Of a stretch of 64,000 nucleotides of DNA, positions 1 through 64,000 are shown piece by piece. Position numbers and translations under genes: made by a program. The stretch's first letter is position 1. Every line of letters begins with the position of its first letter. Under the pieces are notes generated by a model. It did not search any database and was not told where the DNA came from. It saw only the letters and a program-made list of their open reading frames with translations. The stretch covers positions 31,130,401-31,194,400 of the forward strand of contig CM120641.1 of assembly GCA_051362555.1 (NCBI GenBank). The letters are read 5' to 3'. Source of the DNA: Lingula anatina. Its lineage: Eukaryota; Animalia; Brachiopoda.

Positions 1-639
1 GGGGATATATGGGGACTTTACGACATTCGGTTTGAATGTTTTAACCACTTTTGACAGGGCTTTTTTGCATTGTATTAGATTAATGTGGCAGTCTAAGGTT
101 CATCTAGGTGGCTTTCAAAATTATGCACCCGGTTTTAAAATCATATAGCGATTTTACGACAATCGTTTACTATCCAATCAAGGTGACAGCCGAGCATGTC
201 AGGGCTCATCCTGTCGGTGTTCTGGCTGATACTCCGAAATGCGATCTGACACACACCTTGAAAACGGGTAGTGTGGTCCGATATACCGGTTAATTCAGGA
301 TCCTTAGGTGCCGAGTCTGGTAGTTGGGTAGGCCTGATCCTGAATAGAGGCACTTATCAGGCCCAAGATCAACATGTCCCTTGCATCAGTAATATTGACC
401 CCATTATCTTCAACAACAATTTGAAACATTACATGAAAACAATCGATAAGAGTAATTCACCAACCCGATCTAACTCCAAACCGTCACCCCCTGGGCCTAA
501 ATTTAAAGCCAAATCTCAATGAGGTGGTGCCAACAATCGATAGGTGACTGTACAACTATGAAAACTACCCACAACAAAAAAATAATACACATTACCATCT
601 CATTTGCCGCCCTCATTTGATTAAAAAGTTTTTATGTGC

Positions 640-1300
640 CTACCTCTGTCCATGTCTTGAAGAGACAAATGAATCGCTTCAATTTCTTCTAACGAAAATT
701 GAGTTATACACCCACGTCTTCTATCCTCCCCCTCTGCCACACCAACTTTAAGGTTGCAATTACATGAAAATTGCAAGCGCATGTCTGCCTGATGCTCACA
801 GTCTACACTTCCCTCCACGTGTACTATCTCGCCATTTTCCGAGTCACTGTCAGTATCTGAACATTCATGTGAATCGTCATGTGAATTTATTGGTTTAAAC
901 TTAAATTTGTTTACTGCCGAACTGTTGTTGCTGGCGGAAGTGGAGACATCTTTATGGAATATTAATTAACATATTGTGCTAGTTGAGATTCAGAGCTTTT
1001 TAATGATATGCGACACAATCGGGACCGAAGTGTAGTAAATACGATCTTGTATGACTGAAATTGAACAATTCAGGCAAAGAAATGGGTCACAAACATGGTG
1101 TATGTTACAAAAAAGCACAATATTTATCACTTTCTGAGCTGTTCTGGATAAAATGCTTCTAGCACATGCTAAATTAATGTTTTATAAACCAGTTTCTACC
1201 AAAAATGCAAAATCACCAAAATTGACCCTGTGCGTGATTTTCACCTGTATTGAAAAAAGGCCAGCTGCCACTTATCCCTGATTTTGTCATGACGGGTCAC
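640..1300 (-). mobile_element. 5' end fragment of a Sola-like DNA transposon (terminus plus first transposase exon remnant)
   Basis: The minus strand starts GTGACCCGTCATGACAAAATCAGG next to ATAT (1301-1304, AWWT-type TSD). An open frame at ~950-640 reads an acidic tract, then FSCNCNL...GCITQFSLEEIEAIHLSLQDMDR, followed by a GT donor. This resembles the CxC...C..QFS.EEI N-terminal motif I recall from Sola-type transposases. Family call is tentative. Confidence 0.35.
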
Positions 1301-1316
1301 ATATGTCATGTATGTG

Positions 1317-1416
1317 TCTGGAATATTATCATTTTGTAAAAGTGTCACTTAGATCCCACTTAGTTTAATATACCTGTATGTTCAAAGTGAAAAGGGTAAA
1401 TGTGAACTCATAGATG
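1317..1416 (+). repeat. Local duplicate that is the empty site of MITE copy 1
   Basis: TCTGGAATATTATCATTTTGTAAAAG.GTCACTTA|GATCCCACTTAGTTTAATATA recurs at 1904-2215, where the MITE interrupts it at the TTA. Confidence 0.85.
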
Positions 1417-1853
1417 GAATGAGGGGAGTGCTGGTGAAAAATCTCTGTCAGTCCTTATAAATCTTTATATAAACAAATTTTCATTGTTACATTCTAATGC
1501 CAGTGCACTAGCTGTCTGTTGTGACACAGTATGTGTATGTATATATTCTAATTACTGTGTGTGTCTGTTTTGTAGCTGCAATGTATGTTTTTATCATAAA
1601 ATTATAATATATTTTGATCATTGTGTTATATCTGTGTTGTAACTACTGTATGTGTCTGCATATATTCATTATTAATGATACATTTTCTGATTTCAGCCCA
1701 GATGAAGTTGTTTCTGGATTATCATCTCACTGAGGACAGCAAAATTCATCTGATCACCTTAGAGAACTACAACATGGCAGCTTCAGCACAGGTCAGTGCA
1801 ACAATGATATTACTATACTGGTGATTCTCTTCAGTCCCCCTTTTGAACACCAC

Positions 1854-1856
<3 letters not shown>

Positions 1857-1900
<44 letters not shown>
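1857..1900. repeat. (TA)n microsatellite
   Basis: Perfect TA run. Confidence 0.95.
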
Positions 1901-1904
<4 letters not shown>

Positions 1905-1938
1905 CTGGAATATTATCATTTTGTAAAAGGGTCACTTA

Positions 1939-2164
1939 CACCCCATTTCCATAGATTTTTAGATCGATCTATCCCTGTGGGGAGTCTCACTAGATTACTG
2001 TCAGCTTGGCCGGCTTAAGCGTCTGTCCCGCCTACTAAAAGCTGTAAGGGGGTAATTTACTATGGTGCCCACTCGGTTGACTGCAATTTAGCGTGAACCC
2101 CCAGGGGGTTAGGTCGATCTAAATCTTAATCTTTAGATCGATCTAAATCTCTGGGAAAGCACCC
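1939..2164 (-). mobile_element. TWA-targeting MITE (PIF/Harbinger-like), copy 1
   Basis: Homologous to six other copies in the window. Flanked by TTA/TAA. Inner TIR (A/T)TTYCCA.AGA and repeated AGATCGATCT palindromes. Confidence 0.85.
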
Positions 2165-2220
2165 TAAGATCCCACTTAGTTTAATATATATTCAAACTGA
2201 AAAGGGTTAATGTCGAAATT

Positions 2221-2295
2221 TAAGGGTGAAACGGCGTTGGACGGAGACTTTGCTGCCTTGGCGGAGGACTGCGCTCTCTAAGTGCTTTTCTAGTT
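2221..2295 (+). mobile_element. 3' end of Helentron-associated (HINE-like) element, family C
   Basis: GCCTTGGCGGAGGACTGCGCTCTCTAAGTGCTTTTCTAGTT; the same end occurs at ~58200-58258. Confidence 0.65.
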
Positions 2296-2344
2296 AGGTC
2301 ATGTAATAAATAAAAATGAAATAAGACCAGATGAGAAAAAGGAC

Positions 2345-2662
2345 GTGTTAATGTCACCACCAATATTGGTATATCCAGATATGTTTTGCAAGTTAACATT
2401 AACAACGGAAGCACCTACTTCTGCTATATGTTATATTTTAGGTCAAAAGAATGACAATAATCATGATAGGGTTATTGTGTTTGGAGGGAGATCTTTAAAC
2501 AATGTGGAAAAGAACTACACAATTCACGAGTTAGAATATTTATCAGTAATTGAAGGGATAAAGCAATTTCTTGGTTGCAAAAGGTTAAACATACATCTGG
2601 CAGGCTTATCAGATGGTCATTAAAATTACAAGGCCTAGATTTTGAAATAATTCACAAACCTA
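2345..2662 (+). pseudogene. pol: Gypsy pol remnant (RT connection/RNase H)
   Basis: LMSPPILVYPD...ICYILGQ...VIVFGGRSLNNVEKNYTIHELEYLSVIEGIKQF, then in a shifted frame RLIRWSLKLQGLDFEIIHKP. Confidence 0.85.
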
Positions 2663-2910
2663 TTAATAAGACGTTACAAGGAAGACAAAAAAAAAACGTA
2701 GAAATTAAAGATGAGGATGCTATAATCTATTAAGAGAAGAGTTTACGTATAAAATTTCAAATGACTAGAGATAACAGACACAATAAATAAAATGAAAAAG
2801 GTATGCCAAAAAAAAAAAAAAAGGAAAATGTATAATTTTGGGAATACCAGCCATGCAGCTTAACTGAACCCTAAATGATATCCGGATATCTGTTTTGCCT
2901 ATCTATTCTA

Positions 2911-2938
2911 TCTCTTATGTTTCTTCTCTTTTTCTTAG
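2911..2938 (+). promoter_or_regulatory. Putative env splice acceptor
   Basis: Polypyrimidine tract TTTCTTCTCTTTTTCTTAG directly upstream of the env frame that carries the signal peptide. Confidence 0.55.
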
Positions 2939-5306
2939 ATGAGGATAAGTTGAGCAGCATGCATTGTAAACCAAGGGTATTGACCTTCAGAAGAATGGCT
3001 CTATGGTTTCTCGCGACCATTAGCGTTGTGACAGCTTCTACAACAAAGACGGAGCAGTGCATAAATTATGGTGTTGAGTTCATACCGTTCTCTGATGTAT
3101 TGTTTAATGTAGGCAATTGGTCTCATTCCTTTGAGTTAAAATTAAATTGATGTAATACCAACAAGGTTGACGCTTTGTCCAGATGGACAGATTGGTGACA
3201 ATAAGATAATTAATCCACTTTGTAAAATATGCATGGATAGATGATGCAATACGCACTTTATCGACATTAAAGAATCAAACAATACGTGACTTAAGATTCA
3301 CCCTCAAGACAATATTATATATGATGCCACGAATTAAGTTGCGAAGTATTAAATCGAAAACCAGAAGTAAAAGATCATTGTTACCAACAGGGAATTTATT
3401 TAAAATGCTGTTTGGAGTTTCTAGTGAGTCAGATGTTATGAATTTAAGAAATTATGTTGACAGTTTAAAGAAGGAGACAGTTAATCTGTTTACTAAGCAA
3501 GAGCATCAAATGTCCTTGTTTATCACCACAGTAGACAGTAGAATATATGGAAAACATGAAATCTGCCATTGCAGAAAACCATCAAATTGCAAAGAAATTA
3601 AGTTTTGATTTGAACATTTATGCTAAAAATAGTGAATTAGCAGTGGTTATGTCAAGATTATTTGCACATAAGGAGATGGCGAATTTTCAATTATTATTTT
3701 AATTTCAAAATTTATTAATAGCATGCATTCAGCTGACAAAAGGACAATAGTCATCATTTTAGTTCCACCAGAAGAATTAGGTAGGGTGCTTACCAGAATT
3801 AAAGACAAGTTACGTAAGATGCCAATCCCAATGAAGCTTATTCACTCTAATCCGAGATCTTATTTCCATCATGCTCAATTCACATACGGTTTGTACAAAC
3901 GTTCATTGTATATAACTCTTCAAATCCCCGTAGCATCTAATCCACATGTTTTGAAAGTGTATGAAGTAATTACATATCCAGTTCCGCTTAATCAATCCAC
4001 AAATCACGCATCTCAAATCCTCTACCTTCCCAAATATTTTGCAATTACAAAAGATAGGCAACATTATGCTATTCCTGCGTAATTTACTTGGAGACATTGC
4101 AAAGGTAGCCATTTTAAACTTTGCGTTATAATATCCCACTAATGTCTGCAACTCAGCCAGACTGTACTCTTACACTGTTTTTTAGAGATTTCAGATGAAA
4201 TTCATCTGCTTTGCAATTTTCGATTCATTCACAATGCAATCAAAACACAGATAAGAGATGTTTTGATGAGTCAGTTACTTTTAGTTAACATAACTGACAT
4301 TACCCTGAAATGCCCTAAAACGTCAACCTCTTTAAGTGGCTGTCATTATTGTGTCATTCAAATTCCTTGCTTTTGCAGTTTGAACTTAGACGGTTTTTAT
4401 CTCCCAACCCGAGTGGCAAGTTGTCAAAACAACACTGAGATAACAAAGCTACATCCTATTAATTTAGGTTTGTTGCAATACTTTTATTCACCAATGCAAG
4501 TTGCCAAAATCGGAAGCAACAATTTATTTAGTGAACTTTTAGGTTTGAAATTGAATGTTCTTCAGTTATTTCAACATAATTTTTCCCATTTCCTTGCAAA
4601 AGATTCAGTTGATCATTTGAGCTTACAAAAAATGGCTCAAGCAGCAAAAAGTCAGGAGCAAATCTATTCTATGGCAGATGCTATTCTAGCAGACGAAATA
4701 TTTCATTCGGATGATTCTTCTCAAATACTGGTTTGGATTTCAATAGGGTTGTCAGGCTTATTGCTCGTGATAATAATTGGCCTAGGTATCAGGGTCAGGC
4801 AATTGGCATTAATAGTGGCTTTGCTGAAAAAAGCACGTGGAAATGATATAGTTCCTACTATGCCGTATTGGTTATTAGATAGCACAACAAAAACAAATGA
4901 TAAGCTGAAGGAACTGGTTATCATGGATTCAATGAAATTTCCTATTTTAATAATGCAAATTGTAATTACCATTATCTTTTTGATTTTCCTTGTGGAACAA
5001 ATCAAGAGAAATTTTTTTAAATCTAAGAGAAATACTCTGGCTTTAGAGATTTCCAACAATGAACAATGTATATCATTGCCTATCAGAAAGCTGTCACTAT
5101 GTCCAAAGTACTGGGTTTTTCAAAGTCACCAATCATACTTTGATATTTTAAAGGTTGAAGGTACCTACAGTCCACACCTAACAATAGATTGGCATTGTCT
5201 GCAAATTACAAACATTATAACTAATGAAATCGTTATTTTGGAACGAGCTATCCCATTGTCCATGTTCACAGCTTTTAAACTCAAAAAATTACTCAAGAGT
5301 GTATAA
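2939..5306 (+). pseudogene. env: F-type (class I fusion-like) envelope glycoprotein, disrupted by stops and frameshifts
   Basis: Signal-like MALWFLATISVVTAS; INYGVEF...WSHSFEL; furin site RSKR followed by fusion-peptide-like SLLPTGNLFKMLFGVSSESDV; Cys-rich CHYCVIQIPCFC; N-glycosylation sequons (NQS, NIT, NNT, NFS); TM ILVWISIGLSGLLLVIIIGLGI; second hydrophobic segment plus a ~100-aa tail. Confidence 0.8.
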
Positions 5307-6353
5307 TATGCATTTTTGCGCATTAAACAAGCTAATGCACTTGTCTATATTCAGTTTGAACCATTTGATCACAATGCAGATTAATTTTGTATCCAAGTTG
5401 AATTTGACTTGACTTGCTACATGTCTATAATTAACAAAATGCATTGATCTTTGCGAGGGGACTTTTGGTGTAAGAGGGTGTGTGTACTATCACAGCATTT
5501 TAATGACTCTATGATTGAGTTTTTCTCATTATTACTTCAATGATTTAAGAAACTGATCTATGCACATGTATTATTATTATTGAGAGTGTGCCAGACACAC
5601 AGAACTAACAGGTTACCTAAGTCCTGATTTTTTTTGTAATCATTATGTACTATTTTATGAATTATGATAACATGATTATTTATCTCTTACATATGACTTA
5701 TTAATAATCATTATATTTTGTGTTAATCATGATCATTATTATTAGCATGATGTATTTTACTTACTTTACAATGTTATGAATAATAATGTTTTTTAAACAA
5801 TTATGATTTTGTAAATATGTATCTTATGATTTTTTAAAAAAATTATTTGATTTTGCAGAATCTGGCGAACTTGTTCATCACATTTACATTGATGACAGAA
5901 CTGTAACCTTGTCATTTAAGCTTTTTTAGAACTTACGTAAGCATTCTGTATGTATAAATGAATTATACTTCAAACAACAAAGAGAACCGAATTTTCAGAT
6001 AAGTTTTCATCTGATTTGATAAATTGTGTATTTTGTGGAAGGTTTGATTACCTAGACGAGAAGTTGGACTTTATGAAGTTAATTAGTTGTGCTCATTATT
6101 TGAAGATTATATGGAATATGTGTTGCATCAAATACCATTAGAATTTGGTAATTGGAATTTTAAATACATTGAGCATTAATGCATGCAGCATAGATTTTTG
6201 TAATGGATCTCTTAATACATCGCGAAAGCATGATTAGTTTTGTTAATGTACGAATTGGATATTATTTAGTTTTTGCTTAAAAAAATGAAAAAAAGGAGTG
6301 TATGTTGTAAAGTTTACGAATTCGAGGACAAATTCTTTTGAAGAAGGGGTGTA

Positions 6354-6820
6354 TGTTGTAAAGTGAATGACTTAGACTTTCGCTAATTACAGTTAACAAT
6401 TAAAACAGAATCATATGTGTAAAGGGATAGGCAGTTATTGAGTGCAAGTTAAATTTCTTTAAGTGTCAACAAGTGTAGAGATTGTTCTCAAAGTATAAAA
6501 GGATGGAACATTTCAAAGTCACATATAGTTTGATTTGATTGGTTAATTTTTCAATAGATTTGCACATTTCTAACACGAGTAAAACACATGCAAACTCGAG
6601 ATGGACAAGGTCCAAGCTTGAGTAATTCGAATAATATTTTAAATATTTAAACTTGTCTCTCTGAAATTACCTAATAAAGAAATATTGAATGGTGTTTTGT
6701 AACATGAGAATAGAAAATTCTTTGGAAAATAGAGTATAAGTACTGGTGAAATTGTGTGAAAAATTGAAACGGTGAATAAATGTTTGAAAGCTCCAGATTG
6801 TCGTTATTGTCACTATAATA
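6354..6820 (+). repeat. 3' LTR of the env-bearing Gypsy
   Basis: Follows the PPT. Starts TGTTGTAAAGTGA and ends TCACTATAATA (decayed inverted terminus). Contains TATAAAA (~6494) and AATAAA. The right end is approximate because there is no second LTR to compare. Confidence 0.6.
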
Positions 6821-7016
6821 TTACTGCTGATGTAACGTGAGGAAGCAAATACAACTCAGATATTATCTTTCTTATTATTTATTTAACTACTGTCCAGTTG
6901 TTCTCCCCATTTACATTATGCGCAGTTGTATAAATATCATAAGAGCATGTCAATCAACTAAAGTTACTCTACTAAGCACTTCCCATTCTTATTCACTGCA
7001 TGCTGTCACTAACTAA

Positions 7017-7241
7017 GGATGTATTCCCAGAGATTTAGATCGATCCAGAGATTAAGATTTAGATCGACCTAACTCCCAGGGGGTTCACGCTAAATTGCAG
7101 TCAGCCGAGCGCGCACCATAGTTAATTACCCCCTTACAGTTTTCAATAGGCAGGACAGACGCTTAAGCTGGCTAAGCTGACAGTAATCTAGTGAGACTCC
7201 CCACAGGGATAGATCAATCTAAAATCTATGGAAATGAGGTC
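7017..7241 (+). mobile_element. TWA-targeting MITE, copy 2
   Basis: TAA TSD on both sides; homologous to the other copies. Confidence 0.9.
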
Positions 7242-7690
7242 TAACATTCTAATGAGGCTTTGCGTGGCCACTGCAGCATGATCCACATTGTGTGACGCTG
7301 GTTGTGAGATGATGAAGAATGATGAAGAATCTGCATGAGTGCTATACTCTGGTAGTTGACACACTCCAAGGACCGATATGGTGATATGAACAGTACTGCC
7401 CTCTCTATCCAACTCGTTAATGTATGGGCAGGGGATGGACAAGGCTCTCTCTCTCTCTCTCAGTCCATAGGCAGAACACTGTAGACCCATACCTGCGTGC
7501 AGAGTATTCATATGCCATACACTTTAATTAAGATATGCCCAAGTCTCATTCACCTGAACTTCTTTTTTTAGAGTCACTTACATGTAGGTTATCTGTACCG
7601 GGCAGGTGTGTTATACAGTATAATTTATGTGCAACGCGTATGTTTTAACATCAGACACTTTTCTACATTTTATTTTTTATTTAACACTAA

Positions 7691-7857
7691 AACAAGGCAG
7701 CAAAGCTTCCAAATGTACAGACAAAAAGCTGATAATAATAATAATGCACAAATACAGTCAATTCTGATGCAATAATACATTATGCTTAACTGCAAAGTCA
7801 ACATCGAATTATAATTATACACAACGGGTAGAAAGGATGAAAGTAAAAGCATAAGGC
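7691..7857 (-). mobile_element. HINE family A 3' fragment
   Basis: AACAAGGCAGCAAAGCT..AAATGTACAGACA is the reverse complement of the family A 3' end. Confidence 0.7.
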
Positions 7858-7861
7858 TTAA

Positions 7862-8370
7862 AAGGTTTCTCGTCAGATCTTCGGAATGGCCTGAATGGAG
7901 CATATTCTTCAATAAACATGTCCAACTAACGATATCTTTATCCAAATTCACAGATTAAAAGCTCATTTTGTTAATTTTTGACTTTAAAAAACGTCCTTTT
8001 TGCTTAGCCTGTGAGTTAATGAGCTACGTGGTCACGTGGCCCGATGATGACAATCATGCCACGAGAGGAGAGAGAGACAAGCAACGTGTTTAGCTGTCAA
8101 ACTGAGCTGCATTGTCCACCTGTAAGATGACTTTTCTGGCTTCTGATGAAAGTCCATACTCATTCAAATCTCTTACCCGAGGGGTGTTAATCCTCGTGAA
8201 GCTGTGTAAAGTCATTTCCCGTCTATTCATTTCTTTTACTAGCATTTAATTATGGTTATCCCAAGTTGTATAAAACACTGCATTCGAATGACTTGAGAGT
8301 ACTGTTGATCATTCCATATGAGGTCCATGTTATTTGTGAAATTCAATTCATTTTATTAAACCGTTGCACC
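7862..8370 (-). mobile_element. Isolated terminal fragment of the Kolobok-like family
   Basis: Inverted homolog of ~12975-13474; begins after TTAA. Confidence 0.75.
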
Positions 8371-8499
8371 CTATGGCTCATCGGAATGAAATGCAATAAA
8401 AATATAAAGTCATAAAAACAACAACAATACAAAGTTCTACTAGTAGTAATGATATAAACTCATCAGACTGTCGTTAATCTTAGCTTCGTTGCACATTTT

Positions 8500-8755
8500 A
8501 AGTACTTTCATAGATTGTTTAATTGTGAAACATAGTTATAATGGATAACAATTTCATTAGCTTGAAACCACTTTAATTGCTTTGTTCAAGAAATTTTTGA
8601 TGTATTTCTGCCTAATAGTTCTATAGCAAAAACATTTTTAAATTCTTAAAGGAATAAAATGAACTTCATCCTCAATGTCATCTAAAATACATAGTTTACA
8701 GGTTCTTAATTTTTGTCTGTTTACCTTCCAGTTTCTATAGCTAGATTATGCACTG
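8500..8755 (-). pseudogene. RTE-X-type LINE 3' fragment
   Basis: Minus strand reads HNLAIETGR*...RTCKLCILDDIEDEVHFI with frameshifts, matching the C-terminal motif of the LINE at 44-48 kb. Confidence 0.65.
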
Positions 8756-8797
8756 GCATAACTACAGTAGGCATATGCACGGATGCACTGTGCTCAC

Positions 8798-8847
<50 letters not shown>

Positions 8848-8951
8848 ACCATGATATTATTTTATATAAATTTAGTGTATTTTTCACGGAATATAAAATC
8901 CTCTGCGAGTTTAAGTCACCTGTATGTACAAACCTTCTTTATCTGCATATA

Positions 8952-9163
8952 GTTAGATTGCCAGTATATAGTTTCCTATTCAAGTTCAATAATAACTATG
9001 GCCATATTCTGCCAGTTTTGGGGATATAAGGGAAGAAAACCTTGCTTCAGTTTATAGTGAAAGGTAGGTCAAAGGTCAAAATCAAGGTCACAGATTGCCA
9101 GTTTATGACTTCCTATTCAAGTTCAATAGTTACTATGGGCATATCTGTCAGTTTTGGAGATAT
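8952..9163 (-). repeat. HINE family B ~120-bp internal repeat units (left flank of ISL2EU-1)
   Basis: GACTTCCTATTCAAGTTCAATAGTAACTATGG-type units, as at 35.5-36.4 kb and 53.4-54.4 kb. Confidence 0.85.
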
Positions 9164-9283
9164 TCTTGCAGTTGGATAGCCCACGTGACACCTATGTGTG
9201 CGCGCAGAAAAAAAAACGCATGGGGGCTAACTTCTTAGCAACCGTTATCAGTCTGTGTATAAGACGTGAAGCAAGAGATAAAG

Positions 9284-10811
9284 ATGCCAAAAACTTGCTG
9301 TATAGTTGGCTGTTCTTCGTAAAGTTTTTTGTAATACCTAATGAGAAATTCAGAACGGAAAAATGGCTGGCAGCAATAAACAGGGCAAGGATAAATAGCA
9401 ACGGCAGTGTTGACAGATCAAAACTATGGTCGCTGTGAGGAAGTTCCTCTTATGTCTGCTCTTTGCACTTTTTAACAGGTTAGATGGGTTTTGAATTCTT
9501 TTTAAAGTAGCATATCATATTAATACTACATCTGTGGTAATGGCACCTGCTGACATGGATAAATCAACGATTTTATCATTGTTCAACTTCAAATAATTCG
9601 AGACTGTCGTAAGATTGTGCAGAGTTTTATTTATTTTTGTTTTCTTTATGAAAATTTACAAATCTTGCCAAGCTGACACTAACAGCTGTTGAAAGCTGTT
9701 TCTGTCAGATCGACCAGCTTCCAGTTAATTATTGCAAAGAAAGGTGTTCAGGTGCGCACCTGTGTGGTAATGAATACTGCTACCGTACTGTCTAGTTATA
9801 GATCAGTTAAGCTGTTAGTGTAAGGTCAATCAGTTTCCTATGAATTAGGGCAAGGAAAGGTGTTTTAATTAATGTTCACCTGTGTGATAATGATCAGTGT
9901 GAAATAATTTTGGGTTGACACCTTGATGACACAATTACAGACCAGAGCTGTGCGTTAAATAAGTCTATATCTGGTTCTTTTAAATTTGGAGTTTTTTTAT
10001 GTCAAATCAAAACAAAGCTGGTGCCAAACACTTGAAATCTTTAGGACAAGTACAAGTTTTGTCATAATGAAAAGGCCAAATAATGACGAAGTTCACAAAT
10101 TTTAACTGTTATGAAAAATGCAAATAAAAGTACAAAAAAGTTAGTAACAATTCTTTTTGTTTTTCTTTAGGTCTCAGAGTCAATGATCCTATACACCCTG
10201 ATTACGTGCCAAATGTATTTCCTATCACGTGCTCGGGTGATCCAAAAGGCAGAGATGAAAGTGGATCGATATGAAAGGATTGTAAATCGCTCACAAACCA
10301 ATGGTGAGTGTCTTTGTCACGAATATTACTTTAACAAGTATCTAGTAAGCTGTCTGCTGAAAAAAATGGTCACAAAGTGTATGAAACACATCAGCATGTT
10401 CACATATTGCTCCCTAGAATTAGCATCCAAAGTTTCCTAGAAAATTTTGATTAAACCCATATTGTCAGTATTCTATTGAAAGATTATATTGAAAGAATGT
10501 GGAATGTTTCTTTTAGTGCTTAATTCTTTGTACATTTTGAAATTGATTTTTTTTTAAAAATATCACACAAATTGCTTTCATCAATTCTAATGTCTGCTTT
10601 CCAGTTTAAATCCTTATTCTTCCATTACAGTTCATGATCCTCCAGCAAAGAAGAGATTGATGATGTCTGATCCCACAAAATGTACCATCACACCTGAAAC
10701 TGCAGACTCCCCCAGCCTAGTAGAATCCTCAGATGATGTTACTGGCCACCCTTACAGTGTAGAAGATCTGTCAACCTGTGAAAATCTTGCCAACAGTAGA
10801 GATGAAACTAG
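9284..10811 (+). pseudogene. THAP-domain N-terminus of transposase; exons ~9284-9478, 10171-10303, 10631-10811
   Basis: MPKTCCIVGC...KFFVIP...EKWLAAINR...YVCSLHFLTG spliced (GT-AG, phase 1) to LRVNDPIHPDYVPNVF. Has stops; the DDE core is missing. Confidence 0.8.
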
Positions 10812-10859
10812 GTGTAAGTAATATTGAATTTAAACGAACAACTTCATAGTTCATTTGTT

Positions 10860-13800
10860 GCAGATGTTATGGTTTTGGCCCTAAACCAACAAACCTATCC
10901 TTAAACTCTTTGAACAGACTTATGCCAACACATGATCCAGATGAAGCTAGTGACTTCAAAATTCCATTTGCACTTCTGGGGAGTCTGGTTCCAGAACACG
11001 CCTGGGCTTCTTACTATGTGTTAAAGGACAATAGTCATATAAAAATCCATTTCTCGAATTTTGAAGATTCAGCACTCAATCTATACACTAGAGGTATGTT
11101 TTAATCGATCCCCGCCATTTAAAAATTATAAAAACAATCTATTAGTAGTAAAAAAGCGTTTTAGTAAACCTCACCTCAATATGCATAAATGAAGCAACAG
11201 ATCTGGGTCACGTGGTACTGTGACGACAATCACGATAAAGGTCTATGAGACTCAACTGAGCTGCATGGTGCATACAGACGGAGAAGTTAAGGAAAGTTGT
11301 GTTGAACGGAGCTGAGGAATTTTCGTTATGCCTCGGTGTGTTGCCGTGGGATTCACCAAAATTTGCAGCTCTTGTTGACAATCTTTCTTTGTCTGTGACG
11401 GTCTTCCGTGACTTACTTACTAACTTCGGTGACAATAGTTGCGATGCTCTAGATCATGGTCACCTCAGGTGGTTTAGATCATATCAAGAGCTGGTAGTCT
11501 TTCAGATTAACTGTCATCAGTTGGCAAACTTACTGATTGCTGATGCATTTTAAATGCATTGTAGTTGACCAAAAGCTCGTTTACAACAAACCTGTTAATT
11601 ATGCACCGCTGCAATTCCCAAGCCAGGTAATAACAGGTATGAAACTCGTCTTGGTGGGCTTTCGTATTTTTCAATATATCTCATTTATTTCATGGGCTTA
11701 TTTTATTGGTATTTGTAAATGACGTTAAATATCAATACTTAAACAATTAAGTTCAAACACGGTCGCGAACATTAATAAAAGAAATTGCTCTCTTGAAGCT
11801 TCCGTGGAAGAAAACGTGTTCAGGAAAAACAGGAAAAAGAGCGTTAAAGAAAAAAATGGGAACTGCTGTAATAAAATGGTTCGTTATCCTAATTTGTTTA
11901 TGCTTTGAGGATTTGTTTCTGAAGATTATTTCATCTGAAATATTAAATAATTTAAAAGATTGTTTATTTTATAACTTGAAACGCAAATTCTGCGTCAGTA
12001 CGCAATTTTGTTTTTTGCAAATTTGTAAGCTTATAACACCGTGCTATAAAGATCTACTCAAGAAAAAAATTTGCTTGGGTAAAATTGAGTACGGAATGAA
12101 CTGGAGACACTTGGCTTGTCATTAAGTTTACACAAAAATATGTCAGGTAACTTTATACTGTCTTTGAAAGAGTAAAGATTGAAAGATAATTTTAGACAAA
12201 CTTTGATGGGGGAAATACCTACAAAGAGTAATGGGCTATTTCGTCAACATCTTGTTGAAAATTTTACACTGCAATTCTATTCAAATAAGCTAAGGAACTA
12301 ATTGCCAAATTTATACTCTCATCACATAACAGGGGGGTAACCAGACCTGCAAAAATTGTACGCACATATTTAAAAAAATTACAAGCACATACAGCAAAAT
12401 GTAGACTTACACAAAACATGAAGGACAGCGTAATCACAGCAAATGTACCTCATATAGTAGCTTAATTTCCATTAATAATAAAATCATCATTTAAGTCAAA
12501 AATATTCTCGCGATTTAATAACTATTTTAATTTACCCAGAACGGTATATTTATTTTAAAGGCGGTTAACTGAAATATAGTTTTATGATTTGTTTGTGAAA
12601 ATTGCCCATGTCACCCTGTTAGTTTGGAGGTCTAAGCTGGATCAAGTCCGTGTTAAAATTCCTATGAAGTTGTGCAGGAAAAATTCTTCCTTTCTTTCTC
12701 TAGCTCCTCGATAGACCTGGTGTTCAGATTTTATCTAGTACCCCCAGGTCTACGGGAGCTGGGCTTTGTAACTAACGCACAGGTAGATTTTTACCTGAGA
12801 TAACTGGAGTAAAGCTTAGATAGAGAGTGCGTTCGATACAAGCAAGACAAATTGAATGCCATTTAACCCTCTAATTAAGAGGTAAAGGAAGTTCCTGTTA
12901 GATGGATGATTAAGATAGGACTTGTAAAGGTAACGGGCATTGTTTACCTCAGTTTAATAAAAGTATGCAAGACGGAGTGTCAGCGGTTTAATAAAATAAA
13001 TTGAATTTCACAAATAACATGGACCTCATATGCAATAATCAACATTTCCCTTTACTCATTGAAATGCAGTGTTTTATACAACTTGGGATAACCATAATGA
13101 AATGCTTGTTAAAGAAATGACTAGACGGGAAATGGTTTTACACAGCTTCACGAGGATTTAGACCCCTCGGGTAAGAGATTTGTATGAGTAAAAACTTTTA
13201 TCAGAAGCCAGAGAAGTCATCTTACAGGTAGACAATGCAGCTCAGTTTGACAGCTAAGCACGCTCTGTTTTCCAGTGGCTCGATTGTCGTCATCGGACCA
13301 CGTGACCACGTAGCTCATTAACTCCCAGGCCGAGCAAATAGGACGTTTTTTAAAGCCAAAAATTTACAAAATGAGCTTTTAATTTGTGTATTTGGATAAA
13401 GATATCGTTAGTTGGGCATGTTTTCTGAAGAATATGTTCCGTTGAAGCCATTCTGACGGTATGAAGCAAATCCTTTAACTTCTCTTTGGCCTGAGATGTA
13501 TAAAACCTGATATCTGCAACCTTCGCTGGCTCTATATTTTCTACAAAGCAGTTGTTCCACTGACACGCTGTATCTGTACATGCTGTAGCTGTGATTTCAA
13601 GCCTGACTGCTGCCTCTATCTTAAACAGGAGAGCTCCAGCATGGTAACATGTCTACCCTAAGCTGAAAAGTACAAATGAAATTCATGAGAGATGCCAAAG
13701 CAGCCAATTACATACAATAATAGTATCTTACTCCAATGCAAGTTGATAATTAATATCTAGCTTTCTAGCATAATTCACTCAATTTCTATCTAAATATGTA

Positions 13801-14285
13801 TAGCAGTCTTTATTGAACTTACAGTGTTTTTTTTCTCTCAATGCAGCAAGTCACACTTTACATTTAGGATGATCACAATCCTAATGATATTTTATTTGTA
13901 CATTAAGAAATTTGTATTGAACCAATATAACCAATATACGTAAATGTATGAAATAAAGATCATTGGTACTAGTATATGACCAGCAATTGTCCAAAGATTG
14001 TCACTCCAGCAAGTACTGTGAAGACATGAATTATGAAAATTTAAGTAATGACTTACCCAGCCATGCAGTCACAGTGGGCTGTAATAACAGCTCCAGTGCT
14101 TTTCACAGCCACCCAGGGATGATGAGGAGTTTTTGTAACTCTGTATGATGGCCTTACATCAGCTTTAAATATGAAATTTCCACTCTTTGTCACAAGATGG
14201 TACACTGTCTGGACCCAACCAGATGTGAAAAAGGTGTGTGCTTCCAGAGAACGGTAGTTGACCATGGCTTCTAGTGAGTACAACC
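10860..14285 (-). pseudogene. SWIM zinc-finger protein (ISL2EU second gene, YqaJ-associated); exon 14285-14057, then 13662-13475 continuing at 11020-~10860
   Basis: NYRSLEAHTFFTSGWV...AHCDCMAG|LG*TCYHAGALLFKIEAAVRL...ACTDTACQWN. The splice phases join correctly, and the frame continues across the Kolobok insertion (QAKEKL|THSKKPRR). Confidence 0.8.
11025..13474. mobile_element. Non-autonomous Kolobok-like DNA transposon
   Basis: TTAA TSD (11021-11024, 13475-13478). Termini AGGACAATAGTCATA / rc AGGATTTGCTTCATA. GGTCACGTGG...GACAATC subterminal motif at both ends. Removing it restores the SWIM exon frame. Confidence 0.8.
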
Positions 14286-14689
14286 CTGAAAGAAATTCCA
14301 AAATTTGTCAGTTTTTAAGGACAGGTTATTTAATGCTGTTTTATGAAAAGACACACACTCACTAATATACAAGTGCACAGGTTATTTGCAATCTGCCTCT
14401 GTGTTGCAGATTAATCTTGATGCAACAAAAAATACGTCTACATGTAGTCACCAACAACAAAGGGACAGCCAATAAATTTAAAAGTACTAACTAACTATAC
14501 AAGTGCCTAATATCACTGATCAGGCAAGAGGATTACTTACTTTATAAATACTACTTAGGAATGTATAATTTAATTAAGCACTGTTCTATCTTTCTCCTCA
14601 TCAGTTCTTTCTTACGATAGGTTGAATTAAAATGTATAGACAGTATTATTAATGCTTCACACGTTTGTTCATTCATCTCACTAAAACGC

Positions 14690-15294
14690 AGGCATGTTAA
14701 CAGTCTCATTATTCAACTAATAAGATACATAAAAGTGTTTGTTTGACATTTCTTGCATCTTTATAACATTGTTAGTTGATTAAGTAAAAAAGTTGGTAAA
14801 CTTGTTATCGTGTATTGTGTAATAAAGTGTCAAAAATGGAAATAAACTCATATCATTGCAGATTGTCAGATTCAATCATCCACTATGTTCAGAATCTCAG
14901 AATGGAGGAAATTGGACATTTAACACTGTTCTATTGATATTTTTCCCATCTCATCAATTTTATTAGTTGATCTAATAAAAATGGCAGTAAAACGTTTATT
15001 TTGTTTTATGTTAAAAATGTGTTAAAAATGGAAATAAACCCATTGCAGAACAGTGCTGTCTTGTTTACATTTTGGCATTTTCAAGGTGTGACTTTGAAGT
15101 TCCATGTGCCTGAAGCCTTATGCTTGTTACACATTTTATATACATTGGTATTACCTGTTGAGCATAATTAAAATTTGATGTTGAATTTGCAGTTAAGCAT
15201 AATGTACTTTTGCACCAGATTTGACAGTAGCCTATTTTGTGCATTGTTATTTCCTGCTTTTTGTCTGTACATTTGACAGCTTTGCTGCCTTGTT
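14690..15294 (+). mobile_element. HINE family A 3' portion
   Basis: Close to 33585-34010; ends TGTCTGTACATTTGACAGCTTTGCTGCCTTGTT. Confidence 0.8.
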
Positions 15295-15418
15295 TTTAAA
15301 GAGCCTTTATGTCACGTCTCCATTGCAGTACAAAGCGAGATAGCGCCTAACGACCGATGTAGCCCCCACGTGCACGCGGTTGTTTGTTAGGGACTATTTC
15401 TGGTTGTGACGTCATTCT

Positions 15419-15829
15419 GAGGGATAGAAAAGTTGCAAAGTTCAGTTCATGGTGAAAAGTAGATCAAAGGTCAATTTGAAGGTTACAGTAAGATTGCCAG
15501 TATATATCTTTCTATTCAAGTTCAGTACGTAGTAACTATGAAAGTATCCCTGCCAGTTTTGGAGATATAAGGGATAGAAAAGTTGCAAAGTTCAGTTCAA
15601 GGTGAAAAGGAGGCCGAAGGTCAATTTTAAGGTCACAGTTAGAATGCCAGTATATGACTTCCTATTTTAGGTCAATATTAACTTTGGTTGTATCTCTGCC
15701 AGTTTTGGAGATATAAATAAAGACAAAATGCTGCAAAGTTCAGTTCGTGTTTAAAAGTAAAAGGTCAATTTCAAGGTCACATTTAGATTTCCAGTATATG
15801 ACTTCCAATTCAACTTCAATAGTAACTAT
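15419..15829 (-). repeat. HINE family B ~120-bp repeat units (right flank of ISL2EU-1)
   Basis: Three to four units continuing the array broken at 9163. Confidence 0.85.
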
Positions 15830-15990
15830 CCCAGTGGGCAAAATATGTTGTTTTAACATTGAAACAATGTTGAACCATAACGTTGATAAGACGTTGGATA
15901 AACATATTGGATTTGAAAGTTGACTCAACCTCAGATAACAATTAACGTTGTATATCAACGTCAGATAACAACATTGTATCAACCCCAGTT
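15830..15990 (+). mobile_element. Left end of a CACTA/EnSpm-type element
   Basis: CCCAG terminus followed by ACGTTG/CAAC subterminal repeats. No matching right end found. Confidence 0.5.
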
Positions 15991-16267
15991 GTTAGACAAC
16001 ATTCTTGCATGAAAAGACATTGAAATGACATGAGGGTAGGGTATAAAAGTATGGCCTTTAAGTTAAAATTTGACCTGTTCCTTCAGTGTTATATTTTCAG
16101 TTCTGAGTGTCGCTTCAATTAAATAACTCCTGTCATACACTGGATTTCAGTCTCCTGATGTTCAGATCCTGTCTCCTCAGCCGGTCACAAAGATGTAGGA
16201 ATATTTTTTGCTGCTTCTACCTTGTGTGTCATCTAGCTGCCTTTTGTACCTGTCATCAAAAACTTCG

Positions 16268-16272
<5 letters not shown>

Positions 16273-16340
<68 letters not shown>
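16273..16340. repeat. (TA)n microsatellite
   Basis: Perfect TA run. Confidence 0.95.
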
Positions 16341-16344
<4 letters not shown>

Positions 16345-17808
16345 ACTTGCACCCAATCAGTGTGGCTTGGTGGGAAAATGCCTGATCAATTTCCTAAATG
16401 TAAATTAATAGAAGATAATAATAGTGATTTTTATTCATATTGTAACTTACAACATTACAGTTGAAAGGAGCAGAATTTAACATTTTTACAGAGGAAAGTG
16501 CAAATTCATTTCATGAGGTTGTATGTCAATTACATCTGAGGTAGAATTTACTTGCAAAATAAAATTACTCTTAACACAACACCAAATCGAAAATTAATCA
16601 ACTAACTTCCAAATACACTTCATACAGGTAATTGATTTAATTGGCCCAGCTCAGCTGTGTACAGTACAAATGTAGCCTTGACACTAATTGACAATAATGC
16701 TAACCAGGTATTAAAGAGGCAGGTGACAGCCAATAAAATCCGGAGAGCACTGTAATTGATAACAAATTACACCCAAGGCAATAGGTGAGTCTTCATTATA
16801 AAAGTCGAAACCCTGCCTGGGTATTTTCACACGTTTTAACAAATTAACACACTCTCCACCCAAACTTTTTGGGCACTACTTTAAATATATATGCAGTGTA
16901 CATGCGCCCCAAACGTACACACCTAGGTCTTTGGTTTTCTACTGTTTTTTCTTTTATGGTAAAATCTGCACAGCTGGGTCTTCATTCTTTGCTGTAAAAT
17001 AAATAAGTTTTATCCTTTACTTGTCCGATGAGTCTTGATTCAAAGCCAACTTGCCGTCTCTCCTCCCTTTAGGGTTTTTGTTCCTTCACCATGGATTGTT
17101 ACCACTGCAGGCAGTCTGTGAACACTTGTAAAGTTATAGTTATCTTCTCTCGATCAAATACCCTGCAGTGATTCATCATTTTGCTCGGTTAAATATCAAA
17201 GAAAATACAGAAAACGAAATCTTAACTACAGACATGGCTTGTTCATGCGCAGCAGACGATTCCAGTTTCCCTCCAGTATGGCTGCTGTTTGTTTTGATGA
17301 CACAGGCTCTAATGGGTCAATACTTCCCTTTTAGCCAACAAAGAAACAAGGATACAGAATGCAATCACTGTTTAGTCTCTTCATTTCTTATAAGACTGTG
17401 ATCAGTTGCTCATCAAAATGTTTCTACAAATGCAGTTGAATCTCAAGAAAAACATACGTTTCATTTAATTTTTGGTTTGTGGTTTATTAAATATTATCTA
17501 TATAATTTTATCTGTCTCTTACTGTGTTACTTGAACAAATGGATATTTGTTGAATAATTGTTTAATTCAGGTGATCCTAAAGAGTAGACAACATACGGAA
17601 CCTGGCATGACAAGACTGGAACGGACAGACTTTGCTGTGAATATCTATAGTTGGTAGGTCATTGAAACACTCTCAAAGTGTACTAAAAAGTCAAGTACCT
17701 TTAATTTGTGATAAAGAAGTTACTAGAGAGTTTTTTCAGCCCACAAGAACTGTCAGCAACAGTTTCTTTTGTGAAGGATTCTCTAGTTGAAAGAGCTGTG
17801 CACAGTAA

Positions 17809-18026
17809 GACCCCATTCCCAGAGATTAGATTGATCCAAACTAGATCGACCTAACTCCCTGGGGGTTCACGCTAAATAGATGTCAGCCGAGTGGGCACGA
17901 AAGTTAATTACCCCCTTACAGCTTGTAGTAGGCGGGTCGGACATTAAAGCTGGATTATCTGACAGTAATCGAGTGAGACTCGATCCCCACTGGGATAGAT
18001 CAATCTAAATGTCTGGGAATATGCCC
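17809..18026 (+). mobile_element. TWA-targeting MITE, copy 3 (variant subfamily)
   Basis: TAA TSD on both sides. Confidence 0.9.
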
Positions 18027-18089
18027 TAAGTTTCAAAAGAGAACAAAACTAACTGCAAGGTGATTATATCAGTTATGAATAAGTGAATA

Positions 18090-20795
18090 CCCAGATAGCA
18101 AGCATACGTTGGGCCAACGTTGGCCCAACGTTGCCTTGGTTGACCGTGCAACGTTGGCCCAACGTTGGGTTTCCATCTAAGTGCTCACTTTGGCCAACGG
18201 TTGGCTGAACGTCTTTTTAATGCCAACGCATTGCCAACGTATTCCCAACCAAACTGCGTTGGCCCTACATTGGGCCAACTAATAACCAACATTGGTTCAA
18301 CAATTACCCAACCTGTAACCAACAGTGTATTTACGTTGGTTCTACTAATAGCCAACGTCAGTCCAACAATTACCCAACCAAACTGCGTTGGCCCTACATT
18401 GGGCAAACTAATCACCAACATTGGTCCAACAATTTCCCAACCTGTAATCAACAGTGCATTTACATTGGTTCTACTAAAAAACCAACATCAGTCCAACAAT
18501 AACCCAACAAATAATACAAAAAGACAACAAAGAAAATTTTTATAAAATGTTATAATATTGTATTTAAACATTAATAAGTGTGTCTTATATCAATTGTTAC
18601 ATGATTCACATCAAGAAAAAATATCAACAGTCCTATGACTTTTCACTTATTCCTGGAGTCAAGGCATTTTTCTACCAGTAAAGTCTTTTTTTGCCTCATT
18701 TCAATTTTTAAAAATATTTTCATTAAATTAAATTTTAAACCAGAAACCCCTGTTAATGTCAGGTAAGATGCTTTTCATAAGTTACATGTCAAGTCTATAA
18801 AATCACAGTCTCTTCCTTCAGGCAAAATCTCAGACATTGTCTCTTTAAAAATCAAGTCAGTGGTCATATGAGTTCAATCTTTGTGTTTTTTCTCTCTTTC
18901 CTGTTCTGCACCTGGGTGATCTTTGGCAAAGCACAATTAGTTGGATGTATCCTCAATATATTTGTCTAACCAGTCACAGAAGAGTGTGCTGCACCTACAA
19001 ATTTAAATATTAAAAACACTTGAAATATAATGCTAGAATTGGTATGGTACATAACATGACTGTACCTCTTCCCCCATCACTGTTTTCATATACAAACTAG
19101 TACTAGTAGGTGTGTATTATATGATAATGTCCCCACCTTTTCTAAGTTAGGCAACAGCCAATATCTTAACTATAAATGTGTGTGTCTTGTGTGCAGTAAT
19201 TTATGGTGATTTATTTAAATTAGTTCTTACGTGTACACTGACAATGAATTCAGTTTTTAGACAACTGTAATGTACCACTAAATTCCACATCATTTAATCA
19301 TTCCAACAACTCTATCACATAATTTACTGGCCAGCATTCTACAGACACATAAGAACAATGGCTTCCAAGGACTTTTAAGGCTCTAATTCAAATCATTTTC
19401 AATGATTTTTAACTAATGAGGGCAAGTTATACATGAATACAGTTATTTTAAAGTGTACATACCAAAGGAAAAAGGACTCATTTCATTTGAACTTTGTCTT
19501 TGTAACACATTGATGATGAAAAGTTGAAAATAAAAGTACAAGTAATGATGTATTAAAACGTTAGGTATACCCCAATCTGTGAATCATTGTCTGTATTCAT
19601 GTCAATAAACTACAAAGTTTTAAATAATATTTTTACAAAGACAAAATGCTGAAATGCAAACCTTTTTCAAGCCTAATAGCATTTTCAAGTACTTTTCAAA
19701 GTTACATTTAAACTAGTCCAAAGTGCTGGACTAAATTTGAACATTTTTCACGGCTGTATGGATCCTGGTGCATCAGTAAATAATGGGAAAATACACAATT
19801 AAAAAGTCACTTACCAGTACATGCTCACTTCTTATCCTGTCTCTTTATCTCTTCATTTTCTAATTTCCAAAAAGATGTCTTCTTTTTATATCCAGAAATC
19901 AATGCTTTCAGTCGTAATTCTTGCCTCTTCCTTAGAACATTTCTGACCTTCTGGCTTAGATTTTTGAATTGGCTCAACTGACCGCGCGCGCTTAAGACTG
20001 TGCTATGTATAGTTATTTGACCTGTTTGAGCAGGCAGTAGGCAAACTGTTTATATCAAACTGACATTTAAGATAAACACCTGGCTTGTAATGAATCTGGT
20101 CCATTGAAAGTTACCGGTTTACTTAAATCAAAAGTCAATTGATGCTAACTATAAAGTTTAAAATTTATATATTGTACAATTGTACATTATAATAAGATTT
20201 CAATCATTTGTCTGATTTCAATAACAATAATAATAATAGCAATAATAAAAAATGTTTCACAGCATTATTTAAAAATATAAATCTGTTCACTCAGTTGTTT
20301 TTTTATAGGTGAAGTCTATGTACTACATATGAGAGTATATAGCTTGGAAGACAAATAAAAGCAGAAAACTGTTTTTTAACCCAAGGAATTTGACAAACTC
20401 TTCATAAAAAAAAAAAAAAATTAATCCTAAAAACTATATGTTACTGATCAATAGATAAGCACATGTGATTCTCAGTTGTGAACAGAAACATTTTTATTAT
20501 AACAGAAACATTATTCATTTCTATTGAGTTAATTGTTTTAACAACTCAATAGAAATGAATAATGTTTCTGTACTAATTAAAATTGGATACGTTGGCCCAA
20601 CGTTAGGCCAACGTATGCAATAAATATACACACGTTGGCCCAACGTTGGGCCAACGTGAGCATATTGCAGTTTTGTTGTGCATATTATGATGTGGTTGGG
20701 CCAACGTTGGGCCAACGTATTACTACCAACGCCAACTATGTGCCAACAAACCAACGATTCCCCTACGTTGGCCCAACGTATGCTTGCTATCTGGG
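18090..20795. mobile_element. Non-autonomous CACTA/EnSpm-type element
   Basis: Perfect 31-bp TIR CCCAGATAGCAAGCATACGTTGGGCCAACGT. TA on both flanks. Many GTTGGCCCAACG subterminal repeats at both ends. Confidence 0.9.
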
Positions 20796-21434
20796 TAAGT
20801 GAATGCAGCTATAAGCCTTCAGATTTCAACATCATGGGGATGTGTGAGGAATGTATATAAAGTATTTTTTAAAGCAGTTTTAGCACTGTTTTTTCTTAAA
20901 TATCCAAGACATTTTTTCTGCCTACCTTTCTACCTTTTTTTATATGAACAATATAAACACTTGAACTTGATTTTAGGACTTATCAAACAGTTATATGTAT
21001 ATTGACATGATGTTTTTTGTGGATGTTTAAGTTTTGGATGTTTAGCATTGTGCACAGTGTGGTGAATTTGTAGGACTTTACGGTATACTCTTTTTTTTAG
21101 ATAGACGGAGCAGGACAGGATGAGTAAAGAAGAGAAATGTGGACATGGCTTGGATTTTACTGATTTTGTTCAATTTTTTAATTTGATTAATAAAGCACAA
21201 TATATGACTGTAATTTCTTGTTTGTTGTTGATAAACAGATTTAACAATATTTCTGTTCAGTGATAGTACAGCTTCTAAAGGATAATTTTAACTTTTTTAA
21301 TGTGCTTAATAAAATTTTAAGATGCTGGCACATGTCTTCAAATGTAACTCAAAACCTGCCTTTGTAGAATTAATATAAACTGACTGAAAAACAAGTGAGT
21401 AAAATTTAAATTGTGTTATAAAATATTTAAATTA

Positions 21435-22011
21435 GTGTGCAGGAAGCATACAAGAAGGTATGCAAAAAGTACACAGCAGGTGTGCAAGAAGTACGCAGGA
21501 GGTGTGCAAAAAGTATGCAGAAGGTGTGCAAGAAGTACATAGGAGGTGTGCAAGAAGTGAGCAGGAGGTGTGCAAATAGTATGCAGAAGGTGTGCAAGAA
21601 ATATGCAGAAGGTGTACAAGAATTAAGTGTGCTGGTTGTGGTGTTGGGGGTGTGCAGGAAGTGTACAGGAGATGTGCAAGGAGTGTGCAGAAGGTGCATA
21701 TTTTACCATGAAAATGAGGCGTGCTGCGCATGCGCAGAAACCCTTACTGTGAATGTGCTGCGCATACACTAAGGGCGCATTCCCATAGATTTTAGATCGA
21801 TCTATCCCCTTGGGGAGTCTCACTAGATTACTGTCAGATAATCCAGATTAAATGTCCCTCCCGCCTACTACAAGCTGTAAGGGGGTAATTAACTTCCGTG
21901 CGCAGTCGGCTGACTGCAATTTAGCGTGAACCCCCAGGGTGTTAGGTCGATCTAAATCTCTGGTAATGCCCTGTTAAACAGTGTGCGGGAAGCTTAAAAT
22001 TTTGCTAAGGG
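21435..22011. mobile_element. Right end of a CACTA/CMC-type element with ~11-bp subterminal tandem repeats
   Basis: GTGTGCA(A/G)GAA array at 21435-21700; terminus AAAATTTTGCTAAGGG. MITE copy 4 is nested inside. Confidence 0.55.
21773..21973 (-). mobile_element. TWA-targeting MITE, copy 4 (variant subfamily)
   Basis: Flanked by TAA/TTA; shares the CTGGATTATCTGAC variant with copy 3. Confidence 0.85.
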
Positions 22012-22682
22012 AAGTGTATGAAATAATTAATGTTGTCATCTTTTTGTGTAATTGTATTTATCAGCACCTTTGCAATTTGAATGGGAATTACTATTTGATA
22101 TGTCACCATTTAGGGTCTGGGGGAGCCAGATAGCAACCATGTTTCACTGGCTCCTTACTGGGTTATATTACAAATTAAAGTAACTGATTGCAAATTAAGA
22201 TATGGGCAGATATTGAATGACCATGAAATCTTGTTTTAAAAATTCACCTATGTGGCGTCATTGGCATATCAGTAACTACAGAAATTGAACCTCTTTACCA
22301 AGTACTAACTGATAAAGAGGGGTCAAAATGAAGGCCAGTATAATGAATGTATAAGTGATTGGGTGTTGCAATTTAATTATCCAATTGTATCATATTAAGT
22401 TGCTCTTTCCAGACTGATGGAAACAGAAAATTTAGGTCTAACATTTGCCTAATTAGTTTTTGTTTATTTTCATTATTCACAGTTTGGCATATTTAAGTTG
22501 TGATTTAATTTGCATTTACATGGGCCTCTAGTCCTGTGCTGATGTAACTACATTTTCTAATATCCACAACACATTTACTTAATTTCATTTATTAGAAACA
22601 GGTTATCATGTTGTTGTTAAACATTGGGTAACAATACAATCTGAATGATGATGATGATGAAATAAACATTGATACATTGTAC

Positions 22683-23009
22683 TGTTATGGTTCCTAATGA
22701 TGAATATTGCAGCTTTCAGTAACTAGGGTTACAGACAAATACTATCGGTCAAGCTTCTAGTGACCCCAACCCTCTGCCAGCAGTTGTCCATTAAAAAGCA
22801 CTAGCTCTCACTAGTGTAGTGTAAACAAGCTTGACAGCAGTGATCCTTTTGATCACTTCCCAGCAGACACACATTGTATATATTTCAGCACACTTAGAAA
22901 TAAAGTTAGTTGTTGTAGTTAAGTTTTTCTTGGAGTTGTTCTATGCGATTCTCCTCTCACACTGGTGTTATAATTAACATCTATATTGAAGAACACAGAA
23001 ACTATTTCA
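22683..23009 (+). repeat. 5' LTR
   Basis: Matches 30343-30662 with 7 substitutions and 3 indels by manual count. Confidence 0.95.
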
Positions 23010-23022
23010 TGGTGTCAGAAGT
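23010..23022 (+). promoter_or_regulatory. Primer binding site (tRNA-Leu type)
   Basis: TGGTGTCAGAAGT immediately after the 5' LTR, complementary to the 3' end of tRNA-Leu (...ACTTCTGACACCA). Confidence 0.8.
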
Positions 23023-23090
23023 ACGTGACTGTGTTTAATAACAATACAGTGAGCCAACGCTGATAACCAGTTGATTAGAAGACTTTCCAC

Positions 23091-24122
23091 ATGGAGCTGG
23101 GAGCTTTACTAGTACCTGCCATGAACTGGCATGCTACCGATGCAGTTCAGGAGTACAAGAAGTTCAAACAGATATGCGAGTTATAATTTGACGATCCACT
23201 AAAGAACAAATCTAAGTCTGAAAAGATTGCGTACCTCCAGATATAGGCTGGAGAGACTGGATGAGACCTAGTAAGCACATGGAACTTGACTGCCATGGGG
23301 ATGAATCTAAGGAATTAAAAACCTACTTTGACAAATTTGAAGAATTTGTTAAGCCTAAAAGCAATTTTAGACTAGCCAGATTTAATCTGTGGACCCTTAC
23401 GCAAGGTAATGGGGAAACTGTAGATCAATTCTTTAAGTGAATTTGTTCTCTGGTCAGCGAGTGCAAGTTTACCTAACCAGATGAACAAATACTTGACACG
23501 ATCATTTTTGGATGCAAATCAGCCCGCACACAGTCCAAATTACTGGAATTGGGTGAAACTCTGTCATTGGACAAGGCGATCGACATTGCAAGAACTCAGG
23601 AAGCAACCTCGCAGCAACTCACAGACATCAGTCCACACGCCCAGGTCCATGCAGTCAAGCACAACAAACCATTTCGCCCTAAACCTACATTTAAAGGGAC
23701 ACATAAGAAGAGAGAAACTTCTACCATGGCCTCAAAGTGCCACCCCACAATGGATAATCAGTGCAATAGCTGTGGAACAAAACATGATAGTAGTAAAAGA
23801 AAGCACAGGCCCAGCATACGGGTCCACATGCTTTGCCTGTGGGAAACTTAACCACTGGAGGAAGTGCTGCCGCTCCGAGCACAAGCAGTCCACAATTCAT
23901 CGTGGAAACAGGCCACACAGACACATCGTCACCCTCAAGCAGCAAATGCATAGAGTGCATGCCTGCCGCGAAGACGACTGTGAGCCACAAGAGAGCAATG
24001 AGCTATATTTAAGCCCAATAAACATGGGCAGCATTGAAAGCAAGTGTGCTTTCATTAACCTGAAAATCAGCTCTGAGCAAAATAGTATGACTTTTCCGTG
24101 AAAAGTTGATACTGGCGCGCAG
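23091..24122 (+). pseudogene. gag: gag and start of protease
   Basis: PAMNWHATDAVQEYKKFKQICEL...PKSNFRLARF; zinc knuckle CFACGKLNHWRKCC; protease motif KVDTGAQ, cut by the DIRS insertion. Has stops and frameshifts. Confidence 0.85.
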
Positions 24123-25359
24123 CTCAGCGTCATTGCGCCGTTTCTCAGCAAAGCAAACGCGGAATTACAAGCTGCATGAAATTAATATTTCTGCAGTGTT
24201 TTAAGTTTTTTGAGTGTTTAAGCATGTCTGCTGACATACTGTTAATACAGTGATCAGTGGTTAAACACCCATTTATGCAATTTATCGCAATAAATGCACG
24301 AATTCGTGCTAGCTACTGTACTCGTGTGTTGGGAGTAGCGTTTACAGGCTGTTACAGGCACTGTTCTGTGGCTGCATCTGCGCACATTGTTACTGCGCTT
24401 CAATTAATATGCGCAAAAGTGTACTGCGCAGTAAAAGTATATTAAGCGTGGTAAAAGTTTTATACAGTGACACCGACAAACATGGCGGATAAAAATTCCG
24501 AATGTAATAATCAGCCCGAAAATTCGGGTTCAAAAAGTAGTAAGGTTATCGTTAGAGAGTCAAAACCAAAACAAAAAAACTGACAAGGAACTTATCAGAG
24601 ACGTTTGTTCACCGGACTCCCCCATTACTGATTGGTTATTTGGCGATGATTTTGCCGGGGTTGTGAAAGGTATCAATGAAACCAACAAGGTAGCCACAAA
24701 AGTGGGAAACCGTAAAGATTACCATGGGCGTAATCGCGCAGCATATAGGCCAAGAGGTTTTCAAAAGTACACACCTTCAAAAAACGGCTACAGAAATTTC
24801 AAGAAATCAAGGCCAAATCACGCAGGCAAATCCAAGCGGGATTAGAGAGAAAAAATGAAGCACCTAAAGAGGTCACTATTAATTGGTCATTATATATTGA
24901 TGCTTTAAAAGATAAATTGGCCACTGAGATAGCAAATTTTACTGCAGCTAGTTTACAAAAGTGCAGAAAGTTTTGGCCAAATCTTACATCAGATAAGTAT
25001 ATACTGAATACTGTTTCATATGGTATCAGTGTTGAAATAGACGAATCAACAGAACAATCAAGAATTCCTCAGACTTATGCTTTCAATAAAGCAGAATCTG
25101 ATATAATTCGTACTGAAATCCATCAACTTTTAGAGAAAAAAGTGATACAAAAGGTCAAACATTGTGCAGGTGAATTTATTTCCAATATTTTCTTAAGAGA
25201 GAAAAAAGATGGAAAGTTCAGATTGATTTTAAATCTGAGGAAACTTAATGCTTCTGTTGTATATCATCACTTTAAGATGACTAGTTTGCAGTCAGCCATT
25301 AATCTTATGACACCTCAGTGTTTTATGTCAACCATTGATTGGAAAGATGCTTATTATTG

Positions 25360-27537
25360 TATAACACGTATATATATAACACATATCTTTATTCCTCAGA
25401 CTGGTGTACACAGCTCAAGCCCAGTTCTTATTTTGCTTGAGTTTGGGATACAAGGTATACTTTTATATAGAAATACTACCATCACCACTGTCTCCATATG
25501 ATAGGCTTTGGACTATACACCACATACATGTATAAACCCAGTACAGCTACACATAGGGAGAAAGTTTATATAATTTTATGCATGTAGTTCTAAATCTAGT
25601 TCCATGAATTTTGATTTCCCCCCATCGCAAACCAAACACGAAAGGGAAGACACCTCTGGCCACCTGTGCCAGGTCACTATTGTCCACCCACCTCGTTGGA
25701 ATCTTATTTTTATCTCCCCAGATCTAGCTACCTATAACCTATATGAAAATGTATGCCAGAAAAGGCATGGGGGGGGGGGGATTAGTAAAAGAAAGGTTCT
25801 GGTTATGATACACCTTTAGGGCTCGTTTAAATTCGTGCCCCGAATTTAATGTAAGATAAAAATGCATTAAAACCATGACCATAATTTGCCAATATGCCTT
25901 ATAATAATTACTGGTCAAGAAAACACCTGTCAAGTTACTCTATAAACTCAGTCATTCTGTTAATTTTTTTAATTACAGGTTATTTAAAACACTTCTCATT
26001 ATTATTCAAAAATTAAGTTTAATCTTGAGATACACACATGTAAGCATACTTGAACCATAAGATAACCTTACATGTAAGATAAGTGAAGCGTCATAATGTG
26101 AGTTACAATATATATAATTACAAATAAGTTATTCTACTTTTATAGGTTCTATTTCATTTATCATTATTACTTTAATACATCCTCTAGTTCTAAATGGAAG
26201 CTTATAAAAATTGTAACAAACACATTAAATACCAAATCTTGTATTTCAATCAAAATGATAAAACGTGTACATGCATATAGTTACCTGTAATAATAATATC
26301 AAACTGGGTATTAATATAATTCTACCACAAATATCTGCGTATAGTGTTCCTTGTCTTAAAACAAATTCACACACACACACACACTCAAAAGCAAACTCAA
26401 ACTTTCCGCAAGTAGACACTGCTAGTCATTGTTTTGCACATAATTTATCTTTTTGCATATTTGACCTGGGTCATTATCCCCTCTTTGCGTAATATGGCAG
26501 CTTGACTACAAAATTTTCCCACATATATCTACTTTAGATACATAAGCCTGTTGTGATGGAGAATTATTAAATGTGCGTCAAAGGGTGTTTTTATTATCTT
26601 GTGAAGCTTTATGTACTGCCAGAAAGAGATTTCAATAGTTGTTGGTAGTTTAAGTAACAAATTAGGATTAGCATGATTTTGTGTGACAGTTACATCTCCC
26701 CACTCAATGGTAACTTTGGGCCACAATGACTTAATAATGATCAAATTCCGTACTACAAGTCTACCTTCCATGCTGATTTCTTTTGGACATGATTTTACCT
26801 TGGATAGAGGGAGCAGGAGACTCCCCTTGGTACTTGAAACTTCTTGAAACTACTGTTCTACAGTAACTGCTGCCGTAGCCTGTTGTTCTTCCTCCCTTGT
26901 AGGAGTTTGTAGTACTACTCCTTGGGCCTGAGGTGCAGTCTCCTGCATCAATGGTGTTCCTGTGCTTCCTGTCTCTCTCCCTGTACTTTCTGCTGCTGCT
27001 CTATTTCTCGGGGATACTCTTTTCATCATTTTTTTTTTTTTTTTTTTTTTTGCTGCCCTTGTGGTTCTCCGCCAATATAACAGGTATATATATATAATAC
27101 GTATCTTTATTCCTCAGACTGGTGTACACAGCTCAAGCCCAGTTCTTATTTTGCTTGAGTTTGGGATACAAGGTATACTTTTATATAGAAATACTACCAC
27201 CACCACTGTCTCCATAGGATAGGCTTTGGACTATACACCACATATAAACCCAGTACAGCTACACATAGGGAGAAAGTTTATGTAATTTTATGCATGTAGT
27301 TCTAAATCTAGTTCCATGAATTTTGATATCCCCCCATCGCAAACCAAACACGAAAGGGAAGACACCTCTGGCCACCTGTGCCAGCTGGTCACTATTGCCC
27401 ACCCACCTCGTTGGAATCTTATTTTTATCTCCCCAGATCTACATGTAGCTACCTATAACCTATATGAAAATGTATGCCAGAAAAGGCATGGGGGGGGGGG
27501 GGGGGAGATTGGTAAAAGAAAGGTTCTGGTTATGATA
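25360..27537 (-). mobile_element. Non-autonomous 2.2-kb mini-LTR retroelement derived from an env-bearing Gypsy
   Basis: LTRs at 25360-25810 and 27076-27537. ATTG TSD (25356-25359, 27538-27541). PBS-like TGGCGGAGAAC on the minus strand. Internal gag-start-like and env-tail remnants. Confidence 0.9.
26529..26822 (-). CDS. Stop-free remnant of the env C-terminal domain
   Basis: LLLPLSKVKSCPK...WPKVTIEW...LPTTIEISFWQYIKLHKIIK aligns by eye with ISLPIRKLSLCPK...PHLTIDW...IPLSMFTAFKLKKLLK at 5070-5300. Confidence 0.6.
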   Translation of the reverse strand, partial: SLLLPLSKVKSCPKEISMEGRLVVRNLIIIKSLWPKVTIEWGDVTVTQNHANPNLLLKLPTTIEISFWQYIKLHKIIKTPFDAHLIILHHNRLMYLK

Positions 27538-28211
27538 ATTGTCTGGCAGTTTGTGATGAACACAAAAAACTGTTAAGATTTCAATTTGATGGAAACTTGT
27601 ATGAATATCAGGTTTTACCAAATGGCTTGGCGAGTGGACCACGTGTTTTTACTAAAGTTACTAAACCAATTTTTTCCTATTTGAGAAAATTAGATAACAT
27701 GAATTGTCCATACATTGATGACAGTCTCTTGGTTAGGGAATCTTTGCAAGATTGCAGAGAGAATGTGATGCAAACAGTTAAAGTTTCTGCTCAAGCAGGG
27801 TTTACTGTGCATCCAACTAAGTCTGTTTTAGAACCAACGCAAAAGTTGGATTTTTTAGGCTTTACATTGGATTCTGTAAAAATGAGAGTGTCCTCAAACA
27901 AGAGACAAGCAGATAAAATATTTTCTGCATGCACCGACCTCTTACAACAGGACTGTATTACTATTCTGCAACTGGCAAAAGTAGTAGGATTATTGGTAGC
28001 ATCTTTTCCTGGTGTACTGTAGAATATGGGCCTCTTTATTATAGGTCACTGGATATGAGAAAAAATCAAGCTTTAAAAGCTAGTAAAGGAGATTTTCAAG
28101 CAAAATTGCAGATTAACAGTGATGATGCCTTGAAACTAGACTTGACTTGGTGGATAGAAAATATCCATTCAAGTTTTAAGTTGATTTCACATGGAAACCC
28201 TTCATTAGTTA

Positions 28212-28388
28212 TTCTTCCTCCCTTGTAGGAGTTTGTAGTACTACTCCTTGGGCCTGAGGTGCAGTCTCCTGCATCAGTGGTGTTCCTGTGCTTCCTGTCT
28301 CTCTCCCTGTACTTTCTGCTGCTGCTCTATTTCTCGGGGATACTCTTTTCATCATTTTTTTTTTTTTTTTTTTTTTTTGCTGCCCTTG
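28212..28388 (+). repeat. Templated insertion copied from 26886-27061
   Basis: Near-identical sequence, including the poly-T, sitting at the junction of the DIRS RT and the Mag RT. Confidence 0.9.
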
Positions 28389-30135
28389 AAACAGAAATTT
28401 GCATCTCCTCATGGATTGGGCCAGAAAAATAGGCATCCACTTCAATCCAGATAAAATGCGCATCAGATGCAGCGAAATTTCATTCTTTGGAAACATACTC
28501 AGTTCAGAGGGTCTACAACCTGATCCGAAGAAAGTGGAATCCATCCACAGCATGGATCCGTCCAGCAACCTTGCCGATCATCAAACGTTTCTTGGCCTAA
28601 CCCAGTACCTCAGCAGGTTCATACCCAACCTGGCTTCCATTTCAGCAGTACTGTGGGACTTAACTAAGAGCAAGAATGAGTTGGTTTGGAGCCCAGAGCA
28701 TCACACTGCAGTAGATAAAATCAAATCTGTCATCACCTCACCAGAAACATTGCAACATTTTGACAGTAGCAAACCTGTAACGATTCATGCAGGTTGACGC
28801 ATCGCAGCGTGGCCTCGGCGCCACTTTGATGCAGAACAATCGCCCTGTCGTATACAGGAGCAAATTACTAACAGAAACCGAGATGCGGTATTCAAACATA
28901 GCGCGTGAAATGCTTGCAGTTGTACATGGATTAGAGAAGTTCCATTAATATGCTTAGTAGTAAAGTCACTGCTGAAAGTGATCATAAGCCTCTCCAATCC
29001 ATATTCCAGAAACATGTGATGCTCTTTCCAGACTGTCAAAATGCGAAGGTGACACCATTCAAGGTGTAGATGTGACAGTGCATGAGATCGACATGCAGCT
29101 AAATGCAAGCCCCACCAGACTAAAGCAGATCCGAGAAAAACGTCCAAGGACAAGACGCTTCACTCTCTTCGAAACTTCATCACAAACAGATGGCCAAACC
29201 CTAGGTCAGAGTATCCATCGCACCTCCACGACTATTGGAATTACCGTGATGGATTGTCAGTATTTGATGACCTTATTCTAAAAGGAACTAGAATCCTGAT
29301 CCCAACAACGCTTCAAGCAGCGGTGTTAGAGCAGTTACACTATGCTCATCAAGGAGCTGAAAAGTGCAAACTTCGTGCCAAAGGATCTGTATTTTGGGTC
29401 AACATTAATCGAGACATCGAAAACATGGTTAAAGCATGTGCACCATGCCAACACAACCAGAAGGCAAACATCAAACAACCGCTAATGCCACACGACGTAC
29501 CACAAAAACCATGGCACACACTGGGAGCAGACTTATTTTTCATTGACAATGACAGTTACTTGCTCGTATCTGACTACTACAGCAAATTTCCAGTAGTCAG
29601 AAAGCTGAATAATTTGCGGTCCAACACTACCATTGCTCACATGAAATCAATCTTTGAAGAATTCGGAATTCCGAGAAAGCTTATCACTGGAAATGACACT
29701 CAGTTTACTTCGGCTGAATTCCAGAAATTTAGCCACGATTATGACTTCGAGCATGTCCAAACAAGCCCCCACTACTCACAGGCCAATGGATTTATTGAAT
29801 GAGCTGTTCAAACTGTTAAAAATCTGCTGATTAAATGCAAGGAAGCTAACACAGATCCTCATATGGCCATGTTGTGCCTTAAGGTGCTTTCTCAGAGATT
29901 TAGATCGATCTAAAGATTAAGTTTTAGATCGACCTAACTCCCTTGGGGTTCACGCTAAATTGCAGTCAGCCGAGCGGGCACCATAGTTAATTACCCCCTT
30001 ACAGCTTTTAGTAGGCGGGACAGACGCTTAAGCCAGCCAAGCTGACAGTAATCTAGTGAGACTCCCCACAGGGATAGATCGATCTAAAAATCTATGGAAA
30101 TGGGGAGTTAGATGCACACCATTAGATCACAACAT
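28389..30135 (+). pseudogene. pol: Mag pol: RT C-terminus, RNase H, integrase
   Basis: GLQPDPKKV...FLGLTQYLSRFIPNLA; VDASQRGLGATLMQ; RYSNIAREMLAVVHGLEKFH; HHCC (LHYAHQG...CAPC); PWHTLGADLF; SPHYSQANG; AMLCL|RCTPLD interrupted by MITE copy 5. Confidence 0.9.
29882..30107 (+). mobile_element. TWA-targeting MITE, copy 5 (inside integrase)
   Basis: TTA TSD; removal restores MLCLRCTPLDH. Confidence 0.9.
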
Positions 30136-30327
30136 ATGCATGAATAATGTCATATAGCTCTACTAGCAAGGATCATTCTATCACTGTATTTACTTTATTT
30201 TACTCACTTAAACTACATGCTCCACATGTGAGACTTCTCTTGCATAAGATGTTACTCAAGGAATCAAAAAGACATTTATTCTGTGTTGCCACTATCAACC
30301 CTTCCTTTAGCACCGATTATCTTTTCT

Positions 30328-30662
30328 AAAGGAAGGAGGGGATGTTATGGTTCTTAATGATGAATATTGCAGCTTTCAGTAACTAGGGTTACAGACAAAT
30401 ACTATGGTCAAGCTTCTAGTGACCCCAACCCTCTGCCAGCAGTTGTCCATTAAAAAGCACTCTTACTAGTGTAGTGTAAACAAGCTTGACAGCAGTGATC
30501 CTTCTGATCACTTCCCAGCAGACACACATTGTATATATTTCAGCACACTTAGAAATAAAGTTAGTTGTTGTAGTTAAGTTCTTCTTGGAGTTGTTCTATG
30601 CGATTCTCCTCTCACACTGGTGTTAATTAACATCTATATCGAAGAACATAGAAACCATTTCA
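30328..30662 (+). repeat. PPT (30328-30342) and 3' LTR (30343-30662)
   Basis: AAAGGAAGGAGGGGA followed by TGTTATGG...CATTTCA. Confidence 0.95.
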
Positions 30663-32679
30663 GTACAAAACATTTTGTGCACTTCCATTTTGTGTAATTC
30701 ACCCACAGTATAGCAACCATACACTTTTCATATCAATGTCTCCACCACATGTTATATATCTGTCTGTACACATGACAGCTTTGCTGCTTTGTCACTGATG
30801 TACAATATGTTCTTAGAAAACTCATCTTCCTCCTTAAAAAAGTCCAGGAAAGATACCAGTACACTGGCTTGATGATTGAGGGCTGTATGTGGTACAGACC
30901 AACAACAACAACTTTAAACAAAAATTCACCAGTGCTGGTCATGGCAATAGAAAGTTTGGCAAGTGATTAAATGTGGGCTCCAGTAATCTACAGATAAACT
31001 TAACATTTAAGTCAGAGCCAAATTAAAAAGACATTTTGTGAAAGTGTTCCTTAAAACATGAGTTTTTATTATGGCGACTTAAAAATTAATTTAGCAAAGG
31101 GTTTCAATGTTAAAACTAAATGGTTTATAAAACACTTAAATACCAGTAGGTTAAAAAGACTTTAAAATTATGGAGAGGGCAATTTATGAATGATTTCTTA
31201 AAATGATTGGTCTCAACTATTGGAACTGTGAAAGATTATTATCAAGAAATTAATATATTATCGCCTCAAATTGTGTACAAAATTAGATTTCTTGGACGCC
31301 TTTTAACTTTTTGTGAAATTTTTTGAATGATCAACATTCAGCAGATGTGTTTACATTCCCAGGACGAAAGTTTTACAAGTGGTAGTTAAAATGCTATTCA
31401 ATTTACCAATGGAATAATTGATGTAGTAGCCAATAGTGACCTTTTTCAGCATGGGGCAGTACATATGTGGCAGTGAGTACAATAAAATACTGTCCACATA
31501 TTCAAGCAATTAATTCATTTGCTTTGAGCCTGCACCTTAATACTTTGGCTTAAACACTATCCTATAGAATAGACTTTAGGTTATGCTAGATTCCTGGGCA
31601 ACTCCAAAAAGAGCTCTTGCCTTTCCATAGTGGATATGTCTTTCTTTCCTTTTTATAAATAATTTTTTCAAAATTGTTTTAAAGACTTTTTGCTACCACT
31701 GAGCTGGACAAAATGTATTATGAAAGATTTTCCATATCAAAGGTACATATCAAATTTATGATTTCATACACCAAGACTGACTGTAGGACATGGGTCAATG
31801 CCAAATTATATTACCATATGATGCAAATGGTGGTAGTAGTGAATTCTTGGTCAGAGTTAATAGCCAGTCTACACCAGAAAAGGGGTGCATATGTATATCT
31901 TTAAATTAATTTTTTTGTTGAATTAGCATCAAAAGACAGGAAGAGATTGACTTACGCAATGCCAAACACAAGGATTTACATTGTACCAGCATTAAGACAC
32001 TAAATTTATGTCTGATACTCAAACAAACTTAAATAACGTAATTAGATGTTACTGTGCAAATTGATGCCTTAACAGTGTGATATGGATATTGAACATTCTG
32101 ACCTAACAAGTAATTAACATGGGTGGGGGGGGGGGGGGGGGGGGGGGTTAAATGCGTATTTAGCTTTTTGTGTTTTTAATAATTAAACATCCAATGTTGC
32201 AAAACTATTCAACATATAAGACTGTATAAAATTATCCATATGGTTATGGTTACCCATAGCAGTTTTTGTGCTCATTTCAGTGATATGCCATTGTATTGTT
32301 TCATATTGCCATTTAGCTTATTTTGATAGCTGTGTTGATTCTAGAGAAAGGCTCTGTCCAAAAAAGAAGATAGTAGGGCACTGCATTTGAACAATTTCTC
32401 CAAAATTAAGGTAGGCAAGATTTTGATTTCTCTACAGCATTATGGGGAAACTTCCACAAAAAGTAAGTAGGGTTTCACAATGATATTTCGGGGAATTTCC
32501 TCAAAAAAATCAGTTGGTCACGAATTTTCTAATTTTTGGCCATGGTTTTGAGGAAATCCCTCCCCCCCAACACCCCCCCACCCCCAAAAAAATCTAAATC
32601 CAATGCTTTGATTTTTAATTTTTGACCTCTTTTAAAGTGCAATTCATGCCATTTTACACAGAATTAAATAAATTTTCCC

Positions 32680-34726
32680 TTTTTATGTACAGACACAGAT
32701 GTGTCTGTACATATAGCCATCATCTGCGTCTGTCGGCGCCGTCGTCGCCGTCGTCGCCGTCGTCGCCGTGCACTTTTACCGATAACACGATAAGTGGAAA
32801 ACCATTTTACCTTTTGACTTGAAACTTGCAGAACTGATGAATATTCATAATACGCAGGTCAAGTTCGAAAATCAGCATGATCGGGTCACTTTTAGGGAAT
32901 TTATGCTGTTTTTTCACTTTTTTCAGCATATATGCAGCACCGATAACACGATAAGTGGAAAACCATTTTACCTTTTGACTTGAAACTTACAGAACTGATG
33001 AATATTCATAATACGCAGGTCAAGTTCGATAATCAGCATGATCGGGCCACTTTTAGGGAATTTATGCTGTTTTTTTCAATTTTTTTCAGCATATATGCAG
33101 CACCGATAACACGATAAGTGGAAAACCATTTTACCTTTTGACTTGAAACTTACAGAACTGATGAATATTCATAATACGCAGGTCAAGTTCGAAAATCAGC
33201 ATGATCGGGCCACTTTTAGGGAATTTATGCTGTTTTTTCACTTTTTTCAGCATATTTGCAGCACCGATAACACTATAAGTGGAAAACCATTTTACCTTTT
33301 GACTTGAAACTTACAGAACTGATGAATATTCATAATACGCAGGTCAAGTTCGAAAATCAGCATGATTGGGCCATTTTTAGGGAATTTATGCTGTTTTTTC
33401 ACTATTTTCAATATAAATACAACACTGATAACACAATATAAGAAAAACGGATTGGCCAATTGTAATTATACTCACAGGAGTGGTCAATCTTACTGAAACG
33501 CAGGTTGAGTTCGAAAATCAGCATAATCGGGCCATTATTTTAGAAGTTATACTGTGTTTTTCACATTTCCTCAGCTTCAATTATTAGGCATGTTAGCAGT
33601 CTCATTATTTAACTAATAAGATGCCTAAAAGTGTTTGTTTGATATTTCCTGCATCTTTACAACATTGTTAGTTGATTATGTAAAAAACATGGTAAACTTG
33701 TTATCATGTATTGTGTAATAAAGTGTCAAAAATGGAAATAAACTCATATCATTGCAGTTTGTCAGATTCAATCATCCACTATGTTCAGAATCTCAGAATG
33801 GAGGAGATTGGACATTTAACACTGTTCTATTGATACTTTTCCCATCTCATCAATTTTCTTAGTTGGTCATATAAAATGGCAGTAAAATGTTTATTTTGTT
33901 TTATGTTAAAAAAGTGTTAAAAATGGAAATAAACCCATTTCAGAACAGTGCTGTCTTGTTTACATTTTGGCATTTTCAAGGAGTGACTTTGAAGTTCCAT
34001 GGGCCTGAAGACCTTTGCTAGTCACATTTTCTGAATATCTGTGAAACAAATATTTTATAATTAAAAATTGATGGTCATTAAGCTGTTAAACATTATGTAA
34101 TATTGCATCAAAATATGAAGAAACCCCTATTTTGGGCACTGCTTCCATGATGACCATTTAAGGAAAATCATGTCACTTACTGTTCTCAAACTTACAGGAA
34201 AGGAACATGGGACTAAAATACAGCTTCAGTAGGCAATGCAGTCTGTTTGGTATTTTTATTTATTTATTTATTTATTATTTTTTTTTTTTTGGCAGTTAAA
34301 CAGTTTTTTGTGAAAATTTAATTTTTCACATATTGGCATTTTCAAGGTGTGACTTTAAAGTTCCATGATCTTGAAGACTTTTGCTTGTCACATTTTCTGA
34401 ATGTCCATGTTACTAATATTTTATTAATAACATTTGATTGTCATTATGCTGTTAAACATTATGTAATGTTGCATCAAAATTTGAAGAAACCCTTATTTTG
34501 GGCACTGCTCCTATGCTGACCATTTAAGGGAAATCATGTCACTTACTGTTCTCAAACTTACAGGAAAGAAACATGGGTCTAACATACAGCTTCAATAGGC
34601 AACGCAGTCTGTTTGGTAAATTTTTCTGGCAATTTAACAGTTTTTTGTGAAAATTTAATTTTTCACTTATTTGCATCTTTATTTTCTGTTCTTTGTCTGT
34701 ACATTTGACAGCTTTGCTGCCTTGTT
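32680..34726 (+). mobile_element. Full-length HINE-like element, family A
   Basis: 5' subTIR ATGTACAGACA with adjacent inverted copy; (CGCCGT/CGT)n microsatellite; ~162-bp tandem units starting 32779, 32940, 33103, 33264; 3' subTIR TGTCTGTACAT, hairpin CAGCTTTGCTG, then CTTGTT. Confidence 0.8.
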
Positions 34727-34735
34727 AAAATAGTG

Positions 34736-36775
34736 TTATTAGTACCACCAGCGTGTACGCTGGCGGTACTCATGGTTTTAGTCTCGACCCGTCTCGTACG
34801 GCTCCGTAAGCTCCGCCGGCTCCGTTGGCTCCGCAGGGTGTCGTGGGATACAAGTCACTGTTACCGCTTCTCCTCCTAGGCCGCAAGGACCTGTGTCCCC
34901 ATCTCTTGGATTTAGGTCACATATAATCTCAACTTGAACCCCCCGGTATTTTTGTCTCAGTCGGTCCTTTGGCCTGGGCGTGACGCTCGTTGAAACGCAC
35001 CCTTGTCAAAATTTTGGAAAATTCAATGCTAAATATCTCCCAAACCGAAGGAATTATGGGAAAATTACTACAGAAGTCTGACCGAAAGTCATATGTGGAG
35101 ATTCCAAATATGCCCTGAGATTTGACTTTTGACCTTTATTTCAAGGTCAAAAGGGCCAAAATTTTCTAAAAATGGGACTTTTCTGCAAAAAAAAATATTT
35201 GTTTGTACCAATTTTCAGAAACTACACTGACCTAAGCTCTCATATTATGGTGAGGGGTTGCAATCAGGGTCTCCTTTCATCTTTGAGAGTTTGGGGTCAG
35301 TAGGTGCATTTTCATGGGAGAAGCGGCCATTAGATATGAAACCAAAAACTCTCAAACTCTGGAACCGTAAATGCCAGAGACCTTTTGAATTTTGCAATTT
35401 GTAGGACTTGTCAAGCACAATACTAGAGGTGGTGTCCACGTTTTTGTTTTCGATACTGTTTATGCATTGCGCTATATAAAAAAGTACAACGCAATATTCA
35501 GTGGTGAAAATAAAATGTGAATTACTCCAAAATTAGCAGAGATATGCCCATAGTTCCTATTAACCTTGAACAGGAAGTCTTATACTGGCAATCTAACTGT
35601 GACCTTGAAATTTACCTTTGACCTACTTTTTATTATGAACTGCACTTTGCAATTTTTCTGATCTTCATATCTCCAAAACTGGCAAAGATACGACCATAGT
35701 TACTATTGAACTTGATTAGGAAGTCATATACTTGCAATCTAACTGTGACCCTGAAATTGACCTTTGACCTAATTTTCACCATGAACTGAACTTTGCAAAT
35801 TTTCTATCCTTTATATCTCGAAAACTGGCAGAGATACACCCAAAGTTACTGTTGAACTTGAATAGGAAGTCATATACTGGCAATCTAACTATGACCTTGA
35901 AATTGAGCTTTAACCTACTTTTTATGATGAACTGCACCTTGCATGTTTTCTGGCATTTATATCTCCAAAATTGGCAAAGAAATTCCCATGGTTACTATTG
36001 ACCTTGAATAGGAAGTCATATACTGTGACTTTGAAATTGACCTTTGACCTACTTTTTCACCAAGAACTGAACTTTGCGAATTTTTTATCCTTTATATCTT
36101 GAAAACTGGCAGAGATACACCCAAAGTTACTGTTGAACTTGAATAGGAAGTCATATACTGGCAATCTAACTATGACCTTGAAATTGAGCTTTGACCTACT
36201 TTTTATGATGACCTGCACCTTGCATGTTTTCTGGCATTTATATCTCCAAAATTGGCAAAGAAATTCCCATGGTTACTATTGAACTTGAATAGGAAGTCAT
36301 ATACTGTGACTTTGAAATTGACCTTTGACCTACTTTTTCACCAAGAACTTAACTTTGCATATTTTCTTGCCCCTCATATCTTCAAAACTAGCAGAGATAT
36401 GCCCATAGTGTTGCCCAAGGTTTACTCTTTTGTCAGCATAGTACAGATACAACAATGATAACACATTTCAAGGAAAACCAATAGGTCTATTGTCTAGAAA
36501 ATCACAGGAGTGATCAATGTTAGGAAAATACAGGTCAATTCCAAATTCTGCATGATTAGACCATTTTTAGTTTGTTTTTTTTTTTTTTTTTTTTGCATTT
36601 TTGCATTTTTTTACATATTTTGAGAACTCTTGTTGATTGCATTTTATAGAGCTTGTTAAGCACAAGACTGGAGGTGGTGTCCCTTTTTTTTTTTTTTGGT
36701 TTTCCATACGAATGCGCTTACTCCAGCTGGTGGTACAATATCCGGAGGCGGTATCGCCTCTCTGATCCTCTAGTT
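34736..36775 (+). mobile_element. Full-length HINE-like element, family B
   Basis: 5' GTACCACCAGC...GCTGGCGGTAC stem; GGCTCCG repeats; ~120-bp array at 35530-36410; 3' GCTGGTGGTAC, hairpin GAGGCGGTATCGCCTC, then CTAGTT. Confidence 0.8.
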
Positions 36776-36999
36776 TAATATTCATTTATGCAAGAAAGTA
36801 CCGTACATGTGTTTCTCTGTTGTTTCAGTGTACCCTTTGATCTTTCGTGTAATTCTGTACCTTTGGTTTCATCTATTTCACTGTATTTTAATGTGTGAGA
36901 GAGAATAAGTGTATATTTAATCTTTTTCAGCCTGTACATTATTGAAGTTTTGCAATTAAATAAATAAATAAATAAATAACATTTAAAAATTGATTTTGT

Positions 37000-37260
37000 T
37001 CAGCACACATGTATGCTAACATAACTATGTCCAGCATACATGTATGCTGAGGTGATTCTGTCCTGCATACATGTATGCTTAGGTGATTCTGTTCAGCATA
37101 CATGTATGCTGGGGGGGGATTCTGTTCAGCATACATGTATGCTGATCATGAGGTAATTCCATTCAGCATGCATGTATGCTAACATACAATTTTCAGGTAT
37201 TTTTTAACCAGCATACACATGTGCTAGTGATGAAGTTAACTCAGCATACACAAAATAGTG
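37000..37260. mobile_element. Right end of a CACTA element with ~31-bp palindromic subterminal repeats
   Basis: About seven units around the palindrome CAGCATACATGTATGCTG; ends ...CAAAATAGTG (reverse complement begins CACTA). Confidence 0.6.
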
Positions 37261-37675
37261 GAGAACATTCTAAAATTCACGCAGAATGTGTTCATAGTTT
37301 ATATAATATAGCTGTTTGTTTCCGACCAAATGCTCATGTATGCAACATTGGTCAAAAAGGTTGTCCCACCTCCAGTATCATGTGCTTTTATTTATAAATG
37401 ATCACATCACACGTGAAAATTGTTATAAATAATGATTTTCGTTCCAGATACCATAATTAACATCATGTGTTAAACAGAAAAGACAAACTAGTGGTGAAGA
37501 AATAAATATTTAATACCATTTATTCACATTTATTACATGTACCCCCTCAAATCCGACGTTTCACTCCGATTTTTAGAGGTAAAGAAATGCCTATTAAATT
37601 GAAAAAACAACACCAAATGTCACCAAATTTACATACATTTAGTATTAGGGTGTGCTAGTTAAGGGTCACGTGTCA

Positions 37676-37985
37676 TATAGCGAGTGTGTCAACCGCGTAC
37701 TGTAATTACCTCCTGTAGGCAGCGCTTCCTGCTTTCAACAAGGATAACAATTCTGTTTTGTGGAATATTGTCCCATTTTTCCTAAAGAGCTTGGGAGAGT
37801 TGGTCCAGATTATTAGGAGTTTGGTTTTCCTTTGCATCGCACACTTCAATTAATGCCACAAATGCTTAGTAGGGTTAATATCAGGGCTCAAAGATGGTTG
37901 CTCAATCCTCTGAACATGCATTGGGTTTCTGCAACAAATCACTCATTTTCACTAAAATTACGTGACGAAATCTTGAATTTACTTG
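37676..37985 (-). pseudogene. Tc1/mariner transposase C-terminal fragment
   Basis: PSLSPDINPTKHLW...PNNLDQLSQAL*EKWDNIPQNRIVILVESRKRCLQEVITVRG*HTRY, matching the SPDLNPIE.LW and ARGG.TRY motifs. Confidence 0.8.
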
Positions 37986-39477
37986 TCAGCCAGAAGAAGT
38001 ACAATCTTGTCTGCATAACTCTTCATGGATTGCTTCCTCCAAACCCGACTGATTCTTGAACAAAATTTTGGAAGTTGGGTAACTGTGGAAAACCTGTATA
38101 ACAGGACACAATGCTGCTGTGTGATTGTCCTGCCTGACACTAGGCAGCTTTATAACATTGTCATTTAACATTAATTGTTTGGGGTTGCAAAATCATAATT
38201 GAGCAAATAATAAAAGCAAACATAGCTAATTTTAAACAGTATCATTATTATTTCAAATGTTAATAGATTAGAAAAAAAACTACAGAAAAATACACTATCA
38301 CACTGATATTATTAATTTATACATGTTATTTATATATGTCTGAAACAGCTTGCAGTCATATTTCATTCTAGCTCTTTACTTGAACACAATGTCAGTTTAC
38401 TTGGAATGGCCATACTACATGTACCCTATAGTAGTTATGACAATTATACTCATGAAAGAGGAGCAATTTAAAGGTAGTGGAAAAAATTCACCTTAAAATG
38501 TAACCAGTGGTTTATTGTTCATCACATTAAAGGCAACTTTTGTCAAGATGCTTTAGGCAAATACACTTTAATTTTAATCTACCTAACAAACATGTAATCA
38601 TAAGCGTAAATTATTGTAAACATTTTTCTCTATTTTTCTTTCAATGTGACAAATTCACTTAACCTGTTAAATATTGACATAATTTATGAAACTCATTTTG
38701 TAGTCCCTATGATTAGTCTTTTTGCCAGCTTATCTTTTTGTTAAACTAAAGTAAAAAACAGTTGACAAAGTGAATTATAAAAAAAAATATATGCATTGTG
38801 TTTCATAACAATATTAAATAGCTTAGGGCAACAGGGAACCTGTAGGTACATTGTACCTGTTTTGTTCAAATGACAGCATATGACAATGTGCAAATGTACT
38901 CCTAAAAGGGGTAGTTCTCTGTAATGTACACAGTCAAACTATTGTCATTAATTCCTGGCAATGGCAAATCAAATCAAACCTTATGTGCAATGTCTTCGAT
39001 CAGTAATAAACAACATAAACCACCCATCTTGGTTAAAAAAAAGAGTTAATTTTAAGATGACGGAGATGACATCTAGCACACTGCCCACTGAACAGATGTC
39101 AGTGAGAAGCTGTTCAGTGCCCTCTATTCAAGTTCTAAAACAGAATCTATCTGCTGCTTCTAGTGCTGGCCTTCCAATGCCGCCAACGACGCACTGCATG
39201 TCTCTCCTGGGCGGCTGAATAACAGCAGCTATGAAATTCAGCAGAGTGTCGATGAGACACACATCTCTGTAATGTCAACATCAGTGCCTTCCCGAAGCCG
39301 GGGATGCGATCACGTCCGTGAAAACCAAGCTGTCTGTTGTGGGCACGGTTACTGTTTCTCATCGCCATCCTGGCAGCGTAGTAGTGTGCCTGGCAGTGGA
39401 AGCCCTTCTCCCCAGCCAGGCGACCAAGCATACAGCAGGACCAGTGGGAGCGAGGTACCTCTGAATAAAAACAATAA

Positions 39478-41170
39478 AACAAGGCAGCAAATAAAAGCCG
39501 TCAAATGCAAAGAAAACAATAATGAAAAACAAGGCAGCAAAACTGTCAAATGTACAGACAACCAGAAAAAAAAATAAGTCACTCAGTTTTCCTTTTAGAG
39601 CACTTAAGTGGCAGTACATAAAATATTTTTATCAGTTTTGATGCAGTGTTTTACAAAACAGCTTATAATCACCATCAATTTTACTTTATGAACTGTAGGT
39701 AGCATAGATATCTAAAATGTGACTAGCAAGGTCTTCCGGCCCATGAAAATTCAAAGTCACCCATTAAAAATGCCAATAAGAACACATTACTGAAATGTGT
39801 TACTTTCATTTTCAACACTTATTACACAATAACCAATTTACTTTTATTTTTAAAAGATCAAGTAAAACAAGGCATCAAAGCAGACAAAAAGCAGAAAATA
39901 TTGATACACAAAATAGGATACTGTCAATACTGATGCAAGTATGTTATATTATAATAAACACATTATGTTTAACAGCAATGTCAACACCAAACTTTAATTA
40001 TGCACAACAGGTAAAACAGTTGTGAGTCATAACATGGCCTTAAATCCATAGGATTCTGTGCAATTTCACTCAGCCACCGACTACCTCTGCTCAGATGCCA
40101 TACAAAAAGGGTATTATGGGCAGTATAGGCACCGTACAGGCATCACATTTCAAACGTAATTTAGGCTTAACTAGCATAAGGGTGTATTCCCAGAGATTTA
40201 GATCGATCCAGAGATTAAGATTTAGATTGACCTAACTCCCTGGGGGTTCACGCTAAATTGCAGTCAGTCGAGCGCACACCATAGTTAATTACCCCCTTAC
40301 AGCTTTCAGTAGGTGGGACAGACGCTAAAGCTGGCTAAGCTGACAGTAATCTAGTGAGACTTCCCACAGGGATAGAATGATCTTAAATCTATGGAAATGG
40401 GGTGTAAGACTTTGGGTCCACGAAAGTTCAAGTTCAAACTTTGAAAATGCCAGAATGAACAAAATGAAAATTTCACAAAAAAAAAAAAGTTAAACTAAAA
40501 GAAATCAGACTGGTTTTTCAACTGAAGCTGTATTTACTTATGTTTCTTTTCATTGAGTTTGAGAAGAGAAAGTGACTTGGTTTCCCTATATGGTAGCTGT
40601 GGTACATGTAGCAGTGCCCAAAATAGGTTTTTCCTCAATTTCGATACAATATATATTAGATGTTTTTAAACACCAGAATCAACACCAAACTTTAATTATG
40701 AACTGCAGGTAACAAAGATATTTAGAAAATGTGACTAGCAAAGGTCTTCAGATCTTTGGAAGTTCAAAGTCACACCTTGAAAATGCCAAAATGTAAGCAT
40801 GAGTTAACAGTAATGAAATGAGTTTTTTTCCATTTTTACAAATACAAAATAACCAATTTACTCTCCTTTTTATATTAACAACTAAGCAAATTGCTGAAAT
40901 GTAAGATCATCAAAAGAACAACTTTCAAATAATATCTGAGATTCTGAAAATAGTTAATGATTGAATATGACAAACTGCCAAAATATGACATTATTTCCAT
41001 TTTTGACACTTAATTACACAATACACAATAACAGGTTTACCATCATTTTTATATAATCAACTAACAATACTTTAAGATGCAGAAAATTTCTAAAGAACAC
41101 TCTTATGTATCTAATTAGTTCAATACATAGACTGTTAACATGCATGAGCACTGAATCTGAGGAAAAACCA
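39478..41170 (-). mobile_element. Cluster of degraded HINE family A fragments
   Basis: Several 3' ends (39478, 39528, 39866) and internal homology to 33.6-34.7 kb in reverse orientation. Confidence 0.65.
40180..40404 (+). mobile_element. TWA-targeting MITE, copy 6
   Basis: TAA TSD on both sides. Confidence 0.9.
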
Positions 41171-41189
41171 CAGTAACTAATAATAAAAT

Positions 41190-43429
41190 AACAAGGCAGC
41201 AAAGCTGTCAAATGTACAGACAAAAAGCAGAAAATAACAATGCACAAAATGGGCTACCGTCAATTCTGATGCAAAAATACATTATGCTTAACTGCAAATT
41301 CAACATCAAATTTTAATTATGCAGGTAATACCAATGTAAGTAAAATTTGTAACAAGCATAAGGCTTCAGGCCCATGGGAGTTCAAGTTCACACTATGAAA
41401 ATGCCAGAATGAGAAAAATGAAAATTTCACACAAAATTGCATAAATTCAATAGTAAATGATAACCCAATTGAGGTGGCTTTATAATTTGAACTGAATGCC
41501 AATCCTAAAAATCATACTTATAAGTTAATAATAATAAGTAACACAGTTTTCTTTTCATAATGTTTGTAGTAGCAGTGCAAAAAGATTTTTGTCAATTTTG
41601 ATGTAAAATTAAATAATAAATTACAGAATAATTATCACCAATTTTTGATTATTGACTATAAATAGCATGGACATGTAGAAAATTTGATTACCAGCTAATT
41701 AGACTGCTTTTCCAACTCAGGCTGCATTTTAGTCCTGTGTTTCTTTTTTGAATGTTTGACAATCATAACAGGCCCGTAGCCAGCAATTTCAAAAGGGGGG
41801 TTCTTTTTCTGAAAAAGTGGACCTTTTTCCATAAAAACTTCATGTACCTAGATCAAATTTTACCCAGGGTGGACGTTTTCCCAGCAAAAGGGGCGGTTCT
41901 TTCGAACCCCCCTGAACCCCCCCTGGCTACAGGTCTGCATAAGTAACATGGTTTTCCCATAATGGCCATCATGGCAGCAGCACCCAAAATTGTGTTTCTT
42001 CTATTTTGATGCAATATAACATAATGCTTAACACCATTATGACCATCAATTTTTAATAATAAAATATACGCATCATGGATTTTCAGAAAATGTGACTAGC
42101 ATGGGTCTTTAAGCCCATGGAGGTTCTAAGTCACACCTTGAAAATGCCAATATGTGAAAAATTAAACTTTCACACAAAACTGTTTAACTGCCAGAAAAAT
42201 TTACCAAACAGACTGCATTGCCTACTTAAGCTGTATTTTAGTCCCATGTTTCTTTCCTGTAAGTTTGAGAACAGTAAGCCACATGGTTTTCCTTAAATGG
42301 TCATCATGGGGGCAGTGCCCAAAATAGGGGTTTCTTCAAATTTTGATGCAACATTACATAATGTTTAACAGCATAATTACCATCAATTTTTAATAATAAA
42401 ATATTAGTATCATGGATATTCAGAAAATGTGACTAGCAAGGGTTTTCAGGCCCATGGAACTTCAAAGTCACACCTTGAAAATGCCAAAATGTAAACAAGG
42501 CAGCACTGTTCTGAAATGTTTTTTTTCACATTTTTAACAATTTTTTAACATAAAACAAAATTAACAGTTTACTGCCATTTTTATATGATCAACTAAGAAA
42601 ATTGATGACATGGGAAAAATATCAATAGAACAGTGTTAAATGTCCAATCTCCTCCATTCTGAGATTCTAAACATAGTGAATGATTGAATCTGACAAACTG
42701 CAATGATATGAGTTTATTTCCATTTTTGAAACTTTATTACCCAATACAAGATAACAAGTTTACCATCATTTTTACATAATCAACTAACAATGTTGTAAAG
42801 ATGCAGGAAATGTCAAACAAACACTTTTACATATCTTATTAGTTAAATAATGAGACTGTTAACATGCCTAAGAATTGAATCTGAGGAAATGTGAAAAAAC
42901 AAATAATGGCCCAATTATGCTGATTTTCAAACTCAACCTGCATTTTAGTAAGATTGACCACTCCTGTGAGTGTAATGACAATTGGCCTATCTGCTTTTCT
43001 TATATTGTGTTTACAGTGTTGCATATATGCTGAAAAGTGAAAAAACAGCATAACTACTAAAATAGAGACCCGATCAAGCCGATTTTCAAACTTGACCTGC
43101 ATTTTAGTAAGATTGCTTACAAGATTTTAGTAAGATTTTAGTAAGAATGACAACAGGCCTATCGGTTTTCATTGAAATGTGTTTACAGTGTTGTATATAT
43201 GCTGAAAAGTGAAAAGAACAGCATAACTTCTACCATAATTGCCCGATCATGCTGATTTTCGAACTTGACCTGCGTTTTATGAATATTCATCAACTCTGTG
43301 AATATAAATCCGAAAAGTAAAACTGTCTTCCACTTATCGTGTTTACGCTGAAAGTGCACAGTGATGACGGTGACGACAGACGCAGGTGACAGCAATATGT
43401 ACAGACACATCTGTGCCTGTACATAAAAA
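41190..43429 (-). mobile_element. Full-length HINE family A copy
   Basis: Both family A ends are present in reverse orientation; contains the hAT-like MITE. Confidence 0.8.
41769..41937. mobile_element. 169-bp hAT-like MITE with 5-bp TSD (hAT5-type)
   Basis: TIR CAGGCCCGTAGCCAG / CTGGCTACAGGTCTG; CATAA duplicated at 41764-41768 and 41938-41942. Confidence 0.8.
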
Positions 43430-44307
43430 GGGGGGTGGGATAACTTCGTCAAAACTGAACCTATAAGGCTTATCAGGCTTTCACACTTGATCTGGATGTT
43501 TAGAGCTACCAAAAAATTACTTTCACTTTAATTAATAATTGTGCTCAATTTCTGTGTAACAATTTCCATTAACAAATTAACTAAGCTATGGGCTCCGACA
43601 TGACTTCAGATCCGACTCAGTCTTACACTTTACATGCACAGAGAAGCATAACAGACCAACCTCAGTTCCAAATCTAAAGTGTGTCTATTATGTACAAGAA
43701 TTCTGATTTTATACAGATTATCTACAGGGAATCTATGCGTGCCAGTGTCTGCTACAGTGTACTTAATTACATACTAATTGTTGTGCAATATTAACATGTC
43801 ATACCCAACTGACTCGGGCATACATGTACCTACTACTGTGTAGGTCTCTACAGAGAATGATAATTATTAATGCAGGACAGATGCAAATTAGATAAAAACA
43901 TGTTGACTAACTATGATTACACAATGTGGAATTGGTGCAGGGTTCCACATGTATACCGGTATTAGTCCTACAAATCAGTCGTAGGAGTTTTAGAGCAAAA
44001 TATGACAATGTTGTCATGTTATATAGCTGTGCATTGGTTCATAACATATGCTGAAAAATAGTGCAAAAGCAGCATATTTTTTGTAAAAATAGTTCAATCA
44101 AACTGATTTTCAAAGTTGACCTGTACGATAGAGCATTCCTGTGAGTTTCTTGAAAGACAATAGGCCTATCGGTTTTCCATAAAATGTATTATCAGTGTTG
44201 CATTTATGCTGAAAACTCGAACTCGACCCGTATTTTATGAATATTCATCAGTTCCTTAAGTTTGAAGACAAAAAGCTAAAACGTTTTTTCCACTTAACGT
44301 CTTATTG

Positions 44308-47300
44308 AAGTAGTGTGGATAGGTCTTTTTGTATGTTTTTAAAGAGATATCAATAATTACATAGAAACATGTTACGCATCGGTATGAGAAATATTAGAGG
44401 ATTAGCAAAGAAACTTACTGATGAAAACTTTGTTGAGATGGTAGAAAATTTTGATATTTTCATATGTGTAGAAACTTTTAGTACCCTGAGATCAAAAATG
44501 GTCCTACCTAGTGGCTCACATGGCCACTTCTGCAAAATAAAAACAAAAAAGAAAACAAAAGGTCGCCCATCTGGCGGTATAGTTATATATTACAGAAAAC
44601 AATTTAGTGGTGCTCTTCATGTTATCTCTAGCAAAAGTGAGAATACCTTATGGATAAGGCTACCAGGACAGTGTTTTGGTCTCCAAAGAGACTTATTTGT
44701 GTGCGCAGTTTATGTTAAGCCAAAGAATGGGAGATTTGATGAAGCAACCTTTGACATCCTTGAGGAAGAAATAGTTCAGCATCAGTCAAATGGCATGATA
44801 TGCCTCATGGGTGATTTTAATGCTCGAACTGGTACACTCCCAGATTATATCAAAAATGATAACACACACGGTATCCCAGTGCCTGGTAGCCACCCCACAG
44901 ATATGCTCACTCCTGCTCGGAACAACTTAGACAGTATCATAAACTCCCAGGGAAGAACCCTTGTAGAATTATGCATTAGCAGCAATTTGAGAATACTGAA
45001 TGGAAGAGTGTTAGGAAATTCATTAGGGTACTACACATGTTACAATCAAAATGGCTGTAGTGCAGTGGATTATGCAGTTTTGAGTGATAAGTTAGTTGAT
45101 AGTGTAAAGTATTTCACTGTTCACCCAATTGACTATATCTCAGATCACTGTCTTCTAGATCTTACAATTGCAAGTAAGGGTTTCAAGGAGTCACCAAAAG
45201 TTATTCCCCTCCAAAAATACAAAGATCAGTACATCTGGGGCATCGACTCTGCAGATAAATTCCTCCGTGAACTGGAAAGTGAAAAAAACATAGAAGCCAT
45301 ATGTGAATTTCAAACTACCACCGTCCCAACTACTAAAGAGGGAGTAAATAAGGCATGTCAGTCTTTAACTAAAATCCTAGATGACACAGCTAGTGCATCA
45401 CTGCGTACAAAAAGAATGTCAAAGAAAAATGGTAATGAGAGAAAAAGGAATAAAAAGCAGCCCTGGTTTGACAATCAATGCATTGAAGTAAAAAGAAATA
45501 TCAAACACCTCGGGAGACTACTCCAAAAAAACCCGAATAATCACTTTATCTCTCACACTTATCATGAAGCTTGCAAAAAGTACAAGCAACTTTTGAAAAA
45601 GAAAAAACAAGAACATAAAGACAACCTCCTTGAAAAGCTTTTGAACATTGAAGAAAAGAATCCCAAAGAATTTTGGCAAATTATCAAAAAACTTAAGAAA
45701 GAAGAGGATCAGAACAACCTTATTGCCCCTGATGTATGGCACAATTACTTTCAACAACTGTGTGGTATCCCGCCTCTAGGTGACAATGACATTGATGATG
45801 AATTGAAAAAATATGAAGATTGCCCTGGAAATCCCAAACTAGATGACCCTATAACCATTCTGGAGGTCCAAAAAGCACTCAGAAAGCTAAAAAATGGCAA
45901 AGCACCTGGGGCAGATAGCATAAGAAATGAAATGCTTAAGACTGGGCAACCGTACTTACAGGGTATCTGGTGCGATGACTAAAATCTTTAACCTGGTCTT
46001 AAACTCTGGTGAGATCCCTGATGCTTGGAATTTAGGCATAGTTTTACCACTCTTTAAGTCTGGTGAGTGTTTGGATCCCTCAAATTACAGGGGCCTTTGT
46101 ATTACAAGCTGTTTGGGAAAGTTATTCAATTCCATTCTGGCAAATAGGCTAACTGACCTGATTGAAAAGGAAGGCAAACTTAGCGAAGAACAGGGTGGGT
46201 TCAGACCAAGTTACAGAACAACTGATCACATTTTCACTCTTAAATCAATTATTAACAGATATACTAGCCAAAATAGGAAGGTCTATGCATGTTTTAATGA
46301 TTTTAAAAAGGCATTTGATTCAGTGTGGCACAAAGGTCTGCTTCTCAAATTACAGAAACTTGGAATAGGAGGAAAATTTTACAATGTGATTAAACAAATG
46401 TACAAAAATACTAAATTAGGAATCTCCACAGGCAACAGTTATACCAAACCCTTTTTTGCTAAAATTGGAATCCGCCAAGGTGATAATCTAAGTCCAACAC
46501 TCTTCAATATATTTATAGACGACATAAAAGAATCCTTCCATACATGTAAAACCAAAGACAAGGTAGATGGCATCAACCACATACTTTATGCCGATGACCT
46601 AGTCCTACTGTCGAGAACAAAGGATGGACTGCAAAATCTTCTGAACAAACTAGAACAGTACTGTCAAAAGTGGAAGTTACACATAAATACAAAGAAAACA
46701 AAAATAATGGTGTTTAGCAAGAAGGGTAAACTTGACCATCAAACAAAATTTCACATTAATGATGAACCCATAGTAGAAGTAAAACAATACCCCTATTTGG
46801 GAATAGTTTTCTCCAACACTGGCTCGTTAAAGGAAGCAATCGAAAATTTGAAGAAAAAGGCCCTAAAAGCCCTGTTTTCCCTTAAAGCAGCACTTGCCTC
46901 TCAAAACATTTCCAAACCACTTTTGTGCATGAACTTATTTAACAAACTTATCAAACCAATTTTGCTTTATGGTTGTGAGGTCTGGTCACAGGAGGTATTT
47001 AAACAGAATAACATGTCTCTGAAGAAGATTAATAAAATGCCATTCGAACAGGTACACTTAAAGTTTTGCAAATGGATTCTAGGTCTAAGAAAGCATGCTA
47101 GCAATACCATGTCTAGAGCTGAGCTCGGCAGGTACCCTATTTTTCCAACTATAGCCAAACTTGTCCAAAGATATAGTCTTAGACTGGAACAACTGCCAAA
47201 TGATAGAATTGTAAAGCAAGTGTAGAATTGTAAAGCAAGTGTACAATCTTGAGCAAGATACAAAGGGAAACACATGGACAGAATCCATCCAATCTTTTCA

Positions 47301-48054
47301 CAATTGTTGGGGTTTCTCCGAAGATAACAACCCACCAAAGAAATTACATCAAATAGAAAACCTAGTAGAAAAATTGAACATAAAAATCGAAAAACTCTTT
47401 TGGCAGGAATTAAATAGTTCGACCTCAAACAAATTAAGGACATACAAAACAATTAAAAAATCTTATGAATGTGAAAATTACATCAAAATGAGTGTCTCCC
47501 CCTTAGATATCAAAACACTAGCAAAAATTAGACTAAGTGACCACGACCTAGCAATAGAAAGGGGCCGATACACAAACCCTAAAACTCCACTTGATGAGAG
47601 AAAATCTAAAGCTTGCAACTGTTTAGAGGATGAAACACATTTCCTCACAGAATGCACAAGATACACTGTTGAGAGGCAACGAATGCATGATGAACTACTG
47701 AAAATCAGTGTAGTGGGTCTAGATGACAGTGATCAGATATTGTCAATTCTCCTTAATCCACCCTGTCATAAAAGTCTCAAAGTAATAGCAGAATTTGTAA
47801 AGACTGCTGTTAAAATACATAGTTCACCTGAGATCTAGTATATCACAGCCACTTATTGTCAACAATGCTGTGAATAGCTTAATTAATTAATATTATAGCA
47901 TAATTTGCATTAACACATGTATAATTTAACATACTACATATGTAAACATATATAATTGTATATCCATATATATATTGTGTAAATATTGTAGTCTAGAGAG
48001 CCTGCAAATGTACTCACATCATTTAGTGCTCAATAAACTTATTACTTATTATTA
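44308..48054 (+). mobile_element. RTE-X-type non-LTR retrotransposon, 5'-truncated just upstream of ORF2
   Basis: APE + RT + C-terminal Cys/His motif; AATAAA and (TTA)n tail; TTATTG on both flanks. Confidence 0.9.
44369..47838 (+). pseudogene. ORF2: AP endonuclease-reverse transcriptase, two frameshifts
   Basis: NIRGL, GRPSGGI, MGDFNAR, SDH (APE); NYRGL, QGGFRP, DFKKAFDSV, GIRQGDNLSP, YADD (RT); RLSDHDLAIERGRY...EDETHFLTEC. Lesions: 7-bp insertion at 45959-45965 and 19-bp duplication at 47204-47241. Confidence 0.95.
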
Positions 48055-48506
48055 TTATTGGTGAAAGCGCACGACAACGGCGACGACAAACGCAGGTGAC
48101 GGCTACAATTTATATATACAGACACACCTGTGTGACTGTCTGTACATAAAAATGGCCGGATCAAGCTGATGTTCGAACTTGACCTGCATTTTATGAATAT
48201 TCATCAGTTCTGTAAGTTTGAAAACATAAGGTCAAATGGTTTTCCACTTTCGTTATAACATTGAAAGCCCACAGCGACGGGGACGACAGGCGCAGGTGAC
48301 AGCTATGTGTACACACACGTGTGTCTGTACATAAAACACTATGAGACAACAGCGGATCGTCTTAATTGTTATCGACGCTGATAGAGAAAACAGGATATCA
48401 AAGAGAAAGTGGGAGATAACAGATCCACTCTCCAGTAACTCACACTTGCTTCTCTCTTCCCTCCCCGTCCTACCCTGTACCGTGGTTAAATAGAACAACA
48501 GACATC

Positions 48507-49765
48507 CTAACTCGATTTCTCAATACCTGGACAAATAAAACCCCGTGTTCTACCATTATCCATACTCAAGAAACGTATACCTTTCATGTAGTCTAAAATA
48601 TCTGCCGTGCTTGGCCCTAATAGCCCAACTTCTTCCACTGAGGGAGTGGGTGTAGTTGCAGAGTTGCTGTCAGTGTCACCTAGACTGAGTAGGTAATCTG
48701 AAGAAGAGACGCAAACGGTTATGCAAAGATATTGATCAAATTGATACATCCGACTTGTAACGTTTTGTCGGAAACATAATATCTTTTCAGACACATATCA
48801 TCATGGTATCTTGTTGAAGACGAACTTGGCTGCTTAAAGACCTCAGTTTAATACGTAAAAAAACATCGATGTTTAAGGTAAATAAATTCAGGTGGCATAT
48901 TCGTATTTAACATTAAGGTTAGGATAACAATAACAAGGAGACAAAGTATAAATACAATGCACAGTCTTGCACTGCAAGTGCTGCTTGCACAAATGAGGCA
49001 TTAATTAAAATTTATAAATGGACTACATGCCCTACAGACAAACACTGGTATCAAATTGTTATAGTCTGAAAATCTGGAAGACAAGCTATTGAACAGAGTC
49101 AAGGTGCTCCAAACAGATGAAACCTAATAGCAAAGACATTTTCTTCGCTTAATAACTGATACTGGGTCATCATCCCCCTTTTATTCATTGTCAGTATTTC
49201 ACTCAAGAAGGTAACTTGAGAGACACTACAAAATATTAGAGAGGAATGACTGTAATCTAAGCCATTTCTTTTTCTAAACTATCGCAGCAGAAAAGCAATT
49301 CAGCAAGAGAGCTGGTGAAACTCCTTACCAAAATATCACCACTGTCAGTGTATTTAGAGACAGGATAAATACCGCATGGTTCGTTATCGAATATTATGTC
49401 AGCCGGCAAATGCGTACGTAATGTGTAACATTTCAATTGTGCCAGACGGCAGTGTGACCCATAACTCAGGCAACGGTTATAACCAGTTAATAGTAAATAA
49501 AGATATGTCATTTTTGCTACTTGGGTTCACGTCACAAATGGCGCGATATCAGGTGATCGTATTTTGTGATCACCCATTTCAGAATAAAACCACAAGAAAA
49601 TACGGTGCCCCAAGAAAGCACGGGGTAAGGACACACATAGAGCATGACCAAAAAACAAAAACATGCACCAATGCTGCGTGGGTAAATTTCATCCAAACAT
49701 CCAAGAAAGAATCTGAAAACAACCCAATTACTGTTGAGTGACACACCTAAATAGACCTGCGCTAA
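48507..49765 (-). pseudogene. Possible heavily decayed, intronless rhodopsin-class GPCR
   Basis: Across frames and in order: NSNWVVF, FLVMLYVCP...SWGTVFSC, T*YRAIC, NWL*PLPEL, LCIVFILCLLVIVIL, LNTNMPPEFIYLKHRCF, then an S/T-rich tail. Many stops. Confidence 0.3.
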
Positions 49766-52188
49766 AACAAGGCGGCAAAGCTGTACAGCAAAAAGCCGAA
49801 AATAACGATGCACAAAAGAGGCTAGGCCTACTGTCAATTCTGATACAATTATACAATCGCCGTTTCGTTTACCATTGTTCAGCATAGCTGGTCACTTGCA
49901 GACCAACTGACCCCTACATCTAATTCTCTGGCAGGACCCTATAGAGACTCCAAAGACAGCCCGGGAAATCCAACTTACTGAATATTAAAAGTCTTCTCTC
50001 TATATAGTTTACACTAGGCAAAGCGCATAAATTACAACTACATCAAAAGTGATTTCTGTAAGAAAAAATATTAAAGCCAAGTAAAATACATTACTAGTCC
50101 TTCAACACTACTAAACCGAGGCTGATTATAACTAAAACGCGGAAAACAGTATATTTAATGTTAGATAGATATGCTGACCTCCTGAAATAAAAGAAAGACA
50201 TTACCCCTGAATGTTAAAATTAAGGCTCTGTCACGTATCGTATGGGGCATGATACGGACAACATTCAGCGTATAAATTTATCATTTATCAGCCTGTGTCC
50301 ACCGTATTACAATGAAGTAGTCAGCATATGAGATTGTTTTTGAAGATGCTCAAAACATGTCACTTTCCTCCTGGTATGCGAATGTACACCAACGTTTGTT
50401 TGTATTCTCGAGACGTATAAGACGTGTTTACAAGTCTAACAAACCCCTTGCGCTTGTCTACGTATGAGCACTTTTTCTCATATGTGTGTGCTATACGCAA
50501 GGTGTCACAATGCCTTAATGAACACCAACCGAAGGCATTGGGCGCATGCTATGAAAACAGCTACCAGCTGTTCAAAAGAACACGCGGCCTTTTGATATAT
50601 GTAGCTTCAAACCATTCCTCACATCAATACACGGTATTCAGACTTGATTGAACTAAGATACCCTCGCCCTTTCACAATAGGAAAGTTGCTACAGGGACCA
50701 CGTTACAATTTGGAGGGTGCATGAGCGATCCGAGTACACAATCGATAAGGTGTGTGCATATTTAGGCACTAGGGGTGGATGCCTCCTTACAGGTCAAAAT
50801 AGTTCTCCTAACTGCGGGCAAAAATTTGGAATATATCCGCTGCATAATTTACCTCTGTACTAGTACAGTTATCCCCGTTTCTAGGGTAGCCATATGTCGC
50901 GCTACAGGGATTAAACTGAAAATTAGGTTATACAAGTTTCAGTTAATTGTGTCGAATTCAGTGTCAACATAGAGTACTACACTGCGTGGCAGTCCTGATC
51001 CCGGCGTCTACAGACATTGGACACTTTTTTTACCATGCTAAGTCTCGGTTTAAAGGAAATCCGACCCTAACTGTCCCTATTCATGTGTCCCTCCTGCCAG
51101 TGTAGCCAGATTGCATTGGACCTGATTTTTTTAATGCCTGAACTCAAAGCTAAGAAATACTAATAAAAAGCATAAGCAGTGGAGGTAGTTACAAGTACGT
51201 AGGACTTGTCAATCTACCCTCCACATTCCTATGTAGAGCCATGATCTCTACTCCTATCAAAACAAAGCGAGGAGTGACAGCAGAATCCTACATCATAAAT
51301 GGAACATTTACGGGAATTCAAAATATGTTCTCTTCTTACCTTCAAAATGCTCGTACTGTATGTTCGTAGCTGCTCTGATTGCCACTATATCCCTGCAAAA
51401 CATCAGTAAGGACAGTAAACGTAGCGTCCAAAGAAAAACACCGCATTTCGTCATCTTCCTTGTATATTTGGCCTTGCAGGTTGCTCAACTGGAGTGGACT
51501 GACTTAACGCATTTACATGTGAATATTTTATACCAGCACGGACAGAGAGAAGCCCCGCCCCTTTTGTTGCTGAACGCAACAATAGACACGGAACGCTTGC
51601 CGAGCACAACACAAGCACGTGGGATTATAGCTTAAAACTTAATGCTAACTCAGAATATTTAATACTTCAAATCATTTAAACCATCTCATTAACTGAAAAA
51701 ACACTGCCAAGTAAGGAAATATATAGTTTGGATGGAGGGATTAATTTGCACGATTGCGATTGAATGCAATCTTTAGCGTAAGTGATCATGGACTGCATCA
51801 CATCTCAGCACCGTAAATTCTGGTGAGAGGTCGTATGTCGAGTGGTCCGATCCTCTCCGCCAATCAAACGCTCCCTCCGCAAACGCTGGGACAGTTGCGG
51901 ACTTTATTCACCCCACTGATACGTGTAACACGTGCACTTGTCCAATTACTCTTATCCGTCTAATGCTATGTCCCGGTTTGGACAACCTTATTTTCAGTAA
52001 CTGCGTGGTACAGGAAGCGAACCTTTATGTCGTTTCACTGTCTATAAACCTCTGTCCTCACTAGTAACCTATATTAAATGCAATACAGATTTATATAGCT
52101 GCTTTCGAGGTAAATGAAGCCTGAAAACGTGAAAGGAGGTCATGCTGTTGGAGCCTATGTGTCATTGTCAGCTTACTTAAAAAAAGAC

Positions 52189-52232
52189 GTGTGTGTGTTT
52201 GTGTGTGTGTGTGCGTTTGTGTGTGTGCGTGT
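52189..52232. repeat. Imperfect (GT)n microsatellite
   Basis: Visible GT run. Confidence 0.85.
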
Positions 52233-52377
52233 GAGAGAAAGATGGGAGAGTAAAATCACATGATTATCTCTACTCATCAAGACATGCGTCAACACATTCT
52301 TTCCTTATGCGCTTAGATGATATGGAAATAAACACCGGTGAAAATTGCTTACTCAAGCTGATGATGCAACAGCGGCG

Positions 52378-52411
<34 letters not shown>

Positions 52412-54511
52412 CAAAACGTAACTTCTTCCCCGTTTAGTACCCTACAAAAGTACCAAAGTCTGGTGCCAGAAATTTTCTGAAAAGGTTTACTACTGATTCT
52501 ATCATTTAAGAAAGAATACCTTTAACGCTTTGTCACCTTCCGAGCGTAGTAAGGTAAATAAATTGAATAAAGAAACAAAAAGGGATTTTGTACTCTAAAA
52601 GTGCTTCTTTTTATTTTAATTTAATGAAAAGTATATTTCACTTTAAAAAAGAGAAAAAGCTGTTTTGTCACGTATAAGTCACTTAACGTCTGCCAACTTT
52701 GCCAAGTAATGCAGTCAATGTTTTTGAGGTGTGTCGCCGCGTGTCACAGTCCAGAGAAGGAAATGACAATAAAGCTGATCCTTTTCTCAGACAGTCATTT
52801 TGCTATAAATTTTACTATTAGTTGCATGTTTATGTCCTTGTTGTGTTATTGGCTGCATGCCATTTTCTTTGTTCGACTAAGGAATAAGTTGTGATGTTTT
52901 CCAGGTTTATTAGCATTACATAAGATAAACTAGCATTGTTTTGGGAACTTGTTTTACATTTGCTTCATGAATACTAAATATGTGGTATATTTGTAGTGAC
53001 AGTGTGCTAACTTAGTTTTTCTGCCCCACTGCTGTGACTTGTGTGGCTGCCCTAGTTTCTTCAAAATTTAACTAGAGGATCAGAGAGACGATACCGCCTC
53101 CAGATATTGTACCACCAGATGGAGTAAGCGCATTCGTATGGGAAACCCCCCAAAAAAGGGACACCACCACCACCAGTCTTATGCTTGACAAGCTCTATAA
53201 AATACAATCAACAAGAGTTCTCAAAATATGGAAAAAAAATTAAATAAAAATGGTACAATCAAGCAGATTTTCGAATTGACCTGTATTTTCCTAATATTGA
53301 TCACTCCTGTGATTCTCTAGACAGTAAGCCTATTTGTTTTCCTTGAAATGTGTTTTCAATGTTGCATATATGCTGACAAAAGAAAAAACCCAGGAGCAAC
53401 ACTGGGCATATCTCTGCTAGTTTTGAAGATATGAGGGGCAAGAAAATATGCAAAACTCAGTTCATGAAGAAAAAGTAGGTCAAAGGTCAATTTCATTGTC
53501 ACAGTATATGACTTCCTATTCAAGTTCAATAGTAACCATGGGCATTTCTTTGCCAATTTTGGAGATTTTAAGGCCAGAAAACATGCAAAAAGCAGTTCAT
53601 CGTAAAAAGTAGGTTAAAGGTCAATTTCAAGGTCACAGTTAGATAGCCAGTCTATGACTTCCCATTCAACAGCAACTTTGGGTGTATCTCTGCCGGTTTT
53701 TGAGATAGAAGGGATAGAAAATTTGCAAAGATCAGTTCATGGTGAAAATTAGGTCAAAGGTTAATTTCAGGGTCACAGTTAAATTGCCAGTATATGACTA
53801 TTGATATTCAATAGTAACTATGGGTGTATCTTTGCCAGTTTTTGAGATATTTTAATATCTCAAAAGATCAAAAATTTGCAAATTGAAATTTATCATGAAA
53901 AACAGGTCAAAGGCCAATTTCAAGGTCACAGTAAGATTACCAGTATATGACTTCCTATTCAACTTCAATAGTAACTATGGACCTATCTCTGCCAGTTTTG
54001 GAGATAAAAGGGAAGGGAAATTTGCAAAGTTCAGTTCATGGTGAAAATAAGGCCAAAGGTCAATTTCAGGGTCACAGTTAGATTGCCAGTATATGACTTC
54101 CTATTCAAGTTTAATAGTAACTACAGGTATGTGCATATTTTTGCCAGTTTTGGAGATATAATTAAAGATAAGAAAATTTGCAAAGTGCGGTTTATCATGA
54201 AAAAAAGGCCAAATGTCAATTTCAAGGTCACAGTAAAACTACCAGCACATGACTTTCTATTCAACTTAATATATAACTAATATATATAACCTATCTCTGC
54301 CAGTTTTGGAGTTCGAAGGGAAAGAAATTTGCAAAGTTCAGTTTAACATGAAAAAAGATCAAAGGTCAATTTCAAGGTCACACTTAGATTGCCAGTATAT
54401 GACTTCCTATTCAAGGTCAATTGATCTTTTTCATCTTTTGCGGAAATAAGAAGTGCGCGTGACAGGAACCGCGCGCCACAGGGGTGATTGATGTCCTCTG
54501 CTGTTTCCAGC

Positions 54512-54630
54512 ATGGCACTGTTAGGTGTAGATGATGTACAGGGTGCGCATATAAATAGGCCGTTTGAAGCGTGCACTGCTTTGTGTCAAACTAAAAAGGT
54601 GGCTGAAGCACAGAAATGGGCCAACTGAAA
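54512..54630 (+). pseudogene. N-terminal SAP-like segment of the ISL2EU second gene
   Basis: MALLGVDDVQGAHINRPFEACT...LKRWLKHRNGPT, resembling D+PGA...QLKRWL.CRG. Confidence 0.55.
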
Positions 54631-55789
54631 ACAGCTATTTGGACGGAGAATCGAGCAATTAAATGTTTTATTTCTCAGTTAGATGCGATGCGCTGTACAA
54701 CTAGACTTCACCTAAGCGTCCGAGCCTTTGCTGCACTTTCTTTAGTGATGACGAACTATAGTTTCTGAGTTCTTTTAAATGCTTCCAACAATAAAGATAT
54801 GCGAAAGAGACACGTTATATATTATTTTATAAAATCAAAATAGCCAGTAAACTCGTACACAGCTTTCTTGTGTATGAACAGATACGTGCGCCTTCATAAT
54901 ATTACATGTATATATGCTAGCTGTGGCGATATCACTTCATTTACTAACATGTGTACATGTACCGGTAGTATCAATTCATTACGATTTTTATGTCTTGTTT
55001 GAAGGATGTCTCAAGAGATTTTTGAAATAATAAAATGAAAAGATTCCCTGCATTGCTTGACTCGTACCTGTGTATACAGGTAAAACTGACACGCAGATTG
55101 TTCGTCGGTTAACTGATTAAATCTATTGGTACCTGATAAAGCTTCAGGTGTTACTTGTTCAATGGTTCGGTAAGAGGGGCGGCCACAACTACGACTTTCC
55201 TCTGTAATTAAAACCTTTTAATTTTGTGTGTTAAATAGGTGAGACAGGAATTTTCGACTCCTCTCCAGACGATAATTACACTGTTTACCGTGTGTTACAC
55301 TGGTATATGTACAAAATTTACGACAGGTAAAAATGTTAGACTTTCTGTCTGACAAGTGTGAAAATTTTGTCTAACTGAAACAAAACCGTCAGACCAAGAC
55401 CAAAAAAAAAAATAAAAATAAAACCCACCCTACTAAGGGTTATGAGAGACTAAAACCTGTGATACTACATTTAAAATTATCACTTAACAATGAAACACAT
55501 AAAAACGGATATTAAATATAAAACTTTTCAAACCCTCTTTTTGTTGTTATACAAGAAGTCGTGAAAGTTCTTGAATTCTTTGTAAGTAGAAACCCCGTAA
55601 AAAACTTAACAGCTTTTAGTTTCTTTTTCCATAACTTCATGCTTAAAGTCTTTTTTTTTTCTTTTTAGGCCCCTGTTCAATTTTTTCTTCAGATCTTCAT
55701 AATGTTTTCTTTTCGCGCATTGTTTTCCCCCCGAGTTCCATTTGCCGATACTTCGTTAGATCCGTTGATTTACTTTTATGATTCCTAAT

Positions 55790-55987
55790 ATTGAAGAGTT
55801 TTCCCCGCCTTCAAAATGTTCGGCGCAAACGCGGTGCTCTGCTTTTGATCCAAACCTGCTACATTTTCCTTTCTCTCTACCATATTTTTCATTCTAACGG
55901 GTTTGTTGGGAACTTATTAAAACTTATGTGTCGATCTCGCTTACTGTTATTTTAGCAGCGGGACACAAAGCACGTAAACCCAGGCAT
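55790..55987 (-). pseudogene. THAP domain remnant
   Basis: MPGFTCFVSRC*NNSKRDRHISFNKFP...IW...HRVCAEHFEGG, with stops and a frameshift. Confidence 0.75.
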
Positions 55988-57894
55988 GGTTTTCAGCACC
56001 GCTGTAAGTGTTTCGACATAGCAAGGACTCACTTTCCCACAAGGCAATTTCCATTTCCGGAAAAGATGAAAAAGGTCTATAGTAACTATAGGTGTTTCTT
56101 TGCCAGTTTTGATTATATAAGGGACTTAAATGTTGCAAAGTTCAGTTCATGGCGAAAAGTAGGTCAAAGGTTAATTATAAGGTCACAGTTAGATTGCCAG
56201 TATATGACTTCCTATTCAACATCGATAGTAACTATGGACCTACATGTATCTCTGCCAGTTTTGGAGACATAAGGGACTAAATGTTACAATTTTGGAGTTA
56301 CAATAATGTTCCATAAATTTCCTACAAAAGAAATTAATTGAAATAAAGAAAAAGTCATTATGGTTGAAATTCTTGAAATGGGAGATGCTCAGAAGTTTTG
56401 CTTTCACCACCACAATGTACTTTTTGATACAGCATAACTCGTAAACCGTATGGAAAAAACGGAGACCACTTTCAGTGTTGGGCTTGACATGATCTACAAA
56501 ATGCACAAAAAAAAGGTCTCTAGCATTAACGGTTCCCGAAATAGAGACAGTTATCAGTTTCGGTATCTAATGGCCGCTGCTCCCGCTCAGCATAATTTTT
56601 TTTTTTTTTTTTTTTTTGAAAATTTTGGCCCGTTTCACCTTGAAATAAAGGTCAAAGGTCCAATCCAAGGGTATATTTGAAATCTCCACATATGACTTTC
56701 GGTCAGCCGTCTGTAGAAATTTCTTCCATAATTCCTTCGGTATGGTAGATATTTAGCATTTAATTTTGCCAGTTTTGGACAAGGGTGCATTGCGACGAGC
56801 ACCACACCTAGACCCAAGCACCGACGAAGACCAAATTTTTACGTGGAACGAGTTGAGATTATTCGCGACCTAAATCCAAGAGATGGGTACGCAGGCCCTT
56901 GTAGTCTAGGAGGAGAAGCGGTAACGATAACATGGCGGAGGAGCCGGCGGAACGATCCGGACGGGACTAAAACCATGTGTACCGCCAGCGCCTATACGCT
57001 GGTGGTACAATAATGGCACGCGTTTGGTTTGGCTAAATTTTCTGAGATGGTGAGAAGGCAGACGCCGTCACCATTCCTCTGTCTCCCTCTGTAATAAGGG
57101 CAACTTACTAACATCTTTACTAATTTATGGGACATTTATGGGACACTGAGCACTTTTCGAAATCCATAATGGTTGCCAATTTTTACGTAAATTTACATAA
57201 ACATTCATAACGATTTACATCTGTATACTTACTATACAGTGCGTGTATATTCTTCATTTTGAAGTCTATTTGCACGTTCATAAATACAAAGGTGTACATT
57301 GGGATTTTCTTTTACATAATCTGCAAGTCATTTTCATAGAAATAGCAAAATTGCCGTCGAAACGGTATGGAAAAGGCAGGTAAAAAGATGGTTAATTACA
57401 TTTTTTTCAACTGAAAAAGACCTTAAATGAATGAAATCTGCATAAGCATTGTATGTGAGTAAAATAATACGCCTGTGGTCATTGCAGGCCATAATAACAC
57501 AGATTGGTTGACTATATGTTAAAAAAGGAAAAGAAATGTGTTCGTCAAAGTTCTTCTACGGTTAACCAGTTAGTCATCTCTGATGTCAGCAGTAAGCCCT
57601 TCATGTTTGAAAAATAAGGCTACTGACCAATGCAAGACATTTCCAACTTTGATTAGATTTTTGATTAGGCTTTTCCTCAGCGAACCGTCCAGCCGTCATT
57701 TTAGTCGAGTCGCCACTCCCATAGGCCAAATAGTCGAACCCTGCAATGTCCTTTCCTGTAAACTTTTTTTTTTGCTGAAATGCATTCTTCAGGCCGAGAG
57801 AAGCAAAATTAGCGTGGTTGCTATTTCCGAGACATTGTGCATTTTTCAATATGGCCGGCAATTTATGAGGAAAATTTGAAAAACGACCAGTTTG

Positions 57895-58258
57895 TCATCA
57901 ACATAACTCAAAACGTTATGGATGAATTTCGACGGAAATTCAGGGTAGGTCAGAAATGGGTTAACTTAGAAGTCATTAGTTTTTGGTGGTGTTCCGGATC
58001 AATAATCAATCAATAATCAGAAAATGAAAAAAAACTAAGTTATGAACTGATTTTGATGAATTTTTCAGGAACTGTTAGAAGTGGGACATGGAACAGAAGA
58101 TAAGTTTTTGGTGGTGATCCGGATCAATAATCGATTAATAATAAAAAATAAAAAAAAAACTAAATCATTATAGAATGAAAATTTAAGGGCAAAACGGCAT
58201 TGTATGGAGACTTTGCTGCCTTGGCGGAGGTCTGCGCTCTCTGAGTGCTTTTTTAGTT
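57895..58258 (+). mobile_element. HINE family C 3' portion
   Basis: Two internal units with TCCGGATCAATAATC; ends GCCTTGGCGGAGGTCTGCGCTCTCTGAGTGCTTTTTTAGTT. Confidence 0.65.
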
Positions 58259-58355
58259 AACTATGGTGCGCGCTCGGCTGACAGCAATTTAGCGTGAACA
58301 CCCAGGGAGTTAGGTCGATCCAGATGGGTCGATCTAAATCTCTGGGAATGCAGTC
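58257..58355 (-). mobile_element. TWA-targeting MITE, copy 7 (partial)
   Basis: Half copy, truncated at the HINE family C end. Confidence 0.8.
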
Positions 58356-58652
58356 GAAGTGTCTATGGGCTAGCATGCTTACGTTTGGTACGGGCGCCGT
58401 ACCATTTCTCCCACATGACCTTGAAGTTAAGTAATGGACGCCCCACGAGTAGGGACATATGGGCAATACATGGACATCATACGGACATCGTATACGACAA
58501 ATGAAACTTAAGATTGGATATTTGGTAAATTTTTAATATATTTGGTCTGGAATTATGCGTACAATTTTTTAAATGTTAGCGGGCGCACCTGAGAGAAATT
58601 TCAGTCTCATATTTTTATTATTATCAAAAACTATTTGGGCGCGCGCGTGTTT

Positions 58653-58683
<31 letters not shown>

Positions 58684-59119
58684 GCTCCTTTAAAAGGGTA
58701 ATGAAACGAGATCTGCTCATTGCTCAATCGATTGGTTTCCTAGATTTAATTGTATTGTCACCACAGTCACGTACGTGCAGTGAGTATTACTTGTATATAA
58801 CATATGCCAGTAATGTATTGCCTTCTATATACTACTGCTCTCACCACTACTACTTCATCTTGTAGGGCCACTACTACTTACACTGCCACAGGTATGCTGA
58901 GATGAGTTTCCAGAAGTCTCTTAGATGCTGTTGTATTGGGGACAACCTGAAAATATTTGTTCCCCGTGAGTTAGCGCAACTGTTGTAACGAAGTGATATT
59001 TTTGTGTCTCCCTTCCTCTCCCTTACATCCATCCTCGTTATCCTCCCTCACCCACCCCCCCTCCACACTCCAACACATTCTCCTTCAAACTCTTCAATCA
59101 TTGCAATGCACGTTCATGC

Positions 59120-59278
59120 AAACTCACAACACCACAAACAAAACTCACAACACCAAAAACAATACTCACAACACCAAACAAAACTCACAACACCAAACAA
59201 AACTCACAACACCACAAACAAAACTCACAACACCAAACAATTCACAACACCAAAAACAAAACTCGCAACACCAAACAA
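59120..59278. repeat. 18-20-bp minisatellite
   Basis: About eight AAAACTCACAACACCA(C)AAAC units. Confidence 0.9.
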
Positions 59279-60071
59279 AGAGCTGAGTATCATGTATACC
59301 GTATCATGTCTGCACTATATGAGCACTCAAACTTGACCCACTTCAGTGGCCATTAAAGAATAATCAATCAATTTTCAAGCCTACACATTAAAGAGTAGAA
59401 GCAGTTCCAACCCTTCAAGATGTTAAGTTTGTGTCTTACTTTTTTACACAATAAAGCTTAATTGAGATTTCAGATTCAGCTGTGCGGCTGTTGGGACACG
59501 GTTTTTAAAAATAAAGCTCACCAGTAATGTAGGGTATGGTCCTTGTAGAAATAATAACGTAACGTAGAACAAATTAAGAGTCAACTGTCAATTTCTGAAT
59601 CTATTCCTAAATATCAATCAATCCCAGCTACATTTGAGGATCGCCAATTATTCAAAAATCATGTTTTTCTCATAGTTCTGTCGAAGAACGCTGATTATAT
59701 GATATTCAGGCATCAGTCTCAACTACAGAAGTTGATTAACATGACTTAAACGATTTAACATTCAGAAGCGACGTACGTGTGACTTCTGGATGTTAAGCCT
59801 GAGAAGTGTCTCAAAGTTAGCTTGCAATGGTTTAAGGCCCTTTGATTGAACAACCATATATTCTATCATATTTTAGTTTAAAGGTAAAAACTAAAATAGG
59901 ATAGAAAATATGGTTACTTTGGTTGCTTTGGCAACAACAAGAACGAGGAGCAGTTTAAACACAGAGGCTAGTAGCAAACTTGAGAATCATATTTATTATG
60001 TTTGCACCAGGTGACTATTCCAACTTGAAGAATAATCATTCATTTGTCATACAAAGAATCTAAACAATCTA

Positions 60072-60180
60072 GACAATAGGTGGACAATCAGGCTTACAGA
60101 ATGGACCCCAAGGTATGGACAAAGAAAAAGAGGAAGGCCGGTCAAACGATGGAGGGATGAATTAGATAACTACTGGAAGT
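60072..60180 (+). pseudogene. RTE-clade LINE RT C-terminal fragment
   Basis: DNRWTIRLTEWTPRYGQRKRGRPVKRWRDELDNYW. Confidence 0.75.
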
Positions 60181-60993
60181 CTTAGAAGAAGAAACCTGCT
60201 CAGAAGCGGGGGCATAAAGTACTCGGTCGGGGGGGAAAGAAGGGGGAAAAAGGGGGGAAAAGAAGGGGGAAAGAGGGGGAAAGGGAAAAGAAACTAACAC
60301 TGGTTCAAGTCCAAGCAATGCAATTCTTTTTTTTTCTTTTAATTTCTAATTTTTTTCGATTTTTTTCTGTTTTTAATACACATCATTTATAAATATTTAT
60401 CAAGATTAAAAGAATTTTATATAAAAAATCCAAATACATACATACAAAGAAAAAAATAGAGATATGATTAATGCACCTTTTTTTAATCTTTTTTCTTTCA
60501 CTTTTGAAATTTCTCAATTTTTTTGTTTAATATGTATTATTTATAAATTTTTACCGAGATTAAAAAAATTAGATATAAAAAATCCAAATACGAACATAAA
60601 TACAAAGAAAAAATAGAGATATGATTAATGCATTTTTATCCTAGAATGCAGCATTTTTTTCCTTTCAATTTTGAAATTTCTGGATTTTTTTCTGTATTTA
60701 ATACACATTATTTGTAAATTTTTTCCAAGATTAAAAAAAAAATTAGGTCATATTTCTAGATTTCTACTAATTTTTTAAGGGATTCTGGTTTTAATAATTT
60801 TTAAGGACTGAGGATAGGGATAATACCATGCATTCATAGAAAAAGAGATGTTAATAAAATTTGTTTTCTTAATTATTTCTGATTGCTTTTCTGTATTTTA
60901 GGACATCATTCCTGAGGATTTTCTAGAAATAAAATTAAAAGAATAAATCTAGTCATGAATATAAAAAACAGAGACATGGATAATTTATATATT

Positions 60994-61806
60994 GTTATTA
61001 TTTTTAACTTACAAAACCCCATTCAATATAAGTATCAATTTACATGACATTTAATCAACACAACTTAAAAAATCCTAAACATAACAGCAGTAGATTTGTT
61101 ATTATTTCTTACTTACAAAAATCCATTCAATATAAGTATCAATTTACATGACATTTAATCAACATAACTTAAAAAAAAACTAAACATGACAGCAGTAGTG
61201 CCGTTATTATTTCTAACTTACAAAAACCCATTAAATAAAAGTATAAATTTACATGACATTTAATCAACACAACTTAAAAAACTAATTATGACAGCAGCAG
61301 AGTTGCGAATCATCTTCTCAATTTCACAGAGATGATGTGCATCATGTTGAATGATTATGATAAACAAAGGAGTCCTTGGCCATACCTAGAACAACAGTCT
61401 GTCCTGTCTGGAAGATGGACAAGTTTTATTACATTTCAGAAGTTTTCTGGGTGCAGGGGTACCTGCCGCTTCTCCTGCCATAAACAGAATCCTGGAAGGA
61501 ATATGTATAAAACTATGTGCAAATTACAGAAACCCTAGGAAGAGGGGGATGTTACTGGATGGAACAAGGTCACCTACACCTTAATCAGCCAGGCAGTCCT
61601 GGACAAAAGTACAGAAACCCTAGAATAAATCCATTTGAGTATCAATTTACCTGAACTTTAATTTAATTAACTTAAAAAAACCCTTAAGATGACAGCAGTA
61701 GAGCTGTTATTATTTCTAAGTTACAAAAATCCAAGTATCAAATTAAATGGCATCTAATCAACACAACTTTAAGAAAAATAACTAAACCTAAATCTGACAG
61801 CAGTAG
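60994..61806 (+). repeat. AT-rich ~105-bp tandem array, interrupted by an inverted gene fragment
   Basis: Units ...AGTATCAATTTACATGACATTTAATCAACACAACTTAAAAAA...GACAGCAGTAG at 60994-61300 and 61630-61806. Confidence 0.8.
61307..61602 (+). repeat. Inverted, internally deleted copy of ~62786-63320
   Basis: Colinear reverse-complement match with several deletions. Confidence 0.85.
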
Positions 61807-61863
61807 ACAAACAATTTTCAACAATTTTTATTTATTTATATTTTTTAAAAGCACTGTTTTGTT

Positions 61864-64000
61864 TCATTTTTTTTCTTTTTTTTCATTAATTTTTTGGTAC
61901 CAGGAGGTAGACTTGGGCACGGCAAAAGATGGTTGAATACTGAAGGGCATGGCACTCCCTTTTTTTGCCCTGGTTGAGGTGACCTCCTGGCCAGCTCTGT
62001 TTTCTTCCAGAGATACTCCCATCTCCACCAGGCCATGCAGGAGGGAGGGTTGCACTGGCTTGGGGCGTGCCTCTGGGAGATCTGGTGCGGTTGAGAGCTT
62101 GGCCCCAGGGAGAGTGGCACCGAGTAACAGCTGTGTCACATCTTGACGTCTCTCCCTTTGGTGATACCTGAAGCCAGTAAACAGTCATATGTTCAATTGA
62201 CAATTGCAACCATTTTTTTCAGTTTGTTTCAATATCAATGCAAACCTCACTATTTCTGTATGGTACTCAATGGAATTGTAATAAGAAGTTTTCCTACATA
62301 CATATTTAACATTTATTTCTAAATTTTTGATGTCATTCCCAAAACCTTTTGATCCAGATAAACAGCACAGCAAAATTATATTTTCTGTATCATCATAACC
62401 AATAAAAACAAAATTCATAGGACAGATAGGTATTTTTGCTATAAGTAAAACTTGCAGATATATCTTTTCGTGTGAATGTAGAAAACAAAATAGATCCAAT
62501 TTATTGAAAAACTACATGATCCAATAAATAGTTTGCACATAGATTCAGTATCATTTTGATCAAGATAATCAGCTCATTTCCTTATATCGTTTCCTTCCAT
62601 ATGACAGCCCTAACAATAAGTACAAATTTAAAGCTTATTACACTTCATGCTTTAGATAAAGTCCACGTCTAAAAGAGACAAAATCAAGTTAAATTGGTAA
62701 ACCTAACACTCACCAAGAACGTAAGGTGGCATTGTTGATGGGCGGCAGCACTAAATTGGTGCGCTCCATTAGGTGACCATTGCCCAGGACTGCCTGGCTG
62801 ATTAAGGTGTAGGTGTCTACGACCTTATTCCATCCAGTAACATGCCCTCTCTTCCTAGGTTTTCTAAACTTGGCACATAGTTTTATACAAAGTCCCTCGA
62901 CAATTCTGTTGATGGCAGGAGAAGCCGCAGGTACCCCTGCACCCAGAAAACTTCTGAAATGTAATAAAACTTGTCCATCACATTTTGAAGATGGCCATGA
63001 TTATTCTTCATCCAACAGGCTGGAAACATTTTTTTTTTACAATTCTATGAGTTCTATACTAAGACCTTGTTATTGTGGTTGCTATAGATTATTTTCCAAA
63101 AAGTTATGAAAGTTTACCTTCTTGTTCTCTCCACATCTGGAGACACAGTGGATTTGGACTTCCCCTTTTTGAATCTTCCAGACAGGGCAGACTGTTGTTC
63201 TATGTATGGCCGAGGAGTCCTTTGTTTATCATAATCATCCAGGTCATCATACAACATGATGCACATCATTACATCATCAGGGGTGAGAGACATCTCTGTG
63301 AAGTTGAGAAGGTGATTCGTCAGCCTGTCCACCTTGTCCCAACCTGGAATCCCTCTCCAGTCCACACTTGACTTTTATCAAAAGAAAAAATAAATCATTA
63401 TACATCATCATCAAAAGCGATAAGGAATCATTTTGTTAAGACTGCCTGTTTAGTAACAAGCTAAGGCTAACTCCATAACAAAAGGCAACTTGCATTCATG
63501 TATGCCTGTCTAAAAACACTTAGATGTCATCAGTTCAATATGTCAGCTGCTGATGCTTTACCAAAATTTTGTGTGTCATGAAGTGAATTATTATTAAAAT
63601 ATTTCATTTAATTTCATTTGTATAACCTAACAACTGTTTCAAACTGTAGGCAAAGCAAAACAGTTATATTATCTATTCTTACCAAGAGACTAGACCAGCT
63701 TTCCTGTTCTTCCTCTGGGAGACTAGACCGGCTTTCCTGTTCTTCCTCCGGGATGGGAAACTGTAGGATTAAAAAAAAACATTTGTGGACCTAAAGCATC
63801 TTGATATTATTTCAATAATATTATTTCAATATCTATTTAGTGGAAAACACCATTTTTCAGTGTAGCTTTCATATACCAAGACAGTTTGATAAGATTATTT
63901 TCACAAAAACAATTAGTAAGGTAACTGTTAACAAAAGAAGTTGTATTTATCTATTCTTACCAAGAGACTAGACCGGCTTTCCTGTTCTTCCTCCGGGATG
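61864..64000 (-). CDS. 3' exons of a transposon-derived protein (DUF6729-like family); exons >64000-63961, 63760-63683, 63371-63118, 62953-62714, 62167-61864
   Basis: The GT-AG exons join in phase with no internal stop: DWRGIPGWDKVDRL...LDDYDK...GRFK...VERTRR|SFLG...NRIVEGLCIKLC...INNATLRSW|YHQRERR...VPKSTSW. Family recognised from memory only. Confidence 0.65.

Follow-up and report, generated by a model that had tools for sequence, protein, structure and literature searches.

A predicted matrix-like domain with its own membrane anchor follows the F-type fusogen in errantivirus env genes of Lingula anatina and bivalves

The closest described relatives of the env studied here belong to F-type errantiviruses of the non-insect 'ancient' group (Ty3/gypsy), in which env likewise lies after pol, encodes a signal peptide, a furin site, a class I F ectodomain and a transmembrane helix (TM), and occurs in mollusc hosts. 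A Pol ending in a chromodomain has been reported for a cnidarian, mollusc and annelid clade (Chary and Hayashi, eLife 2026, PMC13524379), and the supplement of that paper records 17 ENV regions and no intact copy for Lingula anatina. The analyses in its main text deal only with the ectodomain between the signal peptide and the TM, and no description was found there of the part of about 190 amino acids after the first TM (TM1); the words 'matrix' and 'cytoplasmic' occur 0 times in the main text, as does 'matrix' in seven supplements.

This part contains a domain that invites comparison with proteins of negative-strand RNA viruses. The matrix (M) proteins of Borna disease virus and of paramyxo-, pneumo- and filoviruses, as far as they are described in PMC3887258, resemble it in net basic charge and in the beta-rich fold and inner-leaflet position predicted for the env domain. 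They are soluble peripheral proteins encoded by a gene of their own, whereas the env domain is part of an LTR-element precursor with its own TM and, unlike Mononegavirales M, carries a conserved Cys/Cys/His set. The Aliusviridae have class I fusogens as glycoproteins (Viro3D, PMC12583693), and the available text of PMC11508223 lists for their genomes GP, NP and L, at times together with a hypothetical ORF, and names no matrix gene.

The window, which is the whole 64-kb stretch of L. anatina DNA analysed here, holds two LTR elements with a copy of the domain. Element 1 consists of the following features.

2333..2569, plus strand: Pol remnant (RNase H) upstream of env; Pfam RT_RNaseH_2, E 4.5e-15
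2995..4724, plus strand: F-type env ectodomain with frameshifts and stops; tblastn with the intact relatives P0004 and P0005, E 1e-75 and 2e-72
about 4725..4790, plus strand: TM1, the fusogen anchor; hydropathy 2.6
4791..4841, plus strand: predicted internal signal peptide with basic n-region, 8-residue h-region and c-region; from the family pattern
4842..4937, plus strand: short linker, predicted luminal and disordered; pLDDT <50 at model residues 59-72, Thr/Pro/Ser-rich across the family
about 4938..4994, plus strand: TM2, the putative accessory-protein anchor, followed by basic residues; hydropathy 2.5-2.9
5019..5384, plus strand: beta-rich, matrix-like domain with a short tail; E 3e-31 with the profile over 5019-5348, model pLDDT 89.7, fold matches
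6340..6351, plus strand: polypurine tract followed by TG, the likely start of the 3' LTR; from the sequence

Element 1 belongs among the F-type errantiviruses, the elements whose env ectodomains are surveyed in PMC13524379. Its env stands after the pol remnant and before the polypurine tract and TG, with a signal peptide at the start of the ectodomain and a furin-type RSKR at 3363-3374. The env family profile matched the PDB 'fusion protein' 9w4d (E 6.5e-19), and Pfam Baculo_F scored above its cut-off in four of the nine full-length relatives tested; R-x-K/R-R is present in 21 of 41 full-length relatives and R-x-x-R in 34. In a relative locus, L001, which covers only the end of Pol, a chromodomain-ended Pol lies directly before env, matching the clade reported in PMC13524379. 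The window shows neither RT nor integrase of element 1, the rest of pol being missing or decayed, and no partner LTR (blastn of 5300-7000 matched only itself). At the likely 3' LTR the first 15 bases occur twice, 51 nt apart, each time after a purine run (6299-6363).

A single ORF (4143-5306, plus strand, 387 aa) encodes TM1, a basic/hydrophobic segment, TM2 and the domain. The original prediction had the domain end at 5306; this has to be corrected, since a stop codon at 5304-5306 interrupts the domain and the frame continues as far as 5384, where it still matches the two final strands in relatives. The RefSeq model LOC106162084 (346 aa, L. anatina), annotated as an uncharacterized host protein, is the C-terminal part of this dead env (4266-5306) with one residue different. 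RNA depth over the env tail was 0-2 in four RNA runs (6-26% of each read), and no RNA dataset is listed as containing the sequence of the env stretch.

Element 2 lies on the minus strand.

27076..27537, minus strand: 5' LTR; 93% identity to 25360-25810 over 468 columns
26529..26849, minus strand: second copy of the matrix-like domain, lacking TM2; profile E 1e-22, ORF of 106 aa
25360..25810, minus strand: 3' LTR, paired with 27537-27076

Directly after its 5' LTR, at 27074, stands a PBS-like TGGCGGAG, a candidate by sequence. That the two window elements have a domain in common, as originally proposed, is confirmed: the domains of ORF 4143-5306 and ORF 26849-26529 align by blastp with 24% identity over 87 aa (E 3e-6), and their Smith-Waterman score of 84 was reached by 0 of 3000 shuffles (mean 27, maximum 69), the next best score among 1137 window segments being 41. 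A database-only profile, built from 149 database hits with the window copies and the seeds left out, detected both domains (E 3e-31 in element 1, 1e-22 in element 2) and nothing else in the window. The second element had been called unrelated, with entirely different LTRs and no evident nucleotide similarity. At the nucleotide level this holds, as no match >22 nt was found between 2201-6700 and 22001-31000; as to its nature it does not, for element 2 is an internally deleted element that belongs, like element 1, to this kind, though to another family. Full-length env proteins (29-33% identity) are among the best database matches of its domain. Only about 1.26 kb, including the domain, lies between its 93% identical LTRs, and element 2 is therefore a deletion derivative that kept the domain without TM2.

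The deletion junction of element 2, where the domain meets the 5' part of the element, is crossed without mismatch by contigs from two DNA runs of two studies, either of which may be related to the source of the assembly. DNA reads over the domain are some two to five times as deep as over the adjoining stretches, and other contigs leave the window sequence at 26844 and 26563; further copies of this domain with other neighbours thus exist. No RNA was found over the second domain copy in two RNA runs, which, like the low depth over the env tail of element 1, fits dead copies. The two copies in the window are both broken, near-silent, dead remnants of such env genes.

Other repeats surround these elements. 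Positions 28208-28388 duplicate 26882-27061, in the 5' internal region of element 2, over 181 nt (98%), a sign of either a rearrangement or another partial copy. Abutting its 5' LTR is an RT fragment, DIRS-like by eye (27516-28228 and 24471-25501, plus strand; RVT_1, E 5e-12), with very high depth in one DNA run. Element 2 and the RT fragment are nested inside a plus-strand LTR element whose LTR pair (22683-23009 and 30343-30662, 96%) also encloses remnants of RNase H (28390-28797) and integrase (29086-29802). A dispersed MITE-like repeat of about 230 nt with internal inverted symmetry (1935-2168, 7013-7244, 21778-21959, 29878-30111, 40177-40407) collects RNA reads from other copies to depths in the hundreds, and 44357-47838 (plus strand) carries a non-LTR retrotransposon ORF2 with endonuclease and RT in three frames.

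The env tail is a trait of a Ty3/gypsy family and not a quirk of the window copy. A four-sequence profile found the domain in 554 protein clusters (50% identity, E<=1e-3) among 1.84 billion representatives, and the best 150 of the 554 were examined; minus the twin of the window copy, these gave 149 hits for the analysis of context, of which 35 are short fragments that are uninformative in this respect. Among these best 150 of 554, TM2 precedes the domain in 111 of 114 hits with 40 or more upstream residues, TM1 in 73 of 77 with 115 or more, and all 52 with at least 250 have the env ectodomain. Two full-length relatives align over 95-98% of ORF 4143-5306, tail included, so that intact relatives do keep the domain. 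The order ectodomain, TM1, basic/hydrophobic/AxA segment, T/P-rich linker, TM2, domain and tail is family-wide. Two proteins are joined differently: the gene model P0005 fuses Gag to env, and in P0132 the N terminus of env runs straight into the matrix-like domain, a further deletion that has spared this domain.

Named carriers are the bivalves Mactra, Mya, Pinctada and Mytilus together with Lingula; most hits are nameless, the organism names of Mya, Pinctada and Mytilus coming from three of 30 clusters looked up and those of Mactra and Lingula from other matches. The tail could not originally be assigned to a named family, and in Pfam the domain lies outside every family, Bestrophin and DUF5453 appearing only as sub-threshold TM noise. 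A search of viral contigs gave no domain match, metagenome contigs gave one locus, and a word-based search with the deep alignment gave nothing, which carries little weight since it covered only proteins of 1804-5000 aa.

The domain is modelled as a single beta-rich unit of about 110 aa, and its closest solved fold is that of Borna disease virus M and of the paramyxo-, pneumo- and filovirus matrix proteins, at 9-16% identity. Sequence profiles run against the PDB did not find a matrix protein. In predicted viral structures the seven best domain matches are chu-like virus proteins of 1041-1230 aa (probability 0.98-1.00, E 0.003-0.04), bornavirus M takes ranks 9 and 11, and the chu-like E value improves to 3e-4 when the TM part is included in the model. 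A four-copy fold prediction for the domain of one relative scored 0.00, evidence for neither side; there the fold of the domain itself was uncertain and the alignment was unused. Based on these models, we predict for the domain the Mononegavirales matrix fold (Borna, measles and Ebola viruses) and infer homology. It seems quite unlikely to us that the domain is instead a conserved inward-facing module of separate ancestry, perhaps zinc-binding, that looks like a matrix protein merely through a common beta-sandwich and may dock Gag or recruit ESCRT: seven of the top 9 fold matches are mutually divergent matrix proteins, aligned over 73-98 residues on the expected domains, and the match agrees across two programs and two libraries. 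By prediction, then, the env domain works like M; we do not file it as a member of the Mononegavirales matrix proteins, as it follows a TM (111/114) and an ectodomain (52/52) among the best 150 of 554.

A 2H phosphoesterase-like immune antagonist of the Usb1 or rotavirus VP3 type, with one lobe per chain, was also considered. This reading is scarcely credible and was rejected on motifs, as just 7 of 135 sequences have H-x-S/T around the conserved His and the motif is wholly absent from 68 of 142 domains; the two-lobed enzymes are also twice as large as this domain of about 110 aa.

The domain carries a net positive charge in 137 of 154 sequences. Two Cys and one His are near-invariant within it, a further three Cys form a cluster in 35 of 103 tails, and together these residues may bind zinc, to judge from their conservation. 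Tails of 15 or more residues are present in 103 of 153 sequences. The motif [LIM]YPx[LIV] occurs in 25 of these 103 tails against 0.3 in shuffles, with 2 occurrences in 23,705 ectodomain residues, and P[TS]AP in 4 against 0.2; PPxY was not significant (4 against 0.7, shuffle maximum 5). YPXL and P[S/T]AP are described as late domains that recruit ESCRT (PMC5834213). With regard to particle release, the motifs in these 25 tails are indirect evidence. Both window copies lack a late motif of the LYPxL/PSAP type.

Topology was assessed on 79 sequences, namely 76 hits and three seeds, each with 125 or more upstream residues. The C-terminal side of TM2 is more positive than its N-terminal side in 79 of 79, and this positive-inside bias predicts that the domain faces the cytosol or the particle interior. 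A luminal or extracellular domain, for example a receptor-binding unit with a disulfide, would result if the two TMs formed a hairpin with no internal signal and with a cytosolic linker. The two conserved cysteines and the number of sequons in the domain, which is not depleted (36 against 28 expected), would suit such a hairpin; the charge bias speaks against it, late-type motifs make sense only in the cytosol and the best folds are internal matrix proteins, which together leave it very improbable. Sequon counts as such gave no discrimination between topologies.

With a cytosolic domain behind TM2, the chain would have to cross the membrane once more between TM1 and TM2, and an internal signal peptide would provide that passage. 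A K or R stands at the TM1 anchor in 76 of 79 sequences and is followed by about eight hydrophobic residues (+4..+11) and then by polar residues. The (-3,-1) rule is obeyed by 73% of the 79 at a distance of exactly 19 residues from the anchor, and a (-3,-1) site falls within +17 to +21 in 66 of 79, compared with 22-23 under two shuffling schemes; this interval was chosen after viewing the alignment, the sequences are related and small-residue-rich TM1 positions score as high, so that the signature, called from the n-/h-/c-region composition, is a pattern and not proof. In the window env the basic and hydrophobic segment ends in A-R-G, with candidate cleavage before 4842, at +16. This signal-peptidase-like site, originally noticed after TM1, lies three residues nearer the anchor than the family mode and falls outside the 66.

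This displaced site would fit an uncleaved, multi-pass env, as would an h-region of only about 8 residues, the AlphaFold model, which draws TM1 and the h-region as a single helix, and the paucity of sequons in the supposedly luminal linker (1 against 8.7 expected). In such an env the segment after TM1 would be a re-entrant or amphipathic helix, and the matrix-like domain would be the long cytoplasmic tail of the fusogen; the tails of bunyavirus Gn act as a matrix surrogate. We consider this unlikely, because a cytosolic domain after TM2 (79/79) forces the chain back across the membrane between TM1 and TM2, and because cleaved signals are marked by just such a narrow (-3,-1) peak, set at a constant distance after the basic and hydrophobic regions. 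From the sequence pattern, signal peptidase would cleave between TM1 and TM2.

We therefore favour, as reasonably probable when signal peptidase cleavage, a cytosolic matrix-fold domain and a budding role are taken jointly, a two-protein precursor that would yield a class I fusogen together with a membrane-anchored, inward-facing protein of predicted matrix fold, the latter likely to organise budding. TM1 would halt translocation, leaving the fusogen with almost no cytosolic tail. The roughly 20 residues after TM1 would then serve as an internal signal peptide and be cut, which would place the linker in the lumen and leave the second protein anchored by TM2 with its domain in the cytosol. There the domain may coat the inner leaflet as a matrix does, in a 1:1 ratio to the fusogen, and probably bridge the fusogen to the Gag capsid, with LYPxL and PSAP tails bringing in ESCRT for scission. 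The original prediction of an env polyprotein that includes a separate, conserved, membrane-anchored matrix-like protein is supported by the significant alignment, the retention of the domain in intact relatives and its absence from Pfam, to which the analysis adds the predicted Mononegavirales-like fold, the late motifs and the signal-peptide pattern, with cleavage and function still conditional; the cell-to-cell spread suggested alongside budding found no specific support.

Parts of this scheme have precedents. Signal peptidase splits the envelope precursors E2-6K-E1 of alphaviruses and Gn-Gc of bunyaviruses, and foamy virus budding depends on Env. As proposed for the env described here, internal signal sequences free several membrane proteins in such systems and the envelope side drives budding. 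To our knowledge, none of the alphavirus, bunyavirus and foamy virus precursors releases a matrix-fold protein or pairs one with a class I F protein.

The predicted models of the long Aliusviridae and chu-like glycoproteins are the best viral matches both to the domain and to the TM-plus-domain model. Shayang Fly Virus 1, an Ollusvirus (Aliusviridae), is among these chu-like viruses. The glycoproteins differ from our env in belonging to arthropod RNA viruses and in their length of 1040-1235 aa, and the comparison is one of predicted models. We tentatively raise the possibility, to which we give somewhat less than an even chance, that a class I F fusogen and a tethered, single-domain matrix released by signal peptidase form one cassette common to marine errantiviruses and Aliusviridae-type RNA viruses. 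If so, the missing matrix of the Aliusviridae-type viruses would be identified, whole envelope modules would appear to have been exchanged between negative-strand RNA viruses and LTR retrotransposons, and the tethered form would be a candidate for the ancestral state from which the free M proteins of Borna, measles and Ebola viruses arose. The small hypothetical ORF of Aliusviridae could be their matrix instead.

The literature searched, comprising titles and the starts of abstracts outside subscription journals and bioRxiv supplements, held no description of a matrix-fold domain in a retrotransposon env or in chu-like glycoproteins; within it, this would be the first Mononegavirales-type matrix fold in a retroelement. 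The env tail bears on the origin of errantivirus env, which is argued in PMC13524379 not to derive from baculoviruses, and suggests where the matrix may be located in chu-like viruses with no named matrix gene. The Discussion of the same paper calls the mechanism of errantivirus transmission elusive outside Drosophila. A matrix fold and ESCRT late motifs within env would offer a testable answer to how env-bearing Ty3/gypsy elements unite capsid and envelope at the membrane, namely that the envelope gene supplies its own budding scaffold.
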